Source: a virus
Lineage: Duplodnaviria; Heunggongvirae; Uroviricota; Caudoviricetes
IMG/VR virus record: IMGVR_UViG_2778261451_000006
Length of the DNA stretch: 36,228 nucleotides
Direction: 5' to 3' (one strand)
In this document: piece by piece, positions 1 to 36,228 of the stretch
Position numbering within the stretch: the first letter of the stretch is position 1
Layout of the letters: the number at the start of each line of letters is the position of its first letter
Program-made: the position numbers and the translations under genes
The notes under the pieces: generated by a model
Seen by the model: only the letters and a program-made list of their open reading frames with translations
What the model was told of the DNA's origin: nothing
Database searches by the model: none

Positions 1-1254
1 ATGCTGGAACAAATGGGCATTGCCGCGAAGCAAGCCTCGTATAAATTAGCGCAACTCTCCAGCCGCGAAAAAAATCGCGTGCTGGAAAAAATCGCCGATG
101 AACTGGAAGCACAAAGCGAAATCATCCTCAACGCTAACGCCCAGGATGTTGCTGACGCGCGTGCCAATGGCCTTGGCGAAGCGATGCTTGACCGTCTGGC
201 ACTGACGCCCGCACGGCTGAAAGGCATTGCCGATGATGTGCGCCAGGTGTGTAACCTCGCCGATCCGGTGGGGCAGGTAATCGATGGCAGCGTACTGGAC
301 AGCGGCCTGCGTCTTGAGCGTCGTCGCGTACCGCTGGGGGTTATTGGCGTGATTTATGAAGCGCGCCCGAACGTGACGGTTGATGTCGCTTCGCTGTGCC
401 TGAAAACCGGTAACGCAGTGATTCTGCGTGGCGGTAAAGAAACCTGTCGCACTAACGCGGCAACGGTGGCGGTGATTCAGGACGCCCTGAAATCCTGTGG
501 CTTACCGGTGGGTGCCGTGCAGGCGATTGATAATCCTGACCGTGCGCTGGTCAGTGAAATGCTGCGTATGGATAAATACATCGACATGCTGATCCCGCGT
601 GGTGGCGCTGGTTTGCATAAACTGTGCCGCGAACAGTCGACGATCCCGGTGATCACAGGTGGTATAGGCGTATGCCATATTTATGTTGATGAAAGTGTAG
701 AGATTGCTGAAGCATTAAAAGTGATCGTCAACGCGAAAACTCAGCGTCCGAGCACATGTAATACGGTAGAAACGTTGCTGGTGAATAAAAACATCGCCGA
801 TAGCTTCCTGCCCGCATTAAGCAAACAAATGGAGGAAAGCGGCGTGGCATTACACGCAGATGCAGCTGCGCTGGCGCAGTTGCAGACAGGCCCCGCGAAG
901 GTGGTGGCTGTTAAAGCGGAAGAGTATGACGATGAGTTTCTGTCATTAGATTTGAACGTCAAAATCGTCAGTGATCTTGACGATGCCATCGCCCATATTC
1001 GTGAACACGGCACACAACACTCCGATGCGATCCTGACCCGCGATATGCGCAACGCCCAGCGTTTTGTTAACGAAGTGGATTCGTCCGCTGTTTACGTTAA
1101 CGCCTCTACGCGTTTTACCGACGGCGGCCAGTTTGGACTAGGTGCGGAAGTGGCGGTAAGCACACAAAAACTCCACGCGCGTGGCCCAATGGGGCTGGAA
1201 GCACTGACCACTTACAAGTGGATCGGTATTGGTGATTACACCATTCGTGCGTAA
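1..1254 (+). CDS. proA: gamma-glutamyl phosphate reductase (glutamate-5-semialdehyde dehydrogenase), complete
   Basis: 417-aa ORF; translation recognised as near-identical to enterobacterial ProA over its whole length (from memory, not a search). Confidence 0.95.
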
Positions 1255-1368
1255 ATAAAACCGGGTGATGCAAAAGTAGCCATTTGATTCACAAGGCCAT
1301 TGACGCATCGCCCGGTTAGTTTTAACCTTGTCCACCGTGATTCACGTTCGTGAACATGTCCTTTCAGG

Positions 1369-1444
1369 GCCGATATAGCTCAGTTGGTAGAGCAGCGCAT
1401 TCGTAATGCGAAGGTCGTAGGTTCGACTCCTATTATCGGCACCA
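1369..1444 (+). tRNA. thrW: tRNA-Thr (anticodon CGT)
   Basis: 76-nt sequence GCCGATATAGCTCAGTTGGTAGAGCAGCGCATTCGTAATGCGAAGGTCGTAGGTTCGACTCCTATTATCGGCACCA with cloverleaf arms, CGT anticodon and 3' CCA; follows proA as in E. coli. Confidence 0.9.
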
Positions 1445-1458
1445 TTTAAATCAATAAG

Positions 1459-2622
1459 TTACACATCATTAGTACCTTCCTTATTTTTTGACTGGGACAA
1501 ATTTGGGACCGATGGGTTCAGGATCGAGTCTATTTGCCGTGCGTGTTCGGTAAGGTGATTAGGTGCAAGGTGAGCATATCGACGAACCATTTCGATAGAC
1601 TCCCAGCCTCCCATTTCCTGTAACACTGACAACGGGACTCCGGCTTGAACCAGCCAACTTGCCCAGGTGTGTCTCAAGTCGTGAAATCTGAAATCATCAA
1701 TACCAGCCCGTCTCAGCGCCGCTTTCCAGGCTGTGTTTGCGTCATACCGCATCTTCCTTACTGTTGGCGCTTTCGTTCCGTCTGGTTTGGTACAGCTTTC
1801 CTTGTACACAAATACCCAACGGTGATGATTCCCGATTTGTTTTTTCAAAACGCGACATGCAGTATCATTCAGCGCAACGCCAATTGCGCGGTTTGATTTA
1901 CTCTCTTCCGGGTTTATCCATGCCACCCGGCGCTGCATATCTATTTGTTGCCATTCAAGGTTGATGATGTTCGAGCGTCTTAAGCCTGTTGCCAGTGCAA
2001 ATTCAACAACAGACTTTAATGGCTCCGGACATTCATCAATCAGCCTTTGTGCTTCATGGGGCTCCAGCCAGCGGATCCGTTTATTCTTTGGTTGGGGCAC
2101 TTTAATAATTGGTGCCTTATCCAGCATTTTCCATTCACGCTCTGCGGCTCTTAGTAGGGCCTTTATAAATGAAAGATGCGTAGCCTTCGTTGCAACGGAC
2201 GCTGGTTTTGGCGTGTATTCTGGAACAGGTTTCCCTTTTTTTCTGCATGCTTCTGCCCTGAGTTTCCAGTTTTCCTCATGACGCCGGTTCGTCATTTTCT
2301 GCATTGCTGAATAAATTTTTGATTCAGTAATGTCTCTTAGTTGCATTCCTGCGAAATGTTGAAGCCAGAATCCGATCCGGCTTTTGTCATCGTCCAGTGA
2401 TTTTTTATGTGCTTTCTCTTCAAGCCACCTGACACACGCTTCCTCGAACGTTATATCAGGTATTTCACCAAGTTTGCTGACCCGCCATGCTTCAGCCTTT
2501 AGCTTGTCATGGAGTTCTGTCGCCTGCCTTTTGTCCTTTGTTCCAAGAGACTGTTTAAATCTTTTACCGTTCGGCAATGTGAAACTGGCGTACCATATTT
2601 CACCTCTGCGGAAGAGTGACAT
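1459..2622 (-). CDS. int: phage integrase, tyrosine recombinase (P22 Int-like)
   Basis: 387-aa ORF ending 15 bp from thrW; C-terminal [15 protein letters not shown]...RYAHL tyrosine-recombinase motifs; N-terminus [14 protein letters not shown] recalled as P22-type Int. Confidence 0.95.
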
Positions 2623-2849
2623 TTTCTTTCCTCTGTTATGCCATCACCCGCGCTCACCTGGACAGTATGCAGCGGAGACTGAAGAGCCGCAATGCAGGCT
2701 TGTCGTGTTGTGAGGTAAGGAGATTTATTCTTAGTGGGATCTTTGCGTGTTGCCTGAAGACGCCCTGTGCGTATCCAGTTAATGGCAGTCGGTCTGGATA
2801 TCTTGAGAAAATGACAGGCCTCATCGAGTGTGAGGCTGTATGGCTCCAT
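2499..2849 (-). CDS. xis: excisionase (Xis), 116 aa
   Basis: Internal ATG at 2849 preceded by GAGGTG Shine-Dalgarno; HTH-like segment [26 protein letters not shown]; 3' end overlaps int start as in lambdoid int-xis pairs. The longer ORF-track version (to 2933) is rejected. Confidence 0.75.
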
Positions 2850-3154
2850 TATTTCACCTCTTGCTGTGACATTGTTGAAAAATGGATACCAGCTCGTTGC
2901 TGCCAGACGATCCAACCGAGAGTCATATCCCATGCCATGTATTCGTTATCGCCGTTTTTTGCTCTCCGACGATCTACTAAGTCACCGAAACGCTTTTCCA
3001 TGAATAATTCATAAGCTTCGCGTTCATCTGGTTCTACTTCCAGAGATAGGAGTGCGATTTCATAAGCACGGCGCTCAATATCGTCTCGCACGTCAAGGCT
3101 GCTGATACGCTCTTTAATTTCTTTAATCAGTTCTTTGTCGGTAAAAGTGGTCAT
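2849..3154 (-). CDS. hypothetical early protein (YfdT-like)
   Basis: 101-aa ORF; stop overlaps xis start by 1 nt; resembles prophage protein YfdT from memory. Confidence 0.6.
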   Translation of the reverse strand: MTTFTDKELIKEIKERISSLDVRDDIERRAYEIALLSLEVEPDEREAYELFMEKRFGDLVDRRRAKNGDNEYMAWDMTLGWIVWQQRAGIHFSTMSQQEVK

Positions 3155-3516
3155 TATGCTCCAGCCTCCGGTGCTTTTGGCATTACTGCCCAGTGAGTGA
3201 TATTGACGTTTTCAAGGTCCCCGACCTGAAATGTCCACTGCCATTCTCCGGTTTCTTTTTGTCCCCAGGTGTACCAGAGAGAACGCCAGCCAATTAGCCA
3301 GCCTTCTCCGTTAGCATCGAATAACAAAACACTTTCATTTGCTGGTGGCAGTTCAGTTGACACTGGTATTACTTTGTTTTCCTGTGCTGCACATTTAGCT
3401 TCAAGCGCATCGAATTTACGCACTAGGTATTCAGCATCTGTTTCATTTACTTTCAGATCTCGCGGTACACATCTCCCACGAAGAAACCCTTCCATTTCGA
3501 AAACATTCATGCGCAT
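3154..3516 (-). CDS. hypothetical early protein (YfdS-like)
   Basis: 120-aa ORF tightly packed in the operon; Trp-rich C-terminus; resembles YfdS from memory. Confidence 0.6.
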   Translation of the reverse strand: MRMNVFEMEGFLRGRCVPRDLKVNETDAEYLVRKFDALEAKCAAQENKVIPVSTELPPANESVLLFDANGEGWLIGWRSLWYTWGQKETGEWQWTFQVGDLENVNITHWAVMPKAPEAGA

Positions 3517-4070
3517 TTGCGTAACTCCGATAACTCGTTAAAGCGTTCCATAAACATCCCGTAGGCATGGCCCGGTGCCAGTGGAATCACGTTGAACATC
3601 TCTGTTGCCGGGATACCTTCCAGTACAGGCCAGAAAGAGCCATCATCAAGCCCGAGATCGCGGCGTTCGGTTGCCAGCATGATGAGATCGGCATATTTCA
3701 CGGGCGTACTCATAACTGGGGGTAACCCGTATTTCTCACGGATTACGGCGTCTATTTTTTCTTCCATTTGTTTATAGTCAGGAAGAAGGCGTTTCAGTGG
3801 TGCGGGAATGTCCTGGCAATACGCTTCTGTTGCATCATGCATTAACGCTTCAAAAGCAAATTCCTGCGGCACCAGCTGGCTGCAAAGAACCGCATGTTGG
3901 GCGACGCTGTAGAAGTGCGAAAGATGACCGGCAAAGCGACAGATATTTGAAAGGGAAACCGCGATATCGTTAATATCGATGTCGTCTTTATTTATCCTGT
4001 CATAATAAAAATGCTTCCCGGAAAAAGTTTTAATAAATGACATTTTGTTCTCCACGTATATGCGCTGCAC
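3507..4070 (-). CDS. HD-domain phosphohydrolase (YfdR-like 5'-deoxynucleotidase)
   Basis: 187-aa ORF with HD-type metal-binding residues (H..H, HD, D spacing in ...CRFAGHLSHF...ALMHDATEAY...). Confidence 0.75.
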   Translation of the reverse strand: MQRIYVENKMSFIKTFSGKHFYYDRINKDDIDINDIAVSLSNICRFAGHLSHFYSVAQHAVLCSQLVPQEFAFEALMHDATEAYCQDIPAPLKRLLPDYKQMEEKIDAVIREKYGLPPVMSTPVKYADLIMLATERRDLGLDDGSFWPVLEGIPATEMFNVIPLAPGHAYGMFMERFNELSELRKCA

Positions 4071-4170
4071 CGCGCTGAATTCTGGTAAAAAGAATCCCTC
4101 ACCATCCGGCGATTATTGAGTAAATTACGTTTCCATAAATGCCCCCGCAGGGGCATTTGCAGTAATGAAA

Positions 4171-4995
4171 TCAGGCGGTGAAAGTACCAATAAAGGTTTC
4201 TACTTTGCTGTCCTTGAATTTCTCAACAAGCAGATCACGAAATTCGTTAGCCATTTCTTCCTGCACCGCCTCCAGCTGAATAATGCGCAGAACCAGTACA
4301 GGACGATCGCCAGTGATAATACTGAGGCGTAATTTAAACGGACGTTCTTTCAGACCTTCAAACGGAACGCATTTAAATTCAAATGCCACTGGCATAATGT
4401 CTTTGGTCTTCGCTTCGACAGACTCCATCAGGGAGCGTTTGCCGCTGAAGTCATTATCTTCAAAATCAGCGGTCTGGTTTGCTTCAATCGTGATTTTACG
4501 GACAGCCGCAGCCGCTTTTGTTGCCTGAATAGCGTCACCATTAGCATCAAAGCCCACAAGATAGTCGGCCCAGTCTTCAATCCATTCTGCCAGTGACTTC
4601 TGGGAGTTACGCTCGCCGTTAACAGACAACAGAGCAGAGAACGGTGCTGTCTTTTTCAGTTTGAGTGTGGCGGTGTTATCTGCGTGACCTGGTTCATCAA
4701 TAGTACCCAGGTTAAGCACACTGACGGCACGCATATTATCAGCATCGATAAAGCAGCGGGTGCCTTCATCTGCAAGATCTTTAGAATAACGGGTAAAGTC
4801 ATCGATGCTGGCAGTGGAAAGCGCACCACGGAAACGGAAGCGATTTAAATTAAATTTTTCCAGATCATGAATGCGGAAATTCTCAGGCAATGCCACAGCA
4901 TCGGCACCAATCTTACTGATAATTTCATTAACACCCTGAGCAGAAATAAGGGCATGGATTTGATTAATTGCGGTTGCGTCTAAGTTCTGAGACAT
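4171..4995 (-). CDS. DUF2303-family prophage protein (YfdQ-like)
   Basis: 274-aa ORF; same size and position as YfdQ in the YfdP-T module; family recalled from memory. Confidence 0.65.
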
Positions 4996-5060
4996 AATAA
5001 GTCCTCACTATATAAAGATATTCAGTGATGAGATAAATAATCAGTTTATTAAGAACGATA

Positions 5061-5423
5061 TTAATGACCTGCTGCGCGTAGTTTTCCGTCAGGTTCACCG
5101 GCAAGAGTCAGTAATTGTCCCTGGTCTTCCTGCAGAATAGTCAGGCGACCACCGCGATTGACATACATCGGCGTTTCGGTGGTGTCTTCTTCAGAAATTT
5201 TCCCGCGGTTAGTCGGGCGAACATATGAGAGTTTGTGTTTGATTTTCACACGGTTCTCATCAAACGGTTCGATTTCCAGATTGAGTGAGACCTTCCCTTT
5301 GGTTTTCGTGTTCATCACACCGGAAGCGACTTCACTGAGAACTGCGCCGATTTTGGTTTCAAATACGCCGCCGTCCAGCTCCCCGATAAATGCCTGCACA
5401 TCAGTACTGCGTTCGCTAGCCAT
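5061..5423 (-). CDS. hypothetical early protein (YfdP-like), 120 aa
   Basis: Start moved to ATG at 5423 (MASERS...) with AGGAG 7 nt upstream; the 226-aa ORF-track version has a non-protein-like N-terminal extension. Confidence 0.6.
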   Translation of the reverse strand: MASERSTDVQAFIGELDGGVFETKIGAVLSEVASGVMNTKTKGKVSLNLEIEPFDENRVKIKHKLSYVRPTNRGKISEEDTTETPMYVNRGGRLTILQEDQGQLLTLAGEPDGKLRAAGH

Positions 5424-5891
5424 TTTGCTGCTCCTCATCATATCGACCCTGCAAGGTCGGTTGGTTTCTCCACAAAACAGAGAAGAACACCTGCGGTGGC
5501 AGCCGCCCGGATGGATTGGGTTATGAGCCCGTCGTCCGGTGATGCTCTTCTCTGTTTTGTAAAAAGGACGGTACCAGCCGTAAGCAAGGGTACAAACTGG
5601 TACCGCCAGGACTACACACAGCATAAAGTTGTGGTGCCGGGTGCCTCCCGGTGCCTGGCGAAGGTTGCACACCAGGCGGGTGGGTATCCACAGAAGGTCG
5701 ACTGTCAGCCTCAACCTTAACCCGCGTGCGCTGAGCCGCATTCACCACAACGCTAAGGATTCTCTCTGGTTGAAAATACTTAGCTGTTATGTGCCTGCTT
5801 TTAGCCACATCAGGCGAGGTGGACCTGGTTATTCCCCAACAACAAGGATTCGGTTAATCTGGTTATCCCCAACAACGCAAAAGGAAAAGAA

Positions 5892-6326
5892 ATGTCCGGT
5901 AATATCTATACGCTGTACAAATCCCACTGTGAAAATGTTGGAAAGTATCGGGGCATTGAAATCAGTGGGGTAGTGTCATCAGTCGAAATAAGCAAAGTTG
6001 AATCAAGGGCAACATTACTTACTCTTTTGGACCTTGTCTTACATGAGCACCGGAAGAAATTCGGCACTCCCTATAATCAGTTGAATGGGAAAAAGGCTCT
6101 GGTTCACCTTATTCTGATGAAGCATCACTGGATGCCAAAACAGATTAATGAGATGAAATTTGATGAACTTCTTCTTTCAATTCAGGATGAACTCACACTT
6201 GATAAAATAAGCGTAACCGCCCAGAAATTTTTAGATTATCGAGACTGGAGATCACAAATTCATCACTTTGATGATTTTGACGAAAATGAATGGGATCCTA
6301 ATTTGTCTGCACAATATCTAAAGTAA
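5892..6326 (+). CDS. hypothetical protein, AT-rich moron, opposite strand to the early-left operon
   Basis: 144-aa ORF with AAGGAAAAG upstream; visibly AT-rich against GC-rich flanks; two ~18-nt direct repeats immediately upstream; plus-strand terminator at 6564–6587. Confidence 0.5.
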   Translation: MSGNIYTLYKSHCENVGKYRGIEISGVVSSVEISKVESRATLLTLLDLVLHEHRKKFGTPYNQLNGKKALVHLILMKHHWMPKQINEMKFDELLLSIQDELTLDKISVTAQKFLDYRDWRSQIHHFDDFDENEWDPNLSAQYLK

Positions 6327-6504
6327 CATCCTGTGATAAAACCGTGATTTCCTGATCCAGTTTTTTTAAGGAGTCTATTGTTTCCTGTCGATAAGACAGC
6401 ACTTCACGAAGCTGGTTTATAGCTGCCAGCTTCTTTGTCATCCACTCATAAATTTCCTCATCTGTGTAGCCAGGCGCGACGATTTTGGGTTCTGTTTTGT
6501 GCAT
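6298..6504 (-). CDS. hypothetical small protein (68 aa), convergent with the 144-aa gene
   Basis: ATG at 6504 with GAGGAG 7 nt upstream; charged, likely helical sequence; 3' end overlaps the 144-aa gene by 29 nt. Confidence 0.4.
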   Translation of the reverse strand: MHKTEPKIVAPGYTDEEIYEWMTKKLAAINQLREVLSYRQETIDSLKKLDQEITVLSQDVTLDIVQTN

Positions 6505-6563
6505 TTCACATCTCCTCAAGTTATCAGTTACTTGTTGATGGGGACCAGATTGTTAAAGAGCTA

Positions 6564-6587
6564 AGCGTCCTGTAGGGCGCTTTTTTG
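6564..6587 (+). terminator. putative rho-independent terminator
   Basis: Stem AGCGTCC/GGGCGCT (one G-U pair) with TGTA loop, then TTTTTTGTTG. Confidence 0.45.
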
Positions 6588-6751
6588 TTGCTAACGAATC
6601 ATCCTGGACTTCATATGCCCCAGGCGGCTACTTCGTGGGCGTCCTGCCTGTTCGTTTTTGACATTTACTGACTGCTTACGACACATGCACCGTGTTGCAA
6701 CCAGATTTTGTTGTAATCCTGTAGTTGGTCTGGAACAAAAGATAAAATTAA

Positions 6752-6790
6752 ATTGCGAGATATGCAAGTGATATTTGCGAGATATGCAAA
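6752..6790 (-). promoter_or_regulatory. putative left operator (two direct copies of TTGCGAGATATGCAA)
   Basis: Two 15-bp copies 22 bp apart, sharing the TTGCG-N-GCAA pattern with sites in the cI/cro intergenic region. Confidence 0.4.
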
Positions 6791-6800
6791 TTTATAGGTA

Positions 6801-6823
6801 ATAAAAAGCCACCTTTCGGTGGC
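6801..6823 (-). terminator. putative terminator downstream of the repressor gene
   Basis: Stem GCCACC/GGTGGC with TTTC loop; on the minus strand it is followed by a T-run (plus AAAAA 6803–6807), 20 bp past the cI stop. Confidence 0.5.
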
Positions 6824-6843
6824 CGATGGATGGGATATTGAGG

Positions 6844-7536
6844 TTAATTATGTCTCTTAAGGGTTTGCGACTGACTGATTAAGACCTTTCCAAAGACCAT
6901 GAATCGGTGTTCGTTTTCGCTAGTAATTCCCCATTCACGGTAAATCTGGTTATCAGAAATCACCAGCAGTTTGTCAGGAATCATTTGAAGTCTTTTAACG
7001 TATATTTTGTCATCAAAACCAAAGACATATATACCATCACCATCAAACTGATTGATGCTGACATCAACGAAGATGAGATCTCCTGGCTCAATGGTTGGAC
7101 ACATACTGTCCCCACGAACGTTGATAACTTTGATGTGATTGGCTGGTCGTCCGCCGAACATTGATACAGCATTATCAGTTCTGTATTCGATGGCATGAAT
7201 CACATCAATGACATCACCGCCCTGGATAAGGCCATTTCCCGCACTGGCACTGATATCCAGCATTTCAATACGGAACACATCCTTCACCTGCGCAACATCC
7301 TCATTATTACTGTTTTTATATACAGTATTACTTTTGTGGGCAGAGGTAAAGAGATCAGCAATATCAACACCTAAGCTCTTGGCAATATTATTCAGTGTTT
7401 GTTCGGTAAATTGTTTTTGCTTACCCGTTTCTAAGCGCGAGATGTTCGCCGCATCTACTCCTATCGCTTCAGCGAGATCGGCGATTTTCATGTTCTTCGC
7501 TTGGCGAAGTTGTCTGACTCGGTTTCCTATGTTCAT
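6844..7536 (-). CDS. cI: prophage repressor, CI-like (HTH plus S24 LexA-type peptidase domain)
   Basis: 230-aa ORF; N-terminal HTH (VRQLRQAKNMKIADLAEAIGVDAANISRLETGK); C-terminal S24 signature (RGDSMCPTIEPGDLIFVD ... VKRL); divergent from a cro-like gene. Confidence 0.9.
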   Translation of the reverse strand: MNIGNRVRQLRQAKNMKIADLAEAIGVDAANISRLETGKQKQFTEQTLNNIAKSLGVDIADLFTSAHKSNTVYKNSNNEDVAQVKDVFRIEMLDISASAGNGLIQGGDVIDVIHAIEYRTDNAVSMFGGRPANHIKVINVRGDSMCPTIEPGDLIFVDVSINQFDGDGIYVFGFDDKIYVKRLQMIPDKLLVISDNQIYREWGITSENEHRFMVFGKVLISQSQTLKRHN

Positions 7537-7633
7537 GCGTTTATTACATTTCTTTATTGCGTGATAAGCAAATCAACTTGCGCAAAATAATTGCGTGAAA
7601 TAACATGCATAACGCGCAATATTTGGAGGGCGT
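7537..7633. promoter_or_regulatory. divergent promoter/operator region (OR-like) between cI and cro
   Basis: 97-bp AT-rich spacer containing TTGCGTGATAAGCAA (7557–7571), palindrome TTGCGCAA and TTGCGTGAAATAAC...GCGCAA. Confidence 0.5.
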
Positions 7634-7894
7634 ATGCAATCACCATTACGAAATGTGCGTAAGGCGCATGGTTTCACTTTGCAGCATGTTGCTGCGGGTG
7701 TTCAAGTCAATCCAGCGACGTTGAGTCGTATTGAGAGGCTGGAGCAGATTCCATCTATCGAGCTTGCAGAACGTTTAGCCAATTTTTTTAAGGGTGAAGT
7801 CAGCGAAATGCAGATTCTTTATCCGGCACGTTTTCAATCTAGCCAAAACCAGAATGGGTTTAAACCACAGGAACAGGAGGTGAACCGTGGGTAA
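7634..7894 (+). CDS. cro: Cro-like HTH regulator
   Basis: 86-aa ORF with GGAGGG upstream; HTH segment FTLQHVAAGVQVNPATLSRIE; first gene of the rightward operon. Confidence 0.7.
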   Translation: MQSPLRNVRKAHGFTLQHVAAGVQVNPATLSRIERLEQIPSIELAERLANFFKGEVSEMQILYPARFQSSQNQNGFKPQEQEVNRG

Positions 7895-8438
7895 GCATCA
7901 CTGGAAAGTAGAAAAACAGCCTGAGTGGTACGTGAAAGCTGTCAGAAAAACTATCGCAGCGTTGCCGGGGGGGTATGCTGAAGCTGCTGACTGGCTGGAT
8001 GTAACAGAGAACGCATTATTTAACCGCCTTCGTGCCGATGGCGATCAGATTTTCCCGCTGGGATGGGCAATGATTTTGCAACGTGCTGGTGGAACTCACT
8101 TCATTGCTGACGCTGTGGCGCAGTCTGCAAATGGCGTCTTTGTGTCTCTTCCTGATGTCGAGGATGTGGACAACGCCGATATCAACCAACGCCTGCTGGA
8201 GGTCATTGAACAGATCGGCAGTTATTCAAAACAGATTCGTTCAGCAATTGAAGACGGTGTAGTGGAACCGCATGAGAAGACAGCAATTAACGACGAGCTG
8301 TACCTCTCAATTTCGAAGCTGCAGGAGCATGCAGCACTGGTCTACAAAATCTTTTGCGTTTCAGAAAGTAGTGACGCCCGCGAGTGTGCAGCTCCGGGCG
8401 CCGTGGCGTGTCGTGACTGTGGAGAAACTAACGCATGA
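7887..8438 (+). CDS. CII-like regulatory protein (CP76-type)
   Basis: 183-aa ORF from GTG with AGGAGG 6 nt upstream; position and family recalled from memory. Confidence 0.55.
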
Positions 8439-8773
8439 ACAGTTTAACAACACACTACCGTCGCTCGCAACTGATTGCGCTTCCTGTACCGGGTGGAAAA
8501 GCGAAGGTGGAGTATTGCTATGCAGTAAATGTACCAGGTGACAGGGAAATTGTAACCCACAGCTTTGCTGAGTGGGCTGTGGGTGATTTCAACCGGCAGA
8601 AGGAGACAGTCCTTTGCGACAAGTTAACCGCTGGTTCAAAGATCACTACGGAGTGCCCGTCAGAGTCATTCGTTGGGAGCCGGAAACACAACGAGTTATC
8701 TACCTCCGCGAAGGCTATGAGCATGAGTGCTTCAGCCCGCTCGAACAGTTTCGTCGTAAATTCAGGGAAATAG
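8435..8773 (+). CDS. hypothetical protein; reading frame appears disrupted near 8590–8640
   Basis: N-terminal half is protein-like, C-terminal half is Ser-rich low complexity; a more protein-like continuation exists in the -1 frame from 8587 to 8796. Confidence 0.35.
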
Positions 8774-8782
8774 AGGTCGGTC

Positions 8783-9724
8783 ATGAGCACTAAATTAACC
8801 GGCTATGTATGGGATGGTTGCGCTGCATCAGGCATGAAATTATCCAGCGTGGCAATTATGGCCCGCCTGGCTGATTTCAGTAATGACGAAGGTGTGTGCT
8901 GGCCATCAATTGAAACTATTGCCCGTCAGATTGGCGCGGGGATGAGCACCGTCAGAACGGCTATCGCACGGCTGGAAGCAGAAGGCTGGTTAACTCGTAA
9001 GGCGCGTCGCCAGGGTAACCGCAATGCGTCGAATGTTTATCAGCTTAACGTTGCGAAGCTTCAGGCAGCGGCATTTTCTCAACTGTCAGATTCTGACCCG
9101 TCAAAATCTGACGCATCAAAATCTGACCCGTCAAAATTTGATGCGTCGAAATCTGGCAAAAAAGCGGGTTTTCACCCGTCAGAATCTGGCGGGGATCCGT
9201 CAGTAAAATCAAAACATGATCCGTCAGATAAAAAACCTTCTCGTCCGGACGCTTCGCAACCGGATACGCAGACGGATGAACAGGATTTTTTAACTCGCCA
9301 TCCTGATGCGGTTGTATTCAGCCCTAAAAAGCGCCAGTGGGGAACGCAGGATGATTTGACCTGCGCACAGTGGCTCTGGAAAAAAATCATCGCCCTGTAC
9401 GAGCAGGCCGCCGAATGTGACGGTGAGGTGGTTCGTCCCAAAGAACCTAACTGGACAGCCTGGGCAAACGAAATTCGCCTGATGTGTGTGCAGGATGGTC
9501 GTACTCACAAACAAATCTGCGAGATGTACAGCCGCGTCAGCCGCGATCCGTTCTGGTGCCGTAACGTGCTCAGCCCGTCGAAGTTGCGGGAAAAATGGGA
9601 TGAGCTTTCCCTGCGCTTATCGCCGTCCGTCAGCACATACACAGAAAAACGTGAAGATCCGTACTTCAAAGCCAGTTACGACAACGTGGACTACAGCCAG
9701 ATCCCGGCAGGATTCAGGGGGTGA
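8783..9724 (+). CDS. replication initiation protein (lambda O-like) with embedded origin iterons
   Basis: 313-aa ORF; N-terminal HTH-like region; tandem DNA iterons inside the gene give the peptide repeats SDSDPSKSDASKSDPSKFDASKSG. Confidence 0.75.
   Translation: MSTKLTGYVWDGCAASGMKLSSVAIMARLADFSNDEGVCWPSIETIARQIGAGMSTVRTAIARLEAEGWLTRKARRQGNRNASNVYQLNVAKLQAAAFSQLSDSDPSKSDASKSDPSKFDASKSGKKAGFHPSESGGDPSVKSKHDPSDKKPSRPDASQPDTQTDEQDFLTRHPDAVVFSPKKRQWGTQDDLTCAQWLWKKIIALYEQAAECDGEVVRPKEPNWTAWANEIRLMCVQDGRTHKQICEMYSRVSRDPFWCRNVLSPSKLREKWDELSLRLSPSVSTYTEKREDPYFKASYDNVDYSQIPAGFRG
9092..9151 (+). repeat. tandem 15-bp iterons, putative ori
   Basis: Four contiguous copies (TCTGACCCGTCAAAA / TCTGACGCATCAAAA / TCTGACCCGTCAAAA / TTTGATGCGTCGAAA); degenerate copies and A-rich stretches follow to about 9240. 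Confidence 0.6.
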
Positions 9725-9726
9725 AC

Positions 9727-10215
9727 ATGAGTCTTTTGAATGACGTTCAGAAATTCATTGAAGCCCATCCGGGCTGTACTTCCGGAGACATTGCGGATGC
9801 TTTTGCAGGTTACTCACGGCAGCGCGTTCTGCAGTCAGCAAGCAAGTTACGTCAGAGTGGGCGTGTGGCTCACCGTTGTGAAGGGGATACACGCAGACAT
9901 TTCCCGCGGCTGACTGAGATACCGCAGGAGCCGGAACCGCAACCAGTTCGTGAATCCAGACCTGTGCGCAATTTCTATGTCGGCACTAACGATCCCCGGG
10001 TGATTTTGTGCCTGACCCGCCAGGCGGAAGAACTGGAGTCCAGGGGCTTATACCGTCGTGCTGCAACGGTGTGGATGGCGGCATTCCGTGAAAGCCACTC
10101 CCAGCAAGAGCGAAACAATTTTCTTGCGCGTCGTGAGCGGTGTTTACGGAAAAGCAGCAAGCGCGCTGTATCGGGTGAAGAGTGGTGTCTGTCAGGGAAT
10201 TACGTGGGGGCTTAA
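9727..10215 (+). CDS. hypothetical protein, possibly DNA-binding (winged-helix-like N-terminus)
   Basis: ORF directly after the replication gene; ATG at 9727 preferred over GTG at 9721; stop overlaps next start (TAATG). Confidence 0.5.
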   Translation: MSLLNDVQKFIEAHPGCTSGDIADAFAGYSRQRVLQSASKLRQSGRVAHRCEGDTRRHFPRLTEIPQEPEPQPVRESRPVRNFYVGTNDPRVILCLTRQAEELESRGLYRRAATVWMAAFRESHSQQERNNFLARRERCLRKSSKRAVSGEEWCLSGNYVGA

Positions 10216-10868
10216 TGAGTAATAAATATTGTCAGGCTCTGGTGGAACTGCGGAACAAACCAGCCCATGAACTGAAGGAAGTGGGCGATCAGTGGCGCAC
10301 GCCGGATAACATTTTCTGGGGAATTAACACCCTGTTTGGTCCGTTTGTTCTGGATCTGTTCACTGACGGTGATAACGCCAAATGTGCCGCGTATTACACG
10401 GCGGAAGACAACGCGCTGGCGCATGACTGGTCAGAACGTCTTGCGGAGCTTAAAGGTGCTGCCTTTGGTAATCCCCCATACAGCCGCACCAGTCAGCATG
10501 AGGGGCAATACATCACAGGCATGCGTTACATCATGAAGCATGCCAGTGCCATGCGTGATAAAGGTGGGCGCTATGTTTTCCTGATCAAAGCTGCCACCAG
10601 CGAAGTGTGGTGGCCGGAAGATGCAGATCATATTGCTTTTATTCGCGGGCGTATTGGTTTTGAACTGCCTGTCTGGTTTATCCCGAAAGACGAGAAGCAG
10701 GTGCCGACAGGAGCGTTCTTCGCTGGTGCTATTGCTGTTTTCGATAAGACCTGGAAGGGACCGGCAATCAGCTACATCGGGCGCGATGAACTTGAGACAT
10801 GTGGTGAGGCGTTTCTGGCGCAGGTTCGCCAGCAGGCAGAAAAACTGGTCAGGGAGATGGCGGCATGA
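10215..10868 (+). CDS. phage DNA N6-adenine methyltransferase (orphan, Dam-like)
   Basis: 217 aa from ATG at 10215; catalytic NPPY motif (AFGNPPYS); no adjacent restriction gene. Confidence 0.8.
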   Translation: MSNKYCQALVELRNKPAHELKEVGDQWRTPDNIFWGINTLFGPFVLDLFTDGDNAKCAAYYTAEDNALAHDWSERLAELKGAAFGNPPYSRTSQHEGQYITGMRYIMKHASAMRDKGGRYVFLIKAATSEVWWPEDADHIAFIRGRIGFELPVWFIPKDEKQVPTGAFFAGAIAVFDKTWKGPAISYIGRDELETCGEAFLAQVRQQAEKLVREMAA

Positions 10869-11191
10869 CGACGTTAACTCAATGCCAGCAGCAGGTGCTG
10901 GATATGCTGATTTCTTACCAGAAAGAACGTGGCTTCCCGCCAACCAATCAGGAGGTGGCAACCATGCTGGGATACCGTTCAGTGAATGCAGCGGTGGAGC
11001 ATCTTCGCGCACTGGAGAAAAAAGGCGTCATCACGATAAAGCGTGGCGTGGCCCGGGGGATCACGCTTCATACCGCGGTGAAGGACGACGACAGCGAAGC
11101 GGTCGGTATCATCCGCGCACTGCTTGCCGGTGAGGAGAACGCCAGGCTGCGTGCAGCCCACTGGTTACATGAGAGGGGCGTGAAAGTATGA
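10865..11191 (+). CDS. LexA N-terminal DNA-binding domain protein (no protease domain)
   Basis: 108-aa ORF; LTQCQQQVLDMLISYQKERGFPPTNQEVATMLGYRSVNAAVEHLRALEKKGVI parallels the LexA N-terminus ([53 protein letters not shown], recalled). Confidence 0.7.
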   Translation: MTTLTQCQQQVLDMLISYQKERGFPPTNQEVATMLGYRSVNAAVEHLRALEKKGVITIKRGVARGITLHTAVKDDDSEAVGIIRALLAGEENARLRAAHWLHERGVKV

Positions 11192-11577
11192 AGTTGATCC
11201 TTCCTTTCCCGCCCAGCGTGAACACGTACTGGCGACACCCCAACAAAGGGGCATTTGCTGGTAAGAGCCTGATAAGCGCGGCGGGACGCAAATTCCAGGG
11301 CGCGGCGTGTGCCGCCATCATTGAGCAGTTACGTCGTCTGCCGAAACCAACGTCGGCACCTGCTTCAGTGGAGATCGTGTTGTTTCCACCGGACAACCGG
11401 ATCCGCGATCTGGACAACTATAACAAGGCACTGTTTGACGCCCTGACCCACGCGGGTGTGTGGGAAGACGACAGCCAGGTGAAAAGAATGCTGGTGGAGT
11501 GGGGACCGGTTATCCCGGAAGGGAAGGTCGAGATAACTATCAGTAAGTACGAGAAAACGGCGGGTGCAGCCGCCTGA
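11188..11577 (+). CDS. rusA: Holliday junction resolvase RusA
   Basis: 129-aa ORF; RusA-like motifs (PPSVNTYWRH, RDLDNYNKALFDALTHAGVWEDDSQV). Confidence 0.85.
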   Translation: MKLILPFPPSVNTYWRHPNKGAFAGKSLISAAGRKFQGAACAAIIEQLRRLPKPTSAPASVEIVLFPPDNRIRDLDNYNKALFDALTHAGVWEDDSQVKRMLVEWGPVIPEGKVEITISKYEKTAGAAA

Positions 11578-11596
11578 TCAAGAGGAGAAACGAAGT

Positions 11597-12394
11597 ATGA
11601 ATAATCTGATGGTCATTGATGGTATTGAAGTTCGTCGTGATGCTTTTGGGCGTTACAGCCTGAACGATCTGCACAGGGCTGCCGGTTCTCTGGATAAGCA
11701 TAAGCCTGCATTCTGGCTCCGCAATGAGCAAACTGAACGTTTAATAAGCGAGTTGCAGATTTGCAACTCGGTCAATATAGAGCCAGTTAACGTTATTCGT
11801 GGCGGAAATAACCAGGGGACGTATGTCTGCAAAGAACTGGTGTATGCCTATGCAATGTGGATCAGCCCGTCATTCCATCTGAAGGTGATCCGTACTTTCG
11901 ACATGGTAACCAGTGCACCGGAAAAATTATCCGGACAGGCTGCTGACAAGATGCAGGCTGGTGTGATTCTGCTGGACTTTATGCGCCGGGAATTAAACCT
12001 GTCTAACTCTTCAGTGCTTGGTGCCTGTCAGAAACTCCAGGAGGCTGTTGGCTTACCGAATCTGGCACCGCGCTATGCCATTGATGCTCCTGCTGACGCG
12101 CCTGATGGCTCAAGCCGCCCCACGCTGTCACTGAGTGCACTGCTGAAGCAGTATGGTATCCGCCTGACAGCTAATCAGGCATATCACCAGATGGTGAAGC
12201 TGGGGATCGTCGAGCAGCGCGAACGATACAGCCGTACCGCGATTAACAACATCAAAAAATTCTGGTCGCTGACAGCGAAAGGCTGCATGTTCGGCAAGAA
12301 CATCACCAGTCCTGCAAATCCGCGCGAGACGCAGCCGCATTTCTTCGAATCCCGATTCCCTGAGCTGTTAAAGCTGCTCGATACCGTTCATTGA
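11597..12394 (+). CDS. KilA-N domain protein (antirepressor-like)
   Basis: ATG at 11597 with GAGGAG upstream; N-terminal KilA-N-like segment (VIDGIEVRRDAFGRYSLNDLHRAAG...KPAFWLRNEQT). Confidence 0.7.
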   Translation: MNNLMVIDGIEVRRDAFGRYSLNDLHRAAGSLDKHKPAFWLRNEQTERLISELQICNSVNIEPVNVIRGGNNQGTYVCKELVYAYAMWISPSFHLKVIRTFDMVTSAPEKLSGQAADKMQAGVILLDFMRRELNLSNSSVLGACQKLQEAVGLPNLAPRYAIDAPADAPDGSSRPTLSLSALLKQYGIRLTANQAYHQMVKLGIVEQRERYSRTAINNIKKFWSLTAKGCMFGKNITSPANPRETQPHFFESRFPELLKLLDTVH

Positions 12395-12395
12395 G

Positions 12396-13391
12396 GTGAC
12401 CGTGAGAGCACTACTGACCCCTGAAATTGCCCCGCGTATGGGGATCGTATTGTTCAGGCCAGGTTCAGAGCTGATGCCCCTGTTTATGCAGGGGCGTGTC
12501 CTGCTGGAGCCTGAGCCGGAACGTTATTCATCTTTCGCCAGTGGTGCCGTTCCGGCGGCATCACAACCGCTGGCGGATGATCCTGCCGTTCGGGCCGTGT
12601 TCCGCAATGAGGCAGTGATCCGTCGTGCTGGTGGCGTGGAATGTCTTGAAAGCTGGTTACTTCGTGAAAAAGGCTGCCAGTGGCCTCATTCCGACTGGCA
12701 CAGCGAGAACATGACCACAATGCGACACGCGCCGGGCGCAATCCGTCTGTGCTGGCACTGCGATAACCAGCTGCGCGATCAGTTCACGGAACGGCTGGAA
12801 TCAATGGCAACGGATAACTGTGTCCGGTGGGTGTTATCTGTCGTGCGTCGGGATCTCGGTTTTGATGACAGTCACGTTGTGACAATGCCGGAACTGTGCT
12901 GGTGGCTGATTCGTAATGATCTGGCGGATGCCTTACCGGAAAGTGCAGCCCGTAAGGCACTGAGATTACCGAAGCCTGTTGTGCCGTCTGTTACCCGGGA
13001 AAGTGACCTTGTGCCTTCGGTTCCTGCCACCAGCATCATCCAGGATAAGGCGAAAAAGGTGCTGGCGCTGAAAGTGGATCCGGAGTCGCCGGAGTCTTTT
13101 ATGTTACGCCCAAAACGTCGCCGCTGGGTTAATGAAAAGTACACGCGCTGGGTTAAGACACAGCCGTGTGCATGTTGTGGAAAGCCTGCTGATGATCCCC
13201 ACCACCTGATAGGCCACGGTCAGGGGGGAATGGGTACAAAAGCGCATGACCTCTTCGTGCTGCCTTTGTGCAGAAAGCATCACGACGAGCTGCATGCGGG
13301 TACCGTGGCATTTGAAGAGATGTATGGCTCCCAGTTGGAGCTGATATTTCGTTTTATCGATCGTGCGCTGGCAATAGGCGTACTGGCGTAA
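12396..13391 (+). CDS. DUF968-family protein with C-terminal Cys/His (HNH-like) motif
   Basis: 331-aa ORF; C-terminal CACCGKPADDPHHLIGHGQGGMGTKAHDLFVLPLCRKHHDELH; typical nin-region position before Q; start (GTG 12396) uncertain. Confidence 0.65.
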   Translation: MTVRALLTPEIAPRMGIVLFRPGSELMPLFMQGRVLLEPEPERYSSFASGAVPAASQPLADDPAVRAVFRNEAVIRRAGGVECLESWLLREKGCQWPHSDWHSENMTTMRHAPGAIRLCWHCDNQLRDQFTERLESMATDNCVRWVLSVVRRDLGFDDSHVVTMPELCWWLIRNDLADALPESAARKALRLPKPVVPSVTRESDLVPSVPATSIIQDKAKKVLALKVDPESPESFMLRPKRRRWVNEKYTRWVKTQPCACCGKPADDPHHLIGHGQGGMGTKAHDLFVLPLCRKHHDELHAGTVAFEEMYGSQLELIFRFIDRALAIGVLA

Positions 13392-13404
13392 GTGGAGAAC
13401 GAGC

Positions 13405-14157
13405 ATGAACCTTGAAGCCTTACCAAAATATTACTCCCCAAAATCTCCAAAATTGAGTGATGACGCACCGGCGACAGGCTCGGGTGGTTTAACAATTACA
13501 GATGTGATGGCTGCGCAGGGGATGGTGCAGTCGAAAGCACCGCTTGGGTTTTCCTTATTCCTGGCAAAAGTTGGTGTTCAGGATCCTCAGTTTGCGATTG
13601 AAGGTCTGCTCAATTACGCGATGGCACTGGATAACCCGACATTGAACAAATTGAGTGAAGAAACCCGGCTACAGATCATTCCTTACCTTGTGAATTTTGC
13701 CTTTGCTGATTATTCCAGGTCTGCGGCAAGTAAGGCTCGCTGTGAGCATTGTGCTGGTACTGGATTTCATAATGTATTGCGCGAAGTGGTGAAACACTCC
13801 AGAAGCGGGGAGTCTGTTATCAAGGAAGAGTGGGTGAAGGAACTATGTCAGCATTGTCATGGTAAGGGAGAAGTCAGCACAGCGTGCAGAGGGTGTAAGG
13901 GTAAAGGTATTGTCCTGGATGAAAAAAGAACCCGGCTTCATGGCACGCCTGTTTATAAGATTTGTGGGCGTTGCAATGGAAACCGGTTTAGCCGTTTACC
14001 AACCACACTGGCGCGGCTTCATGTCCAGAAGCTGGTACCAGACCTGACGGATTATCAGTGGTACAAAGGATATGCAGATGTCATTGATAAACTGGTTACA
14101 AAGTGCTGGCAGGAGGAAGCTTACGCTGAAGCACAATTGAGAAGGGTGACGAGATAA
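13405..14157 (+). CDS. Q: late-gene antiterminator Q
   Basis: 250-aa ORF with multiple CxxC zinc-binding motifs (CEHCAGTG, CQHCHGKG, CRGCKGKG, CGRCNG); sits before the lysis genes. Confidence 0.8.
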   Translation: MNLEALPKYYSPKSPKLSDDAPATGSGGLTITDVMAAQGMVQSKAPLGFSLFLAKVGVQDPQFAIEGLLNYAMALDNPTLNKLSEETRLQIIPYLVNFAFADYSRSAASKARCEHCAGTGFHNVLREVVKHSRSGESVIKEEWVKELCQHCHGKGEVSTACRGCKGKGIVLDEKRTRLHGTPVYKICGRCNGNRFSRLPTTLARLHVQKLVPDLTDYQWYKGYADVIDKLVTKCWQEEAYAEAQLRRVTR

Positions 14158-14265
14158 GCGATTTTCGCCGAAGATAGCGACATAATACTTGTGTTTCTCA
14201 AAAAATATGGATAAGATTTTCTCAACGATGGGGCTTGTGTATCTATCGTTGAACAATTTTTACGA

Positions 14266-14289
14266 CCTCGCTATTGCGAGGTTTTTTTA
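14266..14289 (+). terminator. rho-independent terminator downstream of Q (tR'-like)
   Basis: Stem CCTCGC/GCGAGG with TATT loop, then TTTTTTTAT. Confidence 0.55.
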
Positions 14290-14325
14290 TGGTTTTTTTC
14301 TATTCAATCTACATCAAAATCAATG

Positions 14326-14334
14326 TGTTATAAT
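14326..14334 (+). promoter_or_regulatory. extended -10 element (TGtTATAAT)
   Basis: Perfect TATAAT with TG two bases upstream, 37 bp before the 89-aa gene; no good -35. May be a moron promoter or part of the late promoter. Confidence 0.3.
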
Positions 14335-14371
14335 GTTTTCTGTAAAACAACATTAAAGACAGGAGAACATT

Positions 14372-14641
14372 ATGAAACTGACCTCTATCCATCTTGAAAT
14401 ACTACGTCGAGTGAATGAATTGCAGCCAAAGGATTCTAGAATTCAGGCTGCATCATTACCTCATCTCTCAGCAAAAGAGGTTAATTTTGCTATTTCAGAT
14501 CTTGCTGATATAGGTTTTATCGATGTTATACGAAGCAAATCTGCCGAAGGTGGATTGATTGCTAATGAGATAACGTCAAAAGGTTTTGCTTTTTTGAGTG
14601 AGATTGGCGCTGAAAAAAATTCATCGATGAGCACTCATTGA
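14372..14641 (+). CDS. hypothetical small protein (89 aa), AT-rich moron
   Basis: ORF with AGGAGAACATT-ATG ribosome-binding site; AT-rich; perfect palindrome GGCTGCCAATTGGCAGCC follows at 14656–14673. Confidence 0.5.
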   Translation: MKLTSIHLEILRRVNELQPKDSRIQAASLPHLSAKEVNFAISDLADIGFIDVIRSKSAEGGLIANEITSKGFAFLSEIGAEKNSSMSTH

Positions 14642-14706
14642 TTTCTGCTTCAATCGGCTGCCAATTGGCAGCCTAAACTGTAAAGTGAATTTAAAATCGC
14701 CTACAA

Positions 14707-14734
14707 TTGATGCTTAAATTTTGTTCTGTATCAT
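14707..14734 (+). promoter_or_regulatory. putative sigma70 promoter (TTGATG-16 bp-TATCAT)
   Basis: Near-consensus -35/-10 hexamers with 16-bp spacer, about 100 bp upstream of the 268-aa membrane-protein gene. Confidence 0.35.
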
Positions 14735-14838
14735 CTGCAGGTTTAGGGATATCACAGTAGCTTTCTGACAAGAAGAGTTCTTTTCTTCTACCAATGAAGT
14801 GGTTATGTTAACCTGCGCCAAATCGAGACTGGTGCGGA

Positions 14839-15645
14839 GTGGAATCGAAAGTGTCATATTTTTACAGAAGCAAGAATATTTCAGGTGTTTCTATAAATGA
14901 AGATAGCTTGATTAGCTTAAGCACGGCAATTGTCGAACGCTGCGTTAAAATGAATGAGCAAGCTCAAAAGGAAAGTAGGGAAGTTTGTGCTCAATGTGTT
15001 TTTTTTATTTTGTTCGATGGTAAGGGGTATAAAGTTGATTCTATCGGTGAGCTTGTGAAATACTTTAGACAGGCCACTAGGATTGATCAAATAATTTTTA
15101 CTATTGAAACTTATCAAAGTCGACAGTCTAACAGGATGAATGGATCTTGGATGGAGCTACGAATTGATGAGAGGAATTCAAATAGCAGCACAATGATTGT
15201 AGCATCGGAAGATAATGAGTGGGTTGACTCGTTATGGATTACGATTCAGGATTTACTTAACAAGTGCAAAAATAAATTTAGATTTTTTAGAACAGCTTGG
15301 ACTATGTTAAGTATCCAGATTTCAGGTGTGACAGTTGGCTTTTTGCTTAGCTTATGGACAGCCTCAAAACTGGCGCCAAAACTATCAATCGATGGTGCAT
15401 TTGCTTTATCATTTATTTGTATCTTTATTTTGTTTTCGAACTTATGGAGCTTTGCTATTCCATTAATAATTAAGCTTATCGACTTTTTGTTTCCTAGTGT
15501 TAAGTTTGTTATTAATGGTAAAAATTACTTTCACTGGAGTGTCCAGGCTATAATTGGAGCGATTGCCAGTGCGGTTATATTGTATTTTATTAGCTCCATG
15601 TTGCTTTTTGCATTAGAAATGTTAAATAGCATCATTAAGAAATAG
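14839..15645 (+). CDS. hypothetical membrane protein: ~150-aa soluble N-terminal domain plus three predicted C-terminal TM helices
   Basis: 268-aa AT-rich ORF (start uncertain: GTG 14839 or 14851); hydrophobic segments LSIQISGVTVGFLLSLWTA, AFALSFICIFILFSNLWSFAIPLII, VQAIIGAIASAVILYFISSMLLFAL. Confidence 0.6.
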   Translation: MESKVSYFYRSKNISGVSINEDSLISLSTAIVERCVKMNEQAQKESREVCAQCVFFILFDGKGYKVDSIGELVKYFRQATRIDQIIFTIETYQSRQSNRMNGSWMELRIDERNSNSSTMIVASEDNEWVDSLWITIQDLLNKCKNKFRFFRTAWTMLSIQISGVTVGFLLSLWTASKLAPKLSIDGAFALSFICIFILFSNLWSFAIPLIIKLIDFLFPSVKFVINGKNYFHWSVQAIIGAIASAVILYFISSMLLFALEMLNSIIKK

Positions 15646-15678
15646 TTAATGAATTAGTTATAATTACATCAATTCTAT

Positions 15679-15703
15679 GGCTGCCAAATGGTGGCCTTTT
15701 TTA
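15679..15703 (+). terminator. putative terminator after the membrane-protein gene
   Basis: Stem GGCTGCC/GGTGGCC (two G-U pairs) with AAAT loop, then TTTTTTATT. Confidence 0.45.
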
Positions 15704-15753
15704 TTCCTCTCATTTCTATTTCTGAGAGGACTCACTGCAATAAGAGGTGGCTA

Positions 15754-16140
15754 ATGTCCGATCCGATTTCCGGCACAGGATTAGCTGGTGGAGCCCTAAC
15801 GGGCGCTAGTATTTATGGACTGCTGACCGGAACTGATTACGGCGTTGTTTTTGGCGCATTTGCAGGGGCTGTATTCTATATAGCAACAGCAGCAGATCTG
15901 AGTGCATCGCGCCGACTGGCATATTTTATCGTGTCATATATTGCTGGGATCCTTTGCTCTGGATTGGTTGGCTCCAAGCTGGCAAACTTGACCGGATACA
16001 GTGATAAACCTCTGGATGCTATTGGTGCCGTAATCGTCTCTGCTTTAGCCGTTAAAATCCTGACGTTCCTGAATAATCAGGATATCGGCTCGCTGGTGGC
16101 GCTCATAACGCGCCGGGGAGGTTCAGGTGGAGCTAAATGA
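15754..16140 (+). CDS. holin-like membrane protein
   Basis: 128 aa from ATG at 15754 (AGAGGTGG upstream); Gly-rich TM segments; first gene of the lysis cassette. Confidence 0.55.
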   Translation: MSDPISGTGLAGGALTGASIYGLLTGTDYGVVFGAFAGAVFYIATAADLSASRRLAYFIVSYIAGILCSGLVGSKLANLTGYSDKPLDAIGAVIVSALAVKILTFLNNQDIGSLVALITRRGGSGGAK

Positions 16141-16408
16141 CCCGACAGCAACTATTAATGCGCTGTTATGTGCTTGTGTTGTTATTACTCTGATGTTTTA
16201 TCGTCGTGGTGATTCGCGGCATCGTCCGTGGGTTTCACGTTTAGCCTGGCTGATTACTGTTACATACAGTGCTGTTCCGTTGGCCTATCTCTGTGGGATT
16301 TATCCCCATTCCTCATGGCCCATTATCGTGGCGAACACTATTTTACTTTCCGTGCTGGTGGCTGTCAGAGGCAACGTTGCACGTCTGGTTGATCATCTGA
16401 GGCACTAA
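16127..16408 (+). CDS. second holin-like / lysis-associated membrane protein
   Basis: 93-aa ORF from GTG with GGGGAGG upstream; two to three hydrophobic segments; overlaps neighbours on both sides. Confidence 0.5.
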   Translation: MELNDPTATINALLCACVVITLMFYRRGDSRHRPWVSRLAWLITVTYSAVPLAYLCGIYPHSSWPIIVANTILLSVLVAVRGNVARLVDHLRH

Positions 16409-17022
16409 TGAACCAACAATTATTTCAAAAGGCGGCTGGTATTAGCGCCGGGCTGGCTGCGCGCTGGTTTCCGCACATTGATGCGGCGATGAAGGAATTC
16501 GGCATTACAGTACCAGCGGATCAGGCAATGTTTATCGCTCAGGTAGGCCATGAGTCGATGGGGTTTAGCGCCGTAGTTGAAAATTTTAACTACACACCAT
16601 CTGCGCTTGTGGCGACGTTCGGAAAGAGGATCACACAGCAGCAGGCTGATGCCCTTGGCAGAACATCCGGACATGCAGCTCGTCAGGATGCTATTGCCAA
16701 TCTGGTGTATAGCAACCGACTGGGTAACAAAGCACCAGGTGATGGCTGGAAATATCGTGGTAGAGGATTAATTCAAATCACTGGCCTCCATAATTATCGC
16801 ATCTGTGGCGCGGCGCTGAAGTTAGATCTGGTGACTTCACCTGAACAACTGGAACAGGAGCTACAGGCCGCGCGCTCAGCTGCATGGTTCTACACCTCTA
16901 AAGGTTGCATGGTCTACGGTGCCGATATTAATCGTGTTACGCGCATCATTAACGGCGGTCTGAACGGTATTGAGGATCGTAAGGTTCGATACAACAAGGC
17001 GCGGGCGGCGCTGCTGGTATGA
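16408..17022 (+). CDS. endolysin, glycoside hydrolase family 19 (chitinase-like lysozyme)
   Basis: 204-aa ORF; GH19-type segments (FIAQVGHESMGF, WKYRGRGLIQITGLHNY, INGGLNG). Confidence 0.85.
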   Translation: MNQQLFQKAAGISAGLAARWFPHIDAAMKEFGITVPADQAMFIAQVGHESMGFSAVVENFNYTPSALVATFGKRITQQQADALGRTSGHAARQDAIANLVYSNRLGNKAPGDGWKYRGRGLIQITGLHNYRICGAALKLDLVTSPEQLEQELQAARSAAWFYTSKGCMVYGADINRVTRIINGGLNGIEDRKVRYNKARAALLV

Positions 17023-17411
17023 AGATGAGTTATTGGGCGCTTATTTTAACGTTTATTGCTTGTATTGCTGGTGGTCTTGTCTGGTCAGCGAATCACTACC
17101 ACGGAAAGTTTCTGGAGGAGCAGAAGCGTGCTGACGCTGCGGAACAGCGAGCTGATTCTACTGAGGCTATCACCGCGAATGTTCTGCGTACTATGGCAAT
17201 AACGAACATCATTCAGGAGGCGAATCAACATGCAAAACAGCAGATCGCACTGGAGTCACAGAGAACCCAGGAAGATATCAAAGTGGCTGTTGCGGATGAT
17301 GATTGTGCTCTACGCCCTGTGCCTGCTGCCGCTGCTGACCGGTTGCGCCGGTACGCGGACAGTTTACGTGCCAGTTCCGGTGATACCACTACCGGCGAAC
17401 CTGACCGCTGA
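17019..17411 (+). CDS. i-spanin (Rz-like)
   Basis: 130-aa ORF; N-terminal TM anchor (YWALILTFIACIAGGLVW) then charged coiled-coil-like region; overlaps the endolysin stop. Confidence 0.7.
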   Translation: MKMSYWALILTFIACIAGGLVWSANHYHGKFLEEQKRADAAEQRADSTEAITANVLRTMAITNIIQEANQHAKQQIALESQRTQEDIKVAVADDDCALRPVPAAAADRLRRYADSLRASSGDTTTGEPDR

Positions 17412-17601
17412 AACCCCGCAACCGGTTATTCCTGATCCATTGACCTACGGTGGAAGCTTGGATTTGAATGTGAGTCTGTTGTCGGCTCTGGCTGCCTGTA
17501 ATAGTGATAAAGCTGATATTCGTAAAATTGAGGCAGAGAGGAGCTGGCCATTAAGCTGTAAAGCGGAAAGACCGCAGCAAGTAGTGTCAATGCAGCAGTA
17601 A
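17296..17601 (+). CDS. o-spanin (Rz1-like lipoprotein), overlapping the i-spanin in another frame
   Basis: ATG-ATG at 17296; lipobox LLTGC; Pro-rich mature region; unusually long at 101 aa. Confidence 0.5.
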   Translation: MMIVLYALCLLPLLTGCAGTRTVYVPVPVIPLPANLTAETPQPVIPDPLTYGGSLDLNVSLLSALAACNSDKADIRKIEAERSWPLSCKAERPQQVVSMQQ

Positions 17602-17871
17602 TGACGCTGCCCCGAATACTCAAAGTTGCTGGTAGCCAGTTTCAGGTAAAAAGCTGAGAGCGCACTGGTGAGGGTTAACGGGAAGAAGCGCACCGGTGCT
17701 CTAGGCTGATAGCCAGTCAGCTTCCGGTTAGTTATGAGGGATTCACGAGATACCCCTGACACATGGTCTCAAGGGCATGATCGCGGCCATTGCGAAAGTG
17801 TGGATGCAGAAAATAATGAAAAGCAGCTCAATATGAGCCGCTTTGATTTTCCGCTCTTGTTGAAATGAAAG

Positions 17872-18153
17872 TTAGCTACCTGACCCCATTCTGTAAGTCA
17901 TAGTCACAAAACCAGGCTTTTCAGGGTCAGCGCTTATTGTTGTCTGGATATTATGAGATGAAATCTCAGAGGATCCGTTTTTTTGGGTAATAGTGATATG
18001 GCTACCATTTTCATACTCAAAGTACTTAACGGTATTTCCATTAACTACAGACTCTTCAGCTTTAACTAAGCCTTTATCATCAATGGTGATCTTGGAAATT
18101 TCTTCCTCAACCTTCATTTCACCACTTTTTGCATCAAATTGAATTTTTGGCAT
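17872..18153 (-). CDS. hypothetical protein (93 aa), reverse-oriented AT-rich orphan gene
   Basis: ATG at 18153 with GGGAGAAG about 8 nt upstream; Lys/Glu/Ser/Thr-rich; opposite strand to the late operon. Confidence 0.45.
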   Translation of the reverse strand: MPKIQFDAKSGEMKVEEEISKITIDDKGLVKAEESVVNGNTVKYFEYENGSHITITQKNGSSEISSHNIQTTISADPEKPGFVTMTYRMGSGS

Positions 18154-18412
18154 GTTTTCTTCTCCCAAGAATTGAGTATTTTCTTATACCACAAAATACT
18201 CATGCTAAACACAGTAACCTACTGGAAGCCGTAGTTTGGTGATGGGTATATATATAATGATGGGTTAAAAACCTGGTCTGATGAGGGAAAACAAATTGTG
18301 CGTAATCGCCTAAAACCAAGCTGACACCGAATCGGATTCAAGTTCAGTACTGGCCATCACACTCAATTCAAGCTACTAGAATTCGCTAGCGTTTATTTAT
18401 TTTGGAACACCC

Positions 18413-18763
18413 ATGCCACCACGAATCCCAAAGGCCTGCCGTGTTCGCGGCTGCCGCTCTATAACCACAGACCCGTCAGGTTATTGCGAAAGCCACAAAA
18501 GCGAAGGCTGGAAGCAATACAAACCTGGACAATCCCGTCATCAGCGCGGCTACGGTTCGAAGTGGGACGTTATCCGCGCGCGTGTGCTGAAACGTGACAA
18601 AGGTTTATGTCAGTTATGTCTGCGTGCCGGTGTGGTGCGTGAAGCGAAAACCGTTGATCACATCATCCCTAAAGCGCATGGCGGCTCTGATGCCGACAGT
18701 AATCTGCAGAGCCTGTGCTGGCCGTGTCATAAGGCGAAGACGGCCCGTGAACGGCTGAAGTAA
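18413..18763 (+). CDS. HNH endonuclease (terminase-associated)
   Basis: 116-aa ORF; Cys/His HNH motifs (CRVRGC, CQLCLRAG, VDHIIPKAHGG, NLQSLCWPCH); directly before the small terminase. Confidence 0.85.
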   Translation: MPPRIPKACRVRGCRSITTDPSGYCESHKSEGWKQYKPGQSRHQRGYGSKWDVIRARVLKRDKGLCQLCLRAGVVREAKTVDHIIPKAHGGSDADSNLQSLCWPCHKAKTARERLK

Positions 18764-18888
18764 GAACCAGTTCCCACTGCCAGAGGGGAGGGGCGGGTCA
18801 AATCCCTGTGACCTGACGTCTTCCGGACTGCCCGCCCCATCGTTTTTTTATACCCGCGAAAAATGAAATTTAACCAGGAGTGCCGCAT
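18764..18888 (+). other. putative cos / packaging-site region with GC stem and T-tract
   Basis: Inverted repeat GGGGCGGG (18790–18797) / CCCGCCCC (18831–18838) followed by ATCGTTTTTTTA, between HNH and terminase genes. Confidence 0.3.
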
Positions 18889-19383
18889 ATGGCTGGAACG
18901 GCGGGGCGTTCCGGGCGTCGCCCCAAGCCAACGGCGCGCAAGGCGCTGGCCGGAAACCCCGGCAAGCGAGCCCTGAATAAAGATGAACCTGTTTTTACGC
19001 CCATCAAAGGTGTTGAGCCACCGGAGTGGTTCGCTGAAGAAGATCTCCCTCTCGCTACGATCATGTGGCAACTGACAACTAAAGAACTCTGCGGTCAGGG
19101 CCTGCTGTGCGTGACTGACCTCGCGGTGCTTGAGCGGTGGTGCGTGGCCTACGAGTTCTGGCGACGTGCCGTGAAAAATATTGCCAGACAGGGCAACACC
19201 ATCACCGGTGCAATGGGCGGTATGGTCAAAAATCCTGAGCTGACCGCCAAAAAAGAACAGGAGTCCGAGATGAGCAGCACGGGGGCAATGCTCGGACTCG
19301 ACCCCAGCAGCCGCCAGCGTCTGATTGGCCTGGCGGGACAGAAGAAAGCCACTAACCCGTTTCTGAAAATCATCGAATCATGA
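18889..19383 (+). CDS. terminase small subunit
   Basis: ATG at 18889 with AGGAG 8 nt upstream; basic N-terminus; stop overlaps the large-subunit start. Confidence 0.8.
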
Positions 19384-21113
19384 GCCGGAAATCTTACCCC
19401 AACGTAAATGCTGCCAATCAGTATGCCCGGGATGTCGTGCGCGGAAAGATTGTGGCCTGCCAGTTTGTGATTCAGGCCTGCCAGCGCCATCTTGATGACC
19501 TGATGGCGGAAAAAAGTAAGTCGTTTCGGTACCGCTTCGACAAGGACCTGGCTGAACGGGCCGCCAAATTTATTCAGCTGTTGCCGCATACCAAGGGTGA
19601 GTGGGCATTCAAACGGATGCCCATCACGCTGGAGCCGTGGCAGCTCTTTGTGATCTGCTGTGCGTTTGGCTGGGTCAATAAAGGTACCCGGCTGCGCCGC
19701 TTCCGGGAGGTGTATACCGAAATCCCCCGTAAGAACGGCAAATCGGCAATCTCTGCCGGTGTCGCCCTGTATTGTTTTGCCTGTGATAACGAGTTTGGCG
19801 CGGAAGTGTATTCCGGTGCCACGACAGAGAAACAGGCGTGGGAAGTCTTTCGCCCGGCGCGACTGATGTGTAAACGCACACCCATGCTGACGGAAGCGTT
19901 CGGGATTGAGGTTAACGCCTCAAACATGAACCGTCCGGAGGATGGCGCGCGGTTTGAACCGCTGATCGGTAACCCCGGTGATGGTTCATCACCCCACTGC
20001 GCCGTGGTGGATGAATATCACGAGCACGCCACCGATGCGCTTTATACCACGATGCTTACCGGGATGGGGGCGCGACGTCAGCCACTGATGTGGGCCATCA
20101 CCACCGCCGGGTACAACATTGAGGGGCCGTGCTACGACAAGCGGCGGGAAGTCATCGAGATGCTCAATGGCTCGGTGCCTAACGATGAACTGTTCGGGAT
20201 CATCTATACCGTTGATGAAGGTGACGACTGGACCGACCCGCAGGTGCTGGAAAAAGCCAATCCAAATATTGGCGTGTCGGTTTATCGCGAATTTTTGTTA
20301 AGTCAGCAGCAGCGTGCGAAAAATAACGCCCGTCTGGCAAACGTCTTTAAAACAAAACACCTCAATATCTGGGTGTCGGCGCGTTCGGCGTATTTCAACC
20401 AGGTGAGCTGGCAGAGCTGCGAGGATAAATCACTGACCCTTGAGCAGTTCGAGGGGCAGCCGTGCATTCTGGCCTTTGACCTGGCGCGTAAACTGGATAT
20501 GAACAGCATGGCGCGACTTTATACCCGCGAGATTGACGGTAAAACGCATTACTACAGTGTGGCCCCGCGTTTCTGGGTACCGTATGACACGGTGTACAGC
20601 GTCGAGAAAAATGAAGATCGACGGACAGCCGAACGCTTTCAGAAATGGGTGGAAATGGGCGTTCTGACCGTTACCGATGGTGCGGAGGTGGATTATCGCT
20701 ACATCCTCGAGGAGGCCAAAGCGGCGAACAAAATCAGCCCGGTCAGTGAGTCACCCATCGACCCCTTCGGGGCGACCGGGTTGTCACATGACCTTGCTGA
20801 TGAAGACCTGAACCCCATCACTATCATTCAGAACTACACCAACATGTCCGACCCGATGAAAGAGCTGGAAGCGGCAATTGAATCGGGGCGCTTTCATCAT
20901 GATGGCAATCCCATCATGACCTGGTGTATCGGCAACGTGGTCGGCAAAACCATTCCGGGTAACGATGATGTGGTGAAGCCCGTCAAAGAGCAGGCGGAAA
21001 ACAAAATCGATGGTGCAGTTGCGCTGATTATGGCGGTTGGCAGAGCCATGCTGTACGAGAAAGAAGACACGCTGTCTGACCACATTGAGTCCTATGGGAT
21101 CCGCTCGCTTTAA
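19380..21113 (+). CDS. terminase large subunit
   Basis: 577-aa ORF, expected size and position; ATPase and nuclease domains inferred from overall similarity (recalled). Confidence 0.9.
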
Positions 21114-21124
21114 CTGAGGTAATT

Positions 21125-21307
21125 ATGATCATGCTGATTCTCGCGCCTCTGGTGGGCGTGCTGGGGGCGCTTTTGCTGGCGTATGGTGCCTGGCTGATTT
21201 ATCCCCCGGCGGGGTTTGTTGTTGCCGGGGCGTTGTGCCTGTTCTGGTCGTGGCTGGTGACGCGCTATCTCGACCGTACACAGTCGTCTGTCGGCGGAGG
21301 TAAATAG
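21125..21307 (+). CDS. hypothetical small membrane protein (60 aa)
   Basis: GAGGT upstream of ATG; two hydrophobic segments; fits exactly between terminase and portal. Confidence 0.35.
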
Positions 21308-22548
21308 TGTTCTTTTCGGGATTATTTCAACGAAAAAGTGACGCACCGGTGACCACGCCAGCAGAGCTGGCGGATGCTATCGGGTTGTCCTACGACACCT
21401 ATACCGGAAAGCAGATCAGCAGCCAGCGGGCCATGCGACTGACGGCGGTTTTTTCCTGTGTCAGGGTGCTGGCGGAGTCGGTCGGGATGTTGCCCTGCAA
21501 CCTGTATCACCTGAACGGCAGCCTGAAGCAGAGAGCCACCGGCGAACGTCTGCATAAGCTGATCTCCACGCATCCCAATGGCTATATGACGCCGCAGGAG
21601 TTCTGGGAGCTGGTGGTCACCTGTCTGTGCCTGCGGGGAAACTTTTACGCCTACAAAGTGAAAGCATTTGGCGAAGTGGCTGAACTGCTGCCCGTCGATC
21701 CCGGCTGTGTGGTACCGAAGCTTAACAGTAGCTGGGAGCCGGTCTATCAGGTCACATTCCCGGATGGCTCCACGGATGTACTGAGCCAGGAGGATATCTG
21801 GCATGTGCGCACGCTGACGCTGGACGGACTGGTGGGGCTGAATCCCATCGCCTATGCCCGCGAGGCAATATCACTGGCGGCAGCGACCGAAGAGCACGGG
21901 GCCAGACTGTTCAGCAATGGCGCGGTGACGTCGGGTGTGTTGCGTACAGAGCAGACGCTGTCAGATCAGGCTTATGAGCGCCTGAAGAAAGATTTTGAGG
22001 AGCGTCACACCGGGCTTGGCAATGCTCACCGCCCGATGATCCTTGAGATGGGGCTGGACTGGAAGTCGATGGCGCTGAACGCCGAGGACAGCCAGTTCCT
22101 GGAAACCCGCAAGTTTCAGCTTGAAGAAATCTGTCGTCTGTTCCGGGTGCCGTTGCACATGGTGCAGAACACCGATCGTGCCACCTTCAACAATATCGAA
22201 GAGCTGGGGCTGGGATTTATCAACTATTCACTGGTGCCGTATCTGACCCGCATCGAACAGCGGATCAACACCGGACTGGTACGAAAAAGTAAGCAGGGCG
22301 TTTATTACGCCAAATTTAACGCCGGGGCGTTACTGCGCGGGGATATGAAGTCCCGTTTTGAAGCCTACGCCACCGGGATCAACTGGGGAATTTACTCTCC
22401 CAATGACTGCCGCGACCTGGAAGATATGAATCCGCGTCCCGGTGGTGATGTCTATCTCACACCGATGAACATGACCACGAAACCCTCCGATGGCAGTAAA
22501 GCCGGTAAGCAGAAGGATAACGCCAATGCAGACGAAACAACGTCTTGA
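21307..22548 (+). CDS. portal protein (HK97 family)
   Basis: 413-aa ORF from GTG with GGAGGT 7 nt upstream; follows terminase; family assignment from memory. Confidence 0.85.
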   Translation: MFFSGLFQRKSDAPVTTPAELADAIGLSYDTYTGKQISSQRAMRLTAVFSCVRVLAESVGMLPCNLYHLNGSLKQRATGERLHKLISTHPNGYMTPQEFWELVVTCLCLRGNFYAYKVKAFGEVAELLPVDPGCVVPKLNSSWEPVYQVTFPDGSTDVLSQEDIWHVRTLTLDGLVGLNPIAYAREAISLAAATEEHGARLFSNGAVTSGVLRTEQTLSDQAYERLKKDFEERHTGLGNAHRPMILEMGLDWKSMALNAEDSQFLETRKFQLEEICRLFRVPLHMVQNTDRATFNNIEELGLGFINYSLVPYLTRIEQRINTGLVRKSKQGVYYAKFNAGALLRGDMKSRFEAYATGINWGIYSPNDCRDLEDMNPRPGGDVYLTPMNMTTKPSDGSKAGKQKDNANADETTS

Positions 22549-23176
22549 TGTACCGCTGAGTCTGAAATCTGTCAGTGACTCCGGTGAGTTTGAAGGGTAT
22601 GGCTCCGTCTTTGGTGTAAAGGACAGCCACGATGATGTGGTGATGTCCGGGGCATTTGCCGCTTCCCTGCGGGCGTGGAGTGACAGAAAAGCGTTACCTG
22701 CGCTGCTCTGGCAGCACCGCATGGATGAACCCATCGGTGTTTACACCGAAATGAAGGAAGACGATGTCGGGCTTTACGTCAGGGGACGGTTGCTTATTGA
22801 TGATGATCCCCTCGCAAAACGCGCACATGCACACATGAAGGCCGGTTCGTTAACCGGCCTTTCTATTGGGTACGTCCTGAAAGACTGGGAATACGACCGG
22901 AGCAAAGAAGCCTTTCTGCTGAAAGAAATCGACCTCTGGGAAGTCAGCCTGGTGACGTTCCCGTCTAACGACGAGGCGCGGATCAGCGACGTCAAGAACG
23001 CACTGGCCCGCGGGGAAATCCCCGAACAGAAAAAAATCGAAAGAGTCCTGCGTGATGTCGGACTCTCCCGTACCCAGGCCAAAGCATTCATGGCCGGGGG
23101 CTATGGCGCACTGTCCCTGCGCGACGCTGAGGATGTGGGCTCTGCACTGAATGCACTGAAAAATCTGAACTTCTAA
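22526..23176 (+). CDS. prohead protease (HK97 family)
   Basis: ATG at 22526; sits between portal and major capsid genes. Confidence 0.8.
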   Translation: MQTKQRLDVPLSLKSVSDSGEFEGYGSVFGVKDSHDDVVMSGAFAASLRAWSDRKALPALLWQHRMDEPIGVYTEMKEDDVGLYVRGRLLIDDDPLAKRAHAHMKAGSLTGLSIGYVLKDWEYDRSKEAFLLKEIDLWEVSLVTFPSNDEARISDVKNALARGEIPEQKKIERVLRDVGLSRTQAKAFMAGGYGALSLRDAEDVGSALNALKNLNF

Positions 23177-23190
23177 TCAGGAGAAATACG

Positions 23191-24396
23191 ATGGCGGTTG
23201 ATATTAAAGATGTCGAACAGGTCGCGCAGGAGCTGCAGCAGAAGTTTGACGACTTCAAAGCAAAGAACGACAAGCGCGTGGATGCGATTGAGCAGGAAAA
23301 AGGCAAACTTGCCGGGCAGGTGGAAACCCTGAACGAGAAACTCAGCGAGCTGGAAAACCTCAAAAGCGATCTTGAAAAAGAGCTGCTTGAGCTGAAACGT
23401 CCGGCAGGTGGTGCGCAAAATAAACTGGCCACCGAGCATAAAGAAGCGTTTGTGGGTTTCCTGCGTAAAGGCCGTGAAGATGGTCTGCGCGATCTGGAGC
23501 GCAAGGCATTACAGGTGGGCACCGATGAAGACGGCGGCTATGCCGTGCCGGAAGCACTGGATCGCAACATTCTCACCCTGCTGAAAGATGAAGTGGTGAT
23601 GCGCCAGGAAGCCACGGTGATCACCGTTGGTGGTTCCGACTACAAAAAACTGGTGAATCTGGGCGGCACGGCTTCTGGATGGGTTGGCGAGACTGACGCG
23701 CGCTCCCAGACTGCCACCTCAAAACTGGGCCTGATTGAACCTTTCATGGGGGAAATCTACGGTAACCCGCAGGCCACCCAGAAAATGCTGGATGATGCCT
23801 TTTTCAACGTGGAAGCATGGATCAACAGCGAGCTGGCAACCGAATTTGCCGAACAGGAAGAAATTGCCTTTACCACCGGCGATGGTACCAAGAAGCCGAA
23901 AGGGTTCCTGGCGTATGAATCCACTGATGAAACCGATAAGGTCCGGGCGTTCGGCAAACTTCAGCATATTGTATCCGGCGAAGCGACGGGGGTGACCGCA
24001 GACGCCATTATCAAACTGATTTACACGCTGCGAAAGGCACACCGCACTGGCGCGAAGTTCATGATGAACAACAACAGCCTGTTTGCCATCCGTCTGCTGA
24101 AAGACACCGAGGGTAACTATCTGTGGCGTCCGGGGCTGGAACTGGGGCAGCCGTCCTCTCTGGCGGGTTACGGTATCGCTGAAAACGAACAGATGCCGGA
24201 TATCGCCGCTGATGCGAAAGCCATTGCATTTGGTAACTTCAAACGGGGTTACACCATCGTTGACCGTATCGGCACCCGCATTCTGCGTGATCCGTACACC
24301 AATAAACCGTTTGTCGGTTTTTATACCACCAAGCGCACCGGCGGGATGCTGGTCGATTCGCAGGCCATCAAACTGCTGAAGATTGCAGCAGCGTAA
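23191..24396 (+). CDS. major capsid protein (HK97 fold) with N-terminal scaffold-like coiled coil
   Basis: 401-aa ORF; first ~100 aa are Glu/Lys/Leu-rich (delta-domain-like), then a capsid-like body. Confidence 0.9.
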   Translation: MAVDIKDVEQVAQELQQKFDDFKAKNDKRVDAIEQEKGKLAGQVETLNEKLSELENLKSDLEKELLELKRPAGGAQNKLATEHKEAFVGFLRKGREDGLRDLERKALQVGTDEDGGYAVPEALDRNILTLLKDEVVMRQEATVITVGGSDYKKLVNLGGTASGWVGETDARSQTATSKLGLIEPFMGEIYGNPQATQKMLDDAFFNVEAWINSELATEFAEQEEIAFTTGDGTKKPKGFLAYESTDETDKVRAFGKLQHIVSGEATGVTADAIIKLIYTLRKAHRTGAKFMMNNNSLFAIRLLKDTEGNYLWRPGLELGQPSSLAGYGIAENEQMPDIAADAKAIAFGNFKRGYTIVDRIGTRILRDPYTNKPFVGFYTTKRTGGMLVDSQAIKLLKIAAA

Positions 24397-24445
24397 TCAT
24401 TCAGGGGCGCGGAACCGCGCCCCCTGTTCTGACGGGTGAAGAATC

Positions 24446-24646
24446 ATGATCCTGAAACAAGATCTGAAATGGTCACCGGACGGTATGCGTGTTGAGGTCA
24501 TTCGGGCCGGTGAGTATGACGACGGGGCGCTTCCTGCCCGGGTGCAGGAGATTGCACTTCAGGCCGGGTTAGCTGAGCGCGGAACCAGTGCAAAAAGCAG
24601 TAAAGCGGCAAAAGAGAAAAAAGCCACGACCAGTAAAGAGAGCTGA
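24446..24646 (+). CDS. hypothetical small protein (66 aa)
   Basis: ORF between capsid and head-tail connector genes; Lys-rich tail; weak ribosome-binding site. Confidence 0.35.
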   Translation: MILKQDLKWSPDGMRVEVIRAGEYDDGALPARVQEIALQAGLAERGTSAKSSKAAKEKKATTSKES

Positions 24647-24648
24647 GT

Positions 24649-24972
24649 ATGCTTCTGACAATGGAAGAGATTAAAGCCCAACTCCGGCTGGATGAGGATT
24701 TCGATGCTGATGACCGCCATCTGCAACTGCTGGCCTGTGCGGCGCAAAAGCGGACGGAAACGTATCTGAACCGGAAGCTCTATGCACCGGATGAATCCAT
24801 TCCGGACAGCGATCCGGACGGGCTGCACCTGCCGGATGATATTCGTCTGGGGATGCTGATGCTTATCAGCCATTTTTACGAAAACCGCTCGTCGGTTACG
24901 GAAGTGGAGAAACTCGACATGCCGCAGAGTTTTGGCTGGCTTGTCGGCCCGTACAGGTACTTTCCGCAATGA
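24649..24972 (+). CDS. head-tail connector protein (gp6-like)
   Basis: 107-aa ORF right after the capsid module; acidic; typical size and position. Confidence 0.65.
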   Translation: MLLTMEEIKAQLRLDEDFDADDRHLQLLACAAQKRTETYLNRKLYAPDESIPDSDPDGLHLPDDIRLGMLMLISHFYENRSSVTEVEKLDMPQSFGWLVGPYRYFPQ

Positions 24973-25379
24973 AAATTCGTCAGGCGCAGACCAGCGCAAC
25001 CTACATTCTGCCGGACCCCGGTGAACTGAATAAACGCGTCCTGATCCGCCTGCGGGTGGATATGCCCGCGGATAACTTTGGCGTGGAGCCTCAATACCCG
25101 GTTACGTTCCGGACATGGGCGAAGGTTATCCAGACCAGTGCCACCACCTGGCAGGAAACCGCGCAGACAGGGGACGCCATCACCCATTACATCACCATTC
25201 GTTATCGCCGGGGGATCACCGCTGATTATGAGGTGGTCTGCGGTGACAGTGTGTACCGGGTGAAACGTCAGCGCGATCTGAACGGGGCGCGGCGCTTTCT
25301 GCTGCTGGAGTGTACGGAGCTGGGCGAATGTAGGCAGAGTCACGGAGGCAACAATGACGACTTCCTTTTTGCACGTTGA
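24969..25379 (+). CDS. head closure / head-tail joining protein
   Basis: 136-aa ORF, start overlaps previous stop; call by position and size. Confidence 0.6.
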   Translation: MKIRQAQTSATYILPDPGELNKRVLIRLRVDMPADNFGVEPQYPVTFRTWAKVIQTSATTWQETAQTGDAITHYITIRYRRGITADYEVVCGDSVYRVKRQRDLNGARRFLLLECTELGECRQSHGGNNDDFLFAR

Positions 25380-25860
25380 TTTTCAGCAGCCCGCGGAGAT
25401 GCGCTTTAACCGCGCCCGTGTCCGGCGGGCGTTTGTCACGATTGGTCAGCGTCATATGCGTGATGCCCGTCGGCTGGTGATGCGCCGTGCGCGGTCGGCA
25501 CCGGGTGAAAACCCCGGTTATCAAACCGGACGCCTGGCTCGTTCGATTGGTTACATGGTACCCAGAGCCAGTAAACATCGCCCTGGTTTTATGGCACGTA
25601 TAGCCCCTAACCAGCGTAATGGAGAGGGAAACCGCCGTATCACCGGTGATTTTTATCCGGCTTTTTTGTTCTATGGCGTGAGGCGCGGGGCAAAGCGTCG
25701 TCGCAGCCATCATCGTGGTGCATCCGGTGGCAGCGGCTGGCGACTGGCTCCACGTAATAACTTCATGGTGGAAACTCTTGAAAAGAACCGCAGCTGGACA
25801 CGCTATTTTCTGGCGCGGGAATTGCGTAAATCACTGAAGCCGGAGCGACGACACAGATGA
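25354..25860 (+). CDS. tail/neck component (HK97 gp10-like)
   Basis: 168-aa basic ORF in the head-tail joining block. Confidence 0.55.
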   Translation: MTTSFLHVDFQQPAEMRFNRARVRRAFVTIGQRHMRDARRLVMRRARSAPGENPGYQTGRLARSIGYMVPRASKHRPGFMARIAPNQRNGEGNRRITGDFYPAFLFYGVRRGAKRRRSHHRGASGGSGWRLAPRNNFMVETLEKNRSWTRYFLARELRKSLKPERRHR

Positions 25861-26417
25861 AACTGACGCCTGTTATTGCTGCACTGCGTGCCCGCTGTCC
25901 GTATTTTGAAAACCGGGTTGCAGGCGCGGCCCAGTTCAAAAATCTGCCGGAGGTCGGAAAGCTGAAACTCCCGGCGGCATATGTTGTACCGGGTGATGAT
26001 TCTCCGGGAGAAAACAAAAGCCAGACCGACTACTGGCAGGAGCTGAAAGAGGGTTTCTCCGTGGTTGTCATACTGAGTAACGGGCGTGATGAGCGCGGTC
26101 AGTTTGCCTCGTATGATGTGGTAGACGATGTCCGGCAGATGCTCTTTAATGCTCTGCTGGGCTGGAACCCGGAGGCGTGCGGTAACCCGATTACCTATGA
26201 CGGCGGCACGCTGCTGGATCTGAATCGTCATGAGCTGATTTATCAGTTCGATTTTTCGGTCATCAGCGAGCTGACTGAAGACGATACCCGCCAGCAGGAT
26301 GATCTGAACAGTCTGGATGAACTGCGAACGCTGGCGATTGATGTTGATTATCTCGATCCCGGTAACGGGCCTGACGGCGATATCGAACATCACACCGAAA
26401 TACCCCTTCCTTCCTGA
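25857..26417 (+). CDS. tail completion / terminator-like protein (Mu-type)
   Basis: 186-aa acidic ORF immediately before the sheath module. Confidence 0.5.
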   Translation: MKLTPVIAALRARCPYFENRVAGAAQFKNLPEVGKLKLPAAYVVPGDDSPGENKSQTDYWQELKEGFSVVVILSNGRDERGQFASYDVVDDVRQMLFNALLGWNPEACGNPITYDGGTLLDLNRHELIYQFDFSVISELTEDDTRQQDDLNSLDELRTLAIDVDYLDPGNGPDGDIEHHTEIPLPS

Positions 26418-26425
26418 GGATCATC

Positions 26426-26596
26426 ATGTTTGTGAAACCTGTTAAAGGGCGGTCAGTGCCTGACCCTGCCCGCGGCGACCTTTTGCCCGCCGAAGGGCGA
26501 AATGTTGATGAGAACAACTACTGGCTGCGCCGTGAAGCAGCGGGTGATATCCGGCGCGTGAATAAAAAGGTGAACACCGATGACGATAAGCTTTAA
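26426..26596 (+). CDS. small conserved tail-module protein (56 aa)
   Basis: Below the ORF-track cutoff; ATG at 26426 with GAGGA upstream; MFVKPVKGRSVPDPARGDLLPAEGRNVDENNYWLRR; stop overlaps the sheath start. Confidence 0.4.
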   Translation: MFVKPVKGRSVPDPARGDLLPAEGRNVDENNYWLRREAAGDIRRVNKKVNTDDDKL

Positions 26597-28076
26597 CACC
26601 ATTCCGTCGAATACGCTGGTTCCGCTGTTTTATGCGGAAATGGATAACCAGGCTGCGAATACTGCACAGGACATCGGAGCATCGCTGCTGATTGGTCATG
26701 CCAATAACGGTGCAGAGATTGTTGCCAACAGTCTGGTGCTGATGCCGTCGGCAGACTATGCACGCCAGATTTGTGGTGCGGGAAGTCAGCTGGCGCGTAT
26801 GGTCGAGGCTTATCGCCAGACCGACCCGTTTGGTGAGCTGTATGTGATTGCCGTTCCGGAAGCCACAGGCGCGGCGGCAACGGTTACGCTGACGGTGACC
26901 GGGGAGGCAACCGAAACCGGCAGGGTGAATGTGTATGTGGGACGTACCCGCGTGCAGGCACCGGTGACTAACGGCGATAACGTCACGATGATTGCCAGCA
27001 GTATCCAGGATGCCATCAATGCCGTTCCGACCCTGCCGTTTACGGCTTCATCTTCGGCAGGCGTGGTCACACTGACCGCGCGTCATAAGGGGCTTTGCGG
27101 GAATGAAATTCCTGTCAGCCTCAATTACTACGGCTTCGGTGGGGGCGAAGTGCTGCCAGCAGGCGTACAGATTGCCGTGGCGACGGGGACCGCCGGAACG
27201 GGCGCTCCGGTTCTCACCGGCGCGGTGGCTGCAATGGCGGATGAGCCGTTTGATTATATCGGTCTGCCGTTCAACGACACGGCCTCCCTTAACACGCTGG
27301 TGACCGAGATGAACGATACCAGCGGTCGCTGGAGCTATGCGCGTCAGCTGTATGGCCATGTGTATACGGCAAAGATCGGCACGCTGTCAGAACTGGTGAC
27401 CGCAGGTGACCAGTTTAACCAGCAGCACATTACCCTGGCGGGGTACGAAAAAGACACCCAGACGCCTGCCGATGAGCTGGCGGCAAGCCGTACCGCCCGC
27501 GCAGCGGTGTTTATCCGCAACGATCCGGCACGTCCCACGCAGACCGGTGAGCTGGTGGGTATGCTGCCTGCGCCGAAGGGGAAACGGTTCACGATGACCG
27601 AACAACAGACCCTGCTGTCTCATGGCGTGGCAACGGCGTATGTCGAAAGCGGGGTACTGCGCATTCAGCGTGATGTCACCACGTACAGGAAAAACGCTTA
27701 CGGGGTTGCGGATAACAGCTATCTCGACAGCGAGACGCTGTATACCAGTGCGTATGTACTGCGCAAACTGAAATCCGTCATTACCAGTAAGTACGGGCGT
27801 CACAAGCTTGCCAGCGACGGTACCCGCTTTGGTCCCGGTCAGGCGATTGTCACCCCGGCGGTGATCAAAGGGGAACTGCTGGCAACCTACCGTCAGCTTG
27901 AGCGTGCGGGGATCGTGGAAAACTACGAACTGTTTAAGCAGTACCTGGTTGTGGAGCGTGATGCCAGCGATCCGAACCGCCTGAACACGCTGTTCCCGCC
28001 TGACTATGTTAACCAGTTGCGTGTCTTTGCCGTGGTTAACCAGTTCCGTCTTCAGTATTCAGAGGAGTCTGCATAA
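26580..28076 (+). CDS. tail sheath protein (Mu L-like)
   Basis: 498-aa ORF, size typical of contractile-tail sheath; followed by a tube-sized gene and chaperone/tape-measure genes. Confidence 0.85.
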   Translation: MTISFNTIPSNTLVPLFYAEMDNQAANTAQDIGASLLIGHANNGAEIVANSLVLMPSADYARQICGAGSQLARMVEAYRQTDPFGELYVIAVPEATGAAATVTLTVTGEATETGRVNVYVGRTRVQAPVTNGDNVTMIASSIQDAINAVPTLPFTASSSAGVVTLTARHKGLCGNEIPVSLNYYGFGGGEVLPAGVQIAVATGTAGTGAPVLTGAVAAMADEPFDYIGLPFNDTASLNTLVTEMNDTSGRWSYARQLYGHVYTAKIGTLSELVTAGDQFNQQHITLAGYEKDTQTPADELAASRTARAAVFIRNDPARPTQTGELVGMLPAPKGKRFTMTEQQTLLSHGVATAYVESGVLRIQRDVTTYRKNAYGVADNSYLDSETLYTSAYVLRKLKSVITSKYGRHKLASDGTRFGPGQAIVTPAVIKGELLATYRQLERAGIVENYELFKQYLVVERDASDPNRLNTLFPPDYVNQLRVFAVVNQFRLQYSEESA

Positions 28077-28432
28077 TGGCCCGTATCGGGGGAACCTGTT
28101 ATTTCAAAATTGACGGTCAGCAGCTATCGCTGACCGGCGGCATTGAGGTGCCCATGAACAGGACGGTCAATGATGACATCATCGGCCTGGACGGTTCAGT
28201 GGACCGCAAGGAAACTCACCGTGCGCCTTATGTCAAAGGGACCTTCAAGGTGCCGAAGAATTTTCCGGTGAGCAAAATCACCTCGTCTGATGAGATGACC
28301 ATCACTGCCGAGCTGGCGAACGGTCAGGTCTATGTATTGTCGTCCGCCTGGCTGCACGGCGAAGCGAACCATAATGCCGAAGAAGGCACGGTTGATCTTG
28401 AGTTCCACGGTGAAGAAGGGGATTACCAGTAA
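28076..28432 (+). CDS. tail tube protein
   Basis: 118-aa ORF immediately after the sheath (ATG overlaps stop). Confidence 0.8.
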   Translation: MARIGGTCYFKIDGQQLSLTGGIEVPMNRTVNDDIIGLDGSVDRKETHRAPYVKGTFKVPKNFPVSKITSSDEMTITAELANGQVYVLSSAWLHGEANHNAEEGTVDLEFHGEEGDYQ

Positions 28433-28701
28433 TGAAAGAGCTTGAGTTAAAGAAACCGATTATCGCTCATGGCGAGACACTCTCCGTACTGGAGTTTGAT
28501 GAACCCACCGGGAAGGATGTCCGCGAGCTGGGGTATCCCTACCAGATGAATCAGGATGAGTCCGTCAGACTTCTGGCGCATGTGGTGTCGAAATACATTG
28601 TGCGGCTGGCGAAAGTGCCGCAAAGCTCTGTCGACCAGATGTCTCCGGCAGACCTGAATGCAGCGGCGTGGCTTGTGGCTGGTTTTTTCCTCCAGGCCTG
28701 A
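28432..28701 (+). CDS. tail assembly chaperone (zero-frame product)
   Basis: 89-aa ORF between tube and tape measure; slippery heptamer TTTTTTC at 28683–28689 near its 3' end. Confidence 0.6.
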   Translation: MKELELKKPIIAHGETLSVLEFDEPTGKDVRELGYPYQMNQDESVRLLAHVVSKYIVRLAKVPQSSVDQMSPADLNAAAWLVAGFFLQA

Positions 28702-28850
28702 CGGCTGAATACCTCACTGATCGCTTCTTTGACTGCGCCAGCTACTGGCGCATTAATCCCTTCGAATTGCTGAATATGCCGATCAGTGAAATTCCCTTGC
28801 TGGTCAGTCAGGCAAACAGGATAGAGCAGGAGAAACGCACACATGGCTGA
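28668..28850 (+). CDS. tail assembly chaperone, -1 frameshift extension
   Basis: -1 frame ORF overlapping the chaperone 3' end and running to the tape-measure start; reached by a -1 slip at TTTTTTC. Confidence 0.5.
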   Translation: MACGWFFPPGLTAEYLTDRFFDCASYWRINPFELLNMPISEIPLLVSQANRIEQEKRTHG

Positions 28851-30678
28851 ATTTGAGCTTAAGGCGTTGATCACCGGTGTCGACAGGCTTTCTCCCGCGC
28901 TGTCGAAAATGCAAAAGAAAATCCGGGGACTTAAACGCCAGGCTGAAGAAGCGTCACAGGGTGGGCTGGCGCTTGGTGGCGGACTGGCAGCGGGTCTGAC
29001 GCTTTCCCTGAAATCTTATGCCGTTCAGGAAAACGCCGCCACCGGGCTGAAAGTCGCCATGATGGATGCGAACGGCGAGGTTGGAAAGAGCTTTCAGGAC
29101 ATCAATAAACTGGCTATTGGCCTGGGTAACCAGCTACCCGGTACAACGGCTGATTTTCAGAACATGATGCAGATGCTGGTGCGTCAGGGGATCCCGGCAG
29201 AAAACATTCTGGGTGGTGTGGGTAAAGCGACAGCTTATCTTGCGGTACAACTGAAAAAAACACCGGAAGCGGCTGCTGAGTTTGCTGCAAAGATGCAGGA
29301 TGCTACCGGAACGGCCTCAGAAGACATGATGGGGCTGTTCGACACAATTCAGAAGGCGTTTTATCTGGGCGTTGACGACACCAACATGTTGTCATTCTTC
29401 ACTAAAACCAGCTCTGTTCTGAAGATGGTGAACAAGGACGGTCTTCAGGCTGCACAGAGTCTTGCCCCCATCAGTGTCATGATGGATCAGATGGGGATGA
29501 ACGGGGAGTCGGCAGGTAATGCCCTGCGAAAAGTTATCCAGTCCGGATTAAGCGTTAAGAAAATCAGGGACGTCAATAAAATCATGGCCCGCCAGAAACT
29601 CGGGGTACAGCTCGATTTTACTGATGGCAAAGGGAGTTTTGGCGGTCTTGATAACATGTTCAGGCAACTGGCAAAGCTGCGAAAACTGACCGACGTTAAG
29701 CGAACCGGTGTACTTAAGGCAATATTTGGTGATGATGCCGAAACCCTTCAGGTGGTCAATGCGCTGATCGATAAAGGAAAGGATGGCTACGATCAGATCC
29801 AGCAGAAGATGAATAAACAGGCCAGCCTGAATAAACGTGTTCAGGCCCAGCTTGGTACGCTGTCCAACCTGTGGGAGGCAATGACGGGGACCGCAACTAA
29901 CGGCCTTGCGGCTATTGGCGGCGCATTTTCTGGTGACGCCAAAAATATCACGCAATGGCTGGGGGAGTTGGGGGAGAAATTCACGAAGTTTGCGGATGAA
30001 AATCCCCGGGTTATTCGCGGCGTCGTCGGGCTTGCTGCCGGTCTTGCGATTCTGAAACTGGGATTGATGGGCGTGGGCGGTGCCATCAGTATTGTCAGCA
30101 GGATCATGTCGATGACGCCGATTGGCATGATTGCGACGGCGATTGCTCTGGCTGCGGGATTAATTATCACTAACTGGGATGTTGTCGGACCTTATTTCAA
30201 GAAGCTCTGGGAAACTATTGGTCCTTATTTTGAGGCAGGCTGGGAACTTCTGAAGAAGGTTTTTGCCTGGTCGCCGCTGGGGATGGTGATCAATAACTGG
30301 GGACCGGTTGTTAAGTGGTTTCAGGATATGTGGGACAAGCTGAAGCCGATTATTGAATGGTTTACCGACAGTTCCGGTGACACGGTCGATGCCATTAACT
30401 CGGCGCAGTGGGGCGCGGGTGCTTATGATGCTTATGGGACGGGAATACCGCCACGGGGATACACTCCTTATCCGGCGGTGGATCCGGCTCAGGCAAACAA
30501 CGCCTCCGGTGCCACAGGCCCGAATCCCTTCATGATCAACAAAGCTTCTGCGCCAAAAGTTGATGGTGAGATCAAGGTCTCTTTTGTGAATTCGCCTCCG
30601 GGTATGCGGGTTATGGAAACGCGATCCAGCGGTTTTGATGTCAGCCATGATGTTGGCTATACGCGCTTTGGCAGGTAA
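28843..30678 (+). CDS. tail tape measure protein
   Basis: 611-aa ORF; Ala/Gly-rich helical segments and a hydrophobic central region; follows the chaperone pair. Confidence 0.85.
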   Translation: MAEFELKALITGVDRLSPALSKMQKKIRGLKRQAEEASQGGLALGGGLAAGLTLSLKSYAVQENAATGLKVAMMDANGEVGKSFQDINKLAIGLGNQLPGTTADFQNMMQMLVRQGIPAENILGGVGKATAYLAVQLKKTPEAAAEFAAKMQDATGTASEDMMGLFDTIQKAFYLGVDDTNMLSFFTKTSSVLKMVNKDGLQAAQSLAPISVMMDQMGMNGESAGNALRKVIQSGLSVKKIRDVNKIMARQKLGVQLDFTDGKGSFGGLDNMFRQLAKLRKLTDVKRTGVLKAIFGDDAETLQVVNALIDKGKDGYDQIQQKMNKQASLNKRVQAQLGTLSNLWEAMTGTATNGLAAIGGAFSGDAKNITQWLGELGEKFTKFADENPRVIRGVVGLAAGLAILKLGLMGVGGAISIVSRIMSMTPIGMIATAIALAAGLIITNWDVVGPYFKKLWETIGPYFEAGWELLKKVFAWSPLGMVINNWGPVVKWFQDMWDKLKPIIEWFTDSSGDTVDAINSAQWGAGAYDAYGTGIPPRGYTPYPAVDPAQANNASGATGPNPFMINKASAPKVDGEIKVSFVNSPPGMRVMETRSSGFDVSHDVGYTRFGR

Positions 30679-30738
30679 TGAAAAATTAATCTGTTAATGA
30701 GTCCCACTCCGGTGGGATTTTTTATGTACGGAGTTTAT

Positions 30739-32067
30739 ATGACGTGGAAAGACAGACTTCAGGACGCGTCATTTCGCGGTGTGCCGTTTAAGGTTGAAGA
30801 AGAAAGTACGGGAACCGGTCGTCGTGTGGAAACGCACGAATACCCGAACCGCGACAAACCCTATACCGAAGACCTGGGGAAAATCACTTTCCGCCCGTCC
30901 ATCACAGCTTATGTGGTGGGAGATGACTGCTTTGACCAGCGCGATCGCCTGATTGACGCGCTGAATAAACCCGGTCCCGGCACGCTTGTCCATCCGACTT
31001 ACGGTGAGCTGAAAGTCTGTGTTGACGGAGAGGTTCGGGTCAGCACATCGAAGAGTGAAGGGCGTATTGTCCGCTTTGACCTGAAGTTTGTCGAAGCGGG
31101 AGAACTCTCTTACCCCACATCAGGTGCGGCGACGGCGCAGACGCTGATGTCATCCTGTTCTGCACTGGATGACTGCATCAGTGACAGTTTCAGTAGTTTC
31201 AGTATCGATGGCGTGGCAGATTTTGTGCAGAACGACGTCGTCGGTAATGCCGGCACAATGCTTGGGTATGTTTCTGATGCGATGAAAGTGGTGGATTCTG
31301 CCGTATCGGATGCCGCCAGGCTGTTGCAGGGGGATATCTCGGTACTTCTGCCGCCGCCATCGTCAGGCAAAAATTTCGTTGAGCAGGTGCAGAAAATGTG
31401 GCGTACCGGGAAACGCCTTTATGGTAACGCCAGCGACCTGGTCACCATGATCAAAACGCTTTCCGGTGTCAGCCTCGGCAGCGATCTGCAACCGCGCGGC
31501 GTCTGGAAAACGGACAGTAAAACCACCGCCACGGCTACGCAGCTGCGTAATGTGGTTGCCAGCACCCTTCGTACGACCGCAATCAGCGAAGCGGCGTATG
31601 CCGTCACCCGATTGCCTGCGCCAACAACTTCCGCGGTGATGCAGAATGCCGCAGTGGGGCAGGCAACAACACCCGCGCAGAGCACTGACTGGCCTTCCGT
31701 CACGCATCCGGCACTGAACAATGATCCGGCGGTGAAAAGCACGGTTGACCTGCCGACGTGGGAAGAACTGACTGACATTCGCGACACACTGAATACGGCA
31801 ATTGATAAGGAGTTGTCCCGTACAACCAGTGATGCGCTGTTTCTGGCGCTGCGCCGGGTGAAAGCAGATCTGAATGCGGATATCAACACGCGCCTTGAAC
31901 AGTCTGCACGGATCATTCAGCGCACGCCGGATGAGGTTTTACCCGCGCTGGTGCTGGTGGCGACCTGGTTTGATAATGCGGCGCGTGACGCGGACATTAT
32001 CCGGCGTAATGCCATTACGCATCCCGGCTTTGTGCCGGTGATCCCTCTGAAGGTGCCAGTGCAATGA
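30739..32067 (+). CDS. DNA circularization protein (Mu N-like)
   Basis: ATG at 30739 with GGAG 6 nt upstream; MTWKDRLQDASFRGVPF N-terminus recalled as Mu N-type; follows tape measure. Confidence 0.75.
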   Translation: MTWKDRLQDASFRGVPFKVEEESTGTGRRVETHEYPNRDKPYTEDLGKITFRPSITAYVVGDDCFDQRDRLIDALNKPGPGTLVHPTYGELKVCVDGEVRVSTSKSEGRIVRFDLKFVEAGELSYPTSGAATAQTLMSSCSALDDCISDSFSSFSIDGVADFVQNDVVGNAGTMLGYVSDAMKVVDSAVSDAARLLQGDISVLLPPPSSGKNFVEQVQKMWRTGKRLYGNASDLVTMIKTLSGVSLGSDLQPRGVWKTDSKTTATATQLRNVVASTLRTTAISEAAYAVTRLPAPTTSAVMQNAAVGQATTPAQSTDWPSVTHPALNNDPAVKSTVDLPTWEELTDIRDTLNTAIDKELSRTTSDALFLALRRVKADLNADINTRLEQSARIIQRTPDEVLPALVLVATWFDNAARDADIIRRNAITHPGFVPVIPLKVPVQ

Positions 32068-33143
32068 ACGACAATGTCACGCTACGGGTAAATGGCCGGG
32101 AGTGGAATGGCTGGACATCGGTGCGCATCGGTGCCGGTATTGAACGGCTGGCGCGGGATTTCAGTGTGGAGATCACCCGCCAGTGGCCGGGAGATGAGGG
32201 TATCACCACGCTTCAGCCGCGCATTAAAAACGGTTCAAAAGTGGAAGTGCTGATTGGTGATGAGCTGGTGATCACCGGCTGGGTGGAGGCGACGCCCGTT
32301 CGTTACGATTCCCGTTCGGTCAGCACCGGTATTGCCGGACGCAGTCTGACGGCTGACCTGATTGACTGTGCAGCCGAACCGACACAGTTTAACGGACGCT
32401 CGCTGGTGCAGATTGCGCAGGCGCTTGCTGCGCCTTTCGGCATTGAGGTGGTGAACAGCGGTGCGCCGTCGGGTGTTATTCCTGATGTTCAGCCTGATCA
32501 CGGTGAAACGGTGATTGAGGTAATCAACAAAATACTCGGTCAGCAGCAGGCACTGGCTTACGACGACCCGCACGGCAGGCTGGTGATTGGCGGTATTGGC
32601 TCAACGCGGGCACATACTGCGCTGGTACTCGGGGAAAACATCCTTTCCTGCGATACGGAGAAGAGTATCCGGGAGCGGTTTTCTGTTTACCAGGTGGCGG
32701 GGCAGCGTGCCGGAAACGACGATGATTTCGGTGAGGCCACCACCACCGCGCTGCGGGCCCGCACAGAGGACGCATTTATTGCCCGTTACCGTCCGATGTA
32801 TATCAGGCAGACAGGGCAGGTCACGGGGGCAGGTTGTATTGCGCGTGCTGACTTTGAAGCCCGACAACGGGCGGCGCGGACGGATGAAACCACCTATGTG
32901 GTGCAGGGCTGGCGACAGGGTAACGGTACGCTGTGGCAGCCCAACCAGCGGGTGATTGTCTTCGATCCGGTCTGTGGTTTCGACAATACCGAACTGCTTG
33001 TCTCGGAAGTCACGTTTACTCAGGACCAGAACGGCACCCTGACGGAAATCCGTGTCGGCCCACCTGATGCTTATCTGCCTGAACCCGAAGCCCCCGGCGC
33101 GCGGAAAAAGAAAAAAGCCAGAGTACAGGAGGACCCGTTCTGA
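32064..33143 (+). CDS. baseplate hub protein (Mu P-like)
   Basis: 359-aa ORF in conserved order after the circularization gene. Confidence 0.7.
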   Translation: MNDNVTLRVNGREWNGWTSVRIGAGIERLARDFSVEITRQWPGDEGITTLQPRIKNGSKVEVLIGDELVITGWVEATPVRYDSRSVSTGIAGRSLTADLIDCAAEPTQFNGRSLVQIAQALAAPFGIEVVNSGAPSGVIPDVQPDHGETVIEVINKILGQQQALAYDDPHGRLVIGGIGSTRAHTALVLGENILSCDTEKSIRERFSVYQVAGQRAGNDDDFGEATTTALRARTEDAFIARYRPMYIRQTGQVTGAGCIARADFEARQRAARTDETTYVVQGWRQGNGTLWQPNQRVIVFDPVCGFDNTELLVSEVTFTQDQNGTLTEIRVGPPDAYLPEPEAPGARKKKKARVQEDPF

Positions 33144-33691
33144 TGGGGACGATTGAAGCCATGCAGCGACAACTTCTCGGCCTGATTGGGCGGGCAGTGG
33201 TGAAAAGCATCAGTGCCGCCACGAAATGTCAGACCGTGGATGTGTCCCTGATTGCCGGTGAACCCAAAGCCGGGGTTGAACATCTTGAACCCTACGGTTT
33301 TACCGCAAGGGCAAACAGCGGTGCGGAAGCGGTGGTGTTGTTTCCGGATGGCGACCGTTCTCATGCGGTGGTTGTTACGGTGTCGGACCGGCGCTACCGC
33401 CTGAAAGGGCTGCAGACGGGTGAGGTGGCTGTCTATGACGATCAGGGGCAGTCTGTGACGCTGACCCGGGAGGGGATCGTGGTGGACGGTGCAGGTAAAA
33501 CGATCACGTTTCGCAATGCACCTGAAGCACGTTTTGAAATGGACCTGGAAGTGACCGGACAGGTGAAAGACCTGTGCGACTCCGGCGGCACCACCATGTC
33601 AGCGATGCGGCTTGCCTATAACGGGCATCGTCACAGAGAAAACGGTCAGGGCAGTAACACCGACAAACCTGATAAAGCGATGGAGGCATGA
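33143..33691 (+). CDS. baseplate assembly protein V / spike-like
   Basis: 182-aa ORF in conserved baseplate order. Confidence 0.7.
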   Translation: MGTIEAMQRQLLGLIGRAVVKSISAATKCQTVDVSLIAGEPKAGVEHLEPYGFTARANSGAEAVVLFPDGDRSHAVVVTVSDRRYRLKGLQTGEVAVYDDQGQSVTLTREGIVVDGAGKTITFRNAPEARFEMDLEVTGQVKDLCDSGGTTMSAMRLAYNGHRHRENGQGSNTDKPDKAMEA

Positions 33692-34116
33692 TGGAACTGT
33701 GGCTGACGGTGAACGGTAAACGCACCTGCGCCAGCGCACCGCTGGATCCGCTGACCCGCGCCGTGGTGATTTCCCTGTTCACCTGGCGGCGGGCGGAGCC
33801 TGATGACAATGCCGACGTCCCGATGGGATGGTGGGGGGATACCTGGCCTGCGGTACAGAATGATCGTTACGGCTCCCGGCTGTGGCTGCTTCAGCGCAGC
33901 AAACTGACCAATCAGCTGGTGCAGACGGTAAGGGGGTATATCCGCGAATGCCTGCAATGGATGATTGATGACGGCGTGGTGTCCCGTATTGATCTGGATA
34001 TCCGCCGCACCGGGATTAATGAGCTGGGTAACAGTATCACCCTCTGGCGTCGCGATGGACCAGTAATGATTTCTTTTGATGATCTGTGGAGTGCGATAAC
34101 GCATGGCGGACAGTGA
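33688..34116 (+). CDS. baseplate wedge protein (GPW/gp25-like)
   Basis: 142-aa ORF in conserved baseplate order. Confidence 0.7.
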   Translation: MMELWLTVNGKRTCASAPLDPLTRAVVISLFTWRRAEPDDNADVPMGWWGDTWPAVQNDRYGSRLWLLQRSKLTNQLVQTVRGYIRECLQWMIDDGVVSRIDLDIRRTGINELGNSITLWRRDGPVMISFDDLWSAITHGGQ

Positions 34117-35155
34117 ATTTCAGCGCCCGACGCTGGCAGAAAATATCAGTATGCTCCGTAACGATTTATTCGCCAGGCTGGACGTCAGCGACACGCTCCG
34201 GCGCATGGATGAAGACGTGCGGGCAAAGGTGTATGCGGCGGCGCTGCATACGGTTTACGGTTACATCGATTATCTGGCAATGAACATGCTGCCTGACCTG
34301 TGCGATGAGTCCTGGCTGGCGCGACATGCTGCGATGAAACGGTGTCCGCGCAAGGGGGCCACGGCTGCCAGCGGGTATATGCGCTGGGAAGGTGTCAGCG
34401 ATGGCCTGAAGGTGACCGCCGGGAGCGTGATTCAGCGCGATGACCTGGTTCAGTACACGGCAACTGCTGATGCAACCAGCTCCGGTGGTGTCCTGCGCGT
34501 GCCGATCGCCTGCTCAAGTGCAGGCGCGGTCGGTAACGCTGACGACGGTACGGCATTAATCCTGGTCACGCCGGTGAATGGTCTGCCGTCTTCCGGTGTT
34601 GCAGATACCCTGACTGGCGGATTCGATACTGAAGATCTGGAAACGTGGCGCGCCCGCGTCATTGAGCGGTATTACTGGACGCCTCAGGGCGGGGCTGACG
34701 GGGACTATGTTGTCTGGGCTAAAGAAGTGCCCGGCATTACCCGCGCATGGACATACCGTCACTGGATGGGAACGGGAACTGTCGGTGTGATGATTGCCAG
34801 CAGTGACCTGATTAATCCCATTCCGGAAGAATCAACGGAAACGGCGGCAAGACAACACATTGAGCCACTGGCCCCGGTGGCAGGCTCTGATTTGTATGTA
34901 TTCAGGCCGGTGGCGCATAAAGTGGATTTTCATATCCGCGTGACGCCGGACACACCGGAAATACGGGCTGCCATCACCGCCGAGTTGCGTTCGTTCCTGC
35001 TGCGTGATGGTTATCCGCAGGGAGAACTGAAGGTGTCGCGTATCAGTGAGGCGATTTCCGGTGCGAACGGGGAATACAGCCATCAGTTGCTTGCACCGGC
35101 AGACAATATCTCCATTGCAAAAAATGAACTGGCGGTACTGGGGACGATTTCATAG
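34103..35155 (+). CDS. baseplate J-like protein
   Basis: 350-aa ORF in conserved position after the GPW-like gene. Confidence 0.8.
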
Positions 35156-35157
35156 AC

Positions 35158-35736
35158 GTGACAAACGATGATTACATCCGTCTGTTGTCGGCACTGTTGC
35201 CCCCCGGTCCGGCGTGGTCAGCCAGCGATCCGGCGATTGCCGGTGCGGCACCGTCATTAACCCGCGTTCATCAGCGTGCGGATGCCCTGATGCGGGAGCT
35301 GGATCCGCGCACCACCACCGAACTGATAAATCGCTGGGAGCGTCTGTGCGGCCTGCCGGATGAATGTATTCCCGCAGGGACACAGACCCTTCGCCAGCGT
35401 CAGCAACGGCTGGATGCGAAGGTTAACCTGGCGGGCGGCATCAACGAGGATTTTTATCTTGCACAGCTTGCTGCCCTGGGCAGACCAGATGCCACCATCG
35501 CGCGATACGACAAAAGCACGTTCACCTGCTCATCGGCCTGTACTGACGCTGTGAACGCGCCTGAATGGCGGTATTACTGGCAGGTCAACATGCCAGCCGC
35601 CACCAACACCACCTGGATGACATGTGGCGATCCCTGTGATTCCGCACTGCGTATCTGGGGCGACACAGTTGTCGAATGTGTGCTTAACAAACTCTGCCCG
35701 TCGCATACCTACGTAATTTTTAAATATCCGGAGTAA
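35158..35736 (+). CDS. tail protein (Mu gp48-like, DUF2313-type)
   Basis: 192-aa ORF from GTG directly after the J-like stop; sits before the fibre gene. Confidence 0.65.
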
Positions 35737-35739
35737 TCC

Positions 35740-36228
35740 ATGCATCGTATAGACACGAAAACCGCGCAGAAGGATAAGTTCGGCGCGGGTAAGAACGGTT
35801 TTACCCGTGGTAACCCCCAGACCGGCACGCCTGCCACCGATCTGGATGATGACTACTTTGACATGTTGCAGGAGGAGCTTTGCAGCGTTGTGGAGGCGTC
35901 CGGTGCCAGCCTGGAGAAGGGGCGGCACGACCAGCTACTTACCGCGCTTCGCGCGCTGCTGTTAAGCCGCAAGAATCCGTTTGGCGATATCAAATCGGAT
36001 GGCACGGTGAAAACGGCTCTCGAAAACCTTGGTTTGGGAGAAGGCTCTGCATTACCTGTTGGTGTCCCTGTTCCGTGGCCTTCAGCCACTCCGCCAACAG
36101 GCTGGCTGAAATGCAATGGTGCAGCTTTTTCTGCTGAAGAATACCCGGAACTGGCAAAGGCTTATCCGACAAATAAATTGCCTGATTTACGTGGTGAGTT
36201 TATTCGCGGCTGGGATGACGGGCGCGGG
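35740..36228 (+). CDS. tail fibre protein, 5' part (truncated by window end)
   Basis: ATG at 35740; tail-collar-like segment [21 protein letters not shown]...[17 protein letters not shown]; no stop before the window end. Confidence 0.7.

What the first reader, a model, noticed from the sequence alone, without database searches (positions are those of the whole stretch)
5825..6590. Convergent AT-rich gene pair in the immunity-region position, with upstream direct repeats
Between the early-left operon and cI (where lambda has rexAB and P22 has sieB) sits a 144-aa plus-strand gene against the minus-strand operon. It is preceded by two direct repeats (CTGGTTATTCCCCAACAAC 5825–5843; CTGGTTATCCCCAACAAC 5859–5876; GGTTA motifs at roughly helical spacing) and ends at a terminator about 240 bp past its stop (6564–6587). 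Its 3' UTR therefore runs antisense across the whole 68-aa minus-strand gene (6298–6504, good GAGGAG site). That layout allows antisense control, as in type I toxin-antitoxin or exclusion loci.
Basis: partly seen in the sequence, partly recalled or inferred. Interest (0 to 1): 0.65.

Follow-up and report, generated by a model that had tools for sequence, protein, structure and literature searches.

The report
Conserved convergent prophage gene pair
The two facing genes are real and form a two-gene cassette of unknown function, an ECs1072-family protein plus a YdfC-like protein, that temperate phages of enterobacteria carry together at several different genome sites and, in Salmonella phage ST64B, express in the dormant prophage.

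Summary
A 144-aa + strand gene (5892-6326) and a 68-aa - strand gene (6298-6504) converge with a 29-nt overlap. There are two direct repeats upstream and a + strand-specific terminator at 6563-6590. They sit in an AT-rich 771-bp mosaic cassette (5823-6593) just downstream of pL in an SfIV-like prophage.

The 144-aa protein (A) belongs to the uncharacterised ECs1072 family. It is predicted all-alpha and has no fold match. The 68-aa protein (B) is a homologue of YdfC from the Qin dicBF operon.

The main new result is that A-type genes almost always have a convergent, usually 3'-overlapping YdfC-like partner: 141 of 142 A-type ORFs, 57 distinct sequences. This holds at four different insertion sites: pL operon, cII-O, Q-holin and a P2-like early operon. 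A is always antisense to the lytic operon.

Published RNA-seq of the ST64B pair shows both genes transcribed in lysogens while neighbouring genes are silent.

A type I toxin-antitoxin reading is not supported: both proteins are hydrophilic and match no toxin family. Antisense coupling is plausible but untested. Function is unknown. My best guess is a lysogen-expressed accessory or exclusion module with a partner-based control.

The parts
5823..6593 (.). Mosaic cassette carrying both genes, their leaders and the + strand terminator.
   Evidence: The flanks are 96-97% identical to SfV and SfII up to 5822, and 97% and above from 6593. SfV and SfII carry unrelated convergent gene pairs in between. 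GC is 35-43%. The two genes occur in 421 and 424 of 5426 complete E. coli genomes.
5825..5843 (+). Direct repeat 1 (CTGGTTATTCCCCAACAAC) in the 110-bp region between the sRNA gene and gene A.
   Evidence: Conserved in E. albertii L005 and, in diverged form, in L004, whose protein is 56% identical.
5859..5876 (+). Direct repeat 2 (CTGGTTATCCCCAACAAC). It ends 15 nt before the A start codon.
   Evidence: 0 matches expected by chance.
5892..6326 (+). Gene A: a 144-aa ECs1072-family protein. It is soluble, all-alpha, and transcribed against the pL operon.
   Evidence: NCBIfam NF033230 scores 157.8 bits against a cut-off of 70; phrog_5286 E 1.5e-90. AF2 model pLDDT 85.5, pTM 0.83. No fold match. 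dN/dS 0.225.
6298..6504 (-). Gene B: a 68-aa acidic YdfC-like protein. It is the first ORF downstream of pL.
   Evidence: phrog_1744 E 6e-35. 39% identity to the annotated YdfC of PPompW, E 1e-17. hhalign against partners from other contexts gives probability 96.3%, E 1.7e-9.
6298..6326 (.). 29-nt overlap of the two coding 3' ends.
   Evidence: Overlaps of 29-317 nt occur in most of the 141 paired family members; the rest have gaps of up to 172 nt (389 nt in Proteus L011).
6408..6433 (+). Internal + strand hairpin (9 bp) followed by TTCTTTGT. A possible early stop for the A transcript inside gene B.
   Evidence: -15.6 kcal/mol. ST64B, Klebsiella and Yersinia relatives have a hairpin with a T tract 51-65 nt past the A stop.
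6532..6551 (-). Third, inverted copy of the repeat motif (AATCTGGTCCCCATCAACAA on the - strand), in the leader of gene B.
   Evidence: pair I2. The A-leader to B-leader similarity has z 3.7 (1 of 300 shuffles). The predicted duplex between 5824-5886 and 6512-6549 on a + strand RNA is -29.4 kcal/mol, against -20.3 +/- 4.0 for shuffles (6 of 300).
6563..6590 (+). Intrinsic terminator of the + strand transcript. If used, the 3' UTR of A is antisense to all of gene B, including its ribosome-binding site.
   Evidence: The + strand hairpin is stronger than the - strand one, G-U pairs occur only on the + strand in L005, and the U tail is only on the + strand.
6739..6789 (-). OL operators (TTGCGAGATATGCAA twice) and a candidate pL promoter: -35 TTGCAT 6767-6762, 17 bp, -10 TATCTT 6744-6739.
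   Evidence: The same motif occurs in the cI-cro interval. Relaxed promoter scan. The promoter itself is inferred.
5559..5781 (-). Flanking STnc100/PasD-family prophage sRNA gene. It is not part of the cassette but defines its left border.
   Evidence: Rfam RF02076 scores 43.1 bits (gathering score 47), E 1.3e-7, over the full model 1-206. Family described.

Best explanation
The locus is one copy of a mobile two-gene accessory ('moron') module of temperate enterobacterial phages.

The two genes:
- Gene A (ECs1072 family, about 145-155 aa, soluble and all-helical) is always oriented against the surrounding lytic operon.
- Gene B (a small acidic protein with a YdfC-like N-terminal domain) is always oriented with that operon.
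- The two converge, and in most copies their 3' ends overlap.

In this window:
- B is the first ORF of the pL transcript.
- A is transcribed the other way from the 110-bp region that holds the direct repeats.
- The A transcript ends at the internal hairpin (6408-6433) or at the strong terminator (6563-6590). It is therefore antisense to part or all of B.
- Any pL transcript is antisense to all of A.

Shown:
- the anatomy;
- the family assignments;
- the conserved pairing and orientation;
- purifying selection on A;
- lysogenic transcription of both genes, for the ST64B homologues.

Inferred:
- The overlap couples the two genes, through transcriptional interference and/or RNA duplex formation. 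A would prevail while the lytic promoter is repressed, and B would be boosted while A is shut down when it fires.
- Because the two proteins are kept together at four different insertion sites, they probably act on each other or on one target.
- My preferred reading is that A is a lysogen-expressed effector, for superinfection exclusion or abortive infection, or some other accessory role, and that B modulates or neutralises it. This is the logic of sieB/esc or of defence systems with self-immunity.
- The repeated motif in both leaders is a shared control element of this cassette subtype.
For: Family assignments.

Pairing:
- 141 of 142 A-type ORFs (57 distinct sequences) have a convergent YdfC-like ORF next to them, out of 144 hits among 6904 ORFs searched.
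- Partners not used to build the search model are still recovered: Serratia E 2.9e-12, L024 E 3e-16, L107 E 5e-20, Sakai E 9e-5.

Four insertion contexts:
- pL operon: the window, E. albertii, Yersinia, Pectobacterium and Proteus.
- cII-O in Sakai Sp4.
- Q-holin in ST64B and Klebsiella phages.
- A P2-like early operon in Pantoea.

Linkage and selection:
- 421 and 424 E. coli genomes carry A and B respectively.
- The E. albertii A allele has dS 0.76 and dN/dS 0.225, between flanks about 98% identical upstream and about 92% identical in and beyond B. This indicates an allele swap under purifying selection.

Transcription of the ST64B homologues:
- STMMW_20121 (435 nt, overlapping STMMW_20131 by 71 nt, exactly as in L014) has its own TSS and a median of 113 TPM.
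- The partner has a median of 93 TPM. The holin has 0.3-33 TPM and STMMW_20141 has 2-7 TPM.
- A 10/12 sigma-70 promoter lies just upstream of sb50.

Other: the terminator is + strand-specific. sieB follows A on the same strand in Yersinia L006. ECs1072 was detected as differentially expressed in Sakai.
Against: - No function is known for either family.
- No convincing sigma-70 promoter for A was found here. The best candidates score 6-7 of 12.
- B-type genes exist without A (Qin, PPompW). One A-type gene, in L004, has lost B. The pairing is therefore not strictly obligatory.
- In ST64B both genes are on in lysogens, and their levels are not anticorrelated (Spearman 0.37, p 0.14). A simple either/or switch is not shown.
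- The leader motif is specific to this cassette subtype.
- No transcript data exist for this cassette itself.
- The sampled loci are dominated by a few lineages: 80 ST64B/Klebsiella-type and 34 Sakai-type.
Confidence: 0.5

Rival explanations
1. Type I toxin-antitoxin locus. The 68-aa protein would be a toxin whose mRNA is silenced by the antisense 3' UTR of the 144-aa gene's transcript.
For: The transcripts converge and overlap at their 3' ends, and the + strand terminator lies beyond the B start. Bacillus prophage type I systems (txpA/ratA, bsrG/SR4) use exactly this convergent 3'-overlap geometry; this comparison is from my own knowledge.
Against: B is hydrophilic and acidic, with no membrane segment. 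It is homologous to YdfC, which sits unprotected in dicBF-type operons. The antisense partner encodes a conserved protein under purifying selection rather than a small RNA. The dicBF paper consulted describes ydfA, ydfB and ydfC only as small proteins of unknown function.
Confidence: 0.07
2. A regulatory device of the prophage switch rather than a defence or exclusion module. Counter-transcription from A damps leaky pL (or pR, pR') read-through. A and/or B would be small regulators that tune induction, as convergent promoters do in phages 186 and P2.
Confidence: 0.2
3. Host-directed lysogenic-conversion cargo, for example stress tolerance or virulence modulation, unrelated to phage-phage conflict. 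B would act as chaperone or co-factor.
For: The gene has moron features and is expressed across infection-relevant conditions in Salmonella. The SfIV authors proposed orf35 and orf36 as candidates for virulence studies.
Against: There is no signal peptide or membrane segment and no similarity to effectors. The pair occurs in plant-associated, environmental and enteric genera alike, which fits a phage-centred role better.
Confidence: 0.15
4. There is no functional link. Two unrelated small ORFs happen to abut in a recombination hot spot, and the repeats are recombination scars.
For: The site is a mosaic hot spot with different cassettes in SfV and SfII. The repeats sit at the cassette edge.
Against: The pairing recurs in 141 of 142 cases at four insertion sites, down to about 20% A identity. 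The repeats and their inverted copy are conserved in L005 and, with matching changes (TGGATATC in both copies, seen by eye), in L004.
Confidence: 0.05

Closest known systems
ST64B STMMW_20121 / STMMW_20131 (sb50) locus, flagged as a candidate accessory locus by Owen et al. 2020 (PMC7067206)
   Same: It is the same two families: the A gene matches NF033230 at 167.5 bits, and the partner is related by hhalign. It has the same convergent 3' overlap (71 nt) and A is antisense to lytic genes. RNA-seq shows both genes expressed in lysogens.
   Different: It sits at the Q-holin site rather than downstream of pL. The partner is longer (85-119 aa) and has its own strong promoter. There are no leader repeats of the window type. 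The published work treats only STMMW_20121 and does not note the pairing.
YdfC of the Qin prophage dicBF operon (ydfABC-dicF-dicB)
   Same: B is 39% identical to an annotated YdfC and falls in the same PHROG. Both are promoter-proximal genes of a repressor-controlled early-left operon, and both are followed by an sRNA gene: dicF there, an STnc100-like gene here.
   Different: In the YdfC-type locus examined here (PPompW) and in published descriptions of the Qin dicBF operon, no ECs1072-type gene is present. YdfC itself has no known function.
P22 sieB / esc / sas superinfection-exclusion locus
   Same: It occupies the same region, left of pL. It is expressed from the prophage, with a phage-encoded antagonist and an antisense RNA layer (from my own knowledge). 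A sieB gene follows the A-type gene on the same strand in Yersinia L006.
   Different: There is no sequence or Pfam similarity to SieB. SieB is a membrane protein, whereas A is soluble. Esc is an in-frame product of sieB, not a convergent gene.
Convergent type I toxin-antitoxin systems of Bacillus prophages (txpA/ratA, bsrG/SR4)
   Same: They have a prophage location, convergent transcription and a 3' overlap of tens to hundreds of nt.
   Different: Their toxins are small hydrophobic peptides and their antitoxins are non-coding RNAs. Here both partners are conserved hydrophilic proteins.
Lambda oop RNA versus the cII 3' end; convergent lytic and lysogenic promoters of coliphage 186 and P2
   Same: A lysogeny-side transcript runs antisense into a lytic-operon gene. 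The Sakai copy even sits between cII and O, where oop lies in lambda.
   Different: Those are non-coding or core-switch elements. This is a transferable protein-coding pair found at several sites.

Membership tests
ECs1072 family phage-associated protein (NCBIfam NF033230 / phrog_5286) | Whole-protein HMM score above the curated cut-off of 70 bits. | tested here: met
   157.8 bits, E 1.7e-46, covering model positions 2-142 of 142. phrog_5286 E 1.5e-90.
ECs1072 family phage-associated protein (NCBIfam NF033230 / phrog_5286) | Conserved family motifs (R54, L64, G66, A69, H72, W134) and a length of about 145-155 aa. | tested here: met
   Alignments A3, A4 and A5.
YdfC family / phrog_1744 | Sequence homology to YdfC over the full length. 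| tested here: met
   phrog_1744 E 6e-35 over 1-68 of 68. BLASTP 39% identity, E 1e-17, to the annotated YdfC of PPompW.
YdfC family / phrog_1744 | Location in a repressor-controlled early-left operon. | tested here: met
   It is the first ORF downstream of OL/pL. In PPompW the order is dicA, one ORF, then ydfC.
Type I toxin-antitoxin system | A small hydrophobic, membrane-active toxin peptide. | tested here: not met
   B: GRAVY -0.50, maximum KD(19) 0.29, pI 4.8. A: GRAVY -0.47, maximum KD(19) 0.84.
Type I toxin-antitoxin system | A non-coding antisense RNA antitoxin overlapping the toxin mRNA. | tested here: inconclusive
   Antisense overlap is predicted from the gene and terminator positions. 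The antisense transcript is a conserved mRNA, and there are no transcript data for this cassette.
Type I toxin-antitoxin system | Toxicity of the toxin when expressed without the antitoxin. | not testable with these tools
   This needs expression experiments.
Prophage moron / accessory locus | Composition distinct from the flanks, and presence or absence polymorphism among related phages. | tested here: met
   GC 35-43% versus 52-58%. The cassette is replaced by others in SfV and SfII.
Prophage moron / accessory locus | Its own terminator. | tested here: met
   The + strand terminator at 6563-6590.
Prophage moron / accessory locus | Its own promoter. | tested here: inconclusive
   No site of at least 9/12 was found upstream of A. 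The best relaxed candidates score 6-7 of 12.
Prophage moron / accessory locus | Transcription in the lysogen independent of the lytic genes. | tested here: inconclusive
   Shown for the ST64B homologues only. ECs1072 was detected on a Sakai microarray. There are no data for this cassette.
Known anti-phage defence or exclusion systems (PADLOC-DB v2; SieB PF14163; RexAB) | An HMM match to a component of a described system. | tested here: not met
   PADLOC gave 0 families for both proteins. Pfam gave none above cut-off.
Lambda N-type antiterminator (occupant of the first position after pL) | An arginine-rich N-terminal RNA-binding motif. | tested here: not met
   The B sequence has 8 K+R in 68 residues and no arginine-rich stretch. 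The SfIV, SfV and SfII group is reported to lack N.

The most novel reading that the evidence does not exclude
The ECs1072-family protein and its convergent YdfC-like partner are a previously unrecognised two-protein prophage system. It would provide superinfection exclusion, abortive infection or a toxin-antidote-like function. The head-on, 3'-overlapping arrangement would itself be the control device: the prophage's own lytic transcription both silences the effector gene and raises the partner that neutralises it. This would give built-in self-immunity, and it would let the module be dropped into any lytic operon, which is why it is found at four different sites.
Probability: 0.3. Interest if true: 0.75.

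Novelty: new variant of a known kind. Interest (0 to 1): 0.55.

Why it matters
Both families are catalogued only as 'hypothetical', and the pairing appears not to have been described. The module is present in about 8% of complete E. coli genomes. It also occurs in Shigella, Salmonella, Klebsiella, Yersinia, Pectobacterium, Proteus, Serratia and Pantoea prophages.

If the pair is an exclusion or defence system with orientation-encoded self-immunity, it would add a new small system. It would also add a general design rule for how prophage cargo is kept from harming its own phage.

Even if the function is regulatory, the locus is compact and experimentally tractable. SfIV and ST64B lysogens exist, so it could serve as a model for convergent-transcription control.

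Tried and rejected
Searches that found nothing:
- Pfam, PADLOC and NCBIfam gave nothing informative beyond the family names.
- afdb50 was unavailable.
- PHROG matches were all 'unknown function'.

Searches limited by the tools:
- The one genome-contig scan returned only 3 loci.
- The Sakai-type A has no match in the phage collection.

Ideas tested and dropped:
- B is not an N analogue: it has no arginine-rich motif.
- The conserved module GTGCCTG..CAGGCGG, left of the cassette, was first taken as the A promoter. It more likely belongs to the adjacent STnc100-like sRNA gene on the other strand.
- A leader motif shared by A and B is not a general feature of the family. It is seen only in window-type cassettes.
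- 5'UTR-3'UTR pairing is modestly supported here (6 of 300 shuffles) but not in L004 (112 of 300).
- 'GGTTA at helical spacing' fails: the spacing is 25 and 9 bp.
- No consensus sigma-70 promoter was found for A.
- RNAalifold of the conserved pL-leader element could not assign a strand.
- The paper on E. coli prophage defence systems against temperate phages (title recalled from my own knowledge) did not appear as a held paper in the search, only in citing papers. Overlap with newly named systems could therefore not be checked.
Full report
**1. Setting**

The window is an SfIV/SfV/SfII-type lambdoid prophage of E. coli or Shigella.
- The stretch 5400-6850 is 99% identical over its first 87% (5400-6664; the cI-proximal part differs) to phages Kati, vB_EcoS-569R4 and vB_EcoM-689R6, and 98% to SfIV.
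- It is fully present in 401 complete E. coli genomes.
- The local gene order, is:
  - yfdR-like HD protein, 3507-4070 (-);
  - DUF2303, 4171-4995 (-);
  - yfdP, 5061-5429 (-);
  - a GC-rich non-coding stretch;
  - the 144-aa + strand ORF;
  - the 68-aa - strand ORF;
  - a + strand terminator;
  - two copies of TTGCGAGATATGCAA;
  - the cI terminator, 6824-6807 (-);
  - cI, 6844-7536 (-);
  - cro, 7634-7894 (+);
  - cII-like, 7887-8438 (+).
- The same operator motif occurs twice between cI and cro. The copies at 6753-6789 are therefore OL, and pL fires leftward from there. A relaxed scan gives TTGCAT-17-TATCTT at 6767-6739.
- The cassette lies downstream of pL, in the N/sieB position rather than the rexAB position.

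**2. The observation**

- The repeats are far beyond chance: 0.00 matches are expected in shuffles.
- The terminator works on the + strand only.
  - Its hairpin is -11.5 kcal/mol on the + strand and -7.5 on the - strand.
  - The U tract exists only on the + strand.
  - The E. albertii copy keeps two pairs as G-U on the + strand, which would be A-C mismatches on the other strand.
- The region is AT-rich relative to its left flank.
  - a third, inverted copy of the repeat at 6532-6551 in the leader of the 68-aa gene;
  - a weaker + strand hairpin with a T tract inside the 68-aa gene at 6408-6433;
  - the cassette borders.
- The claim of helical spacing for the GGTTA motifs does not hold.

**3. 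Cassette borders**

- Identity to SfV and SfII runs to 5822 on the left and resumes at 6593 on the right.
- Between these points SfV and SfII carry other genes, again as a + strand ORF facing a - strand ORF.
- The site is therefore a recombination hot spot holding exchangeable cassettes.
- In E. coli the two genes of this cassette travel together: 421 genomes carry the 144-aa gene and 424 carry the 68-aa gene.

**4. The 144-aa protein (A)**

- It is a member of NCBIfam NF033230, 'ECs1072 family phage-associated protein', a hypothetical equivalog, and of phrog_5286. Neither has a known function.
- A profile search of 1.84 billion representative proteins found 76 clusters, nearly all 145-155 aa long. 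Named members come from Escherichia, Salmonella, Yersinia, Pectobacterium, Proteus, Morganella and Pantoea.
- Conserved positions include R54, L64, G66, A69, H72 and W134.
- The AF2 model from a 17-sequence alignment is confident (pLDDT 85.5, pTM 0.83) and all-helical.
- The protein has no membrane segment.
- The E. albertii allele is only 72% identical in protein (dS 0.76, dN/dS 0.225). Yet it sits between an upstream flank about 98% identical and a B gene and right flank about 92% identical. That pattern indicates an allele exchange under purifying selection.

**5. The 68-aa protein (B)**

- It belongs to phrog_1744.
- It is 39-41% identical to YdfC, the third small protein of the Qin-type ydfABC-dicF-dicB operon. 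YdfC has no known function.
- B is acidic, hydrophilic and predicted coiled-coil-like. It has no arginine-rich motif, so it is not an N analogue.
- The SfIV paper lists the two genes as orf35 and orf36, 'no clear function', and notes that SfII, SfV and SfIV lack N.

**6. The key result: a conserved convergent pair**

I inspected the neighbourhoods of diverged A-type genes. Two rules emerged.

*Rule 1: A is always oriented against the surrounding lytic operon, whatever that operon is.*
- The pL operon: the window, E. albertii, Yersinia, Pectobacterium and Proteus.
- The pR operon between cII and O: ECs1072 itself, now ECs_5703, in Sakai Sp4.
- The late operon between Q and the holin: ST64B and Klebsiella phages. 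The ORF is unannotated in the ST64B GenBank record.
- The cox-to-gpA early operon of a P2-like Pantoea prophage.

*Rule 2: the gene facing A, usually overlapping its 3' end, encodes a protein with the N-terminal motif (E/Q/G)P-x-(I/F)-x2-3-(G/D)-x4-(E/D/Q)(E/L)(I/L)-x-(E/A/D)W(M/L), the same as in B and YdfC.*
- I built an HMM from eight such partners and searched all 6904 ORFs of the 144 loci held.
- It found 144 hits, essentially all of them the convergent neighbour of an A-type gene.
- Of 142 A-type ORFs (57 distinct sequences), 141 have such a partner. Most overlap by 29-317 nt; the rest lie within 172 nt, except Proteus L011 (next bullet).
- In Proteus L011 the partner the HMM scored is 389 nt away. 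The ORF that directly overlaps A there (190 aa, 5233-5805) also carries the motif, but only by eye.
- Partners not used as seeds are recovered independently: Serratia 2.9e-12, L024 3e-16, L107 5e-20, Sakai 9e-5.
- A profile-profile comparison of YdfC-type partners with the other partners gives probability 96.3% and E 1.7e-9 over 56 columns.
- The partners fall in different PHROGs (1744, 3501, 8304), all of unknown function.
- The one exception, L004, keeps a remnant of the partner's leader and has a hairpin right after the A stop.
- YdfC-type genes do occur without A, in Qin and PPompW.
- Caveat: the loci are dominated by three lineages.

**7. Transcription evidence from a homologue**

Owen et al. 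2020 singled out STMMW_20121 of prophage ST64B. [quoted passage not shown]
- Their supplementary table places it at 2090066-2090500 (435 nt), next to the holin and overlapping STMMW_20131 by 71 nt. That geometry is identical to the ST64B A-type ORF and sb50 in L014.

| Gene | TPM in lysogens (medians) |
|---|---|
| STMMW_20121 (A) | 5-269, median 113 |
| STMMW_20131 (partner, sb50) | 23-258, median 93 |
| Holin | 0.3-33 |
| STMMW_20141 | 2-7 |

- The A:B ratio varies 70-fold between conditions, so these are separate transcripts. The two levels are not anticorrelated (Spearman 0.37, p 0.14).
- A 10/12 sigma-70 promoter lies just upstream of sb50.
- A - strand terminator lies beyond the 5' end of A.
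- A + strand terminator lies 65 nt past the A stop, inside sb50.
- The pair is therefore an autonomous, convergently transcribed unit in that phage, and each mRNA is antisense to the other gene.
- ECs1072 itself was scored as expressed and growth-phase responsive in Sakai.

**8. The repeats**

- The motif TCTGGT(TAT)CCCCA(A/T)CAAC occurs twice before A and once, inverted, before B.
- The similarity between the A leader and the B leader is significant here and in E. albertii (z 3.7-3.8). It is absent from the other subfamilies.
- In L004, whose A protein is 56% identical, all copies carry TGGATATC instead of TGGTTATC (read by eye). This concerted change fits either a shared binding factor or base pairing.
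- On a + strand RNA running from the A leader to the strong terminator, the 5' copy can pair with the 3' copy. The predicted energy is -29.4 kcal/mol, against -20.3 +/- 4.0 for shuffles (6 of 300). The equivalent test in L004 is not significant.
- ACAAGGA elements after the repeats resemble CsrA sites. That is a resemblance from memory and was not tested.
- No good sigma-70 promoter for A was found. By eye, TTCCCC-17-TAATCT is matched in L004 by TTCCTC-17-TACTCT. This is a candidate only.

**9. What it most likely is**

The locus is a transferable two-gene accessory module. The shown and inferred steps are separated in the Best explanation section.
- The geometry guarantees sense-antisense overlap.
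  - It spans at least 29 nt.
  - It reaches about 110 nt if A's transcript stops at the internal hairpin (6408-6433).
  - It reaches about 265 nt, covering all of B and its ribosome-binding site, if A's transcript reads to 6590.
  - All of A is covered by any pL transcript.
- The conservation of both pairing and orientation at four insertion sites is the strongest argument that the two products and their arrangement work together.
- I favour a lysogen-expressed effector with a partner that modulates it, with lytic read-through tipping the balance. This is inference.

**10. Comparison with known systems and novelty**

- Membership of the ECs1072 and YdfC families is met.
- Membership of type I toxin-antitoxin systems, SieB, Rex, N, or any PADLOC system is not met.
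- What it works like is a different question from what it is. The nearest analogues are:
  - convergent 3'-overlapping type I systems of Bacillus prophages;
  - P22 sieB/esc/sas;
  - lambda oop versus cII;
  - the face-to-face promoters of 186 and P2.
- The individual families and the lysogenic expression of one member are already on record.
- The obligate-looking convergent pairing across contexts appears new, as far as the library at hand shows.
- I therefore rate it a new variant of a known kind (prophage accessory locus with antisense coupling), of moderate to good interest.

Noticed in passing
window 5559-5781 (-): There is a near-threshold, full-length match to the prophage sRNA family STnc100 (RF02076): 43.1 bits against a gathering score of 47, E 1.3e-7. 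It lies directly left of the cassette, in the direction of the pL operon. A 2026 preprint relates STnc100 to the PasD sRNAs. RefSeq annotates part of this stretch as a frameshifted hypothetical pseudogene.
   Followed up: partly
window 5472-5560, and Yersinia L006 about 4670-4770, Pectobacterium L009 about 4600-4690: A long hairpin (25-nt arms, 84% complementary) lies between the sRNA-like region and yfdP. Its arms differ in sequence but stay complementary in the Yersinia and Pectobacterium prophages. This suggests a conserved structured RNA or a processing or termination element. It is followed by a second GC-rich hairpin and a conserved ACTACACACAGCA box.
   Followed up: partly
window 6594-6660 (pL leader); L005, L006-L009, L101-L108: This is a highly conserved element: CGAATCATCC, a hairpin, GCGGCTAC, then GGGCGTCCTGCCTGTTCG. 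The hairpin shows compensatory changes (CCTGG/CCAGG, CCCGG/CCGGG, CCGGTG/CACCGG, CCCGT/ACGGG). It lies between pL and the first gene in a phage group reported to lack N, so it could be a cis-acting RNA such as a put-like antiterminator. RNAalifold could not decide the strand. In Yersinia L006 and L105 it is duplicated around an inserted sieB cassette.
   Followed up: partly
window 6550-6561 (-): Read on the - strand, the sequence just downstream of the terminator hairpin is GCTCTTTAACAA. From my memory this matches 12 of 13 bases of the rrn/P22-type boxA, TGCTCTTTAACAA. The E. albertii copy reads CGCTCTTTAACAA. It lies in the pL transcript ahead of gene B and overlaps the inverted repeat copy.
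   Followed up: no
window 5782-5822; also L002, L003, L006, L009, L011: A conserved module, GTGCCTG-N13-15-CAGGCG(G/A)..GGTGG, lies at the left edge of every cassette at this site, whatever genes the cassette carries. It is repeated before sieB in Yersinia L006. It may be the promoter or 5' end of the STnc100-like sRNA, or a recombination border.
   Followed up: partly
L014 (ST64B, AY055382) 3281-3715, + in the locus, which is the complement strand of the record: The ECs1072-family ORF of ST64B is not annotated in the GenBank or RefSeq phage records. It corresponds to STMMW_20121 of strain D23580. The PHROG match suggests that the annotated sb50 (119 aa) really starts at its residue 35, giving an 85-aa core.
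   Followed up: yes
L016 (Sakai NC_002695) 14117-14677 (+): An unannotated 165-186-aa ORF lies between ECs_1071 and ECs_1073 and matches phrog_8304 at E 4e-120. It is the convergent YdfC-like partner of ECs_5703 (formerly ECs1072) and overlaps it by more than 250 nt.
   Followed up: partly
L002 (SfV) 3463-3921 and L003 (SfII) 3408-3750: The alternative cassettes at the same site in SfV and SfII also consist of a small + strand ORF facing a - strand ORF. Both - strand ORFs share the same N-terminus (MLKQVYEMKVQILNNNCEVVW...). Convergent pairs may be a general feature of this hot spot.
   Followed up: no
L001 (E. coli LST200A) 995-2596: In an otherwise near-identical prophage, the DUF2303 (yfdQ-like) gene is split by an IS1A insertion.
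   Followed up: no
window 1-2622: A 417-aa ORF ends at 1254. It is followed by a tRNA gene (1369-1441, +) and then an integrase ORF (1459-2622, -). This is the left prophage end at a tRNA attachment site, as expected for thrW-integrating SfV-type phages. The last point is from my own knowledge and was not tested.
   Followed up: no

Follow-up and report, generated by a model that had tools for sequence, protein, structure and literature searches.

A predicted prophage small RNA with a covarying pseudoknotted core and an RprA-like seed upstream of yfdP

The window, that is, the whole stretch of DNA analysed here, comprises 36,228 nucleotides of a virus of the Caudoviricetes. On its minus strand, yfdP starts with an ATG at 5423-5421, as annotated at the equivalent position of a homologous locus (L001). 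With this boundary of yfdP at 5423, the adjoining non-coding stretch extends over 5424-5891, rather than over 5441-5890 as in the initial annotation, which had correctly described it as non-coding. The inverted repeats listed for it were all recovered by sequence search, namely two 25-nt arms at 5472-5496 and 5536-5560 (84% complementary, including the 14-bp arms noted earlier), CGGTACCAG/CTGGTACCG at 5569-5577 and 5597-5605 (100% complementary), CCGGG/CCCGG at 5637-5641 and 5647-5651, and CCTGGCG/CACCAGG at 5654-5660 and 5670-5676. The reported GC-richness is also present, with a G+C content of 0.52-0.58 over 5300-5800 versus 0.37-0.45 in the flanks. When both strands were folded, the minus strand of 5426-5891 reached a minimum free energy of -189 kcal/mol, far better than shuffled sequences (z = -5.5; 0 of 100 as good), whereas the plus strand gave z = -2.5; the structure is therefore strand-specific and above chance. 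The RNA is the minus strand, which had not been named before. At least 80% of the stretch is found at high identity in 1,626 of 5,426 complete E. coli genomes (~30%). Genomes currently carry no annotation at this place, or a pseudogene.

The features of the stretch, from yfdP upstream, are the following.

5424-5471, minus strand: proximal yfdP leader, with a small hairpin (5442-5461) and the Shine-Dalgarno sequence GAGGAG (5436-5431)
5472-5560, minus strand: conserved long hairpin in the yfdP 5′ leader, with a ~21-bp stem and a branched tip carrying the near-invariant GACGGGCUCAUAACCCAAUCCA
5561-5608, minus strand: intrinsic terminator, stem 5566-5608 with core CGGUACCAG/CUGGUACCG, U-tract UUUUU at 5565-5561
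5562-5752, minus strand: predicted small RNA of ~191 nt, consisting of structured core, single-stranded seed and terminator
5610-5623, minus strand: seed UGCUGUGUGUAGUC, 14 nt, single-stranded, same sequence as RprA nt 62-75
5628-5751, minus strand: multi-helix core, distantly related to STnc100 and PasD, with covariation that includes a loop-loop pseudoknot
5637-5651, minus strand: P5 hairpin CCGGG-AGGCA-CCCGG, followed by CA and the P1 3′ strand (5628-5636)
5654-5676, minus strand: P4 hairpin CCUGGUG-UGCAACCUU-CGCCAGG, whose loop CAACCUU (5661-5667) is the pseudoknot 3′ strand
5712-5718, minus strand: pseudoknot 5′ strand AAGGUUG, pairing with the P4 loop
5720-5723 with 5678-5681, minus strand: P3 helix, enclosing the pseudoknot 5′ strand
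5724-5739, minus strand: P2 hairpin GCGGC-UCAGC-GC-A-CGC, with a bulged A and the conserved UNNGC loop
5743-5751, minus strand: P1 5′ strand GUUGUGGUG, which forms a 9-nt perfect inverted repeat with its partner 5628-5636
5752-5784, minus strand: small hairpin GCUAAG..CUUAGC just 5′ of P1, with 13-nt arms that are 85% complementary
5790-5822, minus strand: conserved 33-nt block ACCACCUCGCCUGAUGUGGCUAAAAGCAGGCAC
5825-5843 and 5859-5876, unstranded: direct repeats CTGGTTAT(T)CCCCAACAAC with a 34-bp period

The earlier statement that the stretch holds no credible ORF stands. No ORF matched a Pfam family, and in comparison with five homologues the substitutions fall evenly over the codon phases with no codon periodicity, the indels are mostly non-multiples of three, and stops interrupt all six frames in four of the five (LLS, phiES15, Kp4866-6 and Lys8385Vzw). 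We consider it extremely improbable that the stretch is a decayed frameshifted gene, or that a 49-aa upstream ORF (5441-5587, minus) ending just before the yfdP ribosome-binding site is translated. PGAP labels the equivalent of 5438-5748(-) in strain M7424 'hypothetical protein, frameshifted', and both the window and ST64B keep the 49-aa frame open, preceded in ST64B by a strong Shine-Dalgarno sequence and beginning there with GTG. However, this pseudogene call, the sole evidence for a gene, traces to just 18 small, sporadic E. coli clusters of 'hypothetical protein' calls (at least 77% identity, no domain), although the DNA occurs in ~2,800 complete genomes. A search of the 49-aa ORF against 5.8 billion proteins gave no support for coding, and the open frame across the hairpin is not the same in Kp4866-6 and the window. 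The PGAP label is unsupported because no reading frame is conserved, and compensatory base-pair changes, rather than coding, explain the sequence conservation. A structured RNA had been favoured over a decayed gene from the start, and each of the three roles proposed for it (leader, terminator element, sRNA) fits some part of the stretch. Neither outcome named in advance as refuting it, a remnant of a known gene or a lack of conserved pairing, was observed.

An Rfam scan aligned 5781..5559(-) with positions 1-206 of the 206 in the STnc100 model (RF02076) at 43.1 bits and E 7.5e-8, which is below the curated gathering score of 47 bits, and the match is absent from a gathering-threshold scan. 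DicF, the hairpin ribozyme, ftsZ-DE and mir-9412 also appeared in the region (E 0.18-7.5) and were taken as chance matches. In a comparison of relatives across genera, the paired positions of the core are preserved by compensatory changes. P1, which is followed directly by an invariant AAU junction (5740-5742), is 98% paired among 92 homologues, with compensatory changes. P2 is CCCCC..GG-N-GGG in the canonical family and occurs as GCGGC/GCACGC, CCACC/GGAUGG, UCUCC/GGAGGA and CCUUUC/GAAAGG, with double changes at three of its five pairs in 14-19 of the 92 sequences. P5 of the window matches the STnc100 consensus exactly. Its lack of variation in the sequence set selected by pattern follows from that selection, but GGUGG-AGGCA-CCACC, with compensatory changes in the stem around an unchanged loop, occurs in phages LLS and Kp4866-6, and double changes affect three of five P5 pairs. 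Taken together, P1, P2 and P5 are 98.8% paired in the 92 sequences with double changes in 10 of 16 pairs, a result matched by none of 500 shuffles and far above slid-partner controls. The pseudoknot segment has at least four contiguous bases complementary to the P4 loop in all 89 cores whose P4 hairpin is automatically detectable, and at least six in 72 of them. These duplexes take more than 55 different sequences, and mean complementarity is 6.4 with a core's own loop versus 4.7 with the loop of another sequence. Folded alone, 5562-5752(-) forms P1, P2, P4, P5, a free seed and the terminator, as in the comparative structure.

A covariance model built from 100 family cores scored the window at 75.9 bits, in one copy; with filters off, this model found no second (putR-like) core copy in the whole window. 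Some genomes have the core in tandem arrays of 2-5 copies. A gene starts 30-65 nt after the core, with no terminator between, in Buttiauxella, Lelliottia and a Pseudescherichia relative, and the copies there look like 5′ leaders. Across the family the structured core is more conserved than the seed and tail, which is unusual for base-pairing sRNAs and suggests that the core may have a function of its own. One such function would be that of a receptor for a ligand or protein, with the variable 3′ part as expression platform (for example an aptamer of the riboswitch kind, or a decoy binding CsrA or some other RNA-binding protein), in which case the RNA would sense or titrate a factor and the seed would not be the active part. 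The multi-helix junction, in which the pseudoknot covaries and some nucleotides of the junction and loops are invariant, the range of tails from terminators to gene starts, the tandem arrays, the GGA motifs in P5 (and in P2 of canonical members) and the presence of PasD2 in the most abundant CsrA-bound chimera of EPEC are all consistent with a receptor. However, P2 of the window subfamily lacks GGA, the only candidate noticed for an alternative core-terminator pairing (CCUGGCG versus the P4 3′ arm) shares just two bases with the terminator stem, and no common ligand logic is apparent since the downstream genes are unrelated to each other. We thus consider a receptor quite improbable.

The ends of the predicted sRNA were placed by homology with sRNA-17 of E. 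coli K1 RS218, a 193-nt RNA mapped by RACE and detected on northern blot (Sun et al. 2020, PMC7719688). The full-length primers for sRNA-17 give a 5′ end starting CGUUGUGGUGAAU, corresponding to window position 5752, and a 3′ end closing with CUGGUACCGCUCUUUU, corresponding to ~5562, so that the mapped 3′ end coincides with the window terminator. This hairpin (-21.7 kcal/mol, then CUUUUUAC) also aligns with the terminator of the STnc100 model, and many Stx and K1 prophages carry the module to which it belongs (5426-5608) at 97% identity. The terminator's U-tract consists of five U's only, after UCC, fewer than expected of a 3′ end that binds Hfq strongly, and this points to leaky termination. 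In the long hairpin beyond it, 6 of 35 predicted pairs show compensatory changes among eight sequences from phages of E. coli, Salmonella, Klebsiella and Citrobacter, and this hairpin may be an RNase III or translation-control element.

Upstream of P1, the small hairpin at 5752-5784 falls within the Rfam match, yet it lies upstream of the 5′ end derived from sRNA-17. The 33-nt block may form the 5′ portion of a ~260-nt primary transcript that would be longer than the predicted sRNA; it sits at pL +15 in phage LLS and also occurs in phiES15, Lelliottia and phage 689R2. A GGTTCGATTCCAG fragment upstream of some alleles was considered as a tRNA or tmRNA, and ARAGORN found nothing. In 24 stand-alone members of the family, a TTGACx-17/18-TAnAtT promoter has its -10 element ending exactly 8 nt before GGUGAAU. 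By contrast, a consensus scan and a positional hexamer search found no own sigma-70 promoter placing +1 at P1 in the window subfamily, and the best local candidate, picked by eye, is a weak TTAACC-18-AATAAC (5857-5828; 4/6 matches per hexamer).

The direct repeats at 5825-5876 lie between the RNA and a divergent 144-aa gene, and make this segment a candidate protein-binding DNA or promoter region; it is the only part for which the earlier suggestion of a protein-binding DNA site survives. An explanation confined to 5785-5891 would make this segment a divergent promoter-operator for the 144-aa gene (plus) and the RNA (minus), bound by a phage or host regulator, for example ArcA. The two 18/19-bp repeats with their 34-bp period agree with this, and phage 689R2 has a repeat of the same geometry at the same relative place despite a different sequence. 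The window repeats also hold GTTA motifs, although their spacings of 9, 25 and 34 bp differ from the ArcA spacing of 11 bp. Phosphorylated ArcA bound a fragment upstream of sRNA-17, but that fragment is the K1 pL leader and not the window sequence (PMC7719688). Moreover, no good sigma-70 hexamers were found, and phage LLS has the block within its pL transcript and no divergent gene. We regard such a control region as rather unlikely.

The seed lies directly 5′ of the terminator, as in RprA, and is unpaired in the predicted 191-nt fold. The longest substring shared with K-12 RprA is 14 nt in the window, 26 nt in LLS (where the identity extends into the terminator stem), 19 nt in phiES15 and 16 nt in Kp4866-6, and phages of E. 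coli, Klebsiella, Cronobacter and Citrobacter retain the seed. It is a perfect 13-bp complement of csgD -98..-86, a site validated by Mika et al., and its duplex with the RprA site in the csgD 5′ UTR (-99..-83) reaches -23.7 kcal/mol, with 1 of 200 shuffles as good. The anti-site of csgD site I is RprA nt 60-97, and RprA60-105 is enough for csgD repression (PMC3465796). From this complementarity, the window RNA is predicted to mimic RprA on csgD in trans. Activation of rpoS was rejected as an effect of the seed, its duplex with the rpoS leader being no better than shuffles; such activation is not expected, because the RprA 5′ hairpins and nt 28-60 are absent. The Rfam RprA model gave no match at E up to 10 in 5200-6100; its score is 41 bits for the related RNA of phiES15 and 50.2 bits (E 6.5e-4) for that of 689R2, where block, seed and terminator match jointly, against a cut-off of 70.

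Based on these results, we propose, with a probability of about 60%, that the minus strand of 5424-5891 gives rise to an sRNA from early-left transcription, which acts in cis as a terminator before yfdPQR and in trans as an RprA mimic. The stretch would be an untranslated part of the prophage early-left transcription unit that holds an sRNA gene, whose product (~5752-5562) would combine a compact 5′ domain (P1-P5 and pseudoknot, of the STnc100/PasD/sRNA-17 class) with the RprA-like single strand and the terminator. Since the close-set sigma-70 promoter of stand-alone members is missing, the sRNA most likely derives from transcripts starting upstream, at pL or a weak local promoter, and would be released through termination and 5′ processing. 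The terminator would halt transcription ahead of yfdP-yfdQ-yfdR and keep the early-left genes silent barring read-through, and the long hairpin after it would be part of the yfdP leader. The predicted trans action is that of an sRNA of the Hfq type that base-pairs with csgD at site Ib, and probably also with ydaM, with less curli and biofilm regulator expression as the outcome. Our analysis demonstrates the structure, the relationship to the family, the absence of coding, the identity of the seed and its complementarity to csgD. A discrete 193-nt RNA with these ends and the de-repression of yfdP and yfdR have been shown by others for the homologous K1 allele; we infer expression of the window allele, its Hfq dependence and regulation of csgD. 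In K1, deletion of sRNA-17 raised yfdP by 2^6.6 (~100-fold) and also raised yfdR, which its authors read as trans targets, and yfdP reads are ~0 in the wild-type lysogen (PMC7719688). Terminator loss would be a simpler, cis explanation of this ~100-fold rise, and would affect the interpretation of the infection phenotypes reported for the sRNA-17 mutant. The yfdP rise could also come from the inserted resistance cassette instead of terminator loss.

A leader acting in cis only, in which the core, with or without a boxA-like sequence, modifies RNA polymerase or recruits Nus factors in the manner of HK022 put, nut or rrn sites, would likewise place the element in early-left transcription. Under that alternative, induction would lead to read-through of the terminator into yfdPQR and the small RNA would be a by-product. 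The core lies within the pL leader of many lambdoid phages, starting by inference ~8 nt past the start of the textbook pL in Lys8385Vzw; it is conserved above the tail, and some relatives lack a terminator between core and next gene. Directly 5′ of P1, the boxA-resembling UGCUCUUAUCG is found in the EC69, ST64B, sal3 and Buttiauxella alleles, but is degenerate in the window (AUCCUUAGCG), where a perfect rrn-type boxA occurs further upstream in the pL leader (6561-6550). Most family members, however, are stand-alone genes that have a promoter and a terminator of their own, no second copy was found in the pR operon of the window, and the near-zero yfdP reads of the wild-type K1 lysogen indicate a functional terminator. 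HK022 putL moreover shares no sequence motif with the core. A role in cis alone therefore appears improbable to us.

Returning to the sRNA, we tentatively extend the proposal above to the whole group, as a possible but by no means favoured reading, in which STnc100, PasD and sRNA-17 form one large modular family with a conserved pseudoknotted 5′ domain and interchangeable seed-terminator cassettes. The cassette of the window would here come from, or have converged on, the host rprA and, expressed in the early-left transcript, would repress csgD and ydaM and thereby curli and biofilm formation; the 5′ domain would have a separate function, in stability or in binding a host factor such as CsrA, Hfq or RNA polymerase, and the terminator would also gate the early-left genes. 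This reading concerns a widespread E. coli/Shigella prophage allele, and activity of the seed on csgD and ydaM would mean that a prophage copies a host sRNA targeting module to control biofilm regulators. The structural comparison links three separately described prophage sRNAs, sRNA-17, STnc100/EcOnc27 and PasD, as one family with a covarying pseudoknot. The link is new for sRNA-17, for which its authors reported no Rfam relative (PMC7719688), and the family gains a testable common core.

Among known systems, HK022 put, lambda nut and rrn boxA likewise involve a structured RNA early in the lambdoid pL transcript, and a boxA-like sequence precedes the core in some alleles. Homology to HK022 put was rejected, as neither the HK022 pL region nor the cryo-EM paper revealed a motif or architecture shared with putL, which folds into two stems over ~70 nt and contains a triplex. 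The put RNAs bind the beta′ zinc-binding domain of RNA polymerase and are present in the pL operon as well as the pR operon, whereas the window has a single copy, and the terminator that adjoins the core does work in the K1 lysogen.

RprA (RF00034), a host sRNA under Rcs/Cpx control, shares with the window RNA the 14 nt that form the pairing region for csgD site Ib and ydaM. Its 5′ hairpins and rpoS-pairing region (nt 28-60) are missing from the window RNA, and the two terminators differ.

STnc100, including EcOnc27 of EHEC and PasD1/PasD2 of EPEC, is prophage-borne throughout, like the window RNA. The alignment spans the full model and takes in P1, P2, P5, the AAU junction, CACCGGGAGGCACCCGGCACCA, the terminator and the single strand 3′ of the core, and the window has the same core architecture, with a P1-closed junction, P2 after GGUGAAU, P5 then CACCA, and a 3′ terminator. 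PasD and EcOnc27 are Hfq-dependent sRNAs of ~200-247 nt on northern blots, and their pairing with targets is mediated by Hfq. The window P2 has been rewritten through compensatory changes (GCGGC/GCACGC), and the seed differs from that of STnc100/PasD. An own promoter, a criterion derived here from the family rather than from Rfam, is present in the 24 stand-alone STnc100-family sequences but not in the window RNA, which lies in an early-left leader, whereas STnc100/PasD occupy a late-region moron site downstream of Q and stx.

The closest counterpart in position is sRNA-17, for which EC69 (a cerebrospinal-fluid isolate) and Lys8385Vzw served as stand-ins; the sRNA-17 primers match their allele, which has the P1 strand and terminator of the window. 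The qRT-PCR forward primer of the sRNA-17 study lies ~250 nt upstream of the RACE 5′ end, in the pL leader, which indicates a longer precursor. The identity covers the P1 strand and terminator only rather than the whole 193 nt: BLAST matches stop at window position 5608, the ~130-nt body is not alignable by BLAST, and our 100-core model scores the sRNA-17 allele at only 23.9 bits. P5 is CCGGAGAUCAGCACCGG in sRNA-17 versus CCGGG-AGGCA-CCCGG in the window, and the seed is AGCCACUGCUUUGG versus the RprA-like UGCUGUGUGUAGUC. The distance from pL to the RNA is ~270 nt in the K1 prophage, without genes in between, whereas a 73-aa ORF and the opposite-strand 144-aa gene intervene in the window. Nevertheless, both RNAs are ~190 nt long and occupy the same lambdoid-prophage locus, on the minus strand and flanked by the repressor/pL leader on one side and yfdP on the other. 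They share the P1 5′ strand CGUUGUGGUGAAUGCG and the terminator hairpin with its U-tract, the mapped sRNA-17 ends falling at CGUUGUGGUG (5′) and at the CUGGUACCG-U-tract terminator (3′), and downstream of both lies the long yfdP-leader hairpin.

The lambdoid prophage adjoins a tRNA gene at 1369-1441, and its non-coding gap between yfdP and a 144-aa gene (5424-5891) is 98-99% identical to Shigella phage SfIV and E. coli phages Kati and 569R4. By the gene order around it, the gap belongs to the early-left arm and shares the strand of the early-left genes; its features and neighbours are as follows (P1-P5 are helices):

5061-5423, minus: yfdP, one flank of the gap
5472-5560, minus: long hairpin, always between the terminator and yfdP
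5565-5561, minus: U-tract UUUUU, directly 3' of the terminator hairpin
5608-5566, minus: terminator hairpin, -21.7 kcal/mol
5623-5610, minus: single-stranded seed region with UGCUGUGUGUAGUC, 3' of P1
5651-5637, minus: P5, CCGGG-AGGCA-CCCGG
5676-5654, minus: P4
5723-5720 with 5681-5678, minus: P3, GGGU with ACCC, enclosing a variable hairpin
5739-5724, minus: P2
5742-5740, minus: invariant AAU junction
5751-5743 with 5636-5628, minus: P1, GUUGUGGUG with CACCACAAC
5790-5822: conserved 33-nt block upstream of the RNA
5825-5876: two 18/19-bp direct repeats, 34-bp period, beside the start of the divergent gene
5892-6326, plus: ECs1072-family 144-aa gene, the other flank
beyond the 144-aa gene, minus: 73-aa ORF
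6789-6775 and 6767-6753, minus: two identical operator-like TTGCATATCTCGCAA at the candidate pL
6844-7536, minus: cI-like repressor, beyond the 73-aa ORF, with cro/cII-like genes next

The initial annotation described this gap as GC-rich and highly structured, with no credible ORF. Its G+C content is indeed 0.52-0.58 against 0.37-0.45 in the flanks, all the inverted repeats listed there were found in place, and the minus strand of 5426-5891 folds at z = -5.5, equalled by none of 100 shuffles, compared with only -2.5 for the plus strand, so the structure is real and strand-specific. In one E. coli genome, the NCBI pipeline annotates the equivalent of 5438-5748(-) as 'frameshifted hypothetical protein'; since a frameshifted gene is the outcome that the initial annotation had named against itself, coding was tested in four ways. 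Pfam gave no match for any ORF of the gap. Relative to ST64B, 118970_sal3, LLS, Kp4866-6 and phiES15 (73-79% identity), substitutions are even over the three codon phases and indel lengths are mostly not divisible by three. None of the six frames is free of stops across the element in LLS, phiES15, Kp4866-6 and Lys8385Vzw. A 49-aa ORF searched against 5.8 billion proteins matched only 18 small E. coli 'hypothetical protein' clusters (at least 77% identity), none with a domain, whereas the DNA itself is present in ~2,800 complete E. coli genomes. The pseudogene annotation derives from such scattered ORF predictions, and a decayed gene is very improbable. The 49-aa ORF (5441-5587(-), TTG start) spans the 3' arm of the terminator and the long hairpin, and its stop directly precedes the yfdP Shine-Dalgarno sequence; the same frame in ST64B has a GTG start and a strong Shine-Dalgarno sequence, and the open frame over this region in Kp4866-6 differs from that of the window. 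The ORF is probably non-coding, but translation might still run through the hairpin.

The proposal of a structured RNA was upheld by a permissive Rfam scan, in which the one strong match was STnc100 (RF02076), full length at 5781..5559(-), with 43.1 bits (E 7.5e-8) against a curated cut-off of 47. P2 reads GCGGC..GC-A-CGC in the window, whereas canonical members have CCCCC..GG-N-GGG; compensatory changes have rewritten the whole helix, which accounts for the score below threshold. Searching one genome per species with the pattern GGTGAAT-N65-95-CCGGGAGGCACCCGGCACCA recovered 94 stretches from Enterobacteriaceae and Erwiniaceae, and 100 unique cores were aligned. The covariance model built from this alignment gives the window 75.9 bits, finds no second copy in it, and detects weaker relatives at the same genomic position in LLS, Kp4866-6 and Lys8385Vzw. 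Compensatory changes in relatives, the proposed check, are abundant: P1, P2 and P5 are 98.8% paired over 92 aligned matches with both sides changed in 10 of 16 pairs, values reached by none of 500 shuffles and far above those of slid-partner controls. P5 in LLS and Klebsiella phage Kp4866-6 is GGUGG-AGGCA-CCACC, the stem changed and the loop the same. The P4 loop CAACCUU is complementary to AAGGUUG, the segment directly after P2, and this pairing of P4 loop and internal loop recurs in essentially every family sequence (>55 distinct duplex sequences; at least six contiguous pairs in 72 of 89 scored cores), a pseudoknot that is not part of Rfam's STnc100 consensus structure. Superficieibacter (relatives L028, L029, L038, L061, L086) and Leclercia (L084) have 2-5 STnc100-type copies in tandem, spaced by ~250 nt and mostly with a terminator for each copy.

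Folded alone, 5562-5752(-) forms the terminator and P1, P2, P4 and P5, and leaves the seed free. The window RNA would span 5752 to ~5562 by homology to sRNA-17, a 193-nt sRNA of E. coli K1 RS218 mapped by 5'/3' RACE and northern blot, whose 5' end falls at CGUUGUGGUGAAUGCGCAGG and 3' end at CUGGUACCGCUCUUUU according to the published primers (Sun et al., PMC7719688). The long hairpin is kept in E. coli, Salmonella, Klebsiella and Citrobacter phages, with six compensated pairs and an almost invariant apical sequence, and may be an RNase III site or a translation-control element. The leader, terminator and sRNA roles suggested initially correspond to this yfdP-leader hairpin (5472-5560), the terminator (5608-5561) and the STnc100-type RNA.

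The sRNA-17 allele, the same as in phage Lys8385Vzw and strain EC69 (a cerebrospinal-fluid isolate), shares the P1 strand, terminator and yfdP-leader hairpin with the window but differs in body and seed. These shared parts, with P1 strands CGUUGUGG..CCACAAC, are kept in L008 2189-2334, L109 (EC69 prophage) 2500-2690, L007 2120-2330 and window 5628-5751, and the body between the P1 strands, of at least three mutually unalignable types (window, RS218/Lys8385Vzw, phiNP), looks like a swappable cassette. Deletion of sRNA-17 raised yfdP 2^6.6-fold and also yfdR, which Sun et al. interpret as trans targets (PMC7719688). Both genes lie directly downstream of sRNA-17, and terminator loss is the simpler reading of these increases, with the inserted cassette a possible confounder. 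The forward qRT-PCR primer is located ~250 nt before the RACE 5' end; in EC69 this site falls within the leader of pL, a textbook promoter (TTGACA-18-TAATGT) directly after the repressor's terminator. A precursor longer than the 193-nt sRNA-17 is therefore indicated. Both the qRT-PCR amplicon and the fragment published as the 'promoter of sRNA-17' fall within the transcribed pL leader, downstream of pL (Table S2 against L109 2251-2640; PMC7719688), so the reported ArcA binding and expression changes may reflect the early-left leader transcript as a whole instead of a promoter specific to the sRNA.

A TTGACx-17/18-TAnAtT promoter precedes 24 of the stand-alone family members, and because its -10 ends exactly 8 nt upstream of GGUGAAU, P1 starts at +1. 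Of the stand-alone members, ~60% have a terminator within 20-60 nt after P1, and many adjoin lysis or moron genes, in line with the late-region location published for EcOnc27 and PasD. No promoter of this type was found in the window subfamily. The window pL is probably TTGCAT(6767-6762)-17-TATCTT(6744-6739) on the minus strand; together with the operators it directly follows the repressor gene's terminator (6824-6807), and the early part of its leader (6715-6690) shows homology to the one that follows pL in EC69. This position puts the RNA ~1 kb (~985 nt) downstream of pL, separated from it by the 73-aa ORF and the region antisense to the 144-aa gene.

Inside the presumed pL leader, GCUCUUUAACAA at 6561-6550(-) matches 12/13 bases of the rrn-type boxA and is preceded by hairpin AAGCGCCCUACAGGACGCUU (6582-6563(-)), which is a plus-strand terminator in the terminator scan; together (6550-6582(-)) they may form a Nus-factor antitermination site of the early-left operon. 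Several early-left alleles have boxA-like UGCUCUUAUCG directly 5' of P1, and others UGCUCUCAUCG or UGCUCUCUUCG (L109 2488-2500, ST64B (L002) 2818-2830, L004, L050-L053); the window site is degenerate (AUCCUUAGCG, 5762-5753). A tRNA 3'-half-like fragment (..GCATTGACGAGCAAGG..GGTTCGATTCCAGAC..) lies ~60-110 nt upstream of P1 in L004, L005, L007, L050, L051 and L053, in which ARAGORN finds neither a tRNA nor a tmRNA gene. In LLS the 33-nt block occupies position +15 relative to pL; in sequences with a divergent moron gene, 45-70 nt separate it from the start codon of that gene. The repeats read CTGGTTAT(T)CCCCAACAAC in the window and CTGTAGGGGT in phage 689R2, with the same geometry; block and repeats (window 5790-5876, 689R2 (L108) 1480-1600, L009 2395-2430, L006 2215-2250) may be DNA control sites. 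IsrK-like RNAs exceed the Rfam threshold in ST64B (L002 5232-5308, 64 bits) and the EC69 prophage (L109 152-228, 61 bits), whose flank also holds a C4 antisense RNA (40-127, 81 bits) on the early-right side of the immunity region.

Two further explanations are kept alive by a core conserved more than the seed, by the missing terminator in some relatives and by the boxA-like sequence directly before P1 in some alleles. A cis function in antitermination or as a leader is unlikely. Slightly less likely still is binding of a factor or ligand by the core, an alternative that also has PasD2, the top CsrA-bound chimera in EPEC, in its favour.

The 14-mer seed is identical to E. coli RprA nt 62-75; in related phages the identity is longer, at 16 nt (Kp4866-6), 19 nt (phiES15) and 26 nt (LLS), and the LLS match enters the terminator stem. 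The csgD 5' UTR contains its perfect complement, UACUACACACAGCAGUG, at -99..-83; the predicted duplex has -23.7 kcal/mol, with 1/200 shuffles as good, whereas the sRNA-17 seed offers nothing comparable. Mika et al. mapped the anti-site for csgD site I to RprA nt 60-97, found csgD repressed by RprA60-105 alone, and showed that ydaM pairs with the same region (PMC3465796). The rpoS-pairing part of RprA is missing from the window RNA, and its seed forms a duplex with the rpoS leader no better than chance. Phage vB_EcoM-689R2 encodes a short RprA-like RNA (L108 1435-1548(-); whole RprA model, 50.2 bits, E 6.5e-4, cut-off 70) made up of the conserved 33-nt block as its 5' part, an exact 24-nt match to RprA nt 59-82, and a terminator. 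This RNA occupies the same early-left position as the window RNA but lacks the STnc100-type core. We favour, at a probability of about 0.6, an sRNA embedded in the early-left leader, whose terminator would serve in cis as the first terminator of the early-left operon and which is predicted to act in trans on csgD and ydaM as an RprA mimic.

The STnc100/PasD class is already known, as is sRNA-17 at the same locus. Sun et al. reported no Rfam relative of sRNA-17 (PMC7719688). The present analysis links it to STnc100/PasD; this membership and the pseudoknot appear to be unreported in searchable papers. The window RNA differs from these known systems in its combination of a compensated P2, no promoter of its own, an early-left context and an RprA-like seed.

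Follow-up and report, generated by a model that had tools for sequence, protein, structure and literature searches.

The only characterised truncated LexA homologue of a phage is gp6 of GIL01. It binds a non-SOS site, GaCACAnnTGTGaC, and acts as a transcription activator at the late promoter (PMC6182141). In LexA itself, five residues contact the DNA, namely S39, N41, A42, E44 and E45 (PMC3091678), and the protein dimerises via its C-terminal domain (PMC10584840). The free N-terminal domain of LexA still binds SOS boxes to some extent and represses; because it retains these activities, cells degrade it by ClpXP (PMC10584840). In Gifsy prophages, induction is driven by a LexA-controlled operon composed of dinI, an antirepressor gene and irsA (PMC3121763).

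Here we describe a LexA-head gene in a stretch of 36,228 nucleotides of phage DNA (IMG/VR record IMGVR_UViG_2778261451_000006), the whole of which is referred to as the window. We coined the name LexN for its product of 108 amino acids. A protein of this kind is already known: gp6 is the precedent for a phage LexA head without a protease domain, and the LexN family is already annotated, RefSeq and phage records calling it "LexA family transcriptional regulator" or "LexA DNA binding domain protein". In a comparative study of Stx phages it appears only as an entry in a list, pham 237, under the same "LexA family transcriptional regulator" name and with PF01726 (PMC8136144), and no experimental work on the enterobacterial family was found in the literature searched. 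What appears to be undescribed is the helical tail of LexN, its occurrence in two genomic settings, an SOS box embedded in cI and the placement of LexN in Gifsy-like SOS operons. The parts of the gene and of the protein are the following:

10852–10868, plus strand: ribosome-binding site GGGAG (10852–10856, 8 nt 5' of the start) and ATGA in which the dam stop and the LexN start overlap, read from the sequence
10865–11191, plus strand: LexN open reading frame, 108 codons, ATG to TGA, including the stop
10865–11074, plus strand: LexA-type winged helix-turn-helix, residues 1–70 (helices 6–22, 28–35 and 40–52, strands 56–59 and 65–68)
10979–11020, plus strand: recognition helix SVNAAVEHLRALEK, residues 39–52, from the alignment with LexA and dN/dS
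11075–11089, plus strand: acidic hinge AVKDD, residues 71–75, running on into D76-S77-E78 (pLDDT below 50)
11090–11188, plus strand: two-helix tail, residues 76–108 (helices 75–87 and 93–103), family-conserved
11188–11191, plus strand: ATGA in which the LexN stop and the rusA start overlap, from the sequence

Judged by its sequence, LexN is composed of a LexA DNA-binding head, an acidic hinge and a short helical hairpin. Residues 1–65 match the family LexA_DNA_bind (PF01726) over profile positions 1–65 of 65 with an E-value of 2.9e-19 and 69 bits, above the gathering cut-off of 23.7. A phmmer search of the PDB matched the N-terminal domain of E. coli LexA (1lea, E = 6.5e-16), with residues 2–70 aligned to residues 2–70 without a gap. 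The AlphaFold model (mean pLDDT 75) contains the expected three helices and two-stranded wing. Its superposition with DNA-bound LexA (PDB entry 3jso) resulted in an rmsd of 1.3 Å for 68 residues at 50% sequence identity. The hinge corresponds in position to the hinge QEEEEG of LexA in the alignment. A first-pass annotation of this DNA, made by eye from the letters, had taken the protein for a LexA N-terminal winged-helix domain and had named an alignment to LexA profiles as a check; the significant match over the full domain confirms this assignment. LexN also matches PHROG 362 ('transcriptional repressor') over its full length (residues 1–108 on positions 1–106 of 106, E = 1.4e-59). A marginal PADLOC match to a CARF model (E = 3.6e-4) was put down to the winged-helix fold and is uninformative.

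The same annotation had stated that the protein lacks an S24 protease domain and thus could not be inactivated by RecA-stimulated self-cleavage. Both statements hold. A Pfam profile search gave no match to Peptidase_S24 (PF00717) in LexN, and the reading frame stops after residue 108. The NCBIfam equivalog model for lexA, TIGR00498, is covered only at positions 1–91 of 203, and the score of 70.6 bits is below its cut-off of 110.95. With the protease domain absent, self-cleavage stimulated by RecA cannot inactivate LexN. Residues A88-G89 align near the LexA cleavage pair A84-G85, and relatives have AN, AK, VG, ER, TR or DD at this position. The AG pair is therefore not conserved in the family and the active site is absent, which speaks against a cleavage site of the LexA type. 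In the S24 domain, the cleavage site and the equivalog score, LexN differs from a LexA repressor proper.

The conserved C-terminal helical tail had been overlooked in the first-pass annotation. Its pattern is kept in homologues of 104–135 amino acids which share only about 40–50% identity, and its dN/dS is 0.157 over 82 alleles. Since LexA dimerises through its C-terminal domain (PMC10584840), we infer that the hairpin of residues 76–108 provides the missing dimer contact, and it is probably a dimerisation element that substitutes for the S24 domain. A different role of the tail, as a pseudo-substrate blocking S24 active sites, was suggested by the HMMER alignment of VGIIRALLAGE with LPLVGRVAAGE of the LexA cleavage loop. 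This idea was ruled out, because the AG pair is not family-conserved and the region is predicted to be helical.

The window contains a prophage at the tRNA-Thr gene thrW (1369–1444), adjoining a host gene of the aldehyde dehydrogenase family. In a test region of 2.7 kb it is 97% identical to Shigella phage SfII, several Stx2a phages and other lambdoid phages. The early-right region is ordered cI, cro, a CP76-type cII, an open reading frame of no assigned function and an O-like replication gene with ori iterons, followed by a PerC-like gene, Dam, LexN, RusA, a KilA-N protein, a DUF968/HNH nuclease and the antiterminator Q, which controls the late genes of the phage. Four features of this region are needed below:

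10182–10868, plus strand: dam, phage Dam methyltransferase (PF05869, Pfam), directly upstream of LexN
11188–11577, plus strand: rusA, RusA Holliday-junction resolvase (PF05866, Pfam), directly downstream of LexN
6844–7536, minus strand: cI, maintenance repressor with HTH and Peptidase_S24 domains (domain match)
7308–7327, no strand given: TACTGTTTTTATATACAGTA, the single strong SOS (LexA) box of the window and a candidate cis target, 27.4 bits

The ATGA overlaps on both sides indicate that LexN is translationally coupled to dam and rusA. On the plus strand, no promoter-like site was found between 8400 and 11190 and no terminator before 13079, and we therefore assign LexN to the pR/nin delayed-early transcript. 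As a member of the delayed-early nin operon it should be produced in lytic growth and not in the lysogen. A role as maintenance repressor of the prophage was rejected; this role belongs to the S24-type CI, and LexN is located 3.3 kb downstream in the pR operon. Among the 80 closest IMG/VR loci, RusA directly follows LexN in 78, while Dam precedes it in 51 and PerC in 24. These loci differ in the modules that surround LexN, namely those of cI, replication and Q.

SOS boxes were scored by a 20-mer matrix compiled from published SOS boxes of E. coli; the matrix, and with it all scores, is approximate. For calibration, the known box of Gifsy-2 dinI (PMC3121763) gave 24.3 bits, and the maximum in 200 shuffles of the window was 18.6 bits. 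On this approximate scale the cI box, with its 27.4 bits, scores as high as the best genuine boxes. The search of the prophage for SOS boxes, also named as a check in the earlier annotation, thus yielded one strong box, and this box is located within cI. It covers codons 70–77, in the linker that joins the HTH to the S24 domain. Upstream of LexN, no box of at least 8 bits was found in the window. Two further explanations of the cI box were tried and rejected. No consensus promoter runs across it on either strand, and an SOS-induced C-terminal fragment of CI starting at Met92 would have no ribosome-binding site, Met92 being Val in a cI of 72% identity.

The box was found in all of the 80 closest fetched copies of the window cI. 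In alleles of 92% identity its CTGT and ACAG are intact despite a Tyr-to-Cys change. The cI of locus L181, with 72% identity, has a box of again 27.4 bits; its linker has otherwise diverged, and the Thr-Val and Asn-Ser codons which spell CTGT and ACAG are kept. Because the box is present in all these alleles, including the one with the diverged linker, it must be under selection as DNA. The LexN of the L181 phage is only 48% identical. The window-type cI is accompanied by LexN in 13 of 13 phage records and in 50 of the 57 sufficiently flanked loci among the closest listed IMG/VR loci, and the seven loci without LexN are deletions. The spacing from cI to LexN ranges from 1.4 to 4.2 kb, with several different replication modules in between. 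Seen from LexN, a window-type cI with the box occurs in only about 28 of the 80 closest loci, and about 40% of these 80 have no SOS box of at least 15 bits within 10 kb. Loci L099, L108 and L140, in which LexN is precisely missing and Dam and RusA are directly joined, keep the cI box, which therefore does not depend on LexN. The same three junctions show that LexN is dispensable.

LexN is present at an identity of at least 95% in 2233 of 5426 complete E. coli genomes (41%). Its carriers include Stx2a-, Stx2c- and Stx2k-converting phages as well as serotype-converting phages of Shigella. The 138 fetched copies comprise 82 alleles with a dS of 0.107. Over these alleles dN/dS is 0.069 for the whole protein, 0.015 for the head and 0.006 for the recognition helix (codons 38–52). 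LexN is under strong purifying selection and is clearly functional. It is not a broken lexA, since homologues of 104–135 amino acids keep the tail down to about 40% identity and dN/dS is as low as 0.069. Many frameshifted or fused copies are also found in the databases.

The neighbourhood of LexN is common to distant homologues as well, which split into two classes. In class A (the window and the mEp390, P0084, P0122, P0166 and P0125 loci) the repressor is an S24-type CI, and the gene before LexN is that of a DNA methyltransferase, PerC or the replication gene. Class B consists of four independent lineages, L164 (P0132), L173 (P0138), L174 together with L182 and L163 (P0133), and L178 (P0145). 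Here a terminator and a sigma-70 promoter stand at the head of the operon, together with a strong SOS box, for which the approximate matrix gave 20.7 bits in L164, 27.0 in L173, 27.8 in L174, 25.7 in L182 and 26.6 in L178. A small conserved open reading frame of 75–96 amino acids precedes LexN, which is usually (in three of the four lineages) followed by one of 66–67 amino acids. The first gene is DinI in L174, L182 and L163 and a frame of 95 amino acids in L178; LexN is the third gene of the operon, or the second in L164 and L173. The repressors that could be read (L164, L173 and L182) are short, with about 128–143 amino acids, and have no S24 domain. The small frames upstream of LexN are homologous to one another and only about 20% identical to GftA; from their position they may encode antirepressors.

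The class B operon has the same layout of terminator, promoter and SOS box as the Gifsy operon, and its frame of 66–67 amino acids is homologous to that of Gifsy-2. The gene in the slot between differs: in class B it is LexN, whereas in Gifsy-2 it is the unrelated IrsA. IrsA was considered as a LexN homologue and rejected, as it belongs to DUF1367. The window phage departs from the Gifsy type: its CI is of the S24 type, an antirepressor is absent and LexN is not preceded by an SOS box. Its LexN operon is thus not an antirepressor operon of the Gifsy type, and the four distant lineages share the terminator, promoter and SOS-box part of such an operon.

The DNA-contacting residues of LexN were compared with those of LexA. 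Four of the five contacts (S39, N41, A42 and E45) are kept in the alignment, and E44 is replaced by valine. Of the ten residues 38–47, eight are the same as in E. coli LexA, and the identity over residues 1–69 is about 50%. The recognition helix is nearly invariant over the 82 alleles, which reside in differing phage backbones; this suggests a target located either in the host or in a co-travelling module. The module that travels with LexN contains almost no non-coding DNA. Over the entire LexN family, S39 is invariant, N41 is nearly invariant and positions 42–45 are variable. E44 is replaced throughout, and E45 is absent in 5 of 13 lineages, among them P0133 and P0138, which are two lineages with strong upstream SOS boxes. 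Family-wide conservation is 54% in the recognition helix and 53% in the rest of the domain. A recognition helix no better conserved than its domain is unlike the situation in true LexA orthologues. In the Citrobacter allele P0084, NTIAGH replaces NAAVEH, which amounts to four changes in the recognition helix at a locus whose flanking genes are 80–91% identical. The PerC-like regulator beside it is also swapped (48% identity), and no SOS box was found at this locus.

Further operator searches were carried out with alternative half-sites (CTGT-Nx-ACAG, ACAG-Nx-CTGT and ACTGT-Nx-ACAGT, x from 0 to 20). They returned scattered intragenic matches with GC-rich spacers, none of them operator-like. 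A palindrome search of the early-right region, in the window and in the divergent Citrobacter locus, returned only the ori iterons of the O-like gene and weak pairs. Binding to LexA-type operators, as suggested in the first-pass annotation, is plausible from the sequence in view of the four retained contacts, the precedent of the free LexA head (PMC10584840), the cI box and the SOS-box operons of distant relatives. The specificity implied by that suggestion is a different matter, because the helix is not specially conserved over the family and gp6 binds a non-SOS site (PMC6182141). These comparisons fit a family in which specificity can drift, as in GIL01 gp6.

Taking these observations together, our preferred though tentative reading, to which we assign a probability of roughly 40%, is that LexN is an uncleavable, tail-dimerised LexA surrogate that is made early in lytic growth and binds SOS-type operators. 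The hairpin would replace the S24 domain as dimerisation element, leaving activated RecA (RecA*) unable to inactivate the protein. Upon prophage induction or infection, LexN would be produced from the rightward early (pR/nin) transcript and bind CTGT-type SOS operators, re-imposing a LexA-type repression while host LexA undergoes cleavage. It would act on SOS promoters of the host, on prophage genes controlled by SOS boxes and, in the window prophage, on the cI box. More speculatively, LexN bound to this box once host LexA is cleaved could hinder renewed transcription of cI from PRM or PRE and thereby favour lysis. In phages of class B, the SOS operon that contains LexN would itself be subject to feedback by LexN. 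The residual repression known for the LexA head on its own (PMC10584840) argues for the feasibility of such a surrogate. The reading is further favoured by the fold and the four retained contacts, the near-invariant recognition helix of the 82 alleles, the coupled early expression, and the links to SOS provided by the cI box and the class B operons. Against it stand the replacement of E44 throughout the family and the loss of E45 in 5 of 13 lineages, a recognition helix that family-wide is conserved no better than its domain, the P0084 allele, the many loci without an SOS box, the persistence of the cI box where LexN is deleted, and the precedent of gp6. The upstream boxes of class B also count against it, as control of the antirepressor by host LexA accounts for them fully and the equivalent slot of Gifsy-2 is occupied by IrsA. 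Dimerisation through the tail, specificity for SOS boxes, repression and all physiological consequences are the parts of this proposal that we infer; the domain architecture, the missing protease domain, the operon position, the purifying selection, the cI box and the SOS-box operons of distant homologues are observed.

A somewhat unlikely alternative is a dedicated regulator like gp6, which has diverged from the specificity of LexA, recognises a non-SOS phage operator and switches a phage or moron promoter. The binding of gp6 to its own site and its activation of a late promoter provide the model (PMC6182141), and the family-wide loss of E44 with variable positions 42–45, the four helix changes of P0084 in an otherwise conserved module with a swapped PerC-like neighbour, and the many carriers without a nearby SOS box all point in this direction. 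However, neither the palindrome search nor the half-site-spacing search produced a candidate operator, and the module is nearly devoid of intergenic DNA. The late genes of the window phage are controlled by Q, so an activator is unneeded, and the LexN helix equals that of LexA at 8 of 10 positions and is invariant over unrelated phage backbones. A further reading, also unlikely, casts LexN in both genomic settings as an uncleavable 'closing switch' within an old, modular set of phage tools that steer the SOS response. In phages with short repressors, LexN would be co-transcribed from the SOS box with DinI (in one lineage) and the frame in antirepressor position, and would then shut off this operon together with the SOS regulon of the host. 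Where CI is cleavable (the window phage and several Stx2 phages), LexN made from pR would bind the cI box, block resynthesis of the repressor and lock the phage into lysis.

An action exclusively in cis, with LexN as a roadblock at the cI box and a commitment factor that leaves the host SOS regulon unaffected, would be consistent with the sole SOS box of the window lying inside cI, with its conservation in the 72%-identical cI with a diverged linker, and with the co-occurrence of 88–100% of window-type cI copies with LexN across differing replication modules and spacings. We regard it as improbable, since about two thirds of the LexN loci have other cI alleles without such a box, the box survives deletion of LexN, and the co-occurrence may reflect mere linkage and shared ancestry; furthermore, LexA-type proteins are not known to act as strong roadblocks to elongation. 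The constancy of the neighbours could also be explained by LexN being a DNA-targeting or accessory partner of the methyltransferase upstream and the nucleases RusA and DUF968 downstream rather than a transcription factor. RusA is found after LexN in 78 of the 80 closest loci and, where identity falls to about 40%, still in most lineages; a DNA methyltransferase is located directly upstream in the window, L170, L176, L180 and L181 (in L173 with a terminator and a small frame in between), and the start and stop codons of LexN overlap those of its neighbours. Such a partnership is quite improbable, given that precise LexN deletions leave dam and rusA intact and that mEp390 and the class with SOS-box operons have no adjacent methylase. 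It also counts against a partnership that gene order in nin regions generally results from joint transcription and not from complexes among the products, and that neither RusA nor Dam needs a partner. Finally, the frameshifted and fused database copies, the dispensability of LexN in some prophages and the lack of an effect on induction of a non-polar irsA deletion in the equivalent Gifsy slot (PMC3121763) might be read as signs of a decaying, functionless remnant of a captured lexA. This is hardly credible in view of the dN/dS values (0.069 overall and 0.015 in the DNA-binding domain at a dS of 0.107 over 82 alleles), the intact copies in 41% of complete E. coli genomes and a tail conserved in lineages of about 40% identity.

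If LexN is indeed an uncleavable LexA surrogate, it would alter the duration and strength of SOS gene expression that follows DNA damage or treatment with antibiotics. The firing of co-resident prophages and of SOS-controlled defence or toxin genes would change as well, and so would the firmness with which an induced prophage commits to lysis; all of this bears on Shiga-toxin release and gene transfer. As a closing switch, LexN, encoded in about 40% of E. coli genomes, would influence the dynamics of the SOS response, the interplay of prophages and the induction of Shiga-toxin phages. As a private phage regulator, it would add to GIL01 gp6 a second, independent example of a LexA head recruited by a phage into a circuit of its own.

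Among the known systems, host LexA (TIGR00498; 1lea, 3jso) shares with LexN the N-terminal fold, the acidic hinge and four of the five contacts. What LexN lacks in comparison with host LexA is the S24 domain, the Ser119/Lys156 dyad and the dimer interface of the C-terminal domain, and it carries the E44V exchange. In the window phage it also has no upstream SOS box of its own; such a box is present in L164, L173, L174/L182 and L178. The autocleavage fragment LexA(1–84), i.e. the free LexA head, binds SOS boxes weakly and represses (PMC10584840). This fragment exposes a ClpX degron and is destroyed, whereas LexN ends in ...RGVKV and has the extra hairpin, which may stabilise a dimer.

GIL01 gp6, from a tectivirus of Bacillus thuringiensis, and LexN are both phage LexA winged-helix proteins without an S24 protease, both belong to the early lytic phase and both form part of a switch governed by SOS. 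The helical tail at the C-terminus is absent from gp6, which recognises its own palindrome instead of the LexA box of the host and is an activator of the late promoter. Unlike gp6, LexN occurs in lambdoid enterobacterial phages with late genes under Q and keeps a LexA-like recognition helix; its activity is a prediction. GIL01 gp7 and the phage and plasmid modulators of the DinI/PsiB type are likewise proteins of mobile elements that damp or reshape the host SOS response. They do so by contacting the LexA or RecA protein, whereas LexN is predicted to act on the DNA.

A near-consensus SOS box lies within the gene of the S24-type maintenance repressor cI. Its score, like all those given here, was calculated with an approximate matrix built from E. 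coli SOS boxes known from the literature.

Window 7308-7327: SOS box close to the consensus, 27.4 bits, in the stretch of cI (6844-7536, minus strand) that codes for the linker

Alleles of cI with 92% and 72% identity retain the box at the DNA level, despite the divergence of the surrounding linker. Host LexA should bind within the repressor gene, at this embedded site. A search for a consensus promoter overlapping the box at this position found none.

Boxes of this type were also observed elsewhere in the phages and prophages compared. The box TACTGTAAAAATAAACAGTG (22.8 bits) recurs in about 30 loci encoding the LexA-head protein LexN in addition to L006 (14038-14057). It follows LexN at a distance of 3.9 to 6.5 kb and spans codons 3-9 of a gene for a DNA methyltransferase, itself situated upstream of the lysis genes; the window does not contain this box. 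Further sites adjoin accessory genes or precede an open reading frame:

L163 3994-4013: strong SOS box adjoining minus-strand accessory genes
L164 5560-5579: strong SOS box adjoining minus-strand accessory genes
L178 4907-4942: double SOS box, scoring 26.6 and 17.5 bits, ahead of a 95-aa ORF
L178 4975-5262: the 95-aa ORF, with a match to Pfam RecA_C

In the Klebsiella phage L163 the box precedes, by 16 bp, a unit of two genes, one of which codes for a KwaB-like (Kiwa defence) protein. That of L164 is flanked on one side by a CdiA-CT RNase/CdiI-like pair and on the other by the LexN operon. Defence or toxin genes of prophages may be under SOS control. The ORF of L178 occupies the slot held by DinI in other lineages and may encode another RecA-directed SOS modulator.

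A comparison of a Citrobacter prophage (L166 9517-10318) with the window (9721-11188) revealed a divergent patch comprising the PerC-like gene (48% identity) and LexN (66%), whereas identity in the flanking genes is 80-91%. The Citrobacter LexN differs from that of the window by four changes in the recognition helix. The two regulators may therefore be exchanged together as a unit. In three natural variants the LexN ORF is precisely missing and dam directly abuts rusA; these could be used as ready-made deletion controls.

L099, L108 and L140, at about 6672 or 7068: Dam/RusA junction

Two further features were noted:

Window 9085-9147: iterated inverted repeats of the type GTCAGATTCTGAC / GTCAAAATCTGAC inside the O-like gene (8783-9724)
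L173 13794-15390: AcrVA2-like and Cas1-family proteins, encoded in the interval from Q to the lysis genes

The iterations, which coincide with a PSKSDxSKSD peptide repeat of the O-like protein, presumably represent the replication origin. The prophage L173 carries a LexN homologue as well as the genes for these two proteins.

Four proteins (P0128, P0129, P0137 and P0139) contain two tandem LexA heads and lack the S24 domain. This arrangement is a different route to a "dimeric", uncleavable LexA-like binder.

Follow-up and report, generated by a model that had tools for sequence, protein, structure and literature searches.

An AT-rich insert between Q and the holin genes of a lambdoid prophage encodes a minimal winged-helix protein and a membrane protein of an undescribed family, a candidate for phage defence

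Foreign cargo of lambdoid phages, the morons, can be found at several genomic positions: stx is placed at the Q-to-lysis junction in Stx phages, the Q-holin slot also holding toxins, whereas bor, lom and HK97 gp15 are morons located elsewhere in the genome. Exclusion by small prophage membrane proteins is represented by lambda RexB and by SieA and SieB of P22, the Sie families being narrow in breadth. In P2-like phages, the gpA-gpQ interval is a hotspot of anti-phage systems, e.g. old and tin (Rousset et al, 2022; PMC9122126). Here, we analysed a viral DNA record of 36,228 nucleotides (IMGVR_UViG_2778261451_000006; the whole stretch is hereafter called the window), in which two genes, encoding an 89-aa protein and a membrane protein, lie between Q and the holin genes of a lambdoid prophage (Table 1).

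The insert (~14290 to 15716) displays a GC content of 0.352 compared to 0.526 for the rest of the window (z = -3.9, from non-overlapping windows with a mean of 0.526, a standard deviation of 0.045 and a minimum of 0.404), and it is the lowest-GC 1.4-kb stretch within the window. At third codon positions, GC is 0.26 for the 89-aa gene and 0.35 for the membrane gene, versus a range of 0.43-0.57 for the Q, holin and endolysin genes. Pfam identifies the flanks as Q on the left and two holin genes on the right, the latter followed by a GH19 endolysin gene. This Q is found at 90% DNA identity or more in 2522 of the 5426 complete E. coli genomes, and alignments with related prophages break at both ends of the insert. 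Between them, the slot is variable among same-Q prophages, which hold either an 85-aa gene (as in strain FORC_082, between the same Q and holins) or 141-aa and 67-aa genes together with a DNA methyltransferase; in strain 1532MA the slot is filled by different cargo. Both the AT-rich two-gene insert and the use of the Q-to-lysis junction as a cargo site, as put forward in the original prediction, are borne out by these data. The insert is a horizontally acquired cargo of the moron type and occupies the interval that separates the Q-dependent late promoter and terminator from the holin in a lambdoid prophage of E. coli. An Rfam search returned nothing beyond a tRNA.

Table 1. Position, strand and basis of the features of the Q-holin interval (coordinates of the window).
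Feature	Coordinates	Strand	Basis
Q antiterminator, left flank	13405..14157	+	PF03589, E 3.5e-53; phrog_127
Candidate late promoter pR' (TTGTGT, 17-nt spacer, TAAGAT)	14189..14217	+	Consensus-level, read from sequence
tR'-like intrinsic terminator, left edge of insert	14264..14291	+	Hairpin 14264-14283, 8-pair stem, T-run
AT-rich cargo insert	14292..15715	no strand	GC 0.352, z -3.9; edges by alignment with other-cargo prophages
Candidate RNA hairpin, -10 region pairing with Shine-Dalgarno and AUG of the 89-aa gene	14325..14378	+	Inverted repeat
Candidate extended -10 promoter of the 89-aa gene, TGTTATAAT	14326..14334	+	Consensus match
89-aa minimal MarR-like winged-helix protein (predicted fold)	14372..14641	+	AlphaFold2, Foldseek
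Perfect 18-nt palindrome, GGCTGCCAATTGGCAGCC	14656..14673	no strand	Possible operator, or RNA hairpin without U-tract
Weak promoter-like TTGATG-16-TATCAT	14707..14734	+	9/12 consensus match
264-aa membrane protein, undescribed family	14851..15645	+	Cytoplasmic alpha/beta domain and three hydrophobic helices
Intrinsic terminator of the membrane gene	15679..15703	+	7-pair stem (hairpin 15679-15696), T-run
Two holin genes, right flank	15754..16408	+	PF16931, E 8.5e-35; PF05449, E 3.8e-20

The candidate pR' lies within a block conserved in same-Q prophages and was not flagged by the promoter scan. The tR'-like terminator downstream keeps its position in these prophages with differing stems (CCTCGC/GCGAGG versus CCCGCC/GGCGGG), and homology among them ends right after its T-run. 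This arrangement parallels the annotated P late/tR' layout of P22. The tR'-like hairpin and its T-run do not figure in the earlier description of the locus.

Two promoters had been predicted within the insert. The first, TGTTATAAT, is the sole TGnTATAAT motif in the window, on the correct strand and 38 nt 5' of the ATG of the 89-aa gene; the motif is present as predicted, and as a promoter it is plausible at the level of consensus only. The second is not supported: its 9/12 match is no better than chance (six such matches observed in the region against 5.5 expected from shuffles), and it is not conserved in relatives. The -10 region of the first candidate also takes part in a 16-nt inverted repeat, 81% complementary, with a predicted fold energy of -14 kcal/mol (z = -2.5) equalled in 1 of 200 shuffles. 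The resulting hairpin would form only in read-through transcripts, a transcript beginning downstream of the -10 being predicted to be unstructured, and in such RNA it would mask the translation start of the 89-aa gene (Shine-Dalgarno sequence and AUG). The predicted palindrome between the two genes, GGCTGCCAATTGGCAGCC, is confirmed and is perfect over 18 nt; folded as an RNA hairpin, it reaches -15.7 kcal/mol (z = -3.4), and 15 of its 18 positions are identical to the stem of the terminator at 15679, for 0.03 such matches expected by chance. It was not found upstream of the membrane gene in three related loci (L003, L025 and L007 in our numbering), and, with respect to the operator idea, no palindromes were found adjoining the Klebsiella homologues of the 89-aa protein. 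The predicted terminator of the membrane gene has both a stem and a T-run and is kept beside this gene in L003 and L025, whose proteins are 78% relatives.

The 89-aa ORF, which is real as originally called, is preceded by a good Shine-Dalgarno sequence. The AlphaFold2 model of its product (mean pLDDT 80.6) comprises helices at residues 5-17, 34-47 and 69-84 and a beta hairpin at 50-67, and the best 50 Foldseek matches in the PDB are nearly all winged helix-turn-helix regulators of the MarR, HxlR and PadR types (probability 0.95-1.0, query-normalised TM 0.52-0.69). Profile matches in the PDB are MarR proteins as well (E 0.06-1). Pfam DUF2513 is matched at 21.8 bits (E 2.4e-4), below the gathering threshold of 29.6 bits, and likewise by 7 of 9 relatives, each below threshold; nothing relevant to the protein was found in the DUF2513 literature. 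The sequence follows the pattern helix, G-[FY]-I, beta hairpin, K-G. The winged-helix fold is common to this protein, to the MarR, HxlR and PadR regulators and to DUF2513, whereas the 89-aa chain lacks the dimerisation helices that MarR proteins (140-150 aa) carry at both their N and C termini. The model describes a minimal winged-helix protein of MarR-like type, whose most likely role is local regulation of transcription, perhaps through the 18-nt palindrome.

For the membrane protein, the predicted ORF, soluble domain and three C-terminal helices are confirmed; the length is 264 aa instead of 268, the start being the GTG at 14851, as in the NCBI PGAP annotation, and not 14839. This GTG, which has a distant Shine-Dalgarno sequence, agrees with the starts of distant homologues, which align with it, and with the conservation of the first 37 residues. 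Hydropathy and AlphaFold2 agree on the topology, with a soluble N-domain of ~145 aa followed by three long hydrophobic helices at about 148-172, 183-210 and 229-257; the cytoplasmic alpha/beta domain is modelled confidently and the membrane part at low confidence (pLDDT 39-61). Conserved polar residues in the helices are Q156, S196, N197, W199 and P215; over the whole protein, R6, D7, R54, D56, K58, Q156, S196, N197 and W199 are invariant.

Searches of Pfam, PHROGs, NCBIfam and PADLOC with both proteins returned only PHROGs of unknown function (phrog_32916 for the 89-aa protein and, as the only PHROG match of the membrane protein, phrog_30208) and sub-threshold winged-helix matches, and neither protein matched PADLOC-DB 2.0.0 at E up to 10. 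As the original prediction had supposed, neither falls in a family described in Pfam, NCBIfam or PADLOC. In the PDB, a profile built from 110 family members of the membrane protein gave no meaningful match (best E 0.5), and a Pfam scan of these members gave scattered single matches only, with no holin, spanin, transporter or sensor family among them. Against the holin, antiholin and spanin families of Pfam and PHROG, the membrane protein had no match, and no homology to a lysis accessory or structural function was found, the relationship that had been named as contradicting a defence role. Comparison by hhalign with known exclusion proteins gave probabilities of 0.6% for RexB, 14% for SieA (hydrophobic stretch only) and 0.4% for SieB. 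The WP accessions of both proteins, WP_001459463 among them, are absent from the literature searched and from the DefensePredictor supplements. Judged by these sequence and profile searches, the membrane protein defines an undescribed and unannotated family with no Pfam, NCBIfam, PADLOC or PDB relative.

The two genes had been taken for one module. They do occur together in 41 of 41 E. coli carriers, a pairing that carries no independent information because these carriers are one clonal lineage at 99% identity or more. Lysogens with the membrane gene include strains 300033 and AMSHJX01. Outside E. coli, the genes travel separately: divergent relatives of the membrane gene (31-79% identity) are devoid of the 89-aa gene, its upstream place being taken by a methyltransferase, by a 66-aa ORF or by nothing, and relatives of the 89-aa protein (37-39% identity) lie alone between Q and holin in two Klebsiella phages. 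No upstream helix-turn-helix partner was found in distant membrane-gene loci. The suggested co-occurrence check thus yields no conserved pair across divergent relatives, and the insert is made up of two single-gene units, each mobile on its own, rather than one module.

The membrane-protein family amounts to ~230 clusters at 50% identity (E up to 1e-3) from several phyla, including Proteobacteria, Bacteroidota, Nitrospirota and Verrucomicrobiota, with full-length members of ~245-290 aa sharing a single architecture. From one genome per species over 185,579 species, 32 loci were recovered using a narrow family pattern that captures only part of the family, and neither the 50,697 phage records nor the 72,556 plasmid records searched by tblastn contained a match to the membrane protein. 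Of 5426 E. coli genomes, 41 (0.76%) carry the gene, as do only 41 of the 2522 with this Q type; it is absent from related prophages with the same holins. All-against-all BLAST of the ORFs surrounding 40 loci disclosed no conserved neighbour, a methyltransferase recurring beside the gene in enterobacterial phages. A cluster of ABC ATPases, considered as a conserved partner in this comparison, was rejected as unrelated paralogues. The gene mostly stands 50 nt or more away from its neighbours on both sides, and family members are almost always solitary genes.

Among phages, the gene is found directly 5' of the holin in four lambdoid backgrounds, namely this prophage, L003/L025/L080 (a different Q family, PF06323), L007/L008 (Q PF06530, holin PF04971) and L079 (32% protein identity, Q phrog_753). 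On a P2-like viral contig (L078), a 31%-identical member sits between a gpA-like nickase and the portal gene, far from the lysis genes and in exactly the gpA-gpQ interval reported as a hotspot (Rousset et al, 2022; PMC9122126); the systems named there for this hotspot do not include the family, and the setting differs from that of the present copy, carried by a lambdoid phage. Most members, however, reside in non-phage chromosomal settings of several phyla. One of them (L011) lies beside GmrSD_N/NsnA, HEPN and TumE-MarR genes and another (L013) beside SocA_Panacea; over 28 genome-derived loci together with these two, neighbours include restriction-modification, SoFic, MADS and Hma components. 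PADLOC returned 147 models for 129 proteins among near neighbours versus 63 for 83 among far ones, a crude count with no proper baseline and with some ABC ATPases in it. The non-phage neighbours also include many genes with housekeeping roles (FecCD, chorismate lyase, PcnB, ABC ATPases, glutamate synthase). With respect to an integron-cassette reading, a search of the family genes for attC sites with a crude R''/R' regular expression gave only a single match, downstream of the L043 gene, and one neighbour in L029 is annotated 'integron cassette protein'.

Since other phages carry the family in slots where anti-phage genes sit, the membrane protein is a fair defence candidate, its function being read from its location. 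Tentatively, and for the full mechanism at somewhat less than an even chance, we propose a role in phage exclusion or abortive infection for the membrane protein of this moron-type insert. In the lysogen, the extended -10 promoter would drive both genes and transcription would end at the terminator at 15679, so that the holin would remain silent; during lytic growth, the whole insert would be read through by Q-modified polymerase. The membrane protein would be the effector. Its conserved cytoplasmic domain would sense a cue from an infecting phage, whereupon its helices, which bear the conserved polar residues, would cause abortive infection by compromising the inner membrane; a block to DNA entry (superinfection exclusion) is deemed less likely. 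In either case, the lysogen would be shielded from competing phages, and the winged-helix protein would act as a regulator, not as an obligate partner of the effector. A more ambitious version, which we regard as speculative and rather improbable, would make the family a new phylum-spanning class of single-gene anti-phage effectors, composed of a sensor and a killing or depolarising three-helix module and shuttled by temperate phages between cargo hotspots (lambdoid Q-holin, P2 gpA-portal) and chromosomal defence islands, with expression set here by the winged-helix regulator and by the hairpin silencing translation of that regulator in late read-through RNA.

The same distribution may be read without defence. 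The protein might serve host physiology (envelope stress, transport, signalling or colonisation) and be conversion cargo like bor or lom, as would suit a solitary gene beside housekeeping genes in many environmental genomes, one architecture across four phyla, which fits a general cellular role, and a Q-holin slot that also carries toxins and methyltransferases. This is doubtful, with an appreciable residual probability: the sparse and patchy occurrence of the family, both across species and within E. coli, is typical of accessory conflict genes, members occupy the gpA-gpQ hotspot of P2 or adjoin HEPN, GmrSD and toxin-antitoxin genes, and no transporter or sensor family is matched. A role for the phage itself, in which a membrane protein made from the late transcript tunes holin triggering in an antiholin-like or timing fashion, would account for its position as last gene before the holin in the four lambdoid backgrounds, with two holin families and identity down to 32%. 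Its product is predicted to be an inner-membrane protein, and Q read-through must transcribe the gene because it lies downstream of tR'. We nevertheless give lysis modulation a low probability, given that a terminator separates the gene from the holin, that so few same-Q genomes carry it and same-holin prophages do without it, that no holin, antiholin or spanin family is matched, that the L078 member is away from lysis genes, and that most members belong to non-phage chromosomes of several phyla.

An obligate pair, either regulator-effector or antitoxin-toxin, in which a toxic membrane protein is held in check by the winged-helix protein, through repression or neutralisation, until infection relieves this, is likewise unlikely, if slightly less so than lysis modulation. 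The two genes are adjacent on one strand of a single AT-rich insert, no U-tract terminator lies between them, the intervening palindrome is of operator size, the GTG start with its distant Shine-Dalgarno sequence would fit a protein kept at low level, and a MarR-like gene precedes the family member in L011. That gene, however, belongs with TumE, and the pairing is that of one lineage: membrane-gene relatives do without the 89-aa gene, and the small protein stands alone in Klebsiella phages with no adjoining palindrome. Of the readings considered, exclusion or abortive infection by a solitary membrane effector is the one we retain, with the reserve stated above.

Should the membrane protein prove protective, the defence catalogue would gain a compact one-gene system, drawn from a family of ~230 clusters that has no annotation, and the lambdoid Q-holin junction would be supported as a site in which to search for defence genes, like the P2 and P4 hotspots. 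If it is instead a lysis tuner or a host-physiology protein, it still defines a family, sizeable and of unknown function, whose cytoplasmic domain is well modelled and which would merit a Pfam entry. The corrected start and the absence of conserved pairing matter for cloning design.

Overall, the locus resembles the lambdoid morons in being a foreign insert 3' of pR'/tR' with its own terminator, a candidate promoter, shared flanks and varied cargo, while Stx, Bor, Lom and gp15 are unrelated to either of its proteins. By build, the membrane protein is similar to lambda RexB and P22 SieA and SieB, small prophage membrane proteins with a soluble part and a few helices, and like them it is presumably expressed in the lysogen. 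Apart from the missing homology, it departs from them in two respects: RexB needs RexA, whereas the membrane gene here is solitary, and its family, unlike the Sie families, spans several phyla.

In this window, a lambdoid E. coli prophage, an AT-rich insert (14292-15715) lies between Q and the holins. The gene order of the window is the same in the RefSeq annotation of an identical prophage, where both insert-encoded proteins, WP_000779379 (89 aa) and WP_001459463 (the 264-aa membrane protein), are hypothetical proteins. The tRNA-Thr gene and the 387-aa ORF, a putative integrase, probably mark the attachment-site end. The Rz-like and LysC ORFs (17019-17601) show the usual spanin arrangement, overlapped and not fully embedded. 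A second AT-rich island is present at 17750-18350 (GC 0.35-0.41), between the Rz/Rz1-like and HNH/terminase genes; its 98-aa ORF gave no family match. Since related E. coli prophages hold a DUF6173 or a GrlR-family gene there, this slot is a second cargo hotspot.

Features of the prophage and of related loci (L-numbers: compared loci, in their own coordinates)
Feature	Position	Strand	Remark
tRNA-Thr (CGU)	1369-1444
387-aa ORF	1459-2622	minus	directly after tRNA-Thr
DUF968/HNH gene	12396-13391
Q antiterminator	13405-14157		PF03589, E 3.5e-53
Promoter-like TTGTGT-17-TAAGAT	14189-14217		within conserved block after Q
tR'-like hairpin with T-run	14264-14291		position kept among same-Q prophages
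Inverted repeat	14325-14340 and 14363-14378		-10 region pairs with Shine-Dalgarno and AUG of 89-aa gene
Extended -10 candidate TGTTATAAT	14326-14334		38 nt before ATG of 89-aa gene
89-aa gene	14372-14641	plus
Perfect 18-nt palindrome	14656-14673		after 89-aa gene
Membrane-protein gene	14851-15645	plus
Intrinsic terminator, hairpin and T-run	15679-15696		rated good
Holin 1	15754-16140
Holin 2	16127-16408
GH19 endolysin	16408-17022
Rz-like ORF	17019-17411
Second ORF, other frame, overlapping Rz-like ORF	17230-17601		RefSeq: Rz1-like LysC
98-aa ORF in second AT-rich island	17872-18168	minus
N6_N4 methyltransferase, L003	4886-5941
N6_N4 methyltransferase, L008	2541-3614
N6_N4 methyltransferase, L080	3760-4806
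N6_N4 methyltransferase, L083	936-1973

The left edge of the insert was defined by aligning prophages with the same Q but other cargo. The shared sequence continues ~130 nt beyond Q, up to a hairpin with a T-run, and ends directly after the latter; the stem itself varies between prophages (CCTCGC/GCGAGG vs CCCGCC/GGCGGG). The annotated P late and tR' of P22 show the same layout as 14189-14291. This places the insert downstream of tR', so that Q-modified polymerase must traverse it to reach the holins. On the right, similarity to cargo-free or differently loaded prophages returns at ~15717-15721. In strain FORC_082 an 85-aa gene occupies the same slot, and in strain 1532MA it is filled by genes of 141 and 67 aa together with a DNA methyltransferase; because its contents thus differ among prophages, it is a cargo hotspot, and the boundary alignments agree with the original prediction of cargo in the lambdoid Q-to-lysis slot. 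A 17-nt direct repeat, 14/17 identical and with TATAAT in each copy, is found near the two ends (AATCAATGTGTTATAAT, 14318-14334; AATGAATTAGTTATAAT, 15648-15664); it may be due to chance in AT-rich DNA.

The composition of the insert is, as had been claimed, far from that of the backbone: with a GC content of 0.352 it is the lowest 1.4-kb stretch of the window (z -3.9 relative to other same-size windows; mean 0.526, sd 0.045, minimum 0.404), and GC3 is 0.26 in the 89-aa gene and 0.35 in the membrane gene vs 0.43-0.57 in neighbours. Among 5426 complete E. coli genomes, 2522 have this Q type, but only 41 have the insert. With its foreign composition, cargo slot, own terminator and plausible own promoter, the insert is a moron by anatomy.

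Two promoters, a palindrome and a terminator had been proposed within it. The candidate TGTTATAAT is the sole TGnTATAAT in 36 kb, and the 89-aa gene that follows has an AGGAG Shine-Dalgarno sequence. The other proposed promoter, TTGATG-16-TATCAT at 14707-14734, was not counted: it matches at 9/12 positions, six such sites occur in the region vs 5.5 expected, and it falls in a segment without counterpart in relatives. The terminator was confirmed, and relatives with 78% identity likewise have it next to the membrane gene. The palindrome is also real; as RNA, it forms a stable hairpin (-15.7 kcal/mol, z -3.4) without a U-tract. It is identical to the terminator stem at 15/18 positions (0.03 such matches expected), and only the terminator copy accompanies the membrane gene in relatives. 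This resemblance may mark a point where modules recombined, or a protein-binding site common to both. RNA containing both arms of the inverted repeat folds at -14 kcal/mol (z -2.5, equalled by 1 of 200 shuffles), whereas RNA beginning after the -10, without the first arm, is unstructured. This predicted folding suggests that the 89-aa protein would be translated from its own transcript and masked in Q late read-through transcripts.

A search of 5.8 billion proteins with the 89-aa protein returned near-identical copies only. By tblastn, 79-aa relatives (37-39% identity) were detected in the Klebsiella phages ST405-OXA48phi1.2 and vB_VIPKPNMC05, in both of which the gene stands alone between a Q-like gene and a holin. 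The AlphaFold2 model built on an alignment of these relatives (pLDDT 80.6) consists of helix, helix, beta hairpin and helix, and among the best 50 Foldseek matches in the PDB, nearly all are MarR/HxlR/PadR winged-helix regulators (probability 0.95-1.0, TM 0.52-0.69). MarR proteins also rank first in the PDB-sequence profile search (E 0.06-1), and seven of nine members of the 89-aa protein group have sub-threshold matches to Pfam DUF2513. The protein is a minimal winged-helix protein, unlike full MarR proteins in having no dimerisation helices, and is most likely DNA-binding.

The membrane gene starts at GTG 14851, as in the PGAP annotation; a homologue of 52% identity has its ATG at the aligned position, and residues 1-37, left out of the 231-aa model in PHROG (phage protein families), are conserved down to 39% identity. 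The product thus has 264 residues and not the 268 first proposed, while the proposed architecture largely stands: an N-terminal part of ~145 aa, modelled at pLDDT 88-91 (beta-alpha-beta-beta-alpha-beta-alpha-beta-beta-alpha), precedes three long helices modelled at low confidence. Hydropathy and a K/R cluster (KCKNKFRFFR) ahead of the first helix are compatible with an N-in topology.

Exhaustively searching 1.84 billion representatives with HMMER yielded 230 clusters at E <= 1e-3, 127 of them at E <= 1e-30. Full-length members (245-290 aa) have a single architecture, with R6, D7, R54, D56, K58, G59, A75, W124, Q156, F188, S196, N197, W199, P215 and F219 near-invariant. A Pfam scan of 110 members gave a meaningful match in none, profile searches of the membrane protein against PADLOC (anti-phage defence profiles), NCBIfam and PDB were empty, and no description was found in these resources or the searchable literature; neither insert protein belongs to a described family. 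The protein is encoded in none of the isolated-phage or plasmid records searched. Thirty-two loci, from contigs of one genome per species, span Gamma-, Beta- and Deltaproteobacteria, Bacteroidota, Balneolaceae, Nitrospirota and Verrucomicrobiota; they share no conserved neighbour, and in most of them 50-500 nt separate the family gene from each neighbour. The neighbours are of mixed kinds: some have housekeeping roles (FecCD, chorismate lyase, PcnB, ABC ATPases, glutamate synthase), and others are restriction-modification, SoFic, MADS, Hma, GmrSD/NsnA, HEPN, TumE and SocA_Panacea genes. PADLOC model matches per protein number 1.14 within 2.6 kb vs 0.76 at 4.5-8 kb, a crude comparison without genome-wide baseline. 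In a Gallionella MAG (L029), the gene just upstream (7500-7886), in a run of small same-strand genes, matches the Pfam 'integron cassette protein' (PF21648, E 5e-40); a crude pattern search for attC sites at family genes was negative apart from a single match downstream of the gene in L043.

Enterobacterial relatives (52-79% identity) all lie in lambdoid phages, immediately 5' of the holin, and their host phages vary in Q (PF06323, PF06530) and holin (PF04971) families. Usually an N6_N4 DNA methyltransferase precedes the family gene by 59-208 nt. The latter looks inserted, because in an E. coli prophage without it (L060) the methyltransferase adjoins the holin directly. On a viral contig (L079), a 32%-identical member is the sole gene separating a Q-like gene from holins of the same class. 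In a P2-like phage (L078), a 31%-identical member has the gpA-like nickase on one side and the genes for Ogr and the portal on the other; Rousset et al (PMC9122126) describe this gpA-gpQ interval as an anti-phage system hotspot. The 258-aa ORF that follows the L078 member (6884-7660) matches no PHROG, has a hydrophobic stretch near its N-terminus and may be further cargo.

The family is patchy and mobile, of solitary one-gene architecture and without a link to lysis families; it recurs in two kinds of phage cargo hotspot, of which one is unrelated to lysis, and some members neighbour defence or toxin-antitoxin genes. On these indirect grounds, we tentatively propose a role in phage-phage conflict for the membrane protein. 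In its most likely form, a sensor joined to a membrane module would damage the inner membrane when triggered by infection; less likely, the protein would block DNA entry. A role in lysis timing would suit the constant placement before the holin in lambdoid phages; we consider this role unlikely. A general accessory or host-physiology function is rather unlikely.

That the 89-aa and membrane proteins form a regulator-effector pair appears improbable. Both genes occur, one copy each, in the same 41 E. coli genomes at >=99% identity, which is uninformative on functional coupling because these genomes represent one lineage. The pairing anticipated by the original prediction did not recur among homologues: the 89-aa gene is never upstream of the family gene in the 52-79%-identical relatives, and the Klebsiella phages have the small gene alone. 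The two are separate units, adjacent here by happenstance. The 89-aa protein may well regulate the cassette, since the palindrome is operator-sized, without being a conserved partner of the membrane protein.

E. coli prophages have reportedly been screened for defence genes by Brenes and Laub in 2025. As a candidate, the insert is well delimited and cheap to test, but so far one among many uncharacterised prophage cargo genes; the kind of element, a prophage moron and possibly an exclusion gene, is already well known, and its proteins are not.

What the first reader, a model, noticed from the sequence alone, without database searches (positions are those of the whole stretch)
17602..18412. Reverse-oriented AT-rich orphan gene between the spanins and the HNH/terminase block
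A 93-aa ORF (17872–18153, minus strand; GGGAGAAG site and ATG) sits alone against the late operon in an 800-bp gap and is more AT-rich than its neighbours. Genes inserted against the flow of a late operon are typically independently expressed cargo such as lysogenic conversion, defence or exclusion functions. The protein is hydrophilic, Lys/Glu/Ser/Thr-rich, with no signal peptide.
Basis: partly seen in the sequence, partly recalled or inferred. Interest (0 to 1): 0.45.

Follow-up and report, generated by a model that had tools for sequence, protein, structure and literature searches.

The report
Antisense orphan moron plus structured RNA

Summary
A 93-codon ORF (17872-18153, minus) with a GGGAGAAG ribosome site lies antisense between Rz1 and the HNH/terminase genes. 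It has 37% GC against 52% for the window.

It is a real gene. The only homologue found among 1.84 billion representative proteins is 42% identical and aligns without gaps. That homologue sits in the same lysis-to-terminase slot, also antisense, in a prophage with a different packaging module. Codon-position conservation is 0.51/0.72/0.36, as expected for coding sequence.

The cassette (about 17805-18412) has its own terminator and a conserved promoter-like motif. It fills a cargo hot spot that in other prophages is empty or holds unrelated genes. That makes it a classic moron, comparable to lambda bor. Its function is unresolved: the product is a small, acidic, Cys-free protein, probably beta-rich, with no family or fold match.

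The gap is not otherwise empty. Positions about 17585-17805 on the plus strand are a structured RNA of roughly 220 nt. It is conserved in temperate phages of E. coli, Klebsiella, Citrobacter, Pectobacterium and Providencia and has strong compensatory base-pair support. It always lies sense inside N- or Q-antiterminated operons, and it has no Rfam match. This RNA is the more novel item.

The parts
17872..18153 (-). Orphan gene: 93 aa, about 10.2 kDa, pI 5.1, no Cys or Trp, no signal peptide. RefSeq lists it as WP_033866617.1, 'hypothetical protein'.
   Evidence: ORF. RefSeq annotation. The homologue P0003 (91 aa, 42% identity, E 2e-19) aligns without gaps from Met-Pro onward. Identity by codon position is 0.51/0.72/0.36, and pN is 0.37 against pS 0.88.
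18159..18166 (-). Shine-Dalgarno site GGGAGAAG, 5 nt upstream of the ATG
   Evidence: Read from the sequence. L008 has GAAGGGA at the equivalent position.
18179..18191 (-). Conserved motif TGGTATAAGAAAA, which resembles an extended -10 (TGnTATAAG). It lies about 30 nt upstream of the ATG and is the candidate promoter of the orphan.
   Evidence: The same motif, TGCTATAAGAAAA, sits at the same distance upstream of the 42%-identical homologue, although the flanking sequence is otherwise diverged. The consensus promoter scan did not call it, because the -10 ends in G rather than T. It therefore remains inferred.
17820..17844 (-). Intrinsic terminator hairpin with 11 pairs, followed by TCATTATTTT, 28 nt after the orphan's stop codon. 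On the plus strand the same hairpin is followed by GATTTT, so it may work in both directions.
   Evidence: Terminator scan.
17805..18412 (-). The AT-rich orphan cassette as a unit of horizontal exchange. On the left it begins where homology to the RNA element ends. On the right it ends exactly at the HNH start codon.
   Evidence: Homology to other prophages stops at query positions 202-205, which is window 17803-17806. Homology resumes at query position 1394/1395, which is window 18412/18413. The junction sequences differ in every prophage compared. The cassette is identical or differs by 1 nt in 10 loci.
17585..17805 (+). Conserved structured RNA element of about 220 nt, in the same sense as the late operon. 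Helices in the window: P1 17592-96/17606-10 (the Rz1 stop codon lies in its loop), P2 17611-13/17672-74, P3 17693-96/17724-27, P4 17704-08/17718-22, the core hairpin inside 17735-17760, P7 17768-71/17778-81 and P8 17787-90/17800-03.
   Evidence: Alignments. On 24 sequences, 97.6% of cells are paired. Twelve of 39 pairs have changes on both sides, against 0-4 in the slid controls, and 0 of 500 shuffles reached the observed values. On 27 sequences, 13 of 28 pairs have compensatory changes. Many G-U pairs place the structure on the plus strand. Indels are not multiples of three. nhmmer matched window 17585-17810. There is no Rfam match.
17536..17578 (+). The 5' extension of the RNA element, lying inside the Rz1 coding sequence. 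It has an SD-like GAGAGGAGC (17536-44), a vestigial mini-ORF ATT-AAG-CTG-TAA (17550-61) and the conserved GACCGCAGC (17570-78).
   Evidence: In relatives this position carries a strong GGAGG, then ATG, 0-3 further sense codons and a stop. The peptides differ between phages: MHQ, MVH, MKH, MKK, MK and M. In the window's clade the start codon is ATT or ATA.
17230..17601 (+). Rz1/LysC o-spanin ORF (left neighbour). Its last 16 codons run into the RNA element.
   Evidence: L003 has CCATAAAGC where the window has CCATTAAGC, so L003 has a stop codon there.
18413..18763 (+). HNH endonuclease (right neighbour). It is followed by the P27-family small terminase and the large terminase.
   Evidence: PF01844.

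Best explanation
The interval is a mosaic junction built from two independent modules.

**Module A (about 17805-18412, minus strand)** is an autonomous moron. It is an AT-rich, horizontally acquired cassette in the cargo hot spot between the lysis genes and the HNH/terminase genes. It has a promoter-like motif, a Shine-Dalgarno site, a 93-codon gene and an intrinsic terminator. It is transcribed antisense to, and independently of, the Q-dependent late operon, so it can be expressed from the repressed prophage. The product is a small, acidic, cytoplasmic protein, probably beta-rich, with no catalytic motifs. It most likely acts by binding another macromolecule. The phage does not need it for lytic growth. 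I think its most likely benefit is to the lysogen, through exclusion of or defence against other phages or through modulation of the host.

**Module B (about 17536/17585-17805, plus strand)** is a conserved structured RNA carried on the late transcript. It is unrelated to the orphan gene and marks the upstream edge of the variable slot.

**Shown:** the anatomy, the coding status, the accessory and mobile nature of the cassette, the hot spot, and the RNA structure.

**Inferred:** promoter activity, expression in lysogens, the binding mode of action and the benefit to the host.
For: **It is a real gene.**
- The sole homologue, P0003, aligns without gaps from Met-Pro onward.
- Codon-position identities are 0.51/0.72/0.36, and pN is 0.37 while pS is saturated at 0.88.

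**Position and orientation are conserved.** P0003 lies antisense between the Rz/KilA-N genes and the metallopeptidase/DUF2280/Terminase_3 genes.

**It is an autonomous unit.**
- A terminator follows 28 nt after the stop codon.
- The motif TGnTATAAGAAAA is conserved at the same distance from the ATG in both homologues, while the surrounding DNA has diverged.

**It is accessory.**
- Only 2 of the 1328 complete E. coli genomes that match the query spanning its flanks carry it.
- The slot is empty in L016. It holds a GrlR-family gene in L017, a ClpP-like gene plus a 182-aa ORF in L018, an S1 peptidase in L002 and a 131-aa ORF in L003.

**It looks foreign and recently spread.**
- GC is 37-38% against 52% for the window.
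- The cassette is identical in 10 loci whose prophage backbones differ.

**It is kept in prophages that look defective.** In L009 and L014 the large terminase is called at 498 aa instead of 577 aa.

**Known precedent (my own knowledge).** Lambda bor occupies the same position after Rz, in the same antisense orientation, and is expressed in lysogens.
Against: - There are no expression data.
- The consensus scan found no sigma-70 promoter upstream of the gene, and the candidate -10, TATAAG, lacks the usual final T.
- No database hints at a function: PADLOC, Pfam, PHROGs and NCBIfam all gave nothing significant.
- The family is tiny, with two sequence types, both from E. coli. The evidence for selection therefore rests on a single pairwise comparison.
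- One 72-aa frameshifted allele exists on a single metagenome contig.
Confidence: 0.75

Rival explanations
1. The orphan is a counter-defence or host-takeover protein used by the phage itself. For example, it could be an acidic DNA or protein mimic that inhibits a host restriction or defence factor. Its own promoter would let it be expressed early after infection or induction, rather than in the lysogen.
For: The protein is small and acidic (pI 5.1 and 4.9 in the two homologues), has no Cys and has no enzymatic motifs. An independent promoter-like motif would free it from late timing. From my own knowledge, many anti-defence proteins are orphans of this size.
Against: From my own knowledge, anti-defence genes of lambdoid phages usually sit in the early operons, not between the lysis and packaging genes. 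The net charge is only about -4 to -6, far from that of typical DNA mimics. No structural match to known inhibitors was found.
Confidence: 0.12
2. The act of antisense transcription matters more than the protein. Convergent transcription from the cassette, together with its bidirectional terminator, would damp or insulate read-through from the lysis genes into the HNH/terminase genes when Q is absent.
For: The hairpin at 17820-17844 looks like a terminator on both strands. The cassette lies directly upstream of HNH, whose own ribosome site is weak. Other occupants of the slot are also sometimes antisense.
Against: The protein sequence is conserved over its whole length, with a coding-type substitution pattern. 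Selection on transcription alone does not explain that. Prophages with an empty slot manage without it.
Confidence: 0.08
3. The ORF is a chance open frame or a decaying pseudogene in junk DNA at a recombination junction.
For: The family is extremely small. One frameshifted allele exists. No domain hits were found.
Against: A 42%-identical homologue aligns without gaps over the full length, keeps the same start (MP...) and has a ribosome site. The third codon position is the least conserved and the second the most. The exact protein is listed in 527 blocks of the assembly collection.
Confidence: 0.04

Closest known systems
Lambda bor, the serum-resistance lipoprotein moron located just after Rz/Rz1 and transcribed against the late operon (from my own knowledge of the lambda map)
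   Same: It has the same slot, immediately downstream of the spanins and before the packaging genes. It has the same antisense orientation, is a single small gene, is dispensable for lytic growth, and is a self-contained transcription unit.
   Different: There is no sequence relationship: no Bor family was among the Pfam hits. Bor is an exported lipoprotein, whereas this protein has no signal peptide, no lipobox and no Cys at all. Bor's expression in lysogens and its phenotype are demonstrated; here neither is.
Morons of HK97/HK022-type lambdoid phages as defined by Hendrix and colleagues: extra genes with their own promoter and terminator and deviant composition, present in one phage and absent from its relatives (my own knowledge)
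   Same: It is present or absent among otherwise syntenic prophages. It has lower GC and its own terminator. The insertion boundaries fall exactly at gene borders.
   Different: The promoter is only inferred. The encoded family is new and restricted to E. coli prophages.
HK022 put RNAs and the lambda nut sites: cis-acting RNA elements placed just downstream of promoters of antiterminated phage operons (my own knowledge). This comparison concerns the RNA element, not the orphan gene.
   Same: The RNA element is always sense to the operon and lies in N- or Q-antiterminated operons. In four loci it sits between a pL-like promoter and the N gene; a nutL-like boxA/boxB was read by eye in L046 and L030, and only a boxB-like hairpin in L027 and L036. 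Elsewhere it sits just after a tR'-like terminator downstream of Q. It is often followed closely by an intrinsic terminator.
   Different: It is about 220 nt with at least 7 helices, against about 65-70 nt and two stem-loops for put. nhmmer found no copy in the stretch of HK022 searched, positions 24000-40751. It coexists with N/nut and with Q. It also occurs in mid-operon after the lysis genes, as in this window. No function has been tested.

Membership tests
Moron (autonomous accessory cassette of a lambdoid prophage) | Present in some phages and absent from otherwise syntenic relatives | tested here: met
   Only 2 of the 1328 complete E. coli genomes that match the query spanning its flanks carry it. 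The slot is empty in L016 and holds other genes in L002, L003, L017 and L018.
Moron (autonomous accessory cassette of a lambdoid prophage) | Own transcription terminator | tested here: met
   An 11-pair hairpin with a T-run lies at 17844..17820 on the minus strand, 28 nt after the stop codon.
Moron (autonomous accessory cassette of a lambdoid prophage) | Own promoter | tested here: inconclusive
   TGnTATAAGAAAA is conserved upstream of both homologues. The consensus scan, however, called no sigma-70 promoter on the minus strand.
Moron (autonomous accessory cassette of a lambdoid prophage) | Nucleotide composition differs from the host phage | tested here: met
   GC is 36.9% for the ORF and 38.0% for the cassette, against 51.8% for the window. 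GC3 is 0.33.
Moron (autonomous accessory cassette of a lambdoid prophage) | Expressed from the repressed prophage | not testable with these tools
   This needs RNA-seq or a reporter assay in a lysogen.
Bor / lambda-bor-like lipoproteins | Signal peptide with a lipobox Cys, and a match to the Bor family | tested here: not met
   The protein has no Cys and its N-terminus is hydrophilic. No Bor family was among the Pfam hits.
Known anti-phage defence proteins (PADLOC-DB) | Significant match to a defence-system model | tested here: not met
   The only hit was an E = 0.018 partial match to a Type I specificity subunit for the window protein. The homologue matched nothing.
Hexapeptide-repeat (left-handed beta-helix) proteins | Pfam match above the gathering score | tested here: not met
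   PF25441 scored 19.5 bits against a cut-off of 27. The homologue P0003 had no Pfam hit.
Any Rfam 15 RNA family (for the RNA element at 17585-17805) | Covariance-model match at or near the gathering score | tested here: not met
   Nothing was found at E<=1 in window 17400-18900. For two other copies, only hits far below threshold and driven by terminator hairpins appeared.
HK022 put-type antiterminator RNA (for the RNA element) | Two-stem-loop RNA of about 70 nt downstream of pL/pR that makes RNA polymerase resistant to terminators | tested here: not met
   The size and architecture differ. nhmmer found no copy in HK022 positions 24000-40751. The functional property cannot be tested here.
Lambda bar-type minigenes (for the SD/mini-ORF in front of the RNA element) | Shine-Dalgarno site, ATG, one to three sense codons and a stop | tested here: inconclusive
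   Most relatives meet this, for example GGAGGGTAAGAAAATGCACCAGTAA. In the window itself the start codon is ATT (17550-17561).

The most novel reading that the evidence does not exclude
The plus-strand element at about 17585-17805 belongs to an undescribed family of structured RNAs in temperate phages of Enterobacterales. Carriers include mEp237, mEp213, phiKO2, RothC/D, Stx2c phages and many prophages.

The element lies only inside antiterminated operons. It occurs in three contexts: between a pL-like promoter and the N gene (with nutL-like sites visible in some loci), just after the terminator that follows Q, or after the lysis genes. It is often preceded by a strong ribosome site with a 1-4-codon mini-ORF and followed by a terminator and variable cargo.

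It could be a cis-acting element that controls transcription processivity or RNA processing, or an abundant phage RNA that binds a host factor. It might also be mobile, because in two loci 16-17-nt direct repeats flank its body.
Probability: 0.5. Interest if true: 0.7.

Novelty: new member of a known kind. Interest (0 to 1): 0.42.

Why it matters
**The orphan gene.** It adds one more example to a well-known class: cargo genes carried antisense between the lysis and packaging genes. It also defines a new, very narrow protein family whose function could be tested cheaply by deletion, over-expression and phage challenge. The Rz-to-HNH slot is documented here as a rich hot spot. Its occupants include a GrlR-like regulator, an S1 peptidase, a ClpP-like protein and several unknowns. 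The slot could therefore be mined systematically for lysogenic-conversion or defence genes.

**The RNA element.** This would matter more. Lambdoid regulatory regions are among the best-studied DNA in biology. Even so, a 220-nt RNA with strong covariation lies in pL leaders and after Q-dependent terminators without being in Rfam. If it affects antitermination, RNA stability or host factors, it would add a component to the classic lambda regulatory scheme.

Tried and rejected
**Searches on the orphan protein**
- Pfam, PHROGs, NCBIfam and PADLOC gave only sub-threshold noise: Hexapep_UGP3_C at 19.5 bits against a cut-off of 27, and a Type I S-subunit at E = 0.018.
- The exhaustive HMMER search of 1.84 billion representatives found one true homologue besides the near-identical frameshift allele P0002. 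The other six hits were long repeat proteins (fn3, Big_5, Flg_new, DUF903 repeats and others). Their scores come from repeated beta-hairpin-like stretches, so I rejected them as homologues.
- A profile search with the three-sequence alignment added nothing.
- A profile search of PDB sequences returned 0 hits at E<=10.
- tblastn against 50,697 phage records found nothing.
- The P0003-type gene is absent from complete E. coli genomes.

**Structure**
- The AlphaFold2 model of the homologue alone failed (pLDDT 37), so the fold is not corroborated.
- The afdb50 library was unavailable.

**What the RNA element might be**
- It has no tRNA or tmRNA features and no Rfam match.
- It is not the pR'-tR' short RNA, because it lies downstream of the tR'-like terminator.
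- The Pas, AgvB, AsxR and STnc100 prophage sRNAs were considered. AgvB, AsxR and STnc100 are in Rfam and did not match. The Pas sRNAs are about 84 nt and end in their own terminators, unlike this element.
- Full-text searches for its core sequence and for topical terms found no description.
- nhmmer found no copy in HK022 positions 24000-40751.
- Thermodynamic stability alone is unremarkable (z = -1.2). The case rests on covariation.
- A protein-coding reading was rejected because the indels are not multiples of three.

Full report
**1. The observation**

The window is a lambdoid, HK97-like prophage lying next to tRNA-Thr (1369-1444) and an integrase ORF. Its late operon runs on the plus strand:
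- Q (13405-14157)
- two holins and a GH19 endolysin (16408-17022)
- Rz (17019-17411)
- Rz1/LysC (17230-17601)
- HNH endonuclease (18413-18763)
- P27-type small terminase and the large terminase

It runs from 17872 to 18153 on the minus strand, with 93 codons, an ATG start, and GGGAGAAG 5 nt upstream. It is clearly AT-rich: 36.9% GC for the ORF and 38.0% for 17815-18412, against 51.8% for the window. The protein is hydrophilic (GRAVY -0.63) and acidic (pI 5.1). It has no Cys or Trp and no hydrophobic N-terminus.

**2. Is it a gene?**

Word-indexed searches of 5.8 billion proteins found only near-identical copies. An exhaustive HMMER scan of 1.84 billion cluster representatives found one true relative besides the near-identical frameshift allele P0002. 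This is P0003: 91 aa, 42% identical, E 2e-19. The remaining hits were long repeat proteins whose scores come from repeated beta-hairpin-like segments, and I discarded them.

The two proteins align without a gap from Met-Pro to the C-terminus. At the DNA level, identity by codon position is 0.51/0.72/0.36. Non-synonymous divergence is 0.37, while synonymous sites are saturated at 0.88. That is the signature of a translated gene under purifying selection.

P0003 is encoded in an E. coli prophage with a different packaging module (metallopeptidase, DUF2280, Terminase_3). It occupies the same place, between the lysis genes and the terminase genes, and it too points against the late operon. Both genes have a ribosome site. 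Both also have the motif TGnTATAAGAAAA about 30 nt upstream of the ATG, inside DNA that is otherwise diverged.

An 11-pair hairpin followed by a T-run lies 28 nt after the window gene's stop codon. The gene is therefore a self-contained unit. The promoter is inferred, because the simple consensus scan did not call it.

**3. Accessory nature and the hot spot**

The 811-bp interval is found complete in only 2 of 5426 complete E. coli genomes, where RefSeq annotates the ORF as hypothetical protein WP_033866617.1. The query spanning its flanks (window 17019-19383, Rz through the small terminase) matched 1328 genomes. In sampled prophages with the same flanks, the slot holds:
- nothing (L016)
- a GrlR-family regulator on the plus strand (L017)
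- a ClpP-like gene plus a 182-aa ORF, both on the minus strand (L018)
- an S1 peptidase on the plus strand (L002)
- a 131-aa unknown ORF on the minus strand (L003)

Homology on the right resumes exactly at the HNH start codon, and each occupant brings its own upstream sequence.

The exact protein is listed in 527 blocks of the assembly collection. In every place examined it has this same context, on prophage backbones that differ elsewhere. The cassette is identical or differs by 1 nt in 10 loci. Two of those prophages have a shortened large terminase, 498 aa instead of 577 aa.

No sequenced phage record encodes a relative. All of this fits the definition of a moron. From my own knowledge, the closest textbook case is lambda bor, which sits just after Rz/Rz1 in the same antisense orientation.

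**4. What the protein does**

This is unresolved.
- Pfam, PHROGs, NCBIfam and PADLOC gave nothing significant.
- AlphaFold2 gave an all-beta model of moderate confidence (pLDDT 66). The homologue modelled alone failed (pLDDT 37).

I commit to the following reading. It is a lysogen-expressed accessory protein that works by binding a partner. An exclusion, defence or host-modulating role is the most likely benefit. I put about 0.75 on "autonomous moron encoding a real protein" and only about 0.25-0.3 on the defence or exclusion role specifically.

The rivals are a phage-used counter-defence protein (0.12), a role for the antisense transcription and bidirectional terminator rather than the protein (0.08), and a spurious ORF (0.04).

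**5. The rest of the gap: a structured RNA**

The first roughly 205 nt after the Rz1 stop codon are 90-93% identical in seven other E. coli prophages that carry different cargo. They are also 76% identical to DNA just downstream of gene Q in phage mEp237.

The core 26-mer occurs in 31 IMG/VR contigs and in the reference genomes of Citrobacter youngae and Pectobacterium polonicum. A more divergent subfamily is present in Klebsiella phages RothC/D and phiKO2, in Stx2c phages, in mEp213 and in a Providencia phage.

The evidence that it is a folded RNA and not a coding sequence:
- Indels are not multiples of three.
- On 24 distinct sequences, 97.6% of cells in the consensus structure are paired.
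- Twelve of 39 pairs show changes on both sides, against 0-4 in the slid controls, and 0 of 500 shuffles reached the observed values.
- With the divergent subfamily added, 13 of 28 pairs are compensatory.
- Many G-U pairs place the structure on the operon-sense strand.
- Rfam 15 has no match, even at permissive thresholds, for three different copies.
- I found no description in the literature searches. This cannot exclude a description in papers the library does not hold.

**6. Where the RNA sits**

Pfam scans and promoter scans confirmed three contexts.
- (a) Between a pL-like promoter and the N gene, in L027, L030, L036 and L046. In L046 and L030, boxA/boxB-like sequences were read by eye and recognised from my own knowledge of lambda nutL; L027 and L036 show only a boxB-like hairpin.
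- (b) Downstream of Q and of a tR'-like terminator, in mEp237, L021, L025 and L039.
- (c) Downstream of Rz-type spanins, in the window, L019, L035 and L037.

The element is always in the sense orientation. It is often followed within 5-20 nt by an intrinsic terminator, and then by variable genes.

In contexts (b) and (c) it is preceded by a strong GGAGG, an ATG, 0-3 further sense codons and a stop. The peptide sequences are not conserved.

In the window this mini-ORF starts with ATT (17550-17561). The same A-to-T difference removes the Rz1 stop codon seen in L003, so Rz1 runs 16 codons further and ends in the loop of helix P1.

In L030 and L046 a 16-17-nt direct repeat flanks the body of the element.

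The window holds a single copy. Its function is unknown. A cis-acting role in transcription processivity or RNA processing, or a role as an abundant RNA that binds a host factor, are hypotheses only.

**7. Verdict**

The orphan is a new member of a known kind, a moron in a known hot spot. It encodes a new, very narrow protein family of unknown function, and on its own it is of modest interest.

The interval also contains a conserved structured RNA that appears to be uncatalogued. This is the more novel item and deserves its own follow-up.

Noticed in passing
window 17585-17805 (+), with a 5' extension from about 17536: A conserved structured RNA of about 220 nt in temperate phages of Enterobacterales. 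It has strong compensatory base-pair support, no Rfam match, and always lies sense inside N- or Q-antiterminated operons.
   Followed up: partly
window 17536-17561 (+); for example L006 about 2415-2440 and L028 about 3716-3737: A strong Shine-Dalgarno site and a mini-ORF of 1-4 codons (MHQ, MVH, MKH, MKK, MK, M) precede the RNA element in most contexts. The peptide is not conserved but the position is. In the window the start codon is ATT.
   Followed up: partly
window 17551-17601 (+): Rz1/LysC is 16 codons longer than in the related prophage L003, because TAA has become TTA. Its stop codon now lies in the loop of the first RNA hairpin.
   Followed up: partly
L030 and L046 (IMG/VR contigs), flanking the RNA element body: A direct repeat of 16-17 nt, (A)CTCACCAGGACGGTGA, lies on both sides of the element body in the pL leader, just before boxA/boxB-like nutL sequences. 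This looks like a duplication made on insertion. It is not seen in the other contexts.
   Followed up: partly
window 14839-15645 (+): A second AT-rich insert (about 34% GC) lies between Q and the holins. It is a 268-aa ORF with a hydrophobic C-terminal half. It is absent from the otherwise near-identical prophage of strain E19025 (L001) and present in L009, L011 and L015. It has no Pfam or PADLOC hit.
   Followed up: partly
window 14372-14641 (+): An 89-aa ORF downstream of Q has only a sub-threshold DUF2513 match (21.8 bits against a cut-off of 29.6).
   Followed up: no
L009 and L014, large terminase gene (locus coordinates 5041-6537): The large terminase is called at 498 aa instead of 577 aa in two prophages that still carry an identical orphan cassette. 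These prophages may be defective.
   Followed up: no
P0002 (ENA metagenome contig, 1282 bp): A 72-aa frameshifted allele of the orphan is seen on a single contig. Its sequence diverges after residue 55. It may be an assembly error or a rare inactivating mutation.
   Followed up: no
window 1369-1444 (+) and 1459-2622 (-): tRNA-Thr(CGT) is followed directly by a 387-aa minus-strand ORF in the position of an integrase. This marks the left end of the prophage.
   Followed up: no
L054 (phage mEp213) 2347-2541: In mEp213 the RNA element lies in the early-left operon, between small ORFs and a second, N-like antiterminator gene. The phage therefore carries two N-type genes with the element between them.
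   Followed up: no
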